Shown: positions 1-41,785 of the stretch, one piece after another
Numbering within the stretch: position 1 is the stretch's first letter
How the letters are laid out: each line of letters opens with the position of its first letter
Source: Armatimonadota bacterium
Lineage (GTDB): Bacteria; Armatimonadota; UBA10988
Reading direction: 5' to 3'
Assembly (NCBI GenBank): GCA_016235455.1
Contig: JACRKZ010000063.1
Span: 1 to 41,785, forward strand
DNA length: 41,785 nt
Program-made: the position numbers and the translations under genes
Notes under the pieces: model-generated
Database searches by the model: none
The model's input: only the letters and a program-made list of their open reading frames with translations
Told to the model about the DNA's origin: nothing

Positions 1-2
1 CA

Positions 3-977
3 GACGCCCGCCTCGAGCGGCGTCGGTTCGTAGAGGACGTGCCGCCCATCGCCGGTGATCTTCGCCTCCATGTTGCGCGGTCCGGTGACCGGCACCTCGA
101 AGGCCCGGTCGTCGAGCCACAAGCGCGTGCGGCCGGCGTCGCTGGTCTGGTAGATGAGCTGCTCGCCGCTGGCCGAGTAGGCCGGTGTCCCCAGCCCGTC
201 GCAGCAGCACCCGCCGCAGGGCCCGCCGATCTTGTCGTGCCAGTCGCCCAGCCGGCCATCGCGCAGCAGCGCCCAGCGCTTGCCCTGCTGCACGAAGCAG
301 GCCCAATGGCGCTTGTCGGCCGTCATGGCCAGCGCGCCGATCTGGTCGAACGGGCCGAGCGTGCCCTCGTCACAGATGACGTGCCGCGGATGCTCCTTGC
401 CATCGAGCCACACCCCATTGGCCACGGGCGCCCCCCAGCCACGGTCGATGTCCGGCCAGTGCAGGCTCTGGATATCGCTTTCGGACCGCGATCCCAGCTC
501 GACGAAGGTCGGCCGCGCCTCGGCGAACAGGCCCAGACTGCGCTCGCCGTGCATCACGCGCACGCCCTTGGCCTCGGCCATGGCCCACGAGAACTGCCCA
601 TCGGCCAGCCGCACGGGCAGGTTGCGCGTAGCGCCCCACGGCGTGATCGCCTCGCCGTCGAGCGCCCATTGGCCCTGGCCGCGCCGGCTGACGTACCAGT
701 AGACCTGCTGCCCGTCGGGCGTGAAGACCAGCCGCTCGACCCGGCCCGCGGTCGGGTAGCGCCGGCCATCGACCACCACGGTATCATGCTCGGCGCCACG
801 CACGGTCACCGCCAGGCGGTTGCGTGCGCGGGCGACCAGGCTGTCGGGCGCGCGGCCCAGCGGCGTCTCGACGAACCTGGGCGCGGCGCCAGCAGTGGCT
901 GGCGCGGCGCCGGCGGTCGCGCTGAGCAGCGCCGTCAGCCCGAGCCAGAGCCACCACCCGCGTGTTGTCCTCCGCAT
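3..977 (-). CDS. Secreted WD40/TolB-like beta-propeller protein, paralog 1 of 3 (3' end runs off the window)
   Basis: Not in the ORF track because it has no stop in the window. Manual translation from ATG 977 (GGAG upstream) gives MRRTTRGWWLWLGLTALLSATAGA (signal-like), then VVVDGRRY...LVFTPDGQQVYW...GPFDQIGALAMTADKRHWACFVQQGKRWALLRDG, matching the two upstream paralogs. Confidence 0.8.
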   Translation of the reverse strand, partial: MRRTTRGWWLWLGLTALLSATAGAAPATAGAAPRFVETPLGRAPDSLVARARNRLAVTVRGAEHDTVVVDGRRYPTAGRVERLVFTPDGQQVYWYVSRRGQGQWALDGEAITPWGATRNLPVRLADGQFSWAMAEAKGVRVMHGERSLGLFAEARPTFVELGSRSESDIQSLHWPDIDRGWGAPVANGVWLDGKEHPRHVICDEGTLGPFDQIGALAMTADKRHWACFVQQGKRWALLRDGRLGDWHDKIGGPCGGCCCDGLGTPAYSASGEQLIYQTSDAGRTRLWLDDRAFEVPVTGPRNMEAKITGDGRHVLYEPTPLEAGV

Positions 978-1054
978 CGCGTCGTCTCCCCCGCGGGCAC
1001 GGGTGCCCGCGTCATCCAGCGTAACTTGTCGGCCGGCGTCGCGCCAGCGCGGCG

Positions 1055-1151
1055 ATGGTGGCACCGGCCTCCTGGCCGGTGGACGGACCGGCTTGGCTGG
1101 CGGTGTACCCGTCAGCGTGGCCAATCACCGGCTGGAAGCCGGTGCCACCAT
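1055..1151. repeat. REPIN-like inverted pair of REP palindromes (family A)
   Basis: ATGGTGGCACCGGCCTCCTGGCCGGTG (1055-1081) and inverted CACCGGCTGGAAGCCGGTGCCACCAT (1126-1151), intergenic. Confidence 0.75.
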
Positions 1152-1153
1152 AG

Positions 1154-3061
1154 CTACCGCGTGGCGGGCCAGCGCAGACTGACCACCTGGGTCTCCGGCC
1201 CCGGCCGGGCCGTGGCCAGGAAGACGCCGTCGGGCGAGAACCTCTGACCGCTGAGCGTGGCCCGCAGCACGCGCCGGCCGTCCGCGACCACGTACGGACG
1301 GGGCCCCAGGGCCTGGCAGACGGTGTGGCGACCGTCGGGGCTGATCACCAGCCAGTTCACCGGGCCGGGCAGTGCCATCAGTCGGCCGTCGTGGCGCAGG
1401 CTATGCCGCGCGGCGCCGCGCAGGCCCCGGCGCGTCTCGACCGTGGCACGATGCTCGCCGTCGGGCGTGGTGGCGCTGTCCAGCGGCGTGCTGGGCGGCC
1501 CGCCTTGCCACCGGTCGAGCCAGGGCCAGCGCGCCGGCCGTGAGGTAGTCACTCGCCAGCGGTGGCCGTTGTCCAGTGCGATCAGGCCGCTGAGCTCCGG
1601 CGCGCGCAGGCGCACCTGCTGGTCGATGACGAGCACCTGCTGCTCGCCGTCGCGGGCCAGGTAGGCGATGTGGCCGCCGCGCTCGACGAGGCCGATGGTG
1701 TCGTTGCTGTCGTTGGTGACGACCGGGCCGGGGACGCCATCGATGTGAAACACACGGCCGCCGGCCACGCGTTGGGTGCCGACCAGCCGCTCACCCTCAA
1801 ACTCATACCGGTCGGCCAGGCCGCCCGACACCGGGTGACCATCGATCCAGAGCCGCTCTTGGCCATCGCGGTCCACGGCGGTCCACGCCACGCGGCCGCC
1901 GTTGCTGACGCAGGGGTTGTCGGCCGCGCTGTAAGGCCCGAACCGGCCGAGCGGGCAATGCACCGTGCGCGGTCCGGTTCGGCTGGCCCGCGTCATGAGC
2001 ACCCATCCGGTGCCGTGCTCGGCCGTGGTGAGCCCGCAGTTGTGGTGGGGCCCATAGCCCTCGCCGATGACCTGCCCGTTGCGGTACCAGCGCTCGCGCG
2101 GGAACGGGCCGGGGCGGCTGATCTCCTCTCGCCAGAGCAGTCCGGTCTTGTCAGTCAGCCATGCCCATTCGCCCGCGGAGCCAGGGCGCAGTGGCCACGA
2201 CCGGTCGTTGAGCCACACGCGGCGCTGGCTGCCTTGCCCGCTGAACCAGATCAGTTGGTTGGCCGACGAGCCGAAGCGCGGATCCTCGCCGTCCGGTGGC
2301 CGGTCGGCTCGCGGCTGCAGGCCGACCGTGCCGAACCAGCCACGCAGCCGTCCGTCGTGCAGCAGTGCCCACCTTCCGGTGCGCCGCACGTAGCAGGCCC
2401 AGTGCCGGCGGTCGGGCGCGTAGACCACGGTGCCCACGAACTGGAACGGGCCGTGCACGCCCTGCGGCGTGGCCAGCCAGCGGCCGCGCCGGTCGGCGCC
2501 AACGTACCAGGGCGCCGTGTCCGCGGCGCGGCCCATGCGGTCGGACTCGGCGGCAGCCTCACGCCGGCAGGCGTCTAGGATCTCGTCGAACCGCGCCATG
2601 ACCAGCCCGTCGCGCAGGACGCAGGCGCGGCCGTCGAGCGTGGCGGTGTGCCAGGTGTGGCCGTCGGCGTCGAACACCACCGCGCTCAGGTCACGCGCCC
2701 ACGGGCCGGCCACGCCGTCCACCGTCCAGCGCGCCCGGTCGCCGAGACGCTCCTTCCAGACCAGCCGCCGCCGGGCCGCGGGCGGGTCGGCCTGAGCGTC
2801 CCAGCGGCGTACGTCGGCCAGCTTTCCCTCGAGTGGGTGGTCGCGGCCGTCGACGGTCAGGCGGTCGCGCGTGGGGCCGGCCGCGACCTTGATGCGGAAC
2901 TCCTCGTCACACACCTCCACCGCGTCGCGCCAGCCCGACCAGCGCGGCCACACCTCGACCACCGGCAGCGCCGCCGGCCGCCGGGCCACGGCCGGCACAC
3001 CAGCCAGCGCGGCGACGGCGAGCAGGGCGACGATGAGCCGGGCGGCCAGGTGTCGGGGCAT
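1154..3061 (-). CDS. Secreted WD40/TolB-like beta-propeller protein, paralog 2
   Basis: Start trimmed to MPRHLAARLIVALLAVAALAG (signal-like). Repeated VDG / GPF...APDRRHWACYV / ISPDGRH blade motifs. Confidence 0.75.
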   Translation of the reverse strand: MPRHLAARLIVALLAVAALAGVPAVARRPAALPVVEVWPRWSGWRDAVEVCDEEFRIKVAAGPTRDRLTVDGRDHPLEGKLADVRRWDAQADPPAARRRLVWKERLGDRARWTVDGVAGPWARDLSAVVFDADGHTWHTATLDGRACVLRDGLVMARFDEILDACRREAAAESDRMGRAADTAPWYVGADRRGRWLATPQGVHGPFQFVGTVVYAPDRRHWACYVRRTGRWALLHDGRLRGWFGTVGLQPRADRPPDGEDPRFGSSANQLIWFSGQGSQRRVWLNDRSWPLRPGSAGEWAWLTDKTGLLWREEISRPGPFPRERWYRNGQVIGEGYGPHHNCGLTTAEHGTGWVLMTRASRTGPRTVHCPLGRFGPYSAADNPCVSNGGRVAWTAVDRDGQERLWIDGHPVSGGLADRYEFEGERLVGTQRVAGGRVFHIDGVPGPVVTNDSNDTIGLVERGGHIAYLARDGEQQVLVIDQQVRLRAPELSGLIALDNGHRWRVTTSRPARWPWLDRWQGGPPSTPLDSATTPDGEHRATVETRRGLRGAARHSLRHDGRLMALPGPVNWLVISPDGRHTVCQALGPRPYVVADGRRVLRATLSGQRFSPDGVFLATARPGPETQVVSLRWPATR

Positions 3062-3072
3062 GGTGGGCGTCC

Positions 3073-4810
3073 TCACCGTCGCCAGCGGATCTCGATCAGC
3101 GCCGTGTGCCCGTCGTGCTGCACCAGGCGCCGGTAGACGCCGTCGGGTCCGAACGCACCCGGCGAGTCGATCTCGCTGTCCACCTCCAGCCACCGGCCGT
3201 CGACCAGCAGATCGCTCTGGGCCTTGCCCTTCGGCACCGCCACGACCACCACGTGCCGGCCGTCGGGACTGATGGCCAGTGCGGACGTGCGGCGCACGAC
3301 TTCGCTCCGTCGTCCGTCGTGCACCACGGCCTGCTCGCCGGGCTGCCCGATCAGGTAGGCCCAGTGCCGCCCGTCTCGGCTCCAGGCGACATTGTCCAGG
3401 TCATACCGCGACGTCGGTGGCAGCGGGGCCTCGGCCAGCCACGGCAGATCCCAGCGGCCAGTCTCGCCTCGGACCAGCAGGCCACGTCCAGTGGGTGCGA
3501 AGGTTAGCCGCTCCACGCGATTCATGCGCGCGGAGACCTTGCCGTCGAGCACCGCCACGGCGCGCTGGCCGAGCTTCGCGCCGTAGGCGAGGTGCCGCCC
3601 ATCGGCGCTGAAGGAGGGCTGCTCGTCGATGCTGTCGAACCAGGGCCCGGTGCGGCCGTTAACCCACATTGCTCGGCGCTTGGCATCGCCCACCTGGCAG
3701 TAGGTCAGGATGCCCAGCGGCCCGAACCGCGGCGGATCGGGGGTCGGCACGGGCTCGCCCGGCCGGCCGTCGCGCCAGATGCGCCACGCGCCTTCGGCTT
3801 TGGCCGCCCAGACCATCCCGCCCGTGGTGCGGCTGATTACCGGCTGCGTGACCCGCTCGAATGGGCCGAAGTCGCCCAGATGCGTAACCACGAAGACCCG
3901 CCCTGCTCGACCCAGCACGGCGGCCCAGGCTGGGCCGGCGCCGGTCACCACCTCCTCGGTCACGCCGCCGTCGTCGGCGCCGCCGTCGTCGGCGCGGCCG
4001 TCGTCGGCGCGGCCCTTGGCGCTCAACGGCTGGCCGTCGACCCAGTAGCGGACGCCATCGCCCGGGTTGGACGCGGTGAGCAGATGGCTGCCGTCGCCCG
4101 TGGGAATCGCCTCATGCCACTGGCGGCCCGCCTGGCGAATGGGCACGGGCCGGTTGTCGACCAGGTAGGTCTCGCGCTGGCCGTCGCGCACCTGCCAGAC
4201 GACATGCTGGCCATCGGCCGTGAAGGGGCTGCCGCCCTCGCCGCAACAGCAGTCGTCGCTCGTCAACTGGCGCGGGCTGAGCACCCTCTCATGCCAGGAC
4301 ATTGGCTGGCCGTCGCGCAGCAGCGTCTCGCGGCCACCTTCGCGCACCACGCAGGCCCAGTGCCGTCCGTCCGCCGAGAGGTGGACATCGTCGATGCGGT
4401 CAAACGGCCCAAACCGCTGGTCGCTGGTCAGCAGCCAGCGCGCCTTGCCGTTGATGCCGACCCAGAATCTGGCCTGGCCGCCCATCGGCATAGGCGCGTT
4501 TGGTGCCGTCTCGCTCGGCCAGCCAGGAGACATGCTCGCCGTCGGCGGACAGGCTGAGTTCGCTCACTCGGCCGCCCGCGTCGAACGCTCGGCCGTCGAG
4601 CCGCACGGTGTCGCGCGACTTGCCCCGGATGACCGTCGCCAGATGACCAGAGCGCGTCTGGGCCAGAATGCGGTCGTAGGCGATCAGGTCGCCGGTGGGC
4701 GTGTAGGTGATGATCGGCGCGCCCGGATGCGTGACCAACCACCAGCGCGCGCCGCCCGCGACAACCAGCGCGAACGCGCCCAGACACAGCCAGCGTCGAG
4801 TCTGCTTCAT
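3073..4810 (-). pseudogene. WD40/TolB-like beta-propeller protein, paralog 3, split by a frameshift near 4470-4480
   Basis: N-terminal part MKQTRRWLCLGAFALVVAGG...LSADGEHVSWLAERDGTKRAYADGRP lies in ORF 4400..4930. The continuation RFWVGINGKARWLLTSDQRFGPFDRIDDVHLSADGRHWACVV lies in ORF 3073..4533, a different frame. Confidence 0.7.
3967..4014. repeat. In-frame 15-bp tandem repeat x3 (GCCGTCGTCGGCGCS), encoding GRADD-GRADD-GGADD
   Basis: Units at 3967-3981, 3982-3996 and 3997-4011. Confidence 0.85.
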
Positions 4811-4911
4811 GGCGAATCTTCCCCTGGGTCCCCACGTCGACCGCTGATAGCGAGTGTAATGTGTGGCGATCCAGTTCGCCATGCGATCTTGGGCTCCGTG
4901 CAGCGCCGTAT

Positions 4912-4940
4912 TTGACACCCCCCGAGGCACCCACTAGACT
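4912..4940 (+). promoter_or_regulatory. Sigma70-type promoter of xerC-hslVU, probably giving a leaderless mRNA
   Basis: TTGACA (4912-4917), 17 nt, TAGACT (4935-4940). GTG start at 4948 with no SD sequence. Confidence 0.75.
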
Positions 4941-4947
4941 GCCCGAC

Positions 4948-5871
4948 GTGGATGAAGCCATCGCGGAGTTTGTGGGCAACCTCTCAGCACGCGGCCGGTC
5001 GCCGCACACCGTGGCGGCCTACCGGCGCGATCTGGAGGCGTTCCGCCGGTTCGCGCTCGACGAACTGCGGCCGGTGCCGGCATCGTTCGCCGAGGTGGAC
5101 CATCGGCAGTTGCGGCGCTACCTGGCCGAACTGCACCGCCAGGGCAAGGCGCCGGCCTCGGTGCGGCGCGCGCTGTCGTCGCTCTCGGCGCTGTACAGCT
5201 TCCAGCTTGAGCGCGGCTACGCTACGCAGAATCCCGTCACCCGCCTGCAAGCGCCGAAGCTGCCCAAGCGGCTGCCCAAGGTGCTCAGCCCCGACCAGCT
5301 CAACGCCTTCTTCGGCGCGATGGACCTGACCACCCCCGTGGGCCAACGCGACCGCGCCTGGTCGGAACTGCTCTACGCCGCGGGCCTGCGCGTGAGCGAG
5401 TGCTGCGGGCTGGATATCGGCGACGTGACCTTCGAGGACCAGCACATGAAGGTGCTGGGCAAGCGCGACAAGGAGCGCCTGGTGCCGTTCGGCGATGTGG
5501 CCGCGGCAGCGCTCAAGCTCTATCTGTCCCAAGGCCGGCCGGCGCTCATCGCCGAGGGCGGCGTGCCGACCGAGCCGGGCGCGCTGTTCCTGGGCCAGCA
5601 TGGTCAGCGGCTGAGCCGCAGCCGCATGTTGCAGCAGATGAAGCTCTATGCGCGGGCCGCTGGGCTCAACGCCGATATCTCGCCGCACGTGCTGCGGCAC
5701 AGTTGCGCCACGCATCTGCTGGACGGCAACGCGGATTTGCGTATTGTTCAGGAACTGCTGGGGCACGAGAGCCTGTCGACCACGCAGATCTACACGCATG
5801 TGTCGGTGCAGCGGCTGCGCAGCGTCTACGATCGAGCGCATCCGCGGTCGGGCCGAGAGGATAAGGCATGA
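4948..5871 (+). CDS. xerC: Site-specific tyrosine recombinase XerC/XerD
   Basis: SPHTVAAYRRDL N-terminal domain. Catalytic motifs GLRVSE, GKRDKER, PHVLRHSCATHLL, LLGHESLSTTQIY. Classic adjacency to hslVU. Confidence 0.9.
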   Translation: MDEAIAEFVGNLSARGRSPHTVAAYRRDLEAFRRFALDELRPVPASFAEVDHRQLRRYLAELHRQGKAPASVRRALSSLSALYSFQLERGYATQNPVTRLQAPKLPKRLPKVLSPDQLNAFFGAMDLTTPVGQRDRAWSELLYAAGLRVSECCGLDIGDVTFEDQHMKVLGKRDKERLVPFGDVAAAALKLYLSQGRPALIAEGGVPTEPGALFLGQHGQRLSRSRMLQQMKLYARAAGLNADISPHVLRHSCATHLLDGNADLRIVQELLGHESLSTTQIYTHVSVQRLRSVYDRAHPRSGREDKA

Positions 5872-6404
5872 AGGTTCGCGGTACCACCATCGTCGCGGTG
5901 CGACGCGGCGGGATGACGGCGGTGGCGGGCGACGGCCAGGTCACGGCCGACGCCATGATCATCAAGGGCACGGCACGCAAGGTGCAGACGCTCAACGACG
6001 GGCGCGTGGTGGTCGGCTTCGCCGGCGCCGTGGCCGACGCCATGACGCTGCTCGACAAGTTCCGCACCAAGATTGAGCAGCATCCCGGTAGCTTGCGGCG
6101 CGCGGCCATCGAGCTGGCCAAGGAGTGGCGCACGGACAAGTACCTGCGTATGCTCCAGGCGCAGCTCATCGTGGCCGACGCCGAGGATCTGCTGCTGGTC
6201 AGCGGCAACGGCGATGTGCTGGCACCCGACGACGACGTGCTGGCCATCGGCTCGGGCGGCGCCTACGCCCTGGCCGCGGCTCGCGCCATGATGCGCCACA
6301 CCGAGCTCGGCGCGACCGACATTGCCCGCGAGGCGCTGGTCATCGCCAGCGAAGTCTGTGTGTATACCAACAACCAGATTACCGTCGAGACCATCACAGC
6401 GTGA
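5868..6404 (+). CDS. hslV: ATP-dependent protease peptidase subunit HslV (ClpQ)
   Basis: GTTIVAVRR with catalytic Thr, AGDGQVT, GFAGAVADA, LAKEWRTDKYLR, IGSGG, CVYTN. ATGA overlap with xerC. Confidence 0.97.
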   Translation: MKVRGTTIVAVRRGGMTAVAGDGQVTADAMIIKGTARKVQTLNDGRVVVGFAGAVADAMTLLDKFRTKIEQHPGSLRRAAIELAKEWRTDKYLRMLQAQLIVADAEDLLLVSGNGDVLAPDDDVLAIGSGGAYALAAARAMMRHTELGATDIAREALVIASEVCVYTNNQITVETITA

Positions 6405-6413
6405 GTCTGAGTC

Positions 6414-6485
6414 CGGGGGCAGAAAACGGTGTCAGGGACCGTTTCTGCGAGTAGAAACGGTCCCTGACACCGTTTTCTGCCCCCG
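6414..6485. repeat. Perfect 33-bp inverted repeat (REPIN-like, family B; unit AAACGGTGTCAGGGACCGTTT)
   Basis: Arms 6414-6446 and 6453-6485 around a GCGAGT loop. Each arm is itself a hairpin (AAACGGT...ACCGTTT). A second copy lies at 8404-8457. Confidence 0.9.
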
Positions 6486-6505
6486 CACCCGTCGAGGACG
6501 CAACC

Positions 6506-7945
<1,440 letters not shown>

Positions 7946-7969
7946 GACGTGGGCCGGACGGCGGATCTC

Positions 7970-7998
7970 TTGACCGCGCCATCGGCTGCCGGCACACT
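7970..7998 (+). promoter_or_regulatory. Putative sigma70 promoter of the GNAT gene (leaderless-type)
   Basis: TTGACC (7970-7975), 17 nt, CACACT (7993-7998). GTG at 8005 with no SD. Confidence 0.5.
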
Positions 7999-8004
7999 AG
8001 CGGC

Positions 8005-8448
8005 GTGGACATCATCTATCGCGACGACGTGCAACTCGGAGTGGAGCAGGCCATCGACCTGTATCGGCGGTCGACGCTGGGCGAGCGCCGGCCGGTGGAC
8101 CGGCCGGATGTCTTCGAGCAGATGCTGCGGCACGCCGACCTGGTCATCACCGCCTGGGCCGATGGCGTGTTGGTGGGTATCGCGCGTACGCTGACCGACT
8201 TCGGCTACGTGGCCTACCTGGCCGATCTGGCCGTGGACGAGGCGTACCAACGCCGCGGCATCGGCCGGCAATTGCTCGCCGAGACACGAGCCCGCCTCGG
8301 CGAAGCGTGCATGATCGTCTTGCTGGCCGCGCCGGCGGCCGCCGACTACTACGCCAAGGTCGGCTTCGAGCACCATCCCAGGGCCTGGATCCAGGCAGGC
8401 GCGGAAACGGTGTCAGGGACCGTTTCCACGCGTGAAAACGGTCCCTGA
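8005..8448 (+). CDS. GNAT family N-acetyltransferase
   Basis: LVGIARTLTDFGYVAYLADLAVDEAYQRRGIGRQL (acetyl-CoA motif A), YYAKVGF. The last ~14 codons and the stop come from the palindromic repeat. Confidence 0.9.
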   Translation: MDIIYRDDVQLGVEQAIDLYRRSTLGERRPVDRPDVFEQMLRHADLVITAWADGVLVGIARTLTDFGYVAYLADLAVDEAYQRRGIGRQLLAETRARLGEACMIVLLAAPAAADYYAKVGFEHHPRAWIQAGAETVSGTVSTRENGP

Positions 8449-8457
8449 CACCGTTTC
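8404..8457. repeat. Second REPIN-like inverted repeat of family B
   Basis: 22-bp arms GAAACGGTGTCAGGGACCGTTT (8404-8425) and AAACGGTCCCTGACACCGTTTC (8436-8457), with CACGCGTG in the centre. Confidence 0.9.
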
Positions 8458-8480
8458 TGGCGCAAACGAGGAGAGCGCAC

Positions 8481-8819
8481 ATGGCAGGTTGGTATGTACT
8501 GAGCACGCGCAAGGACGGCCAGTTTCAGTTCGTGCTGAAGGCCGGCAACGCTGAGACCATTCTGACCAGCGAGGCGTACACCACCGAGGCCGCGGCCCGC
8601 AACGGCATTGCCTCGGTGCAGAAGAACAGCCCGCTGGACGAGCGCTACGAGCGGCTGGAATCGAAGAACGGTAAGCCGTACTTCAACCTGAAGGCCGGCA
8701 ATCATCAGGTCATCGGCACCAGCGAGCTCTATGAGAGCGCCGCGGCGTGCGAGAAGGGCATCGCCTCGGTCAAGACCAACGGTCCCACGGAGACGATCAA
8801 GGACAAGACCGACGAGTAG
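8481..8819 (+). CDS. yegP: YegP family protein (two DUF1508 repeats)
   Basis: Duplicated F.LKAGN..(T/V)I.TSE.Y...AA...GIASV..N.P unit. GAGGAG RBS. Confidence 0.9.
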   Translation: MAGWYVLSTRKDGQFQFVLKAGNAETILTSEAYTTEAAARNGIASVQKNSPLDERYERLESKNGKPYFNLKAGNHQVIGTSELYESAAACEKGIASVKTNGPTETIKDKTDE

Positions 8820-8824
8820 GCAGT

Positions 8825-8850
8825 TGGTGGTACCGGCCCCCTGGCCGGTG
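8825..8850. repeat. Single REP unit of family A
   Basis: TGGTGGTACCGGCCCCCTGGCCGGTG, 24/26 identical to 1056-1081. Confidence 0.7.
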
Positions 8851-8885
8851 GTACGCCAGGCGTTGCGTGGTGGCCGGAGGACTTG

Positions 8886-9950
8886 ATGCGTCGTTCGTGG
8901 TCGATGGTCTGGCTCGTTGTCGCGTTGGGCTGTGTCCTCGCCGGCTGTGGCCGGTCGAGCGCGCCTCCCGCCGCTGCTCTGGCGTCCGCGCCAACTGCGG
9001 TGCCAGCGGCGCCCGCTCCCGCGCCGGCGCCACCCGAGGAGTGGACGCTGGCCGTGCTGCCCGACACGCAGTACTACTCGGCCAAGTACCCCAAGTACTT
9101 CGAGGACGAGTGCCGCTGGCTAGCCAAGAACGCGAGCGCCAAGAACCTCAAGTACGTCGTGCATGTCGGCGACATCACCGACAGCAACGGCGACAAGCAG
9201 TGGGCAGTGGCCAAGAAGTGCCTGGGCCTGCTCGATGGCGTGGTGCCGCTGGCGCTGGTGCCGGGCAACCACGACTACACCGGCGGCGGCGGCGCGCTCG
9301 ACAGGAAGACCGGGCTCGACAAGCACTTCCCGCCCGACGCGTTCAAGGCGTCCGCGAGCTTTGGCGGCTTGTACGACGAGAAGAGCCTGGCCAACAGCTA
9401 CCACCTGTTCAGCGCCGGCGGACGCGACTGGCTCATCCTGTGCCTCGAGTTCGGCCCGCGCGACGAGGTGGTGGCCTGGGCCAACGGCGTGCTCGACAAG
9501 TACCCCGACCGCTTAGTGCTGGTGGCCACGCACGCCTACCTGAGCAATGCCGGCCCGCGCCTGGACCAGCACGGCGTCAAGCCCGGCCACGGCCCCCACA
9601 AGTACCCCATGGCCAAGCAGCCCGGCGGTGTGAACGACGGCGAGGAGCTGTGGCAGAAGCTCATCAGGAAGCACGCTGGCGTGGCGCTGGTGGTCTGCGG
9701 CCATGTCTCGGGCGTGGCGCGGTTGACGTCGAAGAACGACGCCGGCGGTGAGGTCCACCAGATGCTCTCCGACTACCAGAGCGAGAAGGAAGGCGGCGAG
9801 GGCTACCTCCGCATCCTGCACTTCTCGGCCGACGGCAAGACGCTGGACGTGCGCAGCTACTCGCCGAGCCTGGACAAGGAGAAGAAGGTCGAGGCCAACC
9901 GCTTCACGCTGGACCTGACCAAGACGGCGCTGGGGGCGAAGCGCAAATAG
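8886..9950 (+). CDS. Lipoprotein metallophosphoesterase (calcineurin-like)
   Basis: Lipobox LAGC and Pro/Ala linker. Motifs LPDTQ, HVGDITD, PGNHD, THAY, CGH. GGAGG RBS. Confidence 0.88.
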   Translation: MRRSWSMVWLVVALGCVLAGCGRSSAPPAAALASAPTAVPAAPAPAPAPPEEWTLAVLPDTQYYSAKYPKYFEDECRWLAKNASAKNLKYVVHVGDITDSNGDKQWAVAKKCLGLLDGVVPLALVPGNHDYTGGGGALDRKTGLDKHFPPDAFKASASFGGLYDEKSLANSYHLFSAGGRDWLILCLEFGPRDEVVAWANGVLDKYPDRLVLVATHAYLSNAGPRLDQHGVKPGHGPHKYPMAKQPGGVNDGEELWQKLIRKHAGVALVVCGHVSGVARLTSKNDAGGEVHQMLSDYQSEKEGGEGYLRILHFSADGKTLDVRSYSPSLDKEKKVEANRFTLDLTKTALGAKRK

Positions 9951-10066
9951 TCTTTGGCCTACCAGGACGCGTGGGGTATATACCCCCTGGCATGGCCGCT
10001 GGTGGGCCAAAGCCTGTACACTGTCCACCTGGCTGCCGTGTCGAGAGAGCGCGAGGGTACCGCGAC

Positions 10067-10388
10067 ATGAACTGGGGCTTCCAACTGGTCGCGGGACTAT
10101 GCTATCTCGCTGTGCTCGACGCGCCCATCCTCCTCCTGGCTGCGCTGCTGGCGCGCCGCACGGCCCGCGATGAAGCCAACCGGCGGGCGGCGACGATGCA
10201 GATGCGCGGCGTCTGCGTCGGCTGGTTCGGTGGCTCGATGCTGTGCATGCTGGGCGGGCTGGGCGGCCTGCTGCCCGTCGAGGTCGGCTCCGAGCAGGTC
10301 TACGCGCCGATTCTCTACGCCACCACCGCCAAGGGCTGGCTGGCCGGTGGCCGGCTGGATGTACGGCAGGCGGCGCGTGGGCCGGTAG
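10067..10388 (+). pseudogene. Small three-TM membrane protein, frameshifted by a 7-bp duplication (paralog of 10443-10763)
   Basis: TGGCCGG is duplicated at 10341-10347 and 10348-10354. Removing one copy gives ...GWLAGWMYGRRRVGR*, matching the paralog end GWLVGWWHGRG. Confidence 0.7.
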
Positions 10389-10442
10389 GCGTCTGGTGGG
10401 CCCTGCCGGTGGGGCTTGCACGGCGGCGGGAGGCGAACGGCG

Positions 10443-10763
10443 ATGGACCTGCGATGGACCGCCGATCTGATCATAGGACTGCCTGCTTGTGCCGTCTGGG
10501 GCGCTCCCGTGCTGGTCCCAGCGGGCGTTGTCATCCGGCGATTGGCCCGGCGCAGCGAGCGCAAACGGGCGGCCAAGCGGCAGATGCGATGCGTCCTCGC
10601 CTGCTGGCTTGCCGGGTCCTGGCTATGCGTGGTGGGCGGGCATGCCGGGCTGTTGCCGACCGACGCCGGGTCCGAGGTGGTCTGGGCGCCCATCTTGTGG
10701 CTGTCCACGGCTGCCGGCTGGTTGGTGGGCTGGTGGCACGGGCGCGGCGATGTCGCAGGCTAG
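10443..10763 (+). CDS. Small hypothetical membrane protein
   Basis: Three hydrophobic stretches. Shares QMR.V...W..GS.LC..GG..GLLP...GSE.V.APIL with the upstream copy. GGAGG RBS. Confidence 0.7.
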   Translation: MDLRWTADLIIGLPACAVWGAPVLVPAGVVIRRLARRSERKRAAKRQMRCVLACWLAGSWLCVVGGHAGLLPTDAGSEVVWAPILWLSTAAGWLVGWWHGRGDVAG

Positions 10764-10808
10764 GCGACGCAGGTCGTCTCCGTGCTGGTTGTTGAGGGCA
10801 CCCCACCC

Positions 10809-11321
10809 ATGACGGTTTTCACCTGCCCCGAGCGGACACCACCGCTGACCCCGCTGCTGCTCGGCCAGCTCGCACCCGCGCTAGACCAGGCTACCGGCGC
10901 CGCGTGGTGGGCCTGGATTGACGTTTGGGCCACCGTCTGGCCCTCGGCGTTGGCGCCAAGGGTTGGCGCGGGCCCATGTCCGGTCAACACTGCCATCGAC
11001 TGGTCGCTCGACGGACCGCTCTGGACGCCCGCCGCCGAGGCCATCGCCATGGCCGGCGAGTTCCACCAGATGATCGACGGGCTGCTGGCGCTCTGCTCCG
11101 CGCCCAGCGCCGAGCCGATCTGTTGCCTGGCGCTGATAGAGGCCTTCGATTCGTCGCAGTGGCGCGTCTTCACGAGCCAGCCCGAGGTGGCGCAGGCCGT
11201 ACTGGGCGATGCCGCGGCGGTCCAGGTCTGCCAGTTCAACGCGTGTCTGCCTGTGGGCATCGCCGACGCATGGGTCGCTGACATCCTCGGGCCCGACCGC
11301 CTGATCCTTCGCGCCAGGTAG
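10809..11321 (+). CDS. Hypothetical protein (paralog of 11461-11985; possibly immunity-like)
   Basis: Shared motifs WWAWIDVW, GP.W.PAA.A, F...IDG, C.A..EA.....W...T..P. Confidence 0.65.
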   Translation: MTVFTCPERTPPLTPLLLGQLAPALDQATGAAWWAWIDVWATVWPSALAPRVGAGPCPVNTAIDWSLDGPLWTPAAEAIAMAGEFHQMIDGLLALCSAPSAEPICCLALIEAFDSSQWRVFTSQPEVAQAVLGDAAAVQVCQFNACLPVGIADAWVADILGPDRLILRAR

Positions 11322-11460
11322 CCCGGTCGACGCGCTGCATCTGTGTTCTGAGACGCCGACGCGGTTCGTTCGATACGATTCGAACTAGACAACCGCGCCC
11401 CCATGGTGCACGATTCGCCGCAGAGCCTGCTGTCAGCCGCTCTAGGAGGGAGGGCCCCGC

Positions 11461-11985
11461 ATGGGCAGCGCCGCCGTGCGGTATGCGCTCAGCGGGCGCC
11501 AGATGCGCGCCGCGTCCGTGGCCGAACTCGCCGGGCTGGCGCCTGTGGTGACGCAGGCGGCGAGCGCGCTATGGTGGGCTTGGATTGATGTGTGGGGCAC
11601 GCTCTGGCCGACCGCCGCCGCCACGGAACTCGACCCCGGCTCAGGGCATCGGCCGGTGGACGTGCGGATCTATGGCCCCGCCTGGATGCCGGCCGCCGAC
11701 GCGGCCCGTTTCGCCTCGGGCTTCAGCGAGTTCATCGACGGCATTGTGCTGCTGGGCGCCGATCCCGACGATGAACGGATGGCCTGCCGCGCCGTGCTCG
11801 AAGCCAACTGCGCCTGCATCTGGTACCTCTACACCCATGAGCCCGACCTGGTCCAGTCGGCGCTGGGCCCCGACGTGGAGTGTCAGCTGCTTGAGGTGGG
11901 CGAGGTGGAGGACCTGGGCGCCAATGGCGACTGGCTGGTCACGGTGACGCCCGACGGCTTCGCGTTGGAGCGCCGGAATCCCTGA
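11461..11985 (+). CDS. Hypothetical protein (paralog of 10809-11321)
   Basis: Same motifs. Strong AGGAGGGAGG RBS and acidic C-terminus. Confidence 0.7.
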   Translation: MGSAAVRYALSGRQMRAASVAELAGLAPVVTQAASALWWAWIDVWGTLWPTAAATELDPGSGHRPVDVRIYGPAWMPAADAARFASGFSEFIDGIVLLGADPDDERMACRAVLEANCACIWYLYTHEPDLVQSALGPDVECQLLEVGEVEDLGANGDWLVTVTPDGFALERRNP

Positions 11986-12052
11986 GCTATGGCGCTGCCA
12001 GGGAACTGCCGGCGTCAGATCAGCGCTGCACATCGTGGATGGGAGACGATTC

Positions 12053-12574
12053 GTGGCCGACCATTCCGAACGTCGCCTGCGGCGCGCGCTGGCGCTGAGC
12101 CTGCTGGCCAACATCGCAGCCGTACTGGCCCTGGCCATCGCGCTGGACACCCACCGCCGCATGGCCGGCGGCGTGGTGGTCTGTGACCGCCTCTTCGTAA
12201 GGGACCATGACCGTCTGCTCTGCTACCTTGGCCCGACGCGTGAGCCCGGCGGAGCCATGGTGCATGTGGCCAGCGCCGACCACAAGCGGTTCGTGGAAGT
12301 CTCGGCCACCGACCAGGCGACTGTCCGCGCGTGGTCGGTGCCTGGCCAGGTGGAGGCGGCGTTGGCCGCGGGCCAGGCGCCGGGCCTGGCGCGAGTGGTG
12401 GCCAGGGCTGGCGGCGCTACGCCGGCGGCGGCGCTGCTGCAGTCCACCGCCGCAGGTCAGAGCGCGGTGGCGCTGGGCTGGCCGCAGGCCAAGGATGGCC
12501 AGTACCCGCTGTGGGCGCAAGCCGAGACCGATGGTCGGGTTGCCGGACGGTGGCTGCCTGGAGCGGGCCGATGA
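12053..12574 (+). CDS. Hypothetical single-pass membrane protein (paralog of 12571-13104)
   Basis: GTG 12053 after GGGAG. N-terminal TM, then GG..VC.RL.VR...YLGPT...G.A.V.VA.AD..R.VE shared with the next gene. Confidence 0.65.
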   Translation: MADHSERRLRRALALSLLANIAAVLALAIALDTHRRMAGGVVVCDRLFVRDHDRLLCYLGPTREPGGAMVHVASADHKRFVEVSATDQATVRAWSVPGQVEAALAAGQAPGLARVVARAGGATPAAALLQSTAAGQSAVALGWPQAKDGQYPLWAQAETDGRVAGRWLPGAGR

Positions 12575-13104
12575 GCGAGCACAGCCTGCGGCGCCTGGAA
12601 CGGCTGGCCACGCTCGCGGCGGCCCTGAGTTGCCTGGCAGTGGCGCTGGCCATTCACGTCAGTGGGCCGGTCTTGGGCGGCACGCTGGTCTGTCGCCGGC
12701 TGGAGGTGCGCCACGGTGGCCGGCGCGTTGTCTATCTAGGTCCGACCGCGTCGTCAGGCACGGCGGTCGTCCGTGTCGCCGGAGCCGATGGTCGCCGTGT
12801 GGTCGAACTGGCCGCCGGGCAGTCGGCCTCGGTCCGTGTCTGGGATCTGACCGACCACGCCGACGCAGGGCTGATGGCCGACCAGCGTGCCGCGGGCATG
12901 TTGGCGCGATGGGGACGCGGGGAGCGCAGGGCGGAGACTGAGGCGCACGTGACCAGCGCTGGCGACAGTTCGCTGCATGCGGGCCGCCTGCCCACCAAGG
13001 AGCAACCGCCGCCGCTGGCCGTGTACGTCGCGTCCGACGGCGACAGGGACGGCCTGTGGCCGGTGCGCGCGACCAGCAGGCGCGTCGAGCTCGACCAGCG
13101 GTGA
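12571..13104 (+). CDS. Hypothetical single-pass membrane protein
   Basis: ATGA overlap with the previous gene. MSEHSLRRLERLATLAAALSCLAVALAI, with clear paralogy to it. Confidence 0.65.
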   Translation: MSEHSLRRLERLATLAAALSCLAVALAIHVSGPVLGGTLVCRRLEVRHGGRRVVYLGPTASSGTAVVRVAGADGRRVVELAAGQSASVRVWDLTDHADAGLMADQRAAGMLARWGRGERRAETEAHVTSAGDSSLHAGRLPTKEQPPPLAVYVASDGDRDGLWPVRATSRRVELDQR

Positions 13105-13158
13105 TGCCAGGCGCCCGGACCAAGCCGGCGGTCACGCGGGCTGGGCGGCGCTCGGTGG

Positions 13159-15771
13159 CTATACTGCTGAGGGCGAAGATGCTCCATCGTCGCTCCGCCG
13201 CATCGTCCTGATCTCATGCGCCCGCAACTGGCCGGCAGCCGCGTCCAGCGGCGCTTCGAGCAGGTCCGTGCTCTGCCACGCGCCGGCCAGGCCCGTCGGC
13301 GTCGCCTGCCCATAGGGCTCGTACAGCCGCACCACGAGGTCGTCGCCGTCCTCGGCGCGCTTGACCGCGCTGACCACCACCGCGTCGTTGCTCGTGGGCA
13401 GCAGGCTGTGCTCGGCCGGCAGGTCGCCCCTGTCCGTCACGGGCACGGCCAGGTGAGCGGCGTTGAAGGTGGCCGCCAGGCGCGCCGGATTGGCCTGAGT
13501 GAGGCTGCCCTGGGCCACGCCGAGCAGCATCTCGAAGCTGTAGTGCCCGACCTCGGCGGCGCCTTGGGCGTCCCATGCGCCCAGCGGCATGCCGGGGCTG
13601 CGCAGGATGGTCACCTTCACCGTGCCGTGGTCGACGCGGTGACAGGGCGTTCCGCGGTTGGCGATGGTCAGCCAGGCGTCCTGCTCCGCCCAGCGCGCGG
13701 CGACGAAGTCCAGCGCCGGCCAGTCGCCATTGGGCCGCGTGTGCACGCCATATTGCCCGGCATAGCGCCGGCGCGGCAGCACGCCGAACGGCGCCTCGTA
13801 CCAGGCTTCATCCTCGGGTGTCGCGAAGGCCAGCGGCACGCCCACCATCAGCCGGCCGTGCAGCGAGTCCCAGTCGACGTCGGTCTTGAGGTAGACGCCG
13901 CGCACCCCGTCGTACAGCGTGTACTCCTGGCGCCAGACCAGCCGCCGCAGACAGCGCTCGTGCTGGACACGCCGGTCGGCGAAGCTGCCCTCGACCACCA
14001 CGCGCTGGTAGCCTGGCCCGCTGGTCAGGGCCACCGTGGGCGACGAATGGCGCGCCACCGAGCAGGCGAACGACGGCTGGGCCATGGTCTCCCAGACGCT
14101 GCCGTAGTCCTCCTCGAAGATGAGCCCGCCCACCTCGCCGCGTGCCACGACCTGGCCCAGGTCCTTGTCGAACAGCTCGCAGACGCCGAACGCGTCGGTG
14201 CGCAGCCGGCAGTGCTCGTTCTCGATGGTCTCGCCGGCCAGCGGCGTCTCGACCGCGGGCTGGTCGGTGAAGCGGTAGTGCAGCGTGGCATAACCGTGCG
14301 GCGGAAGGTGCAGGCCGGTCAGCCGCACGCCGGCGCGACCCCCGACCGCGCGCGGCACGGCCTGGAACGAGCAGGCCGGCAGCGGCTGGCCATGGTTGTC
14401 GAGCAGTTCGATAGCCGCCGGCAGCTCGCGCCCGGGGACATCCAGCGCGATGTCGAGCGGCGTGCCCGCGACGGCCCAGCCCAACGGGTTGAGCACGGCC
14501 GCCGTGGCGTAGCCGGCGCGGCTCGGGGCGGCGATCCGCGCACCCAGGCCGGCGCCGGCCTCGTCGTAGACCATCTGCGCGCCACGGGCGATGTTGCGGC
14601 ACAGGCACAGCAGTTCATCATAGGCGCCGTCGCTGTGGCTGCCGGTGAGCGCGTCGTGGAACTGTAGCAGCGCCATGTCGTTCCACAGCCGCTCCAGCTT
14701 GCGTCTTGGGTAGACGTCGCCCGGCTGCCAGGCCAGCGCGGCCGTGGTCTCGGCGGCGGACAGCAGCGCCTCCAGCCGGCGGTTCCACAGTTTGAGCCGG
14801 ATGCGGCTGGCATAGCAGCCGGTGCAGATGGGGTTGGCCTCAACCTCCGGCCGGATCTCCTCCGGCCGCAATGAATCGCTTCTCAAGCGGGCCAGACGCT
14901 CGCCATCGAGGGCCTCGACCAGTTCGGTCATGGTCGCCCAGCGCGGGTCAAAGCCGTGCTCGCGGGCCAACTGCAGGAGCCGGTCCAGCGCGGCCCGGTT
15001 CTCCAGCGTCTCCTCGCCGGTGATGCGCAGGACCAGTTCGTCGCCGTCGATGCCCTGCAGGCGCGTGAACAGCCGCGTCAGGTGCTCATCCGAGCGGACG
15101 TTCTCGTCGGACAGGTCCATGCCGCGGTAGCCGCAGAGCGGGCAGCCGTCGCCATCGCAGCAGGTTGCTGGCGACCGGGTGCAGCCGCCGCCGGCCATGA
15201 CCTGCGGCAGGCCCAGGTTCTCCCAGGTCGGCCGGATGAGAATGGTCGAGCCGTCGAGCCCGCGCCAGAAGGGCACGCCGTCGTCCATCAGGCGCGAGGT
15301 GTTGGCCAGCGTCTCGTAGCCCAGGCCGCGCAGGATCTGTGGCATCTGCGCCGAGTAGCCGAAGAGGTCGGTGCCGACCGCGGTGGTTGGGCGCCTGCCG
15401 AAGGTGCGCTGACACCACAGCACGTTGTACAGGTGGTTGCGCACCAGCGATTCGCCGCTGACCATGTTCAGGTCGATGAGCGTCTCGCCGCCGCCGGGCA
15501 GCTCCAGGGCGCCGGAGTCCACGACGCGCCCGACGGCCGGCAGCAGGTCGGGGTTGCGCTCCAGGAAGAGCTTCAGCGGCAACGCCTGCTCCAGCGTGTA
15601 GCGCACCTCGCCCTGGCCGCACCAGTCCACCGCACGGCGGATCTGTTCCTCCTCCAGGTCGGAGTACGGCCTGATGATGCCGTCCACGGCCTCGTAGTGC
15701 GTGCGGCAACCGCGCCGCCAGACCACGTCCATGTGGTTGTCCAGGAGGATGAGAAGCCTACGACTCGCCAT
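13159..15771 (-). CDS. Glycoside hydrolase family 38 (alpha-mannosidase-like)
   Basis: NHMDVVW, DLNMVSGESLVRN, DLFGYSAQMPQIL, FWRGLDGS, LQFHDALTGS, YEAPFG, AVKRAEDGDDLVVRLYE. ATG 15771 after GGGAG. Confidence 0.9.
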   Translation of the reverse strand: MASRRLLILLDNHMDVVWRRGCRTHYEAVDGIIRPYSDLEEEQIRRAVDWCGQGEVRYTLEQALPLKLFLERNPDLLPAVGRVVDSGALELPGGGETLIDLNMVSGESLVRNHLYNVLWCQRTFGRRPTTAVGTDLFGYSAQMPQILRGLGYETLANTSRLMDDGVPFWRGLDGSTILIRPTWENLGLPQVMAGGGCTRSPATCCDGDGCPLCGYRGMDLSDENVRSDEHLTRLFTRLQGIDGDELVLRITGEETLENRAALDRLLQLAREHGFDPRWATMTELVEALDGERLARLRSDSLRPEEIRPEVEANPICTGCYASRIRLKLWNRRLEALLSAAETTAALAWQPGDVYPRRKLERLWNDMALLQFHDALTGSHSDGAYDELLCLCRNIARGAQMVYDEAGAGLGARIAAPSRAGYATAAVLNPLGWAVAGTPLDIALDVPGRELPAAIELLDNHGQPLPACSFQAVPRAVGGRAGVRLTGLHLPPHGYATLHYRFTDQPAVETPLAGETIENEHCRLRTDAFGVCELFDKDLGQVVARGEVGGLIFEEDYGSVWETMAQPSFACSVARHSSPTVALTSGPGYQRVVVEGSFADRRVQHERCLRRLVWRQEYTLYDGVRGVYLKTDVDWDSLHGRLMVGVPLAFATPEDEAWYEAPFGVLPRRRYAGQYGVHTRPNGDWPALDFVAARWAEQDAWLTIANRGTPCHRVDHGTVKVTILRSPGMPLGAWDAQGAAEVGHYSFEMLLGVAQGSLTQANPARLAATFNAAHLAVPVTDRGDLPAEHSLLPTSNDAVVVSAVKRAEDGDDLVVRLYEPYGQATPTGLAGAWQSTDLLEAPLDAAAGQLRAHEIRTMRRSDDGASSPSAV

Positions 15772-15833
15772 GCTGCCACTCCCGGCCACAGGTTACCTCA
15801 ACCAGTGCGCGTGGTGACGAGCGGATCGCTTGT

Positions 15834-15862
15834 TTGCCGCGGCGGGTTCGTCCCTCTACACT
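15834..15862 (+). promoter_or_regulatory. Putative sigma70 promoter for the DUF1330-methyltransferase pair
   Basis: TTGCCG (15834-15839), 17 nt, TACACT (15857-15862). Confidence 0.55.
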
Positions 15863-15879
15863 GCGCTGGGAGACCGAGG

Positions 15880-16179
15880 GTGAGCGTGCTGTTCGTCGCG
15901 GAGATCAACGACATCGAGGACCCGGCTGCCTACGCCGAGTACGGCCGGCGGGCGCAGCCGATCATCAGCGCCCATGGCGGGCGCTACCTGGTGCGCGGCG
16001 GCTCGCCCCGCGCCATCCTGGGCGACTGGGCGCCGATGCGGCTGGTGGTCATTGAGTTCGAGAGCGAGGCCCGAGCGCGGGCCTGCTTCACCAGCCCCGA
16101 GTATCTGGCCATCGCGCCCTTGCGTGAGCGCGCGACCCGGTCGCACGCCACGCTGGTCGATCCGTACCAGGGAGAGTGA
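15880..16179 (+). CDS. DUF1330 domain protein
   Basis: DPAAYAEY...ISAHGGRYLVRGG...GDWAPMRLVVIEFES...FTSPEY...RERA. The real start is GTG 15880, inside the 407-aa ORF. Confidence 0.88.
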   Translation: MSVLFVAEINDIEDPAAYAEYGRRAQPIISAHGGRYLVRGGSPRAILGDWAPMRLVVIEFESEARARACFTSPEYLAIAPLRERATRSHATLVDPYQGE

Positions 16180-16181
16180 GC

Positions 16182-16874
16182 ATGGCCGAGCGACCCGACT
16201 GGCAGTGGGACGAGATGCGGCAGGTGGGCACCGACTACGCCGACGTGACCGAAGTGGAGCGCTACGACGAGCGCATGGGCCAGTTTCGCGATCTGGCCGG
16301 TGAGGATGCCGCCATCCTCGCCGAGTTGGCGCTTGGTCCCTGTTCTAACGTGCTTGAGATTGGTACGGGCACGGGCCATTTCGCCCATGCGGCGCTGGCC
16401 GCTGGGCATCGCGTCATCGCCGCGGATGTGTCGGCGGTCATGCTGGAGTACGCCGCGGCCAAGGCCCGACGGCTGTGCCTGTCCGGTCTGACCTGCATCC
16501 ACGCCGGCTTCCTGGGCCTGGACCTGCCGGCGGGGTCGGTGGACGCGGCGGTGTCTGTGGCGGCTCTGCACCATCTGCCCGACGCCTGGAAGCTGGTGGC
16601 GTTGCGGCGGCTGTACGAGATGTTGCGGCCAGGTGGCCGCTTCATCCTGCGCGACGTGGTCTTCGCGGTAGAAGGGCACGACTACGCCACGGGCATGACG
16701 CGACTGATCAACGAGCTGCCCGACACGATGCGGGTCGAGGCGGTGCGGCATGTGGCGCGGGAGTACAGCACATTTGACTGGCTGATGGCGGCGATGCTGG
16801 AGCGCGCGGGCTTCGAGATCGTGGCCCAGCAGCTGCATCGCGGGTCGCTGATGCACTACCTATGCCGGCGGTGA
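16182..16874 (+). CDS. Class I SAM-dependent methyltransferase
   Basis: VLEIGTGTG, AADVSAVML, DAAVSVAALHHL, LRPGGRF. Confidence 0.9.
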   Translation: MAERPDWQWDEMRQVGTDYADVTEVERYDERMGQFRDLAGEDAAILAELALGPCSNVLEIGTGTGHFAHAALAAGHRVIAADVSAVMLEYAAAKARRLCLSGLTCIHAGFLGLDLPAGSVDAAVSVAALHHLPDAWKLVALRRLYEMLRPGGRFILRDVVFAVEGHDYATGMTRLINELPDTMRVEAVRHVAREYSTFDWLMAAMLERAGFEIVAQQLHRGSLMHYLCRR

Positions 16875-16882
16875 GGCAGATC

Positions 16883-16951
16883 CCCCTCTGTGATCTCTGT
16901 GTCCTCTCGTGGTGGAATCAGACCACGGAGAGCGCAGAGACCACAGAGGGG
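16883..16951. repeat. Long imperfect hairpin (CTCTGTG / CACAGAG type REP-like element) between convergent genes
   Basis: CCCCTCTGTGATCTCTGTGTCCTCTCGTGGT pairs with ACCACGGAGAGCGCAGAGACCACAGAGGGG. May also serve as a terminator. Confidence 0.7.
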
Positions 16952-16958
16952 CCTCCTG

Positions 16959-18627
16959 TCACTTGGCCCAGGCCCGCACGTAGTCGACGACCATCACGGA
17001 CGGATCCGGCGTCTTCGCGATGGACCAGCCGCCGCCCAGCGCCAGGTTGACCAGCAGATACATGGGCTGCTTGGCCTCCTCGGGGGTCTTGTACTTCCAG
17101 ATCTCGCAGCGGTCGTAGTAGAACGTGATGAAGTCCGGCTGGACCATCACGCCATAGGTGTGGAAGCCCGAGTCCATGCCCTCGACGATGGCCGGCTGGC
17201 CTTCGCCGGTGTGTGTGCCATTGGCCAGCCAGCGGTGCACGGTGGTGTGCAGCGCGTTGGGATGCTCGCCGTACTGCTCGACCACGTCGATCTCCGAGCC
17301 GTCCACCTTCTTGTCGGTGATCGTCGCCGACGGCAGCAGCCAGAACGCCGGCCAGGTGCCGGGGCCCTTGGGCAGCTTGGCGCGCATCTCGAAGTAGCCG
17401 TACTTCTGGCTGAAGCCCTGGCCCTTGACGTCCACCGAGGCCAGCAGGCCCGACTGCCACTTGCCGTTGACCTTCCGCGCGGTGATCTCCAGGTTGCCGT
17501 CGACCACCCGGAACGGCCCGTTGGGGCCGGGATCGGCGAAGCCGGCATCGCCGAAGTCACCCCAGTACGGTGTGTGGGTCATCCACCGCGTGCCGGGCCC
17601 CTGGCGCGAAGCGCTGAGGTCCTTGTCGGTGAAGTCCTCGTCGAAGGTCACCTTGTAGCCGGTCAGGTCGAGGCTGGGCTTGGCCAGCGGCGGGATGGGC
17701 GCATCGGCGGCGATGGGCAGCGTGCCCGCCGTGAAGGCCATCTCGCCCGCGTCCTTGACGCCTTCGCCGGTCTTGATGGCGATGCGCTTGCCGCTCTTGC
17801 GGTCCCACAGGCCGACGTTGATCTTCCAGTTGCCCAAGGCGCAGTCGGTGGGCGCGACGAACACGTTGGTGTACTCGACGTGGCCGGTCCACTGCGAGGT
17901 GGGCACGGGCGGCAGGTGGTCATGCTGCATCCTGGTCTTGCCATCGGGGCCGGCCCATGGGCTCGGCGTCCCAGCGGTAGGTGATCTTCAGCCCATAGGC
18001 CGGCCGCGCGGCGGTCTGGCTGAGCTTGACCGACAACAGCGTCGGCACGCCCGGCGGGACGATCTCGGCGCGGATGTCATCGAACCACAGCGAGCCCTGC
18101 TTGGCCGCGCCGACATCGGTGTTGCCGATGTTGATGCCCAGCCCCTTGGGCGGCGCATGCCACTTGCCGTCGTTGGCACCACCCCAGTGCTCACCGCCGA
18201 CCAACTTGCTCACGTCGAGCACGAGTTCCTGCCACTCGCTGGTGGCCTGGAGCTTGACGTCCTTGGTCTGATGGCACTGCCCCGTGGCGTCATTGAGCCG
18301 CACGCCGACCTGATGCACGTCCTTGGCCCTGACCCACAGGCGGATGGCCTTGACATCGCGCGCCACCAGGTCGTCCAGCGTCAGCCACCAGCCGACATAG
18401 GCGCCACCGCCGGTGAAGTCGGCGTCCAGGCGGTAGGACGAGTCGCCGGCGTGCTTGACCGCCGTGTCGCGCTCCAGCCCGCCCTTGGCGCCAGGGAACT
18501 CCTGGCCGCCGATGTACTTCCACTGCGGCGACGGCGCCTGATCACAGGCGTCGAGCACTACCTCGTTGTCCGCGGCCCCTACGGCCGTCAGCGCCAGCAC
18601 TGCTGGCAACAGTCTGAGCCACCTCAT
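16959..18627 (-). pseudogene. Secreted GH16 glycoside hydrolase with N-terminal CBM-like and Ig-like modules, split by a frameshift near 17950
   Basis: Signal peptide MRWLRLLPAVLALTAVGA after AGGAGG. The downstream frame has YGYFEMRAKLPKGPGTWPAFW and catalytic EIDVVE. YRWDAEPMGR continues as PDGKTRMQHDHLP in another frame. Confidence 0.75.
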
Positions 18628-18674
18628 CGCTTCCTCCTGGTGACTGTGACTTATACGCAAAAGTGAGGGTTCCT

Positions 18675-20465
18675 TCACTGGTCGATGCGGATTCTGATCA
18701 CCCGCTGGTTCCCCGTATCAGCGACCACGGCGCGGCCCCCGGCCACCGCCACCTGCATCGGCCGGTCCAGGTGCCCGCCGTCGTCGCCGGGCTTGTCGGG
18801 CTCGCCCAGTTGGCCCAGCGGCGCGCGCGTCTCCGCGTCGTAGGCCAGCACGCGGTGCCGCTCGGTGTCGGCCACCAGCAGCGTCGCGCCGTCACTGGCC
18901 AGCCGCACCGCGGCGCCGAAGCCGTCGGCCAGCGTCCAGGCGAGGGTCAGGCCGTCGCCCTGGGGCGCCAGGCAGAGCACGCGGCCGCCATCGGCCAGCA
19001 GCAGCTTGCCGTCGGGCAGCGCGGCCAGGTCGGTGGGCGTGGTGAGCGTCACGCCGTCGAGCGCTGCCGGTTGCCAGGTAGCGGCGTCGATGGCCAGGTT
19101 GGCGAGCGATACCTTGGCCCGCAGCAGGCGCCGGCCCGGCCCATCCACGGCCCAGGCCGTGCCAGTCGGCTGGCCGGCCGAGGCACTGACCGCGAAGCCG
19201 GTGATGCTCCGGCTCAGGGCCAGCGGCTCGCCGCGGCGCGCCTCATTGCGGTCGCCCGGCCGGCGGCTGAAGGTGATCGGGTAGGGCGCCTTGTTCTGGC
19301 CGTCGTCGAGCCGGTAGACCGCGCCGCAGGCCAGCATCTGCTCGCCGGCGAAGTAGCCGCCCGTGGTGGCGATGTGCAGTTCGGCCTTGCGGGGCGGCAC
19401 GTCGCAATCGTCATCCCAGCGCCACCAGAGCGTGCTGCGAAAGGTGCCCACGGCCACCCAGCCGTCGGCGCTCAGGTTGAGGCTGGCGATATGGGGCAGC
19501 GCGCCCAGCCGCCGCACCAGCCGCAACGAGCGCTCGGCGGTGTCCCACCAGGCGTAGTAGACCGCGTCGGCCATGTTGGTGCCGATGACCAAGCCCTGGG
19601 TCGGCCCGCCACCAACCATGCCTACCTGCGTGGGGAAGGTCAGCTCATGGTGCCATTCGACCACGCGGCCGGGATCGACCTGGGCCGCCAGGTCGCAGCG
19701 CGCCAGGAAGCCGTAGTGTCCGGCATCCCACAGGGCGCCACCAGCCAACGACAGCCGGCCCTCGAAGGCGGTCGGCTGCGCTGGGGTCTTGGTGGTCGGC
19801 ACCGGCCAGTCGCCCGCGGCGCGCGTGCCATCCAGCCGCCGGCAGTCGACTGCCCAGGCGTCGGGGAACTGCGCGCCCAGATAGACCAGGCGGCGCGCCG
19901 CGTCGAAGACCAGCCCCGACGGCAGCCGGCCCGGCAGGCTGAACAGGGCGGTCAGCGCGCCGCTGGCGGCGTCGGCGGCGTAGACGCCCATCTGGCCCGG
20001 CGCGGTCTCCCAGGCCAGCAGCAGTCGGCCGTCGCACGGCTCGGCGCCCAGGCATGGCGGCCACCAGTCGTCTGGTTGCCGCGGCAGCGGTGGGCCGAAG
20101 GGCCTGGCCACGGCGCCCGAGCGACGCTCCAGGCGGTAGAGCCAGTTGCGTCCGCCGCTCTGACCAATGAAGTACAGCGCATCGCCCAATAGCGCCAGCT
20201 TGCGGCACGAGGCTCGTGCGCCAGCCGGCTCCAGGCCAAACGACTCGACCAGCGCGCCGCTCAGGCCCAGGCGGTTGATGCGGTCGCCGCCGCTGACCCA
20301 CACGCAGCCGTCGCGATCCACCACGGCGCCGGTTTCGCATTTGGCATCGCCCACGCGCACCAGGCCTGGGCCGGCGCCGCCGCTGTTGCCCAACGCGCCC
20401 ACGGCACGCAGTGACGCGGCCGGCGCGTGGCAGGCGGTCAGCAGCAGCAGAGCCAACCATCGCAT
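18675..20465 (-). CDS. Secreted NHL-repeat beta-propeller protein
   Basis: Signal MRWLALLLLTAC (possible lipobox). C-terminal NHL motifs LLVADTERHRV and LDRPMQVAV...VVADTGNQRV. Confidence 0.75.
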   Translation of the reverse strand: MRWLALLLLTACHAPAASLRAVGALGNSGGAGPGLVRVGDAKCETGAVVDRDGCVWVSGGDRINRLGLSGALVESFGLEPAGARASCRKLALLGDALYFIGQSGGRNWLYRLERRSGAVARPFGPPLPRQPDDWWPPCLGAEPCDGRLLLAWETAPGQMGVYAADAASGALTALFSLPGRLPSGLVFDAARRLVYLGAQFPDAWAVDCRRLDGTRAAGDWPVPTTKTPAQPTAFEGRLSLAGGALWDAGHYGFLARCDLAAQVDPGRVVEWHHELTFPTQVGMVGGGPTQGLVIGTNMADAVYYAWWDTAERSLRLVRRLGALPHIASLNLSADGWVAVGTFRSTLWWRWDDDCDVPPRKAELHIATTGGYFAGEQMLACGAVYRLDDGQNKAPYPITFSRRPGDRNEARRGEPLALSRSITGFAVSASAGQPTGTAWAVDGPGRRLLRAKVSLANLAIDAATWQPAALDGVTLTTPTDLAALPDGKLLLADGGRVLCLAPQGDGLTLAWTLADGFGAAVRLASDGATLLVADTERHRVLAYDAETRAPLGQLGEPDKPGDDGGHLDRPMQVAVAGGRAVVADTGNQRVIRIRIDQ

Positions 20466-20469
20466 GGCG

Positions 20470-23400
20470 CTACTCCACGTTGACCGCGCCCCACTTGGCC
20501 GGCTGCAGCCGCGCCTCGCTGGGCAGGTCGTTGACGATGGCGGTGTCCTGGTTGAACCAGTAGGAACGCAACGCGTTGCGGCTGCCGCCGGCATCGGAGA
20601 AGATGACGCCGACGTCGCCCCGCAGCTTCTGCCCGGCGGCCAGCGTCAGGCCCAGCTCGGCCAGCGGCACCGTGGCCTCCAGCCGATAGCCGGCGGCCTC
20701 GCGGGTCAGCGTGACTTTGGCGCCGGCCAGCCGGGCCACACGCGCGAACGACTCCGAGCCGGTGGGCGAGCTGAACTCGCGCCTGGCCTCGGCCAGGCCC
20801 GGCGGCGTCTTGGGCTGATAGACCACCGCTACCGGTGTGCCGTCGAGCACGCTGAACAGCAGCCGCAGCGGCGCTGAGCCGTCGCCCTGGGCCAGCATCA
20901 TGTCGGCCGCGTCGCCGGTCTTGAAGAGCAGAGCGTCGTCGCGCCCGGCATTGGCCAGGGGGGAGTCGTCGCGCACGTCGAAACGCACATGCAGGCTGGT
21001 CGCATCGTAGGCCAGCGCCACCTTGTAGCTCCGCCGGCCGTCGACCTCCACGCTGACCTGCCGGGTCTCGTCCCACGTCGCGCCGCGCCGGGCGATGGCC
21101 AGCGGCGCGCGCGCGGCGGTCGCCTGGCGGGCACGCGCGGCAGCCACCGCCAGTTCGTGGTCAGCGGCGGTCAGCGTCAGCGGCTGCTGAGCGCGGGCGA
21201 TGGTGTCCAGCCCGGTGATCTCCCAGCAGCGCGCATCGGTGTCGCCGGCCATCAGGTAGACCTTGCCGTCGTTTCTGTTGCGGAAGAACCAGCCGCTGAA
21301 GTTCTCGGGCCAGACGGTGCCAGCATCGGCCTTCGGGCCGTAGCGGTTGTCGTGGCAGAGCGCGCCGATCCACAGCCCGTCGTGCGCGAGCAGGTTGAAC
21401 TGGCCGGGGTAGCCATTCACGGCCACCACCTCCAACCCCGAGGCCAGCGTGGCGCGGCCGATGAACTTCATCGCCCCGATGACCATGCCCGGCCGATAGA
21501 GCGGTGCCTCCAGGGCGAAGTCGGTCCATACGCGGCGATAGGCCCATCGGCGCGTCCCGTCCACGCCGTACAGCGAGACGGCCATCCATTCGGCGCCGGC
21601 CGCCGTCTGCTCGTTGCCGCCGCGGCGTTCGAGCACATAGACGCCGTCGCTCGCGGGCATGGCGTGCACGCAGTTGCCCAGCGTGGCCAGCAGCGGCTTC
21701 TGTGCCGCCGGCGCGGGATAGACTGGCGCGCCATTGGCCAGCCATGATTCGGGCGCCAGGCGCCACGCGCCCGAGGCCGCCCCAGGGAACCACAGGGTCA
21801 GGTCGTCCTCCACCCAGGGTCCCCAGTAGCCGTGATAGACCTGCGGCGCCTTGGCGGCGAGCATCTCGTCGGCCTGCACCTGGCCATCGCCGTTGGTGTC
21901 GGCCCAGCGGAACAGGCTGCCGAAGCGCTCGCGCTCATAGAGCGGCCTCTGCTCGGGGCTGAACCACTCGGGCTGGAAGCCGTACAGCGGCGCATCCTTC
22001 AGATAGCCCACCGCCGCCACCGGCTGCGCGGTCAGGTCGGCTCGGAGCAGGTACACGATGGCGATGCCATGGCCGGGCCAGACCAGATAGTCGCGGCCAC
22101 CGGCGTGGGCGAAGCGCAGCGACCGGCCCATGAACCCGCCGAACGGCTGGATCTGGCCCGCGCCGGCGCGCACCAGCGTGGCCAGGCAGCGGCTGGCGCC
22201 GGTGGCGTAGTCCAGGTCGTAGAGCACGTTGTGCGTCGTCACCCAACCGGGGCGCGCCGGGTCGGCGGCGGATTCCACGGCATAGGCGCCAGGTCCGTGG
22301 AGGTCGGCCAGCAGCTTGCCGTCGCTCGACCAGACGCTGACCCGCTTGGGGGTGAAGTCCTGCTCGGTGACCCACAGCTTGCCGTCGCTGTCGGCGCACA
22401 GGCCCGCGGGCTGATAGAGGCCCAGCGGCTCGTAGCGACCCAGGCCGGGCCGGCCGCCGGGCTTACCGATGACGGCCAGCGGCGCGCCCTTGGCGTCGAA
22501 CACACGCACCGTCTGCGCCCGGCCGCGCTCGCTGACCAGGATGCGCCCGGCGGCGTCGATGGCCACCGAATGCGGCTCGGCCAGCCCGTCAGCCAGCTTG
22601 GCCGTCTGGCCGGTCTCGGGGTCGAGACGCAGCAGCGAGCCGCCACTGGTGGCGATCAGCGCGCCGGATGCGTCGAGCGCCAGACCGTGGGGTTGGGCCA
22701 ACGCGAACTCGCGCCCGCGTTGGCCGGTCTTCCAGTCCAGGCAGACGATCTTGTCCTCGCGGGCCAGCGCGCAGTACAGCCGGTCGCCGCGCACGGCGAT
22801 GGCGGTCAGGTTGGTCGCCTCGGACTTACCGGGCTCGTAGTCACTGACCACCAGGCAGCGCTTGCCAAACGGGAAGTTGAGCGGCTTGCCGCTGGCGCCT
22901 TCCCACAGCACCACGCCGCAGGTGTTCCGGCCGCCTTCGCCCTGTCCCCAGCGGCGGCCGTCCTGGGCCACGAACAGCCGCTCGCCGTCGCTGGCCATGG
23001 CCTGGCACAACATGCCGATCTCGAGCACCGTCTGCTGGCCCCACAGCTTCCTGGGGCGGCCGGCGTTGAGCTTCGTCTCGACCGCGACGATGGCGGTGCC
23101 GGCCTCGGACAGCTCCCAACCCAGGTAGACGCGCTTGGCATCGGCGCAGGCGGCGATGGGCGCGCCATGGTCGCCGCCCCAGGCGCCGCGGCCGTCGTCG
23201 GTGCGCCACGGCGGATCGCCGGCGTTGTGCAGCGAGCCAACCCAGCGCTGGCCCAGCCCGCGGTGCGACAGCAGCTTCAGCGCGTAGGAGCCCGCAGGCA
23301 AGGGCCGGCCGTCATCGTCCAGGCCGTCCCAGGCCACGGTCAGCGGCGACTGACCGCCCGGCTGCGCCGGCAGCGTGCGCACCAGCGCGCCATCGGCGCC

Positions 23401-24252
23401 GAACACGCCCAGGCTGACGGACGCGGCGCGCGGGTCCGGCAGCGTCAAGCTCAGCCGGAGCGGTTCGGCCACCTCGCCGGCACTGCGTGGCCGTTCCGTC
23501 GGCTTCAGGTGGCCGGTCGGCGACAGGAGGCACTGGCCCCACACGCTCGCCGTCTGGAAGGCGAAGCCCGCGCCACGCACGACCTCGTAGTAGGTGGTGA
23601 CCTGCTTCCAGCCGGCCGCATCGCCCCACAGCGGCTGCAAGGTGAAGGCCAAGCGGCTGCCGGCCTTCGGCGGGGCCGCCGCCTTCAGCACCGACCAGGG
23701 GATGCGTGCCTCGATGGTGTAGCCGGCGCCGTCGTCGTCGGTGCGGAAGACCGTCCCCGTGGCGGCGCCGGTCAAGGCCGTCGCGCCGTGGTGGTCCATG
23801 CCCCAGTCGAGCTTGAGCACCGGCAGGCGCCGATCGGTGTAGTACCACAGGTCGAGGTGCACAAACTCGTCGCCGTTGCCATCGACGGCGGGGAACGGCG
23901 CGGCGGGGTTGGTGCCGAGCCGCATCTGCAGGCAGTCGCCGTCCCAGCCGCGGTTGATCTCCACCGCCGGGTCGTGCCGGTTGCGCAGGGGTGTCTCGTC
24001 CACCAGATGCGCGCCCAGGTAGAGCGCGCCAGCGTCATACATGAGCGCGAATCGGCCCGAGAAGCGCGGTCGCAGCGCATCGTCATAGGCCGAGTCGATG
24101 GCGCCCGACAGATCCCAGTCCTTGAGGCTGCCGTCGACGGTGATGCGGCCGGGCACGGGCACGGCCACGATCTGGTCGTGACGCTGCTTCTGGGCCAGGC
24201 AGGCCGAGCAGCAGGTCAGCAGCACAAGCAGGGGCAGCAGGGCACGTCGCAT
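20470..24252 (-). CDS. Large secreted protein: CBM9/DOMON-like sugar-binding domains, FlgD Ig-like domain and NHL beta-propeller
   Basis: Signal peptide. ITVDGSLKDW...MYDAGALY (CBM9-like); VFGADGALVRTL...WDGLDDDGRPLPAGSY (FlgD Ig); NHL repeats; C-terminal AYDATSLHVRFDVRDDSP...YRLEATVPL. Confidence 0.75.
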   Translation of the reverse strand: MRRALLPLLVLLTCCSACLAQKQRHDQIVAVPVPGRITVDGSLKDWDLSGAIDSAYDDALRPRFSGRFALMYDAGALYLGAHLVDETPLRNRHDPAVEINRGWDGDCLQMRLGTNPAAPFPAVDGNGDEFVHLDLWYYTDRRLPVLKLDWGMDHHGATALTGAATGTVFRTDDDGAGYTIEARIPWSVLKAAAPPKAGSRLAFTLQPLWGDAAGWKQVTTYYEVVRGAGFAFQTASVWGQCLLSPTGHLKPTERPRSAGEVAEPLRLSLTLPDPRAASVSLGVFGADGALVRTLPAQPGGQSPLTVAWDGLDDDGRPLPAGSYALKLLSHRGLGQRWVGSLHNAGDPPWRTDDGRGAWGGDHGAPIAACADAKRVYLGWELSEAGTAIVAVETKLNAGRPRKLWGQQTVLEIGMLCQAMASDGERLFVAQDGRRWGQGEGGRNTCGVVLWEGASGKPLNFPFGKRCLVVSDYEPGKSEATNLTAIAVRGDRLYCALAREDKIVCLDWKTGQRGREFALAQPHGLALDASGALIATSGGSLLRLDPETGQTAKLADGLAEPHSVAIDAAGRILVSERGRAQTVRVFDAKGAPLAVIGKPGGRPGLGRYEPLGLYQPAGLCADSDGKLWVTEQDFTPKRVSVWSSDGKLLADLHGPGAYAVESAADPARPGWVTTHNVLYDLDYATGASRCLATLVRAGAGQIQPFGGFMGRSLRFAHAGGRDYLVWPGHGIAIVYLLRADLTAQPVAAVGYLKDAPLYGFQPEWFSPEQRPLYERERFGSLFRWADTNGDGQVQADEMLAAKAPQVYHGYWGPWVEDDLTLWFPGAASGAWRLAPESWLANGAPVYPAPAAQKPLLATLGNCVHAMPASDGVYVLERRGGNEQTAAGAEWMAVSLYGVDGTRRWAYRRVWTDFALEAPLYRPGMVIGAMKFIGRATLASGLEVVAVNGYPGQFNLLAHDGLWIGALCHDNRYGPKADAGTVWPENFSGWFFRNRNDGKVYLMAGDTDARCWEITGLDTIARAQQPLTLTAADHELAVAAARARQATAARAPLAIARRGATWDETRQVSVEVDGRRSYKVALAYDATSLHVRFDVRDDSPLANAGRDDALLFKTGDAADMMLAQGDGSAPLRLLFSVLDGTPVAVVYQPKTPPGLAEARREFSSPTGSESFARVARLAGAKVTLTREAAGYRLEATVPLAELGLTLAAGQKLRGDVGVIFSDAGGSRNALRSYWFNQDTAIVNDLPSEARLQPAKWGAVNVE

Positions 24253-24307
24253 GGTGGGCCTCCAGCAACGCGCTGGGTCTTCGCCGGTGCGACGGCGCAT
24301 CCTTCGG

Positions 24308-25489
24308 TCAGGTCAGGGCCGGCACCGTGACGCGATATACCGCGCGCCGCCCCGTGGTGTCCGAGGTGAAGCAGATCGATTCGCCGGCGTGGGTGAAGAT
24401 GGGATGCGGATGGGCGTCCTGCGAGCCCCAACTCGACCCGTGGCGGCACAGCGGGTGCCAGTCGATGCGACCGGTAGTCCAGTCGACGTGCAGCGCGCTG
24501 ATCCAGGCGCCAGCCCAGCCGGCCGTGTCGTCGTCGACATAGCAGCCGTCGGTGCACAGCCAGCCGGGCCGGCCGACGCCGAAGTGGCCGTAGCGGGTCC
24601 AGGTCTCCGGCAATGCGATCTCCGTCAGGCCGCTGCCGTCGGGGAGCACGCGGCCTACGTAGTTGCGCCCGTCGGCAAACCCACCGTGGTAGATGATGGC
24701 CGAGCCATCGCGTTCCCACATCTCGTGGCAGGTCCAGTCGTCTCGGCGGCGGCCTTCGCCCTCGGTGCGCAGGCGCAGGTGCCGTTGGCCGTCCCACAGC
24801 CACATGCGCCGGATGCCGCAGTCGGCTGACCATTCGTGGTTGTACAAGATGAGGTCGGCATCGGCGGGCGAGAACTGCACGTGCGTGACCCAGGCGTGCG
24901 GCACTCGCTCACACAGTCGTTCCGCGCCGGTCGCCGTGTCGTAGACGCGCAGGTAGGAGCTGAGCCCTTCGGCCAGCACGCGGGCGTCGATGTCGTAGTC
25001 GGGCCGGCCGCTCAGGCGCGTGTTGCCGTCCAGCGCGCGGGCGTCGGTGGTGGGCACGCAGAGGCGCTGTCCATCGGCCGAGACATGCGTGAAGGCGGTC
25101 ATCTGGCCGGCCGGCAACTCGGCCAGCGTGCGCGTGCGGCCGCTGGTGTCGGCCACGCGGACCTCGCGCCCTTGGAGGTAGTAGACCAGCCCGCGGGGCG
25201 CGTCGACGCTGACGCTGGCCAGGCCCAGCCCGCGGTACGGCTGGCCGTCGAAGTAGACGTAGGACTTGAGGAAGCCGTCGGCGTTGTTCGTCAGGGGCTG
25301 CTGCTCACCGCTGACCACATCGCGCAGCCAGACATTGGGCTGACCGCCGCGGTCGCTGATCAGCACCAGGCGCCGGTCATCGGCCAGCAGACTGGTCGAC
25401 GTGAAGTAGACCAACTGCTCATTGGCGCCACCGGCGGTGAGGCGCTTGGGCTCGACCGGCGTGGGCAGGACGGTGACGTTGGTCTTCAT
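24308..25489 (-). CDS. Oligogalacturonate lyase (PL22)-like beta-propeller protein
   Basis: YFTSTSL, ISDRGGQPN, THVQFSP...ILYNHE, CHEMW.RDG..IIYH, HPHPIFT...FTSD. Confidence 0.7.
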   Translation of the reverse strand: MKTNVTVLPTPVEPKRLTAGGANEQLVYFTSTSLLADDRRLVLISDRGGQPNVWLRDVVSGEQQPLTNNADGFLKSYVYFDGQPYRGLGLASVSVDAPRGLVYYLQGREVRVADTSGRTRTLAELPAGQMTAFTHVSADGQRLCVPTTDARALDGNTRLSGRPDYDIDARVLAEGLSSYLRVYDTATGAERLCERVPHAWVTHVQFSPADADLILYNHEWSADCGIRRMWLWDGQRHLRLRTEGEGRRRDDWTCHEMWERDGSAIIYHGGFADGRNYVGRVLPDGSGLTEIALPETWTRYGHFGVGRPGWLCTDGCYVDDDTAGWAGAWISALHVDWTTGRIDWHPLCRHGSSWGSQDAHPHPIFTHAGESICFTSDTTGRRAVYRVTVPALT

Positions 25490-25498
25490 GGCTGCAGT

Positions 25499-26365
25499 CT
25501 ACATGATCTGGCCCTGGATGGCGCCCGCCGCCGGGTCGGTGGTGTGCACGTCGAGGTAGGCGCGGCCGCAGATCAGCGCGCTGAAGGCATCGTCCAGGTC
25601 GTCGATGCCCAGGCTCGTCTGGCTGGCGAACTCGGCTGGGCCGATGGTCTGGTCGAGCGGGCTGGGCAGCGGGCCGGCACCGGTCCGCCAGATGCGCAGG
25701 ATGACCGGGCCCGCCACGCCGACGGTGCCGGCGTGGATGTCGACGGCGGTGACCGCGGACGTGGTCAGCCCGGTGGTCGTGAGTTGCACGCGCAGTCGGG
25801 TCTGCTGGGCGTTGAGGGTGAGCGTGGCCTGACCGGAGGGTCCCGTCTGGCGCCCGGCCGGCACGCCGAGAGCCACGCTGAACACCTGAGCCCCGAGTTG
25901 CGCGCGCACATGACCGTCGGGATGGGTGTCGGTGTTGACCGACAGGTAGCAACGGCCCGCGTCCATGGCGGCAAAGGCTTCGGCCAGGGTGGTCACGTCG
26001 CCGCCGGCGGTGAAGTTGCTCGCGCTGGCCGTGTACTGCCACGGGTTGATGCCCGGCCCGCTGGGCGGCGGGTACAGCGCAAACAGCAGCGGGCCGGGCG
26101 CGCCGCGCCCGCCGAGCCGGATCTGCACCGCCGAGGCCGTGGTGCCCAGTCCGGTGAGGGTCGGGGTCACCAGGCGTTGTGTGGCGCCGAGGCTGGCCAC
26201 GGTCACGCGGCCCTTGGCGGCGCTGATGGCCGGTGTCGGCGCCACCTGGCCCGCGCGCAGAATGCCCGCCAGTTGCCCCGCGGTGTCGGTGACCGAGCCA
26301 CAGGCGGTCAGCCAGGCGGCGGCCAGCAGCACGGTGAGCGGTACGGCGCAGCGGCAAACACGCAT
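25499..26365 (-). CDS. Lipoprotein with two CHRD domains
   Basis: Lipobox WLTAC. YLSVNTDTHPDGHVRAQL and IHAGTVGVAGPV...YLDVHTTDPAAGAIQGQI. Confidence 0.8.
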   Translation of the reverse strand: MRVCRCAVPLTVLLAAAWLTACGSVTDTAGQLAGILRAGQVAPTPAISAAKGRVTVASLGATQRLVTPTLTGLGTTASAVQIRLGGRGAPGPLLFALYPPPSGPGINPWQYTASASNFTAGGDVTTLAEAFAAMDAGRCYLSVNTDTHPDGHVRAQLGAQVFSVALGVPAGRQTGPSGQATLTLNAQQTRLRVQLTTTGLTTSAVTAVDIHAGTVGVAGPVILRIWRTGAGPLPSPLDQTIGPAEFASQTSLGIDDLDDAFSALICGRAYLDVHTTDPAAGAIQGQIM

Positions 26366-26452
26366 GTCGATTCCCCTATACCTGTACGCCGCTGACTTGG
26401 TTCGCGACGAGGCTGGCCGGTCCTCCTCGAGAACGCTATGCCTGCTGTGCGC

Positions 26453-26900
26453 TCAGCCGCCCGTACCGGCCTCCCATCCGACGTCGCCCGCGTCGAACGG
26501 CTGCGCCAGGCGTACCACGGTGTCTGTGGCGCGGGTGCTGGTGACCGTCATCTCAATCGTCGCGCGCCAGCGGCCGTTGCCAGCGCGGTTGACGCCCCAC
26601 CAGCGGCACGCGACGCGCAGGTCGAACCCGGTGCCCCGAGTCAGGTCGGCCCGCTCCTCGGGCGACAGCATCTTCAGTTCGCCCGCGTCCACGTAGTGCA
26701 GCCGGTGCTGGGCATCGCGCTCGAAGGCGCGCAGCGTGCCCGCGGGCAGGGCCAGGCCCAGGCCGGAGTCGCGGTTGTTACGCAATGCCAGGGCCAGCGT
26801 GGCGCGCGGAGTTCGCGTTGGCACGAGTGTCCACGGGCCCAGCAGCGGCGCGGTGTAGCCGAAGTCGCGCACCACCTTGGCCCGCTCGGCGCTGACCGTC
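26453..26900 (-). pseudogene. DUF4139-like gene remnant
   Basis: LRNNRDSGLGLALPAGTLRAFERD...LTRGTGFDL resembles the DUF4139 C-terminal region. No RBS or N-terminal part; the frame begins at the end of the phyH-like gene. Confidence 0.5.
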
Positions 26901-27810
26901 AGTCGCTCGGCTTCGTGCCGGCCGCGCCCAGCTCGGGGTAGTGCGCCTCGGTTCGTGTGCGCACCTGTTCATACTGGATGAGCGCCGGCTCGGCCTGGTT
27001 CAGCGGCACCGGCTGGCCGTTGCGGAAGGTCCACTCGCCGCGGTCGCAGTTGGCCGCCAGCACGTAACCGTTGATGTACAGCCGGCGGTAGCTGTCGGGA
27101 GTGGTGTTGAGGCCGCCGCCGTGGATCGTATACGGCCCCCACAGCGCCAGGTCGCCCGGCTCCATGGCCACATCGATCAGGCCAGACAGGTCGAGTCCGG
27201 CCTTGGCCCAGCCGGACTCGCCCGTGTCGCCGCGCGCCCCGCCATGGTCGTTCAGGTCCAGGCGGCCTTGCCTGTGGCTGCGCGGCAGGATCTGCATGGC
27301 GCCATTGCCCGACCAATGCCGGTCCACCGCCAGGCCGGTCTGGACATAGCTGCTGCCCAGCTCGCGGAACGCCTCATCGGGCTTGCGGCTGCGAACGTCG
27401 CGGTGCAGGCCCCAGGTGATGTTCGAGCCCGGCGCCTTCCAGTGCAGCTGGTTGATGATCTGCTTGATGTCGCCGCCGATGAGCGGCCCGAGGATGCGCA
27501 ACATGCGCGGATCGGTGCGCACGGCGTCCAGCGTGTCGTCCTCGTAACTCGGCCATTGCATGCCGCGGACGATCTGGCCTACGCCTTCCGCCTGCTCGAC
27601 CCAGATAGTCTTGTTCTGGTGCCGGAAGGTGCTCGGATGCCTCATGCCCTCGGCGTACCAGCGGTCGAAGCGCCGGCCGATGCGGTCGATCTCGTCCGGC
27701 TCGAAGACTCCGGCCAGGATCACATAGCCCAGCTCCCAGTAGGCCTCGATCCAGCCTGGGTCGGTGTCCAGAGCGGCGAACTCGTAGCGGCTGCGTACTG
27801 TGTCGGCCAT
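26899..27810 (-). CDS. Phytanoyl-CoA dioxygenase (PhyH) family Fe(II)/2OG oxygenase
   Basis: YWELGYVIL, KAPG...LHRD (HxD), NGAMQILPRSH, MEPGD...TIHGG..N...RR. Confidence 0.88.
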   Translation of the reverse strand: MADTVRSRYEFAALDTDPGWIEAYWELGYVILAGVFEPDEIDRIGRRFDRWYAEGMRHPSTFRHQNKTIWVEQAEGVGQIVRGMQWPSYEDDTLDAVRTDPRMLRILGPLIGGDIKQIINQLHWKAPGSNITWGLHRDVRSRKPDEAFRELGSSYVQTGLAVDRHWSGNGAMQILPRSHRQGRLDLNDHGGARGDTGESGWAKAGLDLSGLIDVAMEPGDLALWGPYTIHGGGLNTTPDSYRRLYINGYVLAANCDRGEWTFRNGQPVPLNQAEPALIQYEQVRTRTEAHYPELGAAGTKPSD

Positions 27811-27902
27811 GGCGGCACTGCTCCCGAATCCGATGGTGACACTGTCGGCTGTGGCTGTAACCAGGGACAGGAGCGGCCTCGCCCGTGGCGAACGGTAGCC
27901 GC

Positions 27903-28709
27903 ATGAACGCGATCCGACCCAACCGAGGCGTCTTCTGGCTGCTGAGCCTGTACCTGCTGGCCCAGGCCGCGCTGGCCGCCCCGGCTCCGCCCGAGCGAGC
28001 GCAGGTCGGTCCGCGCGTGGCCCTCACCGACCGTGCCGGCGGCAAGGTCCCGCCCGGCGTCTACGCGGCGGCGCGCTTCGGCGGCCCGGTGGAGCTCGAG
28101 ACGACGGGTCGCTATGAGTTCACCGATTGCCAGGTGTCGTTCAACACGGTCTGGATGGCGCCGGCCCGCACGGTGCTGCTCGACCATTGCCAGACCGGCG
28201 GCATCTATTTAGCCGAGGGGGGCCAACTGGGCTGGACTCTGCGGTTCTGCTACATGCTGGGCGGCAACCAAGGGCTGCGCCCGTCCACTGGGCGCGACGG
28301 CTGGGACGTCAAGACGCCGACGCCGTTCGTCGTGGAGGATTGCATCGTCGAGATCAGTTCGCTGGGCACGCCCACGGCGCATGTCGAGGCCATGCAGACG
28401 CTGGGCGGCAACAACCTGCGGTTCCGCCGTGTGCGGTTCATCACGCACGGTCCCAAGACCGATGGCGTCACGGGCCAGACGGCCGTCATCAACGTCATCG
28501 CCGGGCATTCGCTGTTCGAGGACTGCGAGTTCGCCGAGGCCGGCGCCTACTACTACACGGTCTACTGCGACGGCCCCGAGAACGTCTTCGTCCGCTGCCG
28601 CTTCGGTCGCGGCGCGGCGTCCTATCTCTATCCAACGACGGGCACGCGGATCGCGCCCATCCTGTTCGACTGCACTGACCTGCAGACCGGGGCGCCCGTG
28701 GGTCCGTAG
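27903..28709 (+). CDS. Secreted hypothetical protein, probable right-handed beta-helix
   Basis: Signal-like N-terminus. Recurrent F.DC.F / F.RC.F strands (FTDCQV, VEDCIV, FEDCEF, FVRCRF). Confidence 0.6.
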   Translation: MNAIRPNRGVFWLLSLYLLAQAALAAPAPPERAQVGPRVALTDRAGGKVPPGVYAAARFGGPVELETTGRYEFTDCQVSFNTVWMAPARTVLLDHCQTGGIYLAEGGQLGWTLRFCYMLGGNQGLRPSTGRDGWDVKTPTPFVVEDCIVEISSLGTPTAHVEAMQTLGGNNLRFRRVRFITHGPKTDGVTGQTAVINVIAGHSLFEDCEFAEAGAYYYTVYCDGPENVFVRCRFGRGAASYLYPTTGTRIAPILFDCTDLQTGAPVGP

Positions 28710-28725
28710 GCGCCGCCGACCAGCC

Positions 28726-29403
28726 CTACCAGAGCGGCCCGACCAGGCCGGTGAGACCGCGGGTGGTGGGGGCCGGCGTGACCCACGGCTTGTTGGCCAC
28801 GCGGTCCCAGCCCGACACCTGCCAGGTACCCACCGTGCTGCCCGAGACTTTGCGGTAGGCCAACTGGACCTTGTAGTACCAGAGCGAGACCTTCTCCACG
28901 ATGTTGCCCGACTCGATGGTCTGGCTCCAGCCCGCGACGATCGGCCTGTCCAGCAGGATCTGCATCGAGTCCACCGAGGCGTTGGTCGGGCGGATGGCGA
29001 TGCGCGCCTGCGAGCCGATAGTTCCGGCGCCGGCCGCCTTGACCATGAGGCCCGTGCTCGACGAGTCGATGCCCTTGGTCAGGTCGATGGGGCCGACCTC
29101 GGCCACGCCTGTGAAGATGTCCGTGGTGCCAGCCTGGGCCGACTCCTTGAATTCGCGGATCAGTTTCCAGTCGACCGACGTGACATCGATCCAGTTCTGG
29201 TGCGCGCTGTCCGTCGACTCGCCCGTGAGTGCCGCGTCGGCCGGGGTGAACTGCAACCAGGCGTTGACCGCCTGACCGCCGGACACGAAGTCGTTCAGCC
29301 CATCCGTCGCGCCGGTGTTGGTCGCCGTGCTGCCACCGCAGCCACAGGCCAGCAGGCCCGCGGCCAGCGAGAACAGGCACAGCAGCAGTCGTCGTGTGTA
29401 CAT
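28726..29403 (-). CDS. hcp: Hcp (T6SS tube, TssD) family protein with lipoprotein signal peptide
   Basis: GESTDSAHQNWIDVTSVDW, LTKGIDSSSTGL, EKVSLWYYKVQLAY, GWDRVANK. N-terminal MYTRRLLLCLFSLAAGLLACGC; GGGAGGG RBS. Confidence 0.82.
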   Translation of the reverse strand: MYTRRLLLCLFSLAAGLLACGCGGSTATNTGATDGLNDFVSGGQAVNAWLQFTPADAALTGESTDSAHQNWIDVTSVDWKLIREFKESAQAGTTDIFTGVAEVGPIDLTKGIDSSSTGLMVKAAGAGTIGSQARIAIRPTNASVDSMQILLDRPIVAGWSQTIESGNIVEKVSLWYYKVQLAYRKVSGSTVGTWQVSGWDRVANKPWVTPAPTTRGLTGLVGPLW

Positions 29404-29502
29404 TGCATCCCTCCCAGTGCCCACACGCCGTCGTGTGGCGTGTCGGGTCGTGATCGCTCAGCGGCGGGCGTGGCCCGCGGCCGAGTCGATCCCATGCGAC
29501 AG

Positions 29503-29531
29503 AGCTTGCACCGGCCGCGTCGGTGTGTCAA
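29503..29531 (-). promoter_or_regulatory. Putative sigma70 promoter for hcp
   Basis: Minus strand TTGACA (29531-29526), 17 nt, CAAGCT (29508-29503). Confidence 0.5.
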
Positions 29532-29841
29532 TCGCGCAACGCGCGGCGTGCCGCGGCCACTGGGCCTGCGCTGTGCCGCGTTGGCGCCGTGGATCCGGCT
29601 CCCGGCGCAACCAGCGCGCCACGCGCTCGGCCAACCACAGGGCCGTGGCTCACACGACGCCGAACGCGCCGAGCCGCAGCCCGGCCAGCGCGGCTGTCGT
29701 GATCCAGGCTCCGGCCATGCGTCGGGCGATCACTGCTTCCACCGGGAGTATGGCACGACGATCCGCGCCAGGCCAGACGACGGGCCTCGGCGAGAGGAGC
29801 GCCGGCAGGTCCGCCGAACCTTGCATCAAAGGCCACGCCCC

Positions 29842-31971
29842 ATGCCCACTCATCTCGACCGCCGTCGTTTCCTCCAAGCCGCCGCGCTCGGCGCGGCGGG
29901 TCTGGCGTCGGCCCGCCGCGGGCGCGCCGCCGATCGGGCCCAGCCCAACATCGTCGTCATCCTGGCCGATGATTACGGCTACGGCAGTTGCGGCTGCTAC
30001 GGCGCCGACCCGGCGCTGGTGCGCACTCCGAACATCGACCGCCTGGCGGCCGAGGGCCGCCGGTTCACCGATGCCAACACGCCGTCGTCGGTCTGCTCAC
30101 CCACGCGGTACGGGCTGATGACCGGGCGGTACTGCTGGCGCACCAGCCTGGGCCACCAGGTGCTGGGCACCTTCGCGCCGCTGCACATCGAGCCCACGCG
30201 GCTCACGCTGGCCTCACTGCTCAAGCGCTGTGGCTACCACACTGCCGCCGTGGGCAAATGGCACCTGGGCTATGGCGACGCCCACGGCAGCCTCAACTGG
30301 CGGACCGATTACGCCGCCGAACTCTCGCCCGGCCCACTCGATGTCGGCTTCGACTACCACTTCGGCGTGCCCAGCAACCATGGCGACCTGACCGGCGTGT
30401 TCGTCGAGGACCGCTATGTCTACGGCCTGAGGGGCAGGACGCTGCCTGATGGCATGAAGCTGCCGGCGCCCGACGCCGACGACCCCAACTTCCAGGCCAC
30501 CTACACTGGCGCGGACATGGAGAACGCCAAGGGGCGGCCCATCGATCTGGACGCGCCGCGCCGCCGCAACCAGCGGGTCATGGCCGAGCTGACCGACAAG
30601 GCCGTGGCCTGGCTGGACCGCCAGCCCAAGGCCGAGCCGTTCTTCCTCTACTACACGCCGGTGGCGGTGCACAACCCGGTCACGCCCGACGCCGACCTGG
30701 CCGGGCAGAGCAAGGCCGGGCTCTACGCCGACTGGATCAGCGAACTCGACCGCGGCGTCGGACGCATCCTGGCCAAGCTCGACCAGATGGGCGTGCGCGA
30801 CAACACGCTGGTGCTCTTCACCAGCGACAACGGCGGCGTGTTCAGGCCCGAGAACGAGGCCATGCTCCAGACCATCGCCTACCGCGCCGGCCTCAAGGTC
30901 AATGGCCCACTGCGCGGCGGCAAGCACACCGTCTGGGACGGCGGCTTCACCGTACCGTTCATTGTCCGCTGGCCCGGCCACGTCGCCGCCGGCAGCACCT
31001 GCGACGAGATGGTCAGCCTGGTCGACATGGTGGCCACGACCGCGGCGCTGGTGGGCGAGCCACTGCCGCAGGCGGCGACCGCGGCCGAGGACAGCCACAA
31101 CATCCTGACGGCCATCCTGGGCCAGGCGCACGACAAGCCGTTGCGGCCAGACATGGTGGTGCACAGCGCCGACGGCGTGTTCGCCATCCGGCGCGGCCCG
31201 TGGAAGTGGATCGAAGGCGTGCCCGTGGACGATCTGACGCCGGGCGAGCGGCGCGCGCGCGCGGACGAGTTCCGCGCGCAACTCTACAACGTCGCCGACG
31301 ACCCGGCCGAGACCAAGGATGTCAGCGCCCAGCACCCCGACGTGGTGGCCGACCTGAAGGCGCTGCTCGCCCGCTACCGTGACGGCGGCTACAGTCGAGA
31401 GCTGCCGCCCATCGTCCCCCCCAAGCCGGTCGCCGCGTTGCCGCCGCTAGCTGGCCGAGTGACCATCGACGAGAAGCTCGACGCGCTGCCGACCCGTCCC
31501 TGGGCCACGCCGCGGGGCGACTGGCAGGTCAAGGACGGCGCGCTGTGGGGTGCCTCGGCCCGTGGCGACGCGCAGCCGGCCGACCTGACGCGCCCGCTGA
31601 ACCTGAACGATGGCACGATCCAGTTCGAGGTCAACTTCGGCACCGCCAACCGCTTGTCGCTACGGCTGCGCCTCGGTGAGCAGAGCGTGCGCATCGTCAT
31701 CGCGCCGAGTCAGGTGGAGGTGGCCAAGAACCCCGGCCCCGGTGAGGCCGCCGACCGTGCGACTACGCTGGCCCGCGCCAAGCTCCGGCTGCGGCGCGGC
31801 GAGTGGGCCACGGTGCGCGCAAGCTTCGCCGGCCCGCAGGTCACGGTGCAGGTCGGTGGCGTGACGGCCAAGGGCACGCACCCCGTCCTGGCAGGCCTCA
31901 AGCAGCAGATGGATCTGCTGGTGTTCGAGGGCGATTGCGGGCTGCGGCAGGTGGTTGTGGCGCGGCAGTAG
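29842..31971 (+). CDS. Tat-exported formylglycine-type arylsulfatase with an extra C-terminal beta-sandwich domain
   Basis: Twin-arginine LDRRRFL, PNIVVILADD, CSPTR.GLMTGRY, VGKWHLG, FTSDNG, LRGGK. About 180 extra C-terminal residues (WQVKDGALWG...). Confidence 0.9.
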   Translation: MPTHLDRRRFLQAAALGAAGLASARRGRAADRAQPNIVVILADDYGYGSCGCYGADPALVRTPNIDRLAAEGRRFTDANTPSSVCSPTRYGLMTGRYCWRTSLGHQVLGTFAPLHIEPTRLTLASLLKRCGYHTAAVGKWHLGYGDAHGSLNWRTDYAAELSPGPLDVGFDYHFGVPSNHGDLTGVFVEDRYVYGLRGRTLPDGMKLPAPDADDPNFQATYTGADMENAKGRPIDLDAPRRRNQRVMAELTDKAVAWLDRQPKAEPFFLYYTPVAVHNPVTPDADLAGQSKAGLYADWISELDRGVGRILAKLDQMGVRDNTLVLFTSDNGGVFRPENEAMLQTIAYRAGLKVNGPLRGGKHTVWDGGFTVPFIVRWPGHVAAGSTCDEMVSLVDMVATTAALVGEPLPQAATAAEDSHNILTAILGQAHDKPLRPDMVVHSADGVFAIRRGPWKWIEGVPVDDLTPGERRARADEFRAQLYNVADDPAETKDVSAQHPDVVADLKALLARYRDGGYSRELPPIVPPKPVAALPPLAGRVTIDEKLDALPTRPWATPRGDWQVKDGALWGASARGDAQPADLTRPLNLNDGTIQFEVNFGTANRLSLRLRLGEQSVRIVIAPSQVEVAKNPGPGEAADRATTLARAKLRLRRGEWATVRASFAGPQVTVQVGGVTAKGTHPVLAGLKQQMDLLVFEGDCGLRQVVVARQ

Positions 31972-32012
31972 GGCTCTGCCCCACGTCGCTCGTCCTACGT
32001 CGCGCGCCCACC

Positions 32013-33569
32013 TCACCGCATCGCCCGCCGCACCGCCAGCAGCTTCGGCGACTGCTCGGGCGGCTGGCTCAGGTACTCCAACATGCCAAACCGGCCGTAC
32101 TTGCTGTAGGCGTCGCAGTGGATGAAGTTGCAGAACAGCCCGGCGCCAGCCTCGCGCCAGCCCTGCAAGTAGCGGTCGTAGAGCCCGCCCATGCGCGGGT
32201 CGCGGTTGGCCTGGTCGAACAGGCGGTTGAGCGCCTCGTCGTTCTGCCAGGCACCTACGCCGACCAGATGCTGGCCGCCTTCGTAGGCGATCAGCGTCTT
32301 GCCCTTCGAGGCGGCATACCGGGCCATCTGCTGCACCACGTCCACGGCCTGGGGCACGGCGCGGCTGGACAGCTCGGCAAACAGCGCGTCGAGCGTCAGC
32401 CCCGGCGTCTGCACGGCGGCCTGGTTGCGCGCGTTGCCCAGGTAGCCGCCGAAGTACGGCGCGATGGCCAGCGCGTCGTGGTGCGCCGCGGCCTCGCCCG
32501 TCTTGAGCAGGATGTTCTCGAACCACCACGGCCCCGCCGCCTGCCAGGCCAGCACGCGCACCAGCCGCGGCGCGGGGATCTCCTGCTCGCAGAGGGTCAT
32601 GATCTCGGTGCTGCGGCGGGCGTGGTACATGCCGCCGCTTTCCCACGGTCGCGCCCGGTCGCCCAGGCCCAAGGCCGCGCCTTGCGTTTGCGCGTGGCGA
32701 GTCTGCGGGTACTCCGCGTTCCAGACCTCGTTCGAGTACTCCACATACGCCCGCAGCTTGGGGTCGAGCAGGCGGCCGACCGAGCGCGCGAACAGCCGCA
32801 CATACTCATCATCGACCGTCCACGGAATGGAGAACCAGGCGTCGACGCCCAGCCGGTTGGCCAGCGAACACATGACCTCAACCGGCACGCCGCGGATCGA
32901 CCAGCGCGCGTCTTCGACCGTCGGCCGGTCGGCCCACGTCTTGGGCTGGGCGGCCAGCCGTGCATCGCCCTGGGTCAGGTTCTGCTCGGCCCAGTTCATG
33001 AAGCGCAGGCAGCGGTAGCCACGCAGTGAGTCGAGGAACAGCGGATGGAACAGCGGCTCCGCGCCAGCGCCGGCCGTGGTGACGTGGATGTCGCGCAGGT
33101 AGTCGGTGGGGTCGGTGGCGGTGATGGACAACGCCAGTCCGCCGCGGCTGGGGTCGACCTCCAGCTCATCGCGCCCGGCCGCGCCGCCGGTCCGGCGCCA
33201 GGCGCCCTCATAGGCCAGCGTACCGCGTCCCTTGTAGTCGACCACATAGCGCCCGGCGGGATAGGTGTTGGGCCGGTCCCAGAACATGAGCGTCCGCGCG
33301 ATCTGACCCGGTTGGAGCGACCGCACCCAGCCGTGGGCGTCGAGGTCCAGCGGGCGTTGGTCCTGCCAGACGCCCGGCGCGCCGGACAGCCAGGGCCGCG
33401 AGGACTTCATGGCGTCGACGAACGGATTGGCGGTACTCCAGTCACGGATGCTGGCCAGGTTGGTGCCGATGGCCATGGCCGGCGGCGGCTGTGCGGCGGC
33501 GCAACTGCCCAGGAGGATGGCCGAGACGACTGCCAGCAGGCGATGCGGGTACGGCCGGGCGAGGGGCAT
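32013..33569 (-). CDS. Secreted or lipoprotein putative glycoside hydrolase ('cellulose-binding protein'-like family)
   Basis: LLGSC lipobox-like. IGTNL...DWS...FVDAMK, LRFMNW, YVEYSNEVWN, AIAPYFG, AYEGGQH suggest a TIM barrel with two Glu residues. Confidence 0.65.
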   Translation of the reverse strand: MPLARPYPHRLLAVVSAILLGSCAAAQPPPAMAIGTNLASIRDWSTANPFVDAMKSSRPWLSGAPGVWQDQRPLDLDAHGWVRSLQPGQIARTLMFWDRPNTYPAGRYVVDYKGRGTLAYEGAWRRTGGAAGRDELEVDPSRGGLALSITATDPTDYLRDIHVTTAGAGAEPLFHPLFLDSLRGYRCLRFMNWAEQNLTQGDARLAAQPKTWADRPTVEDARWSIRGVPVEVMCSLANRLGVDAWFSIPWTVDDEYVRLFARSVGRLLDPKLRAYVEYSNEVWNAEYPQTRHAQTQGAALGLGDRARPWESGGMYHARRSTEIMTLCEQEIPAPRLVRVLAWQAAGPWWFENILLKTGEAAAHHDALAIAPYFGGYLGNARNQAAVQTPGLTLDALFAELSSRAVPQAVDVVQQMARYAASKGKTLIAYEGGQHLVGVGAWQNDEALNRLFDQANRDPRMGGLYDRYLQGWREAGAGLFCNFIHCDAYSKYGRFGMLEYLSQPPEQSPKLLAVRRAMR

Positions 33570-33602
33570 GGGTGGTCTCCTTCGCGGTCATGCGGCGGCA
33601 GC

Positions 33603-33710
33603 CGGACAGCCCCACTGTAGTCCCCCCGCGGGCGAGGGGACGGCTTTGAAGCCGACCGCGCGAGCGCCTCAAGCTCCCTCCCCGCTCGCGGGGAGGGCTG
33701 GGGTGGGGGC
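33603..33710. repeat. Direct repeat copy A with REP palindrome CTCCCTCCCCGCTCGCGGGGAGGGCTGGGGTGGGGG (family C)
   Basis: 33611-33710 aligns without gaps to 34681-34780, and 33674-33710 is identical to 34744-34780. Confidence 0.85.
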
Positions 33711-33816
33711 TGCCCACAGACACCGTCGTGTTCACTGGATAAGGTGGACCATTTGGGATGAACGTAAACCGCTGGACCGGCGAGGAGCCGTTCGGGGACC
33801 GCGGAACCTGTTGGCC

Positions 33817-34656
33817 ATGGTTCGGGTAGGGACACTGGTCTGGGCTGTCGCGACTCCCTCCCCGCGCGCGGGGAGGGCTGTGGCGGGGGCCGCGTTGCGA
33901 CCCATCGAAGCACTCGCCCCGGCAGATCTCCTCTACGCACCCGACGGCCAGCCCTATCGCGCTGGGCGCATCATCACCCGTCGCTACCAGGGCGAGATGG
34001 TCGCCCTGACCACCGGCGGAGACGCCTTGTGGGTCACGCCAGCCACTCAGGTCCTGGTTCGCTGGCGCCCCCGCCACCCGCGCGCGGTCTGCGACTGGGG
34101 CGGCTCGCCACTCGCCTCGTTAACCCGTCGCCAGGAGCTGCGCCGCGACGCCAATCGCGCCGAACGCACCCTCTGGGGCCGCCTGCGTGGTACGCAGATG
34201 GGCACCAAGTTTCGCCGACAGCACCCCATCGGGCCGTTCATCGCCGACTTCTACAGCCGTGCGGCACACCTGGTCGTCGAACTCGACGGCGACACCCACA
34301 GCACCACCGAAGCCCAGGCGCACGATGCCGCCAGGACCCTCTACATGGAGAGCCAAGGTCTTCTGGTTCTGCGCTTTGCCAACCACCAGGTGCTCACCGA
34401 CCTCGACGCGGTGTCTGCAGGCATCTTCGACGCCTGCCGCGATCGCATTGCCGGCCAGGAGAGTGTGGAGTGGGTGGCAGCGCGCGACCTTGCCGCCGGC
34501 GATACCGTCCTTGCCGGCTGGCCGCTCGGAGCGGCTGAGCTGCGTGCCGTCGCGGTGGAGCGTGCCGACGGTCTGGTCTGCCGCAGCGCTGCCAGTGGCA
34601 TCTCCCTGGCCACCCAGCATGGCTGCCTGCGGGCACCACAGTCTGAGGCGCGCTGA
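33817..34656 (+). CDS. DUF559 (Vsr-like) endonuclease nested in a degenerate intein/Hint domain
   Basis: DUF559 motifs LRRDANRAERTLW, KFRRQHPIGPFIADFY, LVVELDGDTH, HDAART, VLRFAN. Hint-like GTLV...PIEALAPAD...DG...YQGEMVAL...LWVTP before them and EWVAARDLAAGDTV after. Start codon uncertain. Confidence 0.8.
   Translation: MVRVGTLVWAVATPSPRAGRAVAGAALRPIEALAPADLLYAPDGQPYRAGRIITRRYQGEMVALTTGGDALWVTPATQVLVRWRPRHPRAVCDWGGSPLASLTRRQELRRDANRAERTLWGRLRGTQMGTKFRRQHPIGPFIADFYSRAAHLVVELDGDTHSTTEAQAHDAARTLYMESQGLLVLRFANHQVLTDLDAVSAGIFDACRDRIAGQESVEWVAARDLAAGDTVLAGWPLGAAELRAVAVERADGLVCRSAASGISLATQHGCLRAPQSEAR
33851..33928. repeat. Repeat copy B, inside the DUF559/Hint coding sequence
   Basis: Aligns without gaps to 34741-34818 (REP palindrome plus TTGCGACCCATCGAA.CA.TCGCCCCGGC.GATC). 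Confidence 0.85.
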
Positions 34657-34671
34657 ACGCCCACTTGCCCT

Positions 34672-34818
34672 CGGCCAGCCCCCCCTGTGGTCCCCCCGCG
34701 AGCGGGGGGACGGCTTCGGCGCGGACCCCGCGGGCCTGGCCGACTCCCTCCCCGCTCGCGGGGAGGGCTGGGGTGGGGGCCGTCTTGCGACCCATCGAAA
34801 CATTCGCCCCGGCGGATC
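34672..34818. repeat. Repeat copy C (composite of copies A and B)
   Basis: First ~109 nt match copy A and last 78 nt match copy B. Confidence 0.85.
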
Positions 34819-34885
34819 ACCGCTGCGCGCCTGGCGCCCAGCCCTCGCCTCGGAGTATCATCCCCCAACCAAGGATCACCCGACC

Positions 34886-35932
34886 ATGCGCAGCCTGACC
34901 CTCGTCGCCCTGCTTGCTAGCCTCACCGCTGCCCAACCGCCGGCCACCATCCGCGCCGACCAGCCCGGCGACCGCGCCGTCTACCAACGTGATGCCAGGG
35001 GCCACGCCGCGTTGCCCGTGGTCTGCACGCTGCCCGGCGATCCGGTCGAGGTGGTCGAGGTGCAGGCACAGAACCGCGCTACCGGGCAGCCCGTGGGCGA
35101 GTGGTTGGCGCTCGCCCTGACCGACGGCTCGTGGCGGGGCAAGCTGGTGCTGCCCACGGGTTGGTACAAGCTCGTGCTGCGCGCCAGGCGCGGGCCGGCC
35201 GTGGTCTCCGTGGGCGGTGTGGAGCATGTGGGCGTGGGCGAGGTGCTGATCACCTGCGGCCAGTCCAACTCGGCCAACCACGGTCAGCCGCCGCAGAGGG
35301 CGAGCGACGACCGCGTGTCGAGCCGCGACTTTGGGTCTGGCCGCTGGGCCCATGGCGACGATCCGCAGCCGGGCGCCACCGGCACCGGCGGTTCGCCGTG
35401 GGCGCTGCTCGGCGACCTGTTGGCCGACCGGCTCGATGCGCCGGTCGGACTGGTCTGCGTGGGTGTCGGTGGCACACCGGTGTCGTACTGGCTGCCCGGC
35501 CAGGCCGGCTATGCCCGCCTGAGGAGGGCGCTCGAACTCGTTGGCCCCCAGGGCGCTCGCGCGGTGCTGTGGCATCAGGGCGAGTCGGATTCCATCGCCG
35601 GCACCAGCGCCGATGAGTACGGGGCGCGGCTGCGCGCGACCATCGAGCAGTCGCGCCGCGACGGCGGCTGGGCCGTGCCGTGGGGCGTTGCCCTGGCCGC
35701 GTTCCATCCCGCCGCCGAGGCCACCGCCGAGCGCCAGGCCGCGGTGATCGCCGGGCAGCGCCGCGTCATCGCCGAGGTGCCGGACGTCTTCCTGGGCGCC
35801 GAGACCGACAGCTTCCACGAGCGCGGCATGTTGACCGACACGGTCCACTTCAACGCCAAGGGCTTGGCCGCCCATGCGCAGGGCTGGTTTGAGGCGCTGC
35901 TGCCACGGCTGGCCAAGCAGGAACGCGGCTGA
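34886..35932 (+). CDS. Secreted SGNH carbohydrate esterase (sialate O-acetylesterase/SASA-like)
   Basis: Signal MRSLTLVALLASLTAA. VGVGEVLITCGQSNS, VGGT, VLWHQGESD, DTVHF. Confidence 0.85.
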   Translation: MRSLTLVALLASLTAAQPPATIRADQPGDRAVYQRDARGHAALPVVCTLPGDPVEVVEVQAQNRATGQPVGEWLALALTDGSWRGKLVLPTGWYKLVLRARRGPAVVSVGGVEHVGVGEVLITCGQSNSANHGQPPQRASDDRVSSRDFGSGRWAHGDDPQPGATGTGGSPWALLGDLLADRLDAPVGLVCVGVGGTPVSYWLPGQAGYARLRRALELVGPQGARAVLWHQGESDSIAGTSADEYGARLRATIEQSRRDGGWAVPWGVALAAFHPAAEATAERQAAVIAGQRRVIAEVPDVFLGAETDSFHERGMLTDTVHFNAKGLAAHAQGWFEALLPRLAKQERG

Positions 35933-35963
35933 CCTCGGCCAATCTGGCGCCACAGGAGCCACC

Positions 35964-36869
35964 ATGCAGACCATTCGCCTACCGTTCACCGGGTACCAGA
36001 CCTCGCGCCTCATCTTCGGCTGCATGAGGTTGCCCGGCGCCTATGCCGACGCGCGCCTGCCCATCCACGCCGCGCTGGAGGCCGGTATCGACTTCTTCGA
36101 CCACGCCGACATCTACGGCGGCGGCAACTGCGAAACCGTCTTCGGCAACGTCTGGGCCGATGGCGTGCGCCGCGACGAGATTGTGCTGCAGAGCAAGTGC
36201 GGCATCCGCCCGGGCCGCTACGACTACAGCTACGAGCACATCATGTCGTCGGTGGTGGCCAGCCTCAAGCGCCTGCAGACCGACTACCTGGACATCCTGC
36301 TGCTGCACCGCCCCGACCTGCTCATGGAGCCCGACGAGGTGGCCGAGGCGTTCGACGCGCTGCAGTCGTCGGGCAAGGTGCGCTACTTCGGCGTGAGCAA
36401 CTTCACGCCCGCGCTGCTCGACATGCTCAGCCCCAGCCTGACCCAGACGCTGGTAGCCAACCAGATCCAGCTCAGTCTGGCGCACTACGACGCCTTCGAC
36501 AGCTACCTGGTCAAAGGCTATGGTGAGGACCGTACGCCGACGCGCGGCGAGGGCATCATCGAGTACGCCATGACCAACGGCATCACCATCCAGGCCTACG
36601 GGCCGTTGGGCGGCGGCGGCATGATGCGGGCCGAGGCCGCCGAGAGCCCCGTCGGCGCCAAGCTGACCGAGTTGGCCGGCGAGTATGGTGTGTCGCGCGA
36701 GGCCATCGCCCTGGCCTGGCTGCTGCGGCATCCGGTGGGCATCATGCCCGTACTCGGCAGCATGAACCCCGCGCGCATTGCCAGCGCGGCCCAGGCCACC
36801 GACATCGAGCTGACCCGCGAGCAGTGGTATGAGCTGTACCTGGCGGCGCGTGGCCAACGCCTGCCTTAG
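35964..36869 (+). CDS. Aldo/keto reductase (YdhF-like)
   Basis: IFGCMRL, FFDHADIYGGG, SKCGI, LQTDYLDILLLHRPD, GKVRYFGVSNF, LAWLLRHP. AGGAG RBS. Confidence 0.92.
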   Translation: MQTIRLPFTGYQTSRLIFGCMRLPGAYADARLPIHAALEAGIDFFDHADIYGGGNCETVFGNVWADGVRRDEIVLQSKCGIRPGRYDYSYEHIMSSVVASLKRLQTDYLDILLLHRPDLLMEPDEVAEAFDALQSSGKVRYFGVSNFTPALLDMLSPSLTQTLVANQIQLSLAHYDAFDSYLVKGYGEDRTPTRGEGIIEYAMTNGITIQAYGPLGGGGMMRAEAAESPVGAKLTELAGEYGVSREAIALAWLLRHPVGIMPVLGSMNPARIASAAQATDIELTREQWYELYLAARGQRLP

Positions 36870-36889
36870 CCCGATCCCACAAACCAGCG

Positions 36890-36918
36890 AGGCGGAGGAG
36901 CCAACGGCTCCTCCGCCT
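36890..36918. terminator. 13-bp stem hairpin between convergent genes (probable terminator)
   Basis: AGGCGGAGGAGCC-AAC-GGCTCCTCCGCCT. Only a weak U-tract follows. Confidence 0.6.
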
Positions 36919-36950
36919 TCTGCTTCACGGTCGGTGGGTACCGGCGGTGT

Positions 36951-37634
<684 letters not shown>

Positions 37635-37911
37635 CGAATACTCCCTCGCGGTGGCCAGACAAACGGCCCCATATGTACCTACCCAGGTGAATCAAGATAC
37701 AAACGCCATCTCAAAATTCGCCGCGGCGAGAGCTGACGCGGCGGCCGGGTCCACCAGGGCGTGCGCTGCGGTCGGGCAGGTGCGCGGCATCGCGCGGCCA
37801 AGTGCGCTGTGTGGCGGGCGCGGCCACCACGAGTGCCCGCGACCAGGTGTCTACATCACAGCGGACGGCGCGGAGCGCGCGCCGGCCGCGACCTAGGCGG
37901 ATCGGATCCTG

Positions 37912-38700
37912 ATGCTTAAACGCCTCCATCGACGCTTCGGCCTGTTCCGCGATCGGCGGCGGCCATGGCTTGACTGGGGCCAGGAGCAGAGCGAGATCGA
38001 CGACCGCAAGCTGGCGGCCAGCGGGCGCGTGCCAGCCAACGCGCCGTACCTGGTGCAGCGCTACCTGCGACCCAGTCCGGCCAGTATCGAGAATGTGCTG
38101 CGCGTGCGGCCCGAGGGTTCGCTCGTGCTGCACGCCAGCGCCCACCCGATCTCCGCGCGCCAGACGGTGGCCGAGGGTTCGGCCAGGTGGATTGCCTTGT
38201 TGGCCCTGTCGGTGCTGGCGCTCGGCGCGGGCCTCGCCACGCCTTGGGCCACGACGGCCATGGTGGCCGCGGTGCTGCTGGCCTTCAGCCTGGTGCGCCG
38301 GCAGCGGCAGGCTGGGCACGCCGCGCGGACGTTGCCGCACGAGGTGGAGGCGCATGGCCACGGCTTGGTGGTGCGCGACTACGCCGGCCATGCCGAGGCG
38401 CTGCCCTGGAGCCTGGTCGACTCGGCCTGGGTCGGCAATGGCGAGGTCATCGTGCGCCTGGCGCCGGTGCAGCGCACCACGCCGCGCCGGCTGCACCTGC
38501 GCGACGACGACGACGCGCGCCGGCTGCTGCGCGCGGTCGAGCTCACCCAGACCTGGGAGTCCGAAGGCGTGACGTTGCCCGACCTGCACGAGGAAGTGCC
38601 CGACGCGGCGCTCTCGCCGGTGCGCATGGACGGCTCGGGGGTCGACGCCGAGCGCGGGCTGAGCGTGGCCGAGGGCGAGCAGGAGGCGGTCGGTGAGTAG
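37912..38700 (+). CDS. Hypothetical two-TM membrane protein (paralog of 38693-39484)
   Basis: Two TM helices, VEAHGHGLVVRD..G....LPWS.V, C-terminal VPDAALS...ERGLSVA. Start uncertain. Confidence 0.65.
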   Translation: MLKRLHRRFGLFRDRRRPWLDWGQEQSEIDDRKLAASGRVPANAPYLVQRYLRPSPASIENVLRVRPEGSLVLHASAHPISARQTVAEGSARWIALLALSVLALGAGLATPWATTAMVAAVLLAFSLVRRQRQAGHAARTLPHEVEAHGHGLVVRDYAGHAEALPWSLVDSAWVGNGEVIVRLAPVQRTTPRRLHLRDDDDARRLLRAVELTQTWESEGVTLPDLHEEVPDAALSPVRMDGSGVDAERGLSVAEGEQEAVGE

Positions 38701-39484
38701 GAAGCGGCATGGCGAGACGGCCACACCGAAGGCCGACGCCCAGCGCAAGCGCCGTGATCCGCCCGAGCCTGTCCATCGGCGGTTCCGGGCCTGGGCCCAA
38801 GACCGGGCCGCCGGCCGTCCTCGTCCAGAACACCTGCCGCCAGGGCTCGAACGGCTGGAGCGCGCGCTGGGCGTCGGCCCCGGTGGTTGTTTGACACTGC
38901 GTGTGCGATCGATCGAGATGCCGGCGGGTTGGGCCGGCCGCCGTAAGGACGTTCTGCTGGCCCTCAGTATCGTCAACGTGACCGCGCTTGTCTGGCTGGC
39001 GACGTTGCCGGCGAGCACGTGGTTGTATGGTGGTCTGTGCGTCCTCCAGATAGGGCTCGCGGCAAGCTGGCCCAAGTCCGTGAGATCGCCGGACTTGCCA
39101 GTAGAGATTCGCGGCCACGGATTGACCATTCATGATGGCCACGGGACGGCGGTCGCGGTGCCGTGGTCCAGGGTCAGCTCGGTAGCGCGGCCTGGGCCGC
39201 ACCTGTGTGGCGACATCGCTATCGACCTCAATCCCGTCATCACGGGGCTGCCGAGCCGGATCCTGGTGCACGGCTACACGCGCGACGCCGAACGGCTGCT
39301 CGCCGCCTGGGAGCTCATCGAGTCCTGGCGAGCAGCCGGCCTCTCGGTGCCGGGCATCGTGGTCGATGTGCCCGATAGCGCCTTGTCGCTCGCCCGACTG
39401 ACGAACGACGTGCCCGGTGACCGTGGCTTGAGTGTCGCGGACGATCCTGAGTCTCAGTCCACGGTCGCCAGCCGCAGCGCGTAG
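38693..39484 (+). CDS. Hypothetical two-TM membrane protein
   Basis: VEIRGHGLTIHD..G....VPWS.V, C-terminal VPDSALS...DRGLSVA. Overlaps the upstream stop. Confidence 0.65.
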   Translation: MSRKRHGETATPKADAQRKRRDPPEPVHRRFRAWAQDRAAGRPRPEHLPPGLERLERALGVGPGGCLTLRVRSIEMPAGWAGRRKDVLLALSIVNVTALVWLATLPASTWLYGGLCVLQIGLAASWPKSVRSPDLPVEIRGHGLTIHDGHGTAVAVPWSRVSSVARPGPHLCGDIAIDLNPVITGLPSRILVHGYTRDAERLLAAWELIESWRAAGLSVPGIVVDVPDSALSLARLTNDVPGDRGLSVADDPESQSTVASRSA

Positions 39485-40023
39485 CCCCGCACATCCTGTG
39501 GCCACTCGCCGATCAGTTCGGCCATCCGCGCCAATTCGCCGGCATACAGCGCTCGCGTGGCCTCTTCGTAGCCGGGCAGGTTGCCGCCCATGGTGGTCAT
39601 GAAGCGGTTGGCCGCATCACGCGCGGCGCGCACCGCGTCGTCGGGAGCGGCCTGGCGCATGGCGGCCTCCACCAGCTTGCGCAACGCCGCGGAGGCGCCG
39701 CTGGGCTGCTGCTCGAGCCACTCCCAGTGCCGCGGCAGCAGCGTCACCTCGCGCGCCGTGACGCCCAGTTTGGGCCGGCCAGGTCCGCTGCGTGGCGCGG
39801 GCTCGGCGAACAGCGGGTGCCGCGCCAGCCGCTCGATCACCTCGTCGGCCGTGCCGCGCAGGTCGAAATCCACCTGCCGCGCGGTCGTGTCGTCGAAGAT
39901 GAGCAGGCGGTCGCGCGCCGATTCGGCGGCCTGCGCCTTGACCGCGCGCAACATGGCCCGCACCTCGCCCGTGGCGATGCGCTGCTCACCCACAAATGCC
40001 GTGTACGTTCGTTCGCGCTCCAT
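39454..40023 (-). CDS. DUF2239 family protein
   Basis: YTAF.G...IA.G, LLIFDD.T.RQVDFDLRG, GPGRPKLGVTAREVTLLPRHWEWL..QP.GASAALRKLV, GNLPGYEEA.RALYA. Confidence 0.9.
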   Translation of the reverse strand: MERERTYTAFVGEQRIATGEVRAMLRAVKAQAAESARDRLLIFDDTTARQVDFDLRGTADEVIERLARHPLFAEPAPRSGPGRPKLGVTAREVTLLPRHWEWLEQQPSGASAALRKLVEAAMRQAAPDDAVRAARDAANRFMTTMGGNLPGYEEATRALYAGELARMAELIGEWPQDVRGYALRLATVD

Positions 40024-40043
40024 GGTCGTCTCCGCCTGCGCTT

Positions 40044-40087
40044 ATTTTACCCGGATAATATGACCTGTCAATATCATCCGGGTGAAA
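40044..40087 (-). promoter_or_regulatory. Promoter of the DUF2239 gene overlaid by an inverted pair of operator-like boxes
   Basis: Minus strand TTGACA (40071-40066), 16 nt, TAAAAT (40049-40044). Boxes TTTTACCCGGATAATA (40045-40060) and TATCATCCGGGTGAAA (40072-40087) match 14/16 as an inverted repeat. Confidence 0.75.
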
Positions 40088-40254
40088 TGGTGGGCCAAGG
40101 AGCGCCAAGCGCCGGCTTGGCACGTCACCCACATCACCTACCGGCATGGCTCGGACGGCCGGGTGCCAAGCTGGTGCTTGCCGCTCCCTGTGCCGTAACT
40201 GGCGGCGGCGCTGTTACGTTGCTACACTTGGGGTACAGGGCCGGGAGGATCGGC

Positions 40255-41241
40255 ATGGACAGGGGAGATCGCTGGTGGCAGTCGCCGTGGGCGATCGGCG
40301 TTGCGGTCAGCCTCATGCTCGGCTGCTGGCAGGTGGTCGATCGTGTCCGCGGCGGAAAGCCCTCAACGCACTCCGCCGAGTGTGCGTACGCCGTGTCGCC
40401 CGACGGCCAGGCCGTCGCCTACACGGGTGTGGGCGATGGCGGCACCGACCTCTGTCTGGCTGAGGTCGCCACGGGCCGGGTCACGGTCTTGGCCAAGACG
40501 CCTGAACTGGAGATCAGCCCGTGCTTCTCGCCCGACGGGCAACGCCTTGTGTTCGGTCGTGCGCGCGGTGAGTACGACGGCGCCGGCCTGTGGCTGCGCG
40601 ACCTGGCCACGGGCCAAGAGCAGCGGCTGACGCGCGGCGGCAAGTGGCATGACTGGCAGCCATCGTTCAGTGCCGACGGTCGAACGCTGCTGTTCACGCG
40701 GCGCAAGTGGCGGTCGGCCCATGTGCGCTCCCGGTATGCTCCCTGCCGGCTCTTCACGATGCGGCTCGGCGGCAAGCCCGTGGCCAGTGCCTTACCCGAG
40801 TGCACGTATCTGGCCGCGCCACGGTTCGTAGCGGCCGGTCGCTGGAGCGGGCAGGTGCTGGTGGGGGTGGTGCGCACCGATGCCGACATGCTGCGGCCCG
40901 GCCTGATCGACAGCGCGGGCCGACTCACCTGGTTGCCAGACCTGCCCGACGCAAGCGGAGTGGCCGCGGTAACTGGCGATGGCACGACCCTGTACTGCCA
41001 GGTGCGGCGCAAGCTGCCGGCCGACGAGGTGGTTCACCCACCGGAGCCGTCGGCGCCGGGCGCGTCAACGGAGGACGACACGGTCGACCTTGTGCGCGTA
41101 GACCTTGATACGGGTCGCCGCACCGTGCTGGCGCGTGGGTTCGAGGGCCACTGGTCCGCCAAGCCATCTGCTGTGCTGTGGAAGCCGTTGTTCCATGGCG
41201 GCGGCCCACGGCCTCGGCCGCTGGCTCCGCGCTGGTGGTGA
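40255..41241 (+). CDS. TolB-like (PD40 repeat) membrane-anchored protein
   Basis: ATG after GGGAGG and an extended -10 TGCTACACT (40220-40228). N-terminal TM; VSPDGQAVAY, PCFSPDGQRLVF, QPSFSADGRTLLF. Confidence 0.78.
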   Translation: MDRGDRWWQSPWAIGVAVSLMLGCWQVVDRVRGGKPSTHSAECAYAVSPDGQAVAYTGVGDGGTDLCLAEVATGRVTVLAKTPELEISPCFSPDGQRLVFGRARGEYDGAGLWLRDLATGQEQRLTRGGKWHDWQPSFSADGRTLLFTRRKWRSAHVRSRYAPCRLFTMRLGGKPVASALPECTYLAAPRFVAAGRWSGQVLVGVVRTDADMLRPGLIDSAGRLTWLPDLPDASGVAAVTGDGTTLYCQVRRKLPADEVVHPPEPSAPGASTEDDTVDLVRVDLDTGRRTVLARGFEGHWSAKPSAVLWKPLFHGGGPRPRPLAPRWW

Positions 41242-41292
41242 GGGCGCCGTAGTGCTGCTGATGTCTTGATGGGAGCGCCGGAGGGTAGCGCG

Positions 41293-41573
41293 ATGGCAGA
41301 CGGTCCGTTGGCACGCAAGCGCCCGCTTGGGGCCCGCCGCAAGGCACGCCGCGCCGCCGTCGGGGTCGCGCTGTTCGTGCTCTACGAGCTCTTCATGGAC
41401 GGGTCGCGCGACCTGAGCCGTCGGTACCTGTCGCCACGCCGCTGGCGATCGGTGCTTTCGCGCTGCTGGCCACCGCGGTCTGGCGCGCACTGTTGCGGCG
41501 CGAGGCGCTCGACTTCCCCGAGCCCACACAGCATGTCTACCTGATGCCGGGCGGTGGCATCGCACGGAGGTAG
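41293..41573 (+). pseudogene. Small membrane protein gene, apparently frameshifted near 41405-41415
   Basis: GGAGGG RBS and MADG...AAVGVALFVLYELF. A second hydrophobic segment (PLAIGAFALLATAVWRALL...GGGIARR*) lies in another frame with strong GC3 bias. Confidence 0.45.
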
Positions 41574-41577
41574 GCCA

Positions 41578-41609
41578 TGGCGGGCGGCCCAGGTTCGGGA
41601 GGCCCGCCA
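41578..41609. terminator. GC-rich hairpin between convergent genes
   Basis: TGGCGGGC...GCCCGCCA outer stem with a CCC/GGG inner pair. Confidence 0.45.
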
Positions 41610-41619
41610 CACCCCACCG

Positions 41620-41784
41620 CTACATGTACCGCCCCCGCAACGCTGCGCAGTTGAGCACCTTCTCGCGCAGGTCGTTGGTGGTATAGGCGTAGTGGTTGGT
41701 CGCCTCGAAACCCAACCGTGAATCGGCCCGTGCCAGCTCGCACAGTGTCTTGGCCACGGCGATCTCCTCATCGAGAATGGCCAG
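41620..41784 (-). CDS. 3' end of a conserved hypothetical protein (runs off the window)
   Basis: LAILDEEIAVAKTLCELARADSRLGFEATNHYAYTTNDLREKVLNCAALRGRYM*. High-GC3 codon pattern; not in the ORF track. Confidence 0.7.
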   Translation of the reverse strand: MAILDEEIAVAKTLCELARADSRLGFEATNHYAYTTNDLREKVLNCAALRGRYM

Positions 41785-41785
41785 C

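What the first reader, a model, noticed from the sequence alone, without database searches (positions are those of the whole stretch)
33603..34818. Nuclease cassette bracketed by long direct repeats built from a REP palindrome, one copy translated within the gene
Seen: CTCCCTCCCCGC(T/G)CGCGGGGAGGGCTG occurs three times (33674, 33854, 34744). Copy A (33611-33710) matches 34681-34780 without gaps. Copy B (33851-33928) lies in frame in the nuclease gene (ATPSPRAGRAVAGA) and matches 34741-34818, so the downstream copy also carries about 35 nt of Hint-coding sequence (RPIE..AP.D). I found this repeat family nowhere else in the window, and the unit sits between unrelated carbohydrate genes. Inference: a REP + DUF559 unit analogous to RAYT/REPIN systems but using a Vsr-like nuclease. 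The captured coding flank suggests repeats are copied out of the gene itself, or that the 890-bp B-to-C unit can excise or amplify by recombination.
Basis: partly seen in the sequence, partly recalled or inferred. Interest (0 to 1): 0.75.

Follow-up and report, generated by a model that had tools for sequence, protein, structure and literature searches.

The report
Orphan nuclease intein flanked by palindromes
A small nuclease gene here is a stranded, splicing-dead intein that has lost its host gene and sits between copies of a hairpin-plus-G-run DNA repeat that accompanies this nuclease family in many bacterial phyla, which points to an undescribed selfish nuclease-and-palindrome element.

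Summary
The 27-nt palindrome occurs three times (33674, 33854, 34744), against none in any of 100 shuffles. Copy A matches copy C at 83% and copy B matches C at 86%. B is read in frame in the gene.

The gene (33817-34656, 279 aa) has a Hint (intein) fold split by a DUF559 / Vsr-like nuclease domain. It is the only DUF559 gene found in this 6.5-Mb assembly. Its closest relatives (40-47% identity, full length) are true inteins in a large DNA methyltransferase (…DPT|C…VHN|CGSGTT). The window copy has no exteins and its splicing residues are changed (Cys1 to Met, block-B His to Gln, C-terminal Asn to Gly), so it is an orphan intein.

The palindromes are not private to this locus. The assembly has 32 loci, and related hairpins occur across the phylum. 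They fit the BoxC / intrastrand-triplex type of motif. In 80 unrelated DUF559 loci such motifs pile up just before and after the nuclease domain (86 of 109). Intein relatives from other phyla carry them in frame at the same loop.

Whether the nuclease acts on the palindromes is inferred, not shown. Genome-level co-occurrence is weak, and no excision or deletion joints were seen. Only copy C carries Hint-coding sequence.

Earlier agents of this scan reported the DUF559-hairpin pairing at least eight times on other genomes. My literature searches found no description of it.

The parts
33611..33710 (+). Copy A: palindrome doublet. Imperfect hairpin 1 (33620-33641, C-run on its 5' side, so a triplex-type motif on the minus strand), then hairpin 2 with its G-run tail (33674-33709, triplex-type motif on the plus strand).
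   Evidence: the repeat finder D2, I8 and I9. The 36-mer has 0 mismatches to the family core. The strict triplex-motif scan finds 33676-33708.
33711..33816 (.). Spacer between copy A and the gene start. GC is lower here (0.63). No N-extein remnant was detected.
   Evidence: Composition. tblastn with two methylase N-exteins gives no hit on this contig. No sigma-70-like promoter was found.
33817..34656 (+). Orphan intein-nuclease gene (P0001, 279 aa from ATG 33817). A gene caller's version starts at Met61 (33997, 219 aa).
   Evidence: ORF. P0002 is the 219-aa called form. The full-length alignment to intein relatives puts Met1 at the position of the intein's Cys1. AF2 model mean pLDDT 81.3.
33817..33849 (+). 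Intein block A strand (MVRVGTLVWAV), with the nucleophile Cys replaced by the start Met.
   Evidence: Aligned to C[VL]R.GT.[VI] of hosted inteins. Residues 1-10 have pLDDT 90 and form strand 7-11.
33854..33889 (+). Copy B core: hairpin 2 with G-run tail, translated in frame (SPSPRAGRAVAG). It sits in the loop where relatives carry one to about twelve such units.
   Evidence: (3 mismatches to the core). Residues 18-22 have pLDDT below 50.
33892..34062 (+). Hint N-terminal half (LRPIE…LWVTPATQVLV). Block B keeps Thr74 but has Gln in place of His.
   Evidence: Alignment A1. Strands in the model. Intein and Hint fold matches.
34126..34437 (+). DUF559 (Vsr-like, EDxHD-type) nuclease domain, residues 104-207. 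All family-invariant residues are present.
   Evidence: Pfam PF04480 at 104 bits against a cut-off of 20.6. 25 invariant columns. PDB 3hrl at E 3.5e-30. Fold TMt 0.88 to 3hrl and 0.79 to I-Bth0305I.
34459..34632 (+). Hint C-terminal half (VEWVAARDLAAGDTV…LATQHG|C). The terminal Asn is replaced by Gly; the His and the +1 Cys are kept.
   Evidence: Alignment A1 against …VCAVHN|CGSGTT. The profile matches RecA and KlbA inteins over this part.
34680..34779 (+). Copy C doublet: hairpin 1 (triplex-type motif on the minus strand, 34680-34710) and hairpin 2 with G-run tail (34744-34779).
   Evidence: (0 mismatches).
34780..34866 (+). Copy C tail: a decayed second copy of the first ~30 codons of the Hint N-half (VLRPIETFAPADH…). 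It ends about 20 nt before the next gene's start at 34886.
   Evidence: BLAST B/C 33851-33979 vs 34741-34866. tblastn E 3e-6. In run X5, from another study, a 98.7%-identical contig matches from 34847 rightwards and is unlike the window to the left of it.

Best explanation
What it is (shown). A free-standing, extein-less and splicing-dead derivative of an intein whose homing nuclease is an in-frame DUF559 (Vsr-like) domain. The intein family normally sits in motif I (DPT|CGSGTT) of a large DNA methyltransferase. Here that host gene is gone. The gene lies between a secreted protein of no known family and a SASA-type esterase gene. It is bracketed by direct copies of a two-hairpin palindromic unit, with a further hairpin read in frame inside it. 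These hairpins (pyrimidine stem, purine stem, then a mirror G-run) are of the BoxC / intrastrand-triplex type. They are the regular companions of DUF559 genes: in many phyla they sit just upstream and just downstream of the nuclease domain. In the intein relatives they occupy the same loop after block A.

How it most likely works (inferred). The Hint scaffold plus the intact nuclease form a homing-type endonuclease that no longer depends on protein splicing. The palindromes act as the element's cis sites: ends, targets or recombination handles. A nuclease-made nick or break at or near a palindrome is repaired from a palindrome-flanked donor. That would copy 'palindrome-gene-palindrome' into palindrome-bearing sites and, through unequal or template-switching repair, leave partial duplicates such as copy C. 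Gene-less doublets elsewhere in the genome would be miniature derivatives or landing sites. I put about 0.9 on the orphan-intein reading, about 0.9 on a real, non-random pairing of this hairpin type with DUF559 genes, and about 0.4-0.5 on the nuclease itself acting on the palindromes.
For: Nuclease: DUF559 at E 4e-30. It is the only strong DUF559 match in the assembly.

Hint fold: the family profile hits solved inteins (2jmz 3.5e-6, RecA mini-intein 2.3e-5) and DUF559 3hrl (3.5e-30). The AF2 model (pLDDT 81) matches 3hrl (TMt 0.88), I-Bth0305I (0.79), the Mtu RecA intein (0.62) and a BIL domain (0.73).

Relatives: they align over 73-97% of the length at 34-47% identity. In L013, L015 and L100 they are flanked by methyltransferase exteins (…TDPGDLVFDPT|C…VHN|CGSGTTAYCAEKWGRRW).

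Orphan state: no methylase exteins lie on this contig and no orthologous methylase is in the assembly. Cys1 is Met, block-B His is Gln, and HN is HG.

Hairpins in relatives: they are conserved at DNA level and at the same loop in intein relatives labelled Armatimonadota, Nitrospira and Chloroflexi and in a genome of the window's own family.

Bracketing by direct repeats recurs. In the Nitrospira locus a second copy lies 1479 nt downstream (87% over 143 nt, the only two copies in that genome). The Chloroflexi orphan has copies on both sides.

Pile-up at DUF559 genes: of 257 perfect hairpins in 80 loci (451 kb), 48 fall at -200..0 and 34 at +200..400, against 1-13 per 200-nt bin elsewhere. 45 of 80 loci have one upstream, 39 of 80 downstream, and 29 of 80 both. 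Under a strict triplex definition, 86 of 109 motifs lie within -400..+600. The window's only 4 such motifs all lie in 33676-34778.

E. coli K-12: ycjD (DUF559) has a BoxC motif 168 nt downstream. It is the only match in 30 kb, and no shuffle gave one.

RAYT excluded by adjacency: 0 of 4 Y1-transposase genes lie on a contig with any hairpin.

Orphan copies are scattered on the family tree.
Against: No activity, cleavage site or movement is shown.

Genome-level co-occurrence is weak. Of 17 relatives with at least 10 hairpin matches, 11 have a strong DUF559 and 6 have none or only a weak one (completeness 88-99%). Of 24 with fewer than 10 matches, 10 have a strong DUF559 (I chose the threshold after seeing the data).

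Two genomes with the intein have almost no dispersed copies: G041 has 2, both local, and G027 has 5 pattern hits against 2 in the control.

The 29 other copies in this genome show no significant trace of gene sequence, so descent from the gene is unproven.

In the inteins the hairpins lie about 250 nt upstream of the nuclease domain, not directly next to it as in stand-alone genes.

The start codon is uncertain. A gene caller starts at Met61, which would truncate the Hint fold.

No A-C or B-C joints were seen, though only contigs were available. No clean empty-site allele was found, because synteny is not kept in the nearest genome that holds the left gene.
Confidence: 0.6

Rival explanations
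1. Independent repeats, with the relic gene as a bystander. The BoxC-type palindromes spread by their own unknown route, such as replication slippage or another enzyme. They simply accumulate in or near DUF559 genes and other dispensable or horizontally acquired DNA. The orphan intein is a decaying relic that does nothing to them.
For: Six of 17 hairpin-rich relatives have no strong DUF559, and 10 of 24 hairpin-poor relatives do have one. The tails of the 29 other copies bear no significant gene sequence. The window protein has the longest branch but one on the tree (1.36). Passages of Holder 2015 (PMC4666352) report no common function among genes flanking E. coli BoxC motifs.
Against: 86 of 109 strict motifs in 80 phylogenetically scattered loci lie within -400..+600 of the DUF559 domain, and no such pile-up appears at the other genes in the same 3-kb flanks. 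Upstream and downstream hairpins within a locus share stem type. All 25 family-invariant nuclease residues are kept. Stems are conserved across phyla while intein proteins have drifted to about 40% identity.
Confidence: 0.2
2. Regulatory or insulating hairpins. The palindromes control expression of a potentially toxic nuclease through a transcription block, translational control, or polymerase pausing at a triplex or hairpin. They are kept next to DUF559 genes for that reason. The dispersed copies have other uses.
For: The hairpins flank the gene on both sides. Passages of Dassa 2009 (PMC2677866) report RNA hairpins upstream of 15 of 16 free-standing homing-endonuclease ORFs and suggest translational control.
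Against: There is no T-run after the stems, and no terminator-like or promoter-like site in 33400-35000. Holder 2015's introduction cites earlier work that found no promoter or terminator activity for these motifs. In hosted inteins the units are translated in frame in arrays of 2 to about 12, which is hard to square with a simple 5' control element. There is no Rfam match.
Confidence: 0.12
3. Local rearrangement only. A, B and C are the product of one or two tandem duplications or unequal crossovers within a single degenerating intein locus, with no ongoing mobility. The resemblance to a bracketed cassette is incidental.
For: Copy C is a partial second copy of the intein's 5' region (doublet plus about 30 Hint codons) directly after the first. 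Hosted relatives already carry tandem arrays of the units, so slippage is common.
Against: The same bracketing recurs independently in the Nitrospira and Chloroflexi loci and in stand-alone DUF559 genes. Orphan copies occur at several places on the tree. A near-identical strain in another study differs exactly from the right end of copy C leftwards.
Confidence: 0.06
4. An ordinary REPIN family driven by a RAYT (Y1 transposase) elsewhere in the genome, with the DUF559 gene irrelevant.
For: The unit is an inverted doublet of two related hairpins, like a REPIN. The genome has 3 Y1_Tnp matches over the Pfam cut-off and 1 below it.
Against: None of the 4 Y1_Tnp genes lies on a contig with any hairpin-pattern hit, out of 42 hits on 25 contigs genome-wide. 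The hairpins flank the DUF559 gene instead.
Confidence: 0.02

Closest known systems
Vsr-like / EDxHD homing endonucleases (I-Bth0305I; Dassa et al. 2009, PMC2677866; Taylor et al. 2011, PMC3239194; passages and search listing only)
   Same: Same nuclease fold (3r3p TMt 0.79) and an intein association. Hairpins near the endonuclease ORF were noted by Dassa 2009.
   Different: Those are free-standing genes between split-intein halves or inside group I introns, mostly in phage. Here the DUF559 domain is in frame inside a contiguous Hint fold. A 2025 preprint (10.1101/2025.01.02.630785, passages) says Vsr-like endonucleases were reported only with split inteins, and it adds antisense ones. The window copy has no exteins at all and is flanked by dispersed palindromes.
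BoxC / PIT / TMECO intrastrand-triplex repeats (Holder et al. 2015, PMC4666352; passages)
   Same: Pyrimidine stem, loop, purine stem, short loop, mirror G-rich third strand. Stems are conserved and loops vary. Copies are intergenic and dispersed, and the motif is widespread in prokaryotes.
   Different: The published E. coli consensus is CCCTCNCCC N3-6 GGGNGAGGG N3 GGGNGAGGG. The window unit has an 8-bp CCCTCCCC stem and a 2-nt second loop, and it comes as an inverted doublet with a second C6/G6 hairpin. The paper's text contains neither 'endonuclease' nor 'DUF559', so it names no partner gene.
REP/REPIN elements with RAYT transposases
   Same: A single-copy gene flanked by the same palindromes that are dispersed in tens of gene-less inverted doublets.
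   Different: The gene is a PD-(D/E)xK-type nuclease in a Hint scaffold, not a Y1 transposase. Stems are conserved across phyla. Genome-level dependence is weak.
Ssn GIY-YIG single-strand nucleases and their NTS/SRM repeats (Chenal et al. 2025, PMC11893778; abstract and outline only)
   Same: A small nuclease gene paired with a dispersed repeat that it recognises. This is precedent for a nuclease-plus-repeat system that is not a transposase.
   Different: A different nuclease superfamily and a different repeat. For DUF559 no biochemical link has been shown.
Degenerate inteins and bacterial intein-like (BIL) domains
   Same: A Hint fold without canonical splicing residues (fold match to BIL 2lwy TMt 0.73 and 6y75).
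   Different: BIL domains lack an endonuclease and sit inside larger proteins. This is a stand-alone Hint-nuclease gene.

Membership tests
Intein (Hint superfamily) | Hint fold | tested here: met
   The profile of the family hits solved inteins (2jmz 3.5e-6, 5i0a 2.3e-5). The model matches Mtu RecA intein, hedgehog Hint and BIL structures (TMt 0.60-0.73). Pfam alone did not detect it in the window protein.
Intein (Hint superfamily) | In-frame insertion between two exteins of a host protein | tested here: not met
   No methylase extein similarity on this contig. The stop codon comes 10 codons after the +1 Cys. Upstream lie copy A and a divergently oriented gene. The feature is met in relatives L013 and L015. 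L100 is also hosted, but a frameshift in the hairpin region splits the reading frame between block A and the rest of the intein.
Intein (Hint superfamily) | N-terminal Cys/Ser/Thr nucleophile (block A) | tested here: not met
   Met1 aligns with Cys1 of the hosted inteins.
Intein (Hint superfamily) | Block B TxxH | tested here: not met
   Thr74 is kept but His is replaced by Gln (LWVTPATQ against LWLTxDH).
Intein (Hint superfamily) | C-terminal His-Asn followed by Cys/Ser/Thr (+1) | tested here: not met
   TQHG|C against AVHN|C. Asn is replaced by Gly; His and the +1 Cys are kept.
DUF559 (PF04480; Vsr-like PD-(D/E)xK, EDxHD-type) | HMM match above the curated cut-off | tested here: met
   104.2 bits against 20.6, residues 104-207.
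DUF559 (PF04480; Vsr-like PD-(D/E)xK, EDxHD-type) | Conserved core residues and fold | tested here: met
   25 columns are invariant among the 16 aligned sequences, including D144, E155, D157 and H161, and all are present in the window protein. 3hrl TMt 0.88 and 3r3p TMt 0.79.
DUF559 (PF04480; Vsr-like PD-(D/E)xK, EDxHD-type) | Endonuclease activity | not testable with these tools
   Needs biochemistry.
BoxC / intrastrand-triplex motif (Holder 2015) | Hairpin with a pyrimidine 5' arm followed by a G-rich strand that mirrors the purine arm | tested here: met
   My strict scan finds 33676-33708, 33857-33888 and 34746-34778 on the plus strand and 34680-34710 on the minus strand.
BoxC / intrastrand-triplex motif (Holder 2015) | Published E. 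coli consensus CCCTCNCCC N3-6 GGGNGAGGG N3 GGGNGAGGG | tested here: not met
   The window unit is CCCTCCCC-GCTCGC-GGGGAGGG-CT-GGGGTGGGG. It has the same architecture but a different stem length and second loop. Many other DUF559 loci do fit CCCTCTCCC…GGGAGAGGG…GGGGTGAGGG.
BoxC / intrastrand-triplex motif (Holder 2015) | Triplex formation | not testable with these tools
   Needs CD, NMR or footprinting.
REPIN-RAYT system | Associated gene is a Y1 (IS200/IS605-type) transposase | tested here: not met
   The flanked gene is DUF559. The 4 Y1_Tnp genes of the genome lie on contigs without hairpins.
REPIN-RAYT system | Dispersed inverted doublets of the palindrome that flanks the gene | tested here: met
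   There are 32 loci. Most carry hairpin 1 and hairpin 2 in inverted orientation about 10-35 nt apart.

The most novel reading that the evidence does not exclude
DUF559 nucleases and BoxC/triplex-type palindromes together form a widespread, so far undescribed class of selfish element in which the nuclease recognises the structured palindrome. This window would then catch an intein that has left its host gene and adopted that life style: a Hint-scaffolded homing nuclease now moving between palindrome sites instead of between alleles of a methyltransferase. If true, this would give the long-orphan BoxC/PIT repeats, including those of E. coli, a partner enzyme and a mechanism of spread. It would also show a route from intein to free-standing mobile nuclease.
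Probability: 0.35. Interest if true: 0.85.

Novelty: new variant of a known kind. Interest (0 to 1): 0.7.

Why it matters
Three loose ends meet here. (1) DUF559 is a very large protein family without a known function. (2) BoxC / intrastrand-triplex repeats have been known since the 1990s, are conserved across prokaryotes, and have no known function or means of spread. (3) How inteins gain, keep and lose their endonucleases is still debated. A contiguous intein with an in-frame Vsr-like nuclease appears not to have been described in the papers I could search. An extein-less descendant that keeps an intact nuclease inside a catalytically dead Hint scaffold suggests that inteins can become free-standing selfish genes. 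If the nuclease acts on the palindromes, it could also be a structure- or sequence-specific tool enzyme. E. coli ycjD with its neighbouring BoxC would allow an immediate test in a laboratory strain.

Tried and rejected
Rfam: no family matched 33000-35500 at E up to 1.

Pfam on the two Hint flanks alone, at E up to 10: nothing. The Hint assignment rests on the family profile and the fold.

Tails of dispersed copies. By eye, the 3' tails of a seven-copy subfamily looked like the LRPIE codons. A local-alignment test against 5000 random genome segments did not support this (best score 20, p about 0.05), so I dropped the claim that dispersed copies carry gene sequence.

Empty-site search. The same-genus genome G001 (80% complete) has no real match to the 3.9-kb region. 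G002 has the left gene (77%) but a different neighbour, and neither hairpin nor DUF559 there. So no clean empty site was found.

Excision or deletion forms. No A-C or B-C joints were seen in Logan contigs of 4 runs. Contigs drop rare variants, so this says nothing either way. No RNA holder was listed.

In X5 the stretch 33719-34719 has no cover. I treat this only as a hint.

No sigma-70-like promoter or intrinsic terminator in 33400-35000.

Composition shows no clear foreign island.

The first translate call was one base out of frame; it was corrected.

Literature searches that found no description of a DUF559-palindrome pairing: 'DUF559'+'palindromic' (3 papers, none relevant), 'DUF559'+'repeat'+'hairpin' (2, none relevant), 'DUF559'+'intein' (1, which mentions a DUF559 EDxHD gene in Thermosynechococcus), and 'ycjD' (21 papers, 12 listed). 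No supplementary files were opened. Papers outside the held library were not searched.
Full report
OBSERVATION

Copy A (33610-33710) matches 34680-34780 at 83% without gaps. Copy B (33851-33955) matches 34741-34845 at 86%. With gaps, B/C runs to 33979 and 34866.

B is read in frame in the ORF. C, read in the same register, matches residues 13-46 of the protein (68% identity, E 3e-6). C therefore holds about 30 decayed codons of the gene's 5' part.

A and C are each doublets. A C6/G6 hairpin (33620-33641; 34690-34711) in inverted orientation precedes the CCCTCCCC hairpin with its G-run tail.

Independent Logan contigs support the layout. One contig of run X2 covers 33686-34770 without a difference, and others link the flanking genes to A and to C. 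All of them break inside the shared hairpin.

THE GENE

From ATG 33817 the ORF gives 279 aa (P0001). Residues 104-207 are DUF559 (PF04480, 104 bits). It is the only strong DUF559 match in the 6.5-Mb, 93%-complete assembly.

Pfam does not see a Hint domain in the flanks. The database search, however, returned full-length relatives at 34-47% identity. Their alignment and their DNA loci show what the family is: an intein in motif I of a large DNA methyltransferase. It reads …TDPGDLVFDPT|C-VRKGT…, then Hint N-half, DUF559, Hint C-half, then …VHN|CGSGTTAYCAEKWGRRW….

The family profile hits solved inteins and the DUF559 structure 3hrl. The AF2 model of the window protein (mean pLDDT 81.3) matches 3hrl (TMt 0.88), the I-Bth0305I catalytic domain (0.79), and intein, BIL and hedgehog Hint structures (0.60-0.73).

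The window copy has no exteins. Met replaces Cys1, Gln replaces the block-B His, and Gly replaces the terminal Asn. The +1 Cys survives and a stop follows ten codons later. All 25 family-invariant columns of the nuclease are intact.

It is therefore an orphan, splicing-dead intein with an apparently intact nuclease. The start codon is uncertain, because a gene caller began at Met61.

On a maximum-likelihood tree, extein-less copies sit at several places. The window protein pairs with another orphan (support 95/94). The hosted inteins labelled Armatimonadota and Nitrospira are close sisters, which suggests transfer between phyla. Many forks on that tree are weak.

THE PALINDROMES

They are not private to the locus. 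32 loci lie within 7 mismatches of the 36-nt core, 29 of them elsewhere, mostly as the same two-hairpin doublet. Seven copies are embedded in a longer unit of about 230 nt with inverted ends. Matches of 35-40 nt at 83-97% identity occur in 10 of the 40 other genomes searched, spanning nine families of the phylum.

The architecture is a pyrimidine stem, a loop, a purine stem, a short loop and a G-run that mirrors the purine arm, with T opposite A. This is the BoxC / PIT / TMECO intrastrand-triplex motif (Holder 2015, PMC4666352, passages). The window unit departs from the published E. coli consensus in stem length and second loop.

LINK TO DUF559

The 80 best DUF559 loci from species genomes were picked by protein similarity only, each with up to 3 kb on each side.

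- Perfect hairpins with stems of 8 bp or more number 257. 48 lie at -200..0 and 34 at +200..400 relative to the start of the protein match. Other 200-nt bins hold 1-13.
- 45 of 80 loci have one upstream, 39 of 80 downstream, and 29 of 80 both. The two ends of a locus share stem type.
- Under a strict triplex definition, 86 of 109 motifs lie within -400..+600.
- The window's only four such motifs are those of A, B and C.

In E. coli K-12, ycjD (DUF559) has a BoxC 168 nt downstream, the only match in 30 kb. By eye, a duplicate of its last roughly 40 coding bases lies in between. With 23 such motifs in that genome (Holder 2015 passage), I estimate the chance of one lying so near a given gene at roughly 0.6%.

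The intein relatives carry the hairpins in frame in the loop after block A. There are about 12 units in the Armatimonadota locus, 4 in Nitrospira, 3 in Chloroflexi, 2 in a Leptospiraceae locus and 3 in a genome of the window's own family. Stems are nearly identical while loops differ.

Direct-repeat bracketing recurs. In the Nitrospira genome the only two copies are the internal one and one 1479 nt downstream. The Chloroflexi orphan has copies on both sides and about 50 more across its genome.

EVIDENCE AGAINST A SIMPLE DEPENDENCE

Among 41 genomes, 11 of the 17 with at least 10 hairpin matches have a strong DUF559, and so do 10 of the 24 with fewer. Six hairpin-rich genomes have none or only a weak one (I chose the threshold after seeing the data, and related genomes are not independent).

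The tails of the other 29 copies in this genome are not significantly like the gene.

No excision or deletion joint was seen, though only contigs were available.

A clean empty site was not found.

One hint remains. In a run of another study, a contig 98.7% identical over 318 nt matches from 34847 rightwards and is unlike the window to the left of it. That breakpoint lies within copy C's Hint-like tail, 2 nt past the end of the ungapped B/C repeat at 34845. The nuclease gene has no cover in that run.

MECHANISM

Shown: the orphan-intein nature of the gene, the BoxC-type nature of the repeats, and their non-random pairing with DUF559 genes.

Inferred: the nuclease nicks or cuts at or near the palindromes. 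Repair from a palindrome-flanked donor then spreads 'palindrome-gene-palindrome' and leaves partial duplicates such as C. Gene-less doublets are miniature derivatives or landing sites.

Rivals are independent repeats with a bystander gene, regulatory hairpins, purely local duplication, and a RAYT-driven REPIN family. The last is disfavoured because none of the 4 Y1-transposase genes shares a contig with a hairpin.

COMPARISON WITH WHAT IS KNOWN, AND NOVELTY

Vsr-like (EDxHD) homing endonucleases are known as free-standing genes between split-intein halves and in group I introns (Dassa 2009; Taylor 2011 from the search listing). A 2025 preprint states that they had been reported only with split inteins, and it adds antisense cases. 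One paper mentions a DUF559 EDxHD gene beside inteins in Thermosynechococcus. In the held library I found no description of an in-frame contiguous DUF559 intein, of its orphan forms, or of a DUF559-BoxC pairing.

The Ssn/NTS system (Chenal 2025, abstract only) is a precedent for a nuclease paired with a dispersed repeat. REPIN/RAYT is the closest analogy, which I recall rather than read here.

Earlier agents of this scan reported the DUF559-hairpin pairing on at least eight other genomes. What is new here is the intein context and the orphan form.

VERDICT

I rate it a new variant of a known kind, with interest 0.7.

Noticed in passing
G000 contigs C35, C40, C56, C88, C151, C173, C177 (e.g. 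C173 around 8180): Seven copies of the doublet are embedded in a longer unit of about 230 nt. Its outer ~25 nt are inverted repeats of each other (…GGCGAATGGCG.TTCC … GGAATCGCCATTCGCC…), giving a MITE-like composite with the doublet at its centre.
   Followed up: partly
L094 (E. coli K-12 NC_000913) 16200-16470: ycjD (DUF559) ends in an imperfect CCCTCTCCC hairpin. It is followed by a duplicate of its last ~40 coding bases and, 168 nt downstream, by a full BoxC motif. PMC12817139 (passages) reports that ycjD sits between fabI and sapF exactly where the eefRABCD operon is missing, and that the operon was lost at least twice.
   Followed up: partly
L100 (G027:C1, complete genome of the same phylum), hairpin region upstream of the 836-aa ORF: The methyltransferase N-extein and intein block A are in one frame, and the rest of the intein plus the C-extein in another. 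The shift falls in the hairpin region, which holds a run of eight G. This could be a possible phase-variable or broken methylase, or a sequencing error.
   Followed up: partly
L095 (G002:C15, same family), 575-aa ORF: A DUF559 domain followed by two hairpin-coded peptides lies in frame inside a larger protein with no Hint domain around it. It resembles the in-frame cassettes that earlier scan notes describe.
   Followed up: no
L013 523-1035 (Armatimonadota MAG): About twelve tandem hairpin units (…LPASGEGMGGAE… repeated) are translated in frame inside a hosted, apparently intact methyltransferase intein.
   Followed up: no
G008 (2.1 Mb) and G003 (6.9 Mb), same phylum: These genomes have 361 and 292 matches to the loose hairpin pattern, against 8 and 0 for the reversed control. 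For a 2.1-Mb genome that is a very high load.
   Followed up: no
window 34847 (run X5, another study): A contig with 4 differences in 318 nt matches from 34847 rightwards but carries 289 unlike bases to the left. That breakpoint falls inside copy C's Hint-like tail (2 nt past 34845, the end of the ungapped B/C repeat). The left gene is covered only up to 33558 and the nuclease gene not at all. This may be an alternative allele without the cassette.
   Followed up: partly
window 32013-33569 (-): The 518-aa lipoprotein-like gene to the left has no Pfam family. It has a 66%-identical paralogue region on C43 and a 77%-identical orthologue in G002.
   Followed up: no

What the first reader, a model, noticed from the sequence alone, without database searches (positions are those of the whole stretch)
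33817..34656. Free-standing DUF559 endonuclease nested inside a splicing-dead intein/Hint scaffold at a non-canonical site
Seen: the protein reads GTLV..., PIEALAPADLLYAPDG (33901), RRYQGEMVAL, LWVTPATQVL (34027), then an intact-looking DUF559/Vsr-like nuclease (~34126-34440), then EWVAARDLAAGDTV (34468) and a decayed tail. Established: these flanking motifs correspond to intein blocks A/N2, B (TxxH) and N4 (W..A..L..GD.V). Homing endonucleases normally sit after N4 and are mostly LAGLIDADG. Here the nuclease is PD-(D/E)xK-type and lies between block B and N4. The N-terminal Cys/Ser, block-B His (TPAT) and terminal His-Asn are all missing, and there is no extein. Inference: a host-less intein relic retained as a structural carrier for a nuclease, possibly the enzyme of a repeat-associated mobile unit.
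Basis: partly seen in the sequence, partly recalled or inferred. Interest (0 to 1): 0.82.

Follow-up and report, generated by a model that had tools for sequence, protein, structure and literature searches.

The report
Hostless dead intein keeping DUF559 nuclease
This is a stranded, splicing-dead copy of a self-splicing protein element that normally sits inside a DNA methyltransferase gene; it has lost its host gene and its splicing residues but still keeps an unusual nuclease largely intact.

Summary
Window 33817-34656 encodes a 279-aa protein. Its centre is a strong DUF559 domain (E 4e-30). Its flanks are homologous to intein (Hint) blocks A, N2, B, N4, F and G. Position 1 is Met, block B reads TPAT, the terminal His-Asn/+1 Cys read Ala-Pro/Gln, and no extein is detectable.

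Full-length relatives are ordinary-looking class-1 inteins. They sit in frame in motif I (DPT|CGSGTT) of large N6_N4 DNA methyltransferases in several phyla. So the window copy is a relic of that family, not a new kind of scaffold.

The family itself is unusual in three ways. Its nuclease is an in-frame DUF559 (Vsr fold). The nuclease lies between block B and N4, not after N4. The A-N2 loop carries two GC-rich hairpin modules whose stems recur across phyla.

Hostless copies arose many times. In them the Hint parts have decayed far more than the nuclease. That suggests selection kept the nuclease after the host gene was lost.

The same hairpins form about 20 REP-like copies in this genome and flank standalone DUF559 genes widely. 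A functional dependence between hairpins and nuclease is not shown.

This scan noted the hosted form before on other DNA (e1-3516025), and hairpin-ended DUF559 cassettes as well. None of my five literature searches found an in-frame DUF559 intein.

The parts
33610..33710 (+). Upstream REP-like composite repeat. It holds hairpin hp1 (33620-33641, imperfect) and hairpin hp2 (33676-33697, CCCTCCCCGCTCGCGGGGAGGG) plus a G-rich tail.
   Evidence: Direct repeat D2 with 34680-34780 at 83% identity; hairpins I8 and I9. The same composite occurs at about 17 other places in the genome.
33711..33816 (+). 106-nt spacer between the REP copy and the ORF start. No recognisable methyltransferase N-extein.
   Evidence: tblastn and extein HMMs found nothing here. 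DNA comparison with the N-extein junction of the same-family relative L084 scored no better than shuffles: 20 against a mean of 16.8 and a maximum of 26.
33817..33849 (+). Intein block A remnant, MVRVGTLVWAV. An ATG (Met) stands where hosted relatives have the nucleophile Cys1.
   Evidence: Alignment A1; junctions of hosted relatives read DPT|C(V/L)RKGT.
33851..33894 (+). A-N2 loop holding one hp2-type hairpin (33856-33877, CCCTCCCCGCGCGCGGGGAGGG), translated as PSPRAGRA.
   Evidence: Family members from other phyla carry hp1 and/or hp2 modules in the same loop.
33895..34059 (+). Hint N2 to block B. N2 reads LRPIEALAPADLLYAPDG. Block B reads T-P-A-T at 34036-34047, so its His is lost.
   Evidence: A1; profile match to KlbA and RecA inteins; strands in the AlphaFold model. 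The window keeps 14 of 23 strongly conserved columns.
33997..33999 (+). Alternative ATG start (Met61), used by the database gene call P0002 (219 aa).
34060..34464 (+). Nuclease module: a linker (RWRPRHPRAVCDWGGSP...) and the DUF559 core at 34126-34437. Family-invariant residues E155, D157, G158, H161, D170 and R173 are present.
   Evidence: Pfam E 4.3e-30; PDB 3hrl at E 4e-29 by profile and TM 0.88 by fold; I-Bth0305I at TM about 0.8. The window keeps 39 of 44 strongly conserved columns.
34465..34518 (+). Hint block N4, VEWVAARDLAAGDTVLAG.
   Evidence: A1 near-invariant W219, A222, L225, D229, V231 and G234. The profile aligns this stretch to RecA mini-intein residues 80 onward.
34519..34656 (+). 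Decayed blocks F and G plus the stop codon. The family-invariant Cys270 is kept, but His-Asn/+1 Cys are replaced by Ala-Pro/Gln.
   Evidence: A1. N4 through G together keep 8 of 20 strongly conserved columns.
34680..34845 (+). Downstream REP-like composite (hp1 34690-34711, hp2 34746-34767), followed directly by an echo of the element's own N2 start (reads LRPIETFAPAD...).
   Evidence: Direct repeats D2 (83%) and D1 (33851-33955 against 34741-34845, 86%). Protein-level echo at 34737-34856: 58% identity to aa 11-50, E 1.2e-5.

Best explanation
The locus is a stranded (hostless) copy of a mobile class-1 intein family. The normal home of that family is motif I (DPT|CGSGTT) of large N6_N4 DNA methyltransferases. 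Its homing nuclease is an in-frame DUF559 (Vsr-fold) domain, placed between Hint blocks B and N4.

In this genome the methyltransferase is gone. The element lies in a 1.3-kb intergenic gap between an unnamed gene and a sialate-esterase-like gene, among REP-like hairpin repeats. With no exteins to join, splicing is both impossible and unnecessary: position 1 is Met, and the block B His, the terminal His-Asn and the +1 Cys are all lost. The Hint parts are drifting.

The nuclease module has stayed close to the family consensus. It was therefore probably kept by selection for much of the time since host loss, as a free-standing and most likely selfish DUF559 endonuclease gene.

Shown: homology, domain order, lost residues, absence of exteins, and the uneven decay. 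Inferred: that the nuclease is still active, that in hosted relatives it homes to intein-free methyltransferase alleles, and how the host gene was lost.
For: Family and host gene:
- Full-length homologs at 33-47% identity over 75-97% of the protein.
- Single open frames of N-extein, intein and C-extein in L007 (1169 aa; Pfam N6_N4_Mtase 3.8e-26, DUF559 3.4e-29, Intein_splicing 2.1e-5) and in L094, L096, L097, L098 and L100.
- The same junctions occur in a same-family genome (G004) and a same-phylum genome (G027).

Hint fold and nuclease position.

No exteins here.

Repeated host loss: in a 30-row tree the hostless label needs 10 changes, equal to the shuffled mean of about 10. Hostless rows have longer terminal branches (medians 0.82 against 0.32, my calculation).

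A graded series of host decay exists. P0009, P0006 and P0005 still end in truncated extein remnants.

Uneven decay, as identity to the hosted consensus for Hint-N / DUF559 / Hint-C:
- hosted rows: 0.67 / 0.67 / 0.66
- 14 hostless rows: 0.41 / 0.59 / 0.39
- window, strongly conserved columns: 39/44 in DUF559 against 22/43 in Hint (Fisher p 1.5e-4).

Copy number and population: the gene is single-copy in the genome. In the population sampled, one contig covers 33686-34770 with no differences and at the same depth as the flanks.
Against: - No expression data: no RNA run holds the stretch, and no promoter-like or terminator-like site was found.
- The start codon is uncertain (Met1 or Met61), and no clear ribosome-binding site precedes Met1 (my reading).
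- In a 69% G+C genome long open frames arise by chance (35 ORFs of 40 aa or more overlap the 4 kb listed). The intact frame is therefore weak evidence.
- The consensus used was built from hosted rows, so absolute values favour hosted rows. Only the contrast between regions is informative, and a nuclease core might be intrinsically slower to change.
- The window has one of the longer terminal branches (1.22) and an atypical amino-acid composition, which also fits a decaying pseudogene.
- No syntenic relative with an empty site could be found. Loss of the host gene in place cannot be told apart from arrival of the intein alone.
Confidence: 0.62

Rival explanations
1. Plain pseudogene. The whole element, nuclease included, is dead DNA left after decay of a methyltransferase gene. 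The better-preserved DUF559 core only reflects a slower intrinsic rate or chance.
For: Long terminal branch and skewed composition. All splice residues lost. No promoter, terminator or clear ribosome-binding site. Open frames are cheap at 69% G+C. The database gene call is shorter than the Hint-to-Hint frame.
Against: In hosted inteins the three regions are equally conserved (0.67 / 0.67 / 0.66). In 14 hostless copies from unrelated lineages the nuclease stays at 0.59 while Hint falls to about 0.40. The window keeps 39/44 against 22/43 conserved columns. AT-rich hostless copies (L003, L011) also keep long open frames.
Confidence: 0.25
2. Active hairpin-bounded mobile cassette. The intein-sized unit, bracketed by hp1/hp2 hairpins, is itself the mobile element. 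It entered this intergenic site using the hairpins, as proposed for the smaller hairpin-ended DUF559 cassettes.
For: Hairpins of the same two types lie just outside both ends, and a 165-nt repeat of the element's own 5' part follows its 3' end. A hairpin lies within 400 nt upstream of block A in 5 of 6 hostless loci against 0 of 11 hosted loci. Hairpins are 10-15 times enriched within 200 nt of 69 standalone DUF559 genes. Earlier scan notes describe such cassettes (unchecked).
Against: There is one copy in the genome. No contig joins across an empty site. The flanking repeats are only 83-86% alike, so they are old. Hostless copies do not form a clade. REP-type repeats gather in intergenic DNA anyway, which alone could explain the contrast between hostless and hosted loci.
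Confidence: 0.1
3. Domesticated intein-derived nuclease, analogous to yeast HO. The dead Hint domain is kept as a DNA-binding or scaffold domain of a nuclease that now serves the cell.
For: All 14 hostless rows keep an open frame through the C-terminal Hint part and stop within about 12 residues of the block G position. N4 residues are still well conserved in the window. The model packs both Hint halves into one domain.
Against: Hint columns decay strongly in hostless copies. The locus is not conserved in the relatives searched: no match in the same-genus genome, which is only 80% complete, and no synteny. My set was chosen for full-length matches, so truncated copies were excluded by design.
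Confidence: 0.08

Closest known systems
Class-1 inteins with a nested homing endonuclease (e.g. Mtu RecA intein PI-MtuI, PI-SceI)
   Same: Hint fold, the block order A-N2-B-N4-F-G, and a nuclease nested in frame. Hosted relatives have Cys1, TxxH, and His-Asn followed by Cys.
   Different: The nuclease is DUF559 (Vsr fold), not LAGLIDADG or HNH. It lies between block B and N4 (RecA mini-intein residues 78/80) rather than after N4; the canonical position is recalled from the intein literature and comes from no call. The A-N2 loop carries DNA hairpin modules. The window copy has no exteins and no splice residues.
Vsr-like / EDxHD homing endonucleases (I-Bth0305I). Dassa 2009, PMC2677866: abstract seen in the search listing. 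Taylor 2011, PMC3239194: abstract seen in the search listing.
   Same: Same nuclease fold (3r3p, TM about 0.8) and an association with inteins and introns.
   Different: Those are free-standing genes between split-intein halves or inside group I introns. In the preprint 10.1101/2025.01.02.630785 (passages read) they are encoded antisense within inteins. That preprint lists no in-frame Vsr-like intein nuclease.
DUF559 family (PF04480; structure 3hrl)
   Same: Full-length domain match with the conserved residues present.
   Different: Typical members are small standalone genes. Here the domain is nested in a dead Hint domain. The function of DUF559 is uncharacterised: it is in no title or abstract among the 25 papers that mention it.
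Yeast HO endonuclease (an intein-derived nuclease without a host protein). Mentioned in a passage of 10.1101/2025.01.02.630785; details recalled.
   Same: A hostless intein descendant that keeps its nuclease and no longer splices.
   Different: HO carries a LAGLIDADG nuclease, is eukaryotic, and has a proven cellular role. Here the Hint parts are decaying and no cellular role is indicated.
REP/RAYT (REPIN) systems and Rickettsia palindromic elements (recalled; no paper read here)
   Same: Dispersed GC-rich hairpin repeats, a single-copy nuclease gene bracketed by them, and palindromic modules translated in frame inside a protein loop.
   Different: The nuclease is not a HUH transposase. The hairpins also occur in related genomes without DUF559. 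Mobility is not shown.

Membership tests
Functional (splicing) class-1 intein | Hint fold with blocks A, N2, B, N4, F and G in order | tested here: met
   Profile hits to KlbA and RecA inteins. Foldseek hits to RecA, RadA, BIL and hedgehog Hint domains at TM 0.6-0.74. Alignment A1. The model was built with an alignment that includes true inteins.
Functional (splicing) class-1 intein | Nucleophile (Cys/Ser/Thr) at intein position 1 | tested here: not met
   Met (ATG 33817) aligns with Cys1 of hosted relatives.
Functional (splicing) class-1 intein | Block B TxxH | tested here: not met
   T74-P-A-T77; the His is replaced by Thr.
Functional (splicing) class-1 intein | C-terminal His-Asn followed by Cys/Ser/Thr | tested here: not met
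   Ala273-Pro274-Gln275 align with His-Asn-Cys.
Functional (splicing) class-1 intein | In-frame insertion in a host protein (exteins on both sides) | tested here: not met
   No extein match on the contig. A stop codon follows 5 codons after the block G position. REP repeats lie on both sides.
Methyltransferase motif-I intein family with DUF559 (defined here by the hosted homologs) | Full-length homology including the nuclease between block B and N4 and a hairpin module in the A-N2 loop | tested here: met
   In the tree the window is sister to hostless P0003, inside the family.
DUF559 (PF04480) | HMM score above the curated cut-off over the whole domain | tested here: met
   104.2 bits against a cut-off of 20.6, profile positions 6-108 of 109.
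DUF559 (PF04480) | Family-invariant acidic and His residues (E-x-D-G-x-x-H ... D..R) | tested here: met
   E155, D157, G158, H161, D170 and R173 are invariant in A1 and present in the window. Their catalytic role is inferred from the fold, not tested.
Homing endonuclease (functional sense) | Cleaves the intein-free allele at the insertion site | not testable with these tools
   The genome holds only distant N6_N4 methyltransferases (25-29% identity; the motif I region on contig C97) and no close host allele.
REP/RAYT-like or hairpin-ended DUF559 cassette | Nuclease gene bracketed by the family's hairpin repeats | tested here: met
   hp1 and hp2 lie on both sides and hp2 lies inside.
REP/RAYT-like or hairpin-ended DUF559 cassette | Evidence of mobility or of dependence of the repeats on the nuclease | tested here: not met
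   Single copy. No empty-site joint. Exact hp2 in 11 of 61 related genomes, of which 6 of 11 have a DUF559 match against 22 of 50 genomes without hp2. G046, G006 and G041 have hp2 but no PF04480 match.

The most novel reading that the evidence does not exclude
DUF559 nucleases and the two conserved hairpin modules (TCCCCCCG-N4-CGGGGGGA and CCCTCCCCG-N4-CGGGGAGGG) form one selfish system, comparable to REP/RAYT. The hairpins would be the nuclease's DNA substrates or element ends. The system would travel in several vehicles: standalone genes, in-frame cassettes, and this methyltransferase intein. The window gene would then be the only nuclease serving about 20 REP-like copies in this genome, which would explain why it outlived both its host gene and its splicing domain.
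Probability: 0.15. Interest if true: 0.85.

Novelty: new variant of a known kind. Interest (0 to 1): 0.55.

Why it matters
Intein nucleases are taken to be LAGLIDADG or HNH domains sitting at one fixed place in the Hint fold. A recent survey (10.1101/2025.01.02.630785, passages read) knows Vsr-like nucleases only beside split inteins or encoded antisense.

This family differs in three respects. A Vsr-fold DUF559 domain is translated in frame. It sits at a second permissive site, between block B and N4. A further loop tolerates variable numbers of DNA hairpin modules. Both sites are candidate insertion points for intein engineering.

The repeated survival of the nuclease after loss of host gene and splicing suggests one way free-standing nuclease genes can descend from inteins in bacteria. 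It also gives the uncharacterised DUF559 family a testable substrate: methyltransferase motif-I DNA, and possibly the hairpins.

The window copy itself is an old relic. Its value is mainly as evidence for that history.

Tried and rejected
- Pfam and NCBIfam on the window protein alone gave no Hint or intein hit. The Hint assignment rests on homologs, profile and fold.
- Extein remnants were searched three ways and none was found. By eye, other frames at 33760-33816 and 34620-34650 loosely resemble the junction motifs. I rejected this as unsupported.
- Empty-site comparison failed. The upstream gene has a 71% ortholog in G002, but with different neighbours and no hairpins. The downstream gene has no syntenic match.
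- The same-genus genome G001 (80% complete) had no match. It is too incomplete to support a conclusion.
- The promoter and terminator scan found 0 sites. This is uninformative for this organism.
- Sequencing runs: no RNA holder is listed. Four DNA runs of one groundwater study hold the stretch. Laid contigs break at the REP copies and show no joint across the element.
- Viral contigs: 0 of 15 relatives cover the Hint flanks.
- The co-occurrence test of the exact hp2 pattern with DUF559 across 61 related genomes showed no association. The pattern was exact, so variant stems were missed.
- A first six-frame HMM search timed out and was rerun with lighter filters.
- Supplements of the cited papers were not seen. 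The intein tables there might list this family.
Full report
WHAT IS THERE

Window 33817-34656 (+) translates without a stop into 279 residues. It lies inside a longer open frame, 33409-34656. The genome has 69% G+C, and 35 ORFs of 40 aa or more overlap the 4 kb around the site. An open frame alone therefore means little here.

The centre of the protein (aa 104-207, nt 34126-34437) is a full DUF559 domain: E 4.3e-30, 104 bits against a cut-off of 20.6. It is the only PF04480 match in the 6.5-Mb assembly. No Hint or intein model matches the window protein by itself.

The element fills most of a 1.3-kb gap. On one side is the start of a minus-strand gene with no Pfam match (32013-33569). On the other is a SASA-type esterase gene starting at 34886.

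THE FLANKS ARE INTEIN-DERIVED

A search of the large protein collection gave 57 hits at E<=0.001 among 8000 scored candidates. Fourteen of them, 251-406 aa long, cover 63-97% of the query at 33-47% identity, flanks included.

Aligned (A1), they show this order:
- C(V/L)RKGT..W (block A)
- a variable Pro/Gly-rich insert
- L.PIE.L.PGD.V..HDG (N2)
- LWLT.DH.VL (block B, TxxH)
- the DUF559 module
- W..A..L.PGD.VF (N4)
- EEVYDLEVE..HSFLTEVCAVHN (blocks F and G)

Several then continue with CGSGTTAY.AE.WGRRW. Scanned one by one, 15 of 15 members hit DUF559, 5 of 15 hit Intein_splicing, 1 of 15 hits Hint_2 and 1 of 15 hits N6_N4_Mtase.

A profile of A1 finds the following in the PDB:
- the DUF559 structure 3hrl, at 4e-29
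- the Mja KlbA intein, at 8.6e-6, in two pieces: profile 53-89 to residues 71-106, and profile 226-276 to residues 113-165
- Mtu RecA mini-inteins, at 2e-4 to 1e-3: profile 67-91 to residues 55-78, and profile 227-285 to residues 80-141

So the nuclease module is inserted between block B and N4. It is not at the usual endonuclease site after N4; that usual site is recalled from the intein literature and comes from no call.

An AlphaFold model of the window protein built with A1 (mean pLDDT 80.8, pTM 0.57) matches several solved structures:
- 3hrl, target TM 0.88
- the I-Bth0305I catalytic domain, about 0.8
- across the insertion: Mtu RecA intein 0.66, a bacterial intein-like domain 0.74, the hedgehog Hint domain 0.68

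The model leans on an alignment that contains real inteins.

THE FAMILY'S NORMAL HOME

DNA of relatives was fetched from genome and metagenome collections and from kin genomes.

In L007 (Leptospiraceae MAG) one 1169-aa frame reads N-extein, then intein, then C-extein. Its Pfam hits are N6_N4_Mtase 3.8e-26, DUF559 3.4e-29 and Intein_splicing 2.1e-5.

L094, L096, L097, L098 and L100 are likewise intact on both sides. L004 (Nitrospira), L006 and L008 are in frame at the N-extein junction. L084 (G004, same family as the window's genome) is as well. L005, L017, L083 (G027, same phylum) and L095 have the C-extein.

The junction is always ...LMTTDPGDLV.DPT | C(V/L)RKGT ... VHN | CGSGTTA.VAE.WGRRW. 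This is motif I of the methyltransferase.

THE WINDOW COPY IS A HOSTLESS RELIC

In A1 the window has:
- Met where relatives have Cys1
- T74-P-A-T77 for TxxH
- Ala273-Pro274-Gln275 for His-Asn-Cys

A stop codon follows five codons later.

No extein is detectable. tblastn with exteins from four loci hits only distant methyltransferases on other contigs, at 25-29% identity. HMMs of the 45 residues next to each junction find nothing at 33570-34900. The DNA upstream of block A resembles the junction of the same-family relative no more than shuffled sequence does.

Other hostless copies exist: L003, L009, L010, L011, L099, P0003, P0007, P0010, P0011, P0012 and P0014. Intermediates such as P0009, P0006 and P0005 still end in truncated extein remnants. 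L099 also has Met at position 1.

HOW THE HOSTLESS COPIES EVOLVED

I built a maximum-likelihood tree of 30 family rows. Sixteen had a recognisable junction motif and fourteen had none. The labels were set by a regular expression. As a result Caldithrix P0018, which keeps its junction residues but has only about 20-residue flanks, counts as hosted. P0009 and P0005, which have remnants, count as hostless.

On this tree the hostless label needs 10 changes. That equals the shuffled mean of about 10. Host loss was therefore repeated and independent.

The window is sister to hostless P0003 (support 99/97). Terminal branches are longer in hostless rows: medians 0.82 against 0.32, my calculation. The window's branch is 1.22.

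Identity to a consensus built from the hosted rows, for Hint-N / DUF559 / Hint-C:
- hosted rows: 0.67 / 0.67 / 0.66
- hostless rows: 0.41 / 0.59 / 0.39

At columns conserved in at least 80% of hosted rows, the window keeps 14/23, 39/44 and 8/20. DUF559 against the pooled Hint columns gives Fisher p 1.5e-4.

The consensus favours hosted rows, so only the contrast between regions counts. That contrast says the splicing domain was released from constraint while the nuclease was not, at least for much of the time since host loss.

This supports 'the nuclease was retained'. It does not support 'the Hint domain was retained as a carrier'. One point does favour a carrier role: every hostless row keeps its frame open to about the block G position. 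My set was chosen for full-length matches, however, which biases that observation.

THE REPEATS

The ORF is bracketed by two copies of a composite repeat (33610-33710 and 34680-34780, 83% alike). Each copy holds hairpin hp1 (GTCCCCCCGCGAGCGGGGGGAC) and hairpin hp2 (CCCTCCCCGCTCGCGGGGAGGG). A third hp2 lies inside the ORF, in the A-N2 loop (33856-33877).

The 3' copy is followed directly by an echo of the element's own N2 start. Repeat D1, 33851-33955 against 34741-34845, is 86% alike. The echo reads LRPIETFAPAD and matches at 58% identity, E 1.2e-5.

The arrangement looks like the remains of a partial tandem duplication, or of recombination through the hairpins. At 14-17% divergence it is old.

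The genome has 20 hp2 sites, mostly as the same hp1-hp2 composite in intergenic DNA.

The same two stems occur in the A-N2 loop of hosted and hostless family members from Nitrospirota, Spirochaetota, Chloroflexota and Hydrogenedentota and in metagenome loci, with varying loops and copy numbers.

In 69 standalone DUF559 loci from many phyla, perfect GC-rich hairpins (stem of 8 or more, loop 3-9) number 44 in the 200 nt upstream and 34 in the 200 nt downstream. That is 3.3 and 2.6 per kb, against a typical rate of about 0.2 per kb (0 to 0.5 per 200-nt bin) farther away. Of the 37 loci printed, 25 have at least one, nearly all of the CCCTCTCCC...GGGAGAGGG type.

Evidence against a strict dependence of the hairpins on the nuclease:
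- Exact hp2 occurs in 11 of 61 related genomes.
- DUF559 matches are found in 6 of those 11, and in 22 of the other 50.
- G046 (100% complete, 6 copies), G006 and G041 have hp2 but no PF04480 match.

Hostless loci have a hairpin within 400 nt upstream of block A in 5 of 6 cases, against 0 of 11 hosted loci. REP-type repeats settle in intergenic DNA anyway, so this contrast does not discriminate.

POPULATION AND EXPRESSION

Four DNA runs of one groundwater study hold the stretch; none is RNA. Their contigs break at the REP copies. One contig covers 33686-34770 with no differences and at the depth of the flanks. No contig joins across the element.

No promoter-like or terminator-like site was found. 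The database gene call starts at Met61.

LITERATURE

- 'intein' with 'DUF559' finds one paper (PMC9403480, passages read). It mentions a DUF559 gene only in passing.
- 'DUF559' alone finds 25 papers, none with the term in the title or abstract.
[quoted passage not shown] It names no in-frame Vsr/DUF559 nuclease.
- Inteins in phage methylases (PMC9957025, passages read) carry LAGLIDADG nucleases.
- Supplements were not available.

Earlier notes of this scan describe the hosted form in another genome (e1-3516025) and hairpin-ended DUF559 cassettes translated inside housekeeping genes (e1-3028868 and others). I had measured the hairpin enrichment before reading them. They are unchecked AI notes.

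VERDICT

The locus is an old, hostless, splicing-dead copy of a methyltransferase intein. The family's peculiar features are inherited: an in-frame DUF559 nuclease, its position between block B and N4, and the hairpin-bearing loop.

The best-supported reading is that the nuclease outlived host gene and splicing domain under selection (0.62). A fully dead pseudogene remains possible (0.25).

The boldest reading still open is that DUF559 and the hairpins form a REP/RAYT-like system, with this gene as its only nuclease in the genome (about 0.15).

Noticed in passing
L012-L082 (standalone DUF559 loci); window 33610-33710 and 34680-34780: GC-rich hairpins with a pyrimidine-only 5' arm (CCCTCTCCC / CCCCTCCC / CCTCCCCC ... 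complementary purine arm) are 10-15 times enriched within 200 nt on both sides of standalone DUF559 genes in many phyla. Counts: 44 and 34 hairpins in 69 loci.
   Followed up: partly
L083 (G027) and L005, A-N2 loop of the intein: In 2 of 11 hosted loci the N-extein plus block A is in a different frame from the rest of the intein. The frame change sits in a C/G homopolymer run of a hairpin arm: G8 instead of G4 in L083, and C5 against G6 in L005. It could be sequencing error, slippage (an on/off switch of the methyltransferase), or a natural split right after block A.
   Followed up: partly
G000 contigs C56, C88, C151, C173 (near 8180, 74969, 70401, 8192): Four copies of the hp1-hp2 repeat share longer conserved flanks on both sides. 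After hp2 they read GCGAC(T/C)CCATC..., resembling the window's GCGACCCATCGAA (the LRPIE codons). This may be a larger repeat unit or further N2 echoes.
   Followed up: no
L095 and L018: The same intein type sits in a second kind of methyltransferase, with C-extein CGSGTT.AVAE.LGRRW..DLGR. This suggests the intein has moved between related host genes.
   Followed up: no
L017 (Planctomycetia MAG): A locus starts right after a tRNA-like stretch with the DUF559 module, N4, a hairpin insert and blocks F and G, then an intact C-extein. There is no N-terminal intein half or N-extein. It is a truncated or possibly split arrangement.
   Followed up: no
L009, L010, L017, L095: Additional hairpin-module inserts lie between N4 and block F. 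The intein therefore tolerates these modules in a second loop.
   Followed up: no
window 32013-33569 (-): A 518-aa protein with a signal-peptide-like N-terminus has no Pfam match at E<=0.001. It has a 71% ortholog in a same-family genome.
   Followed up: no
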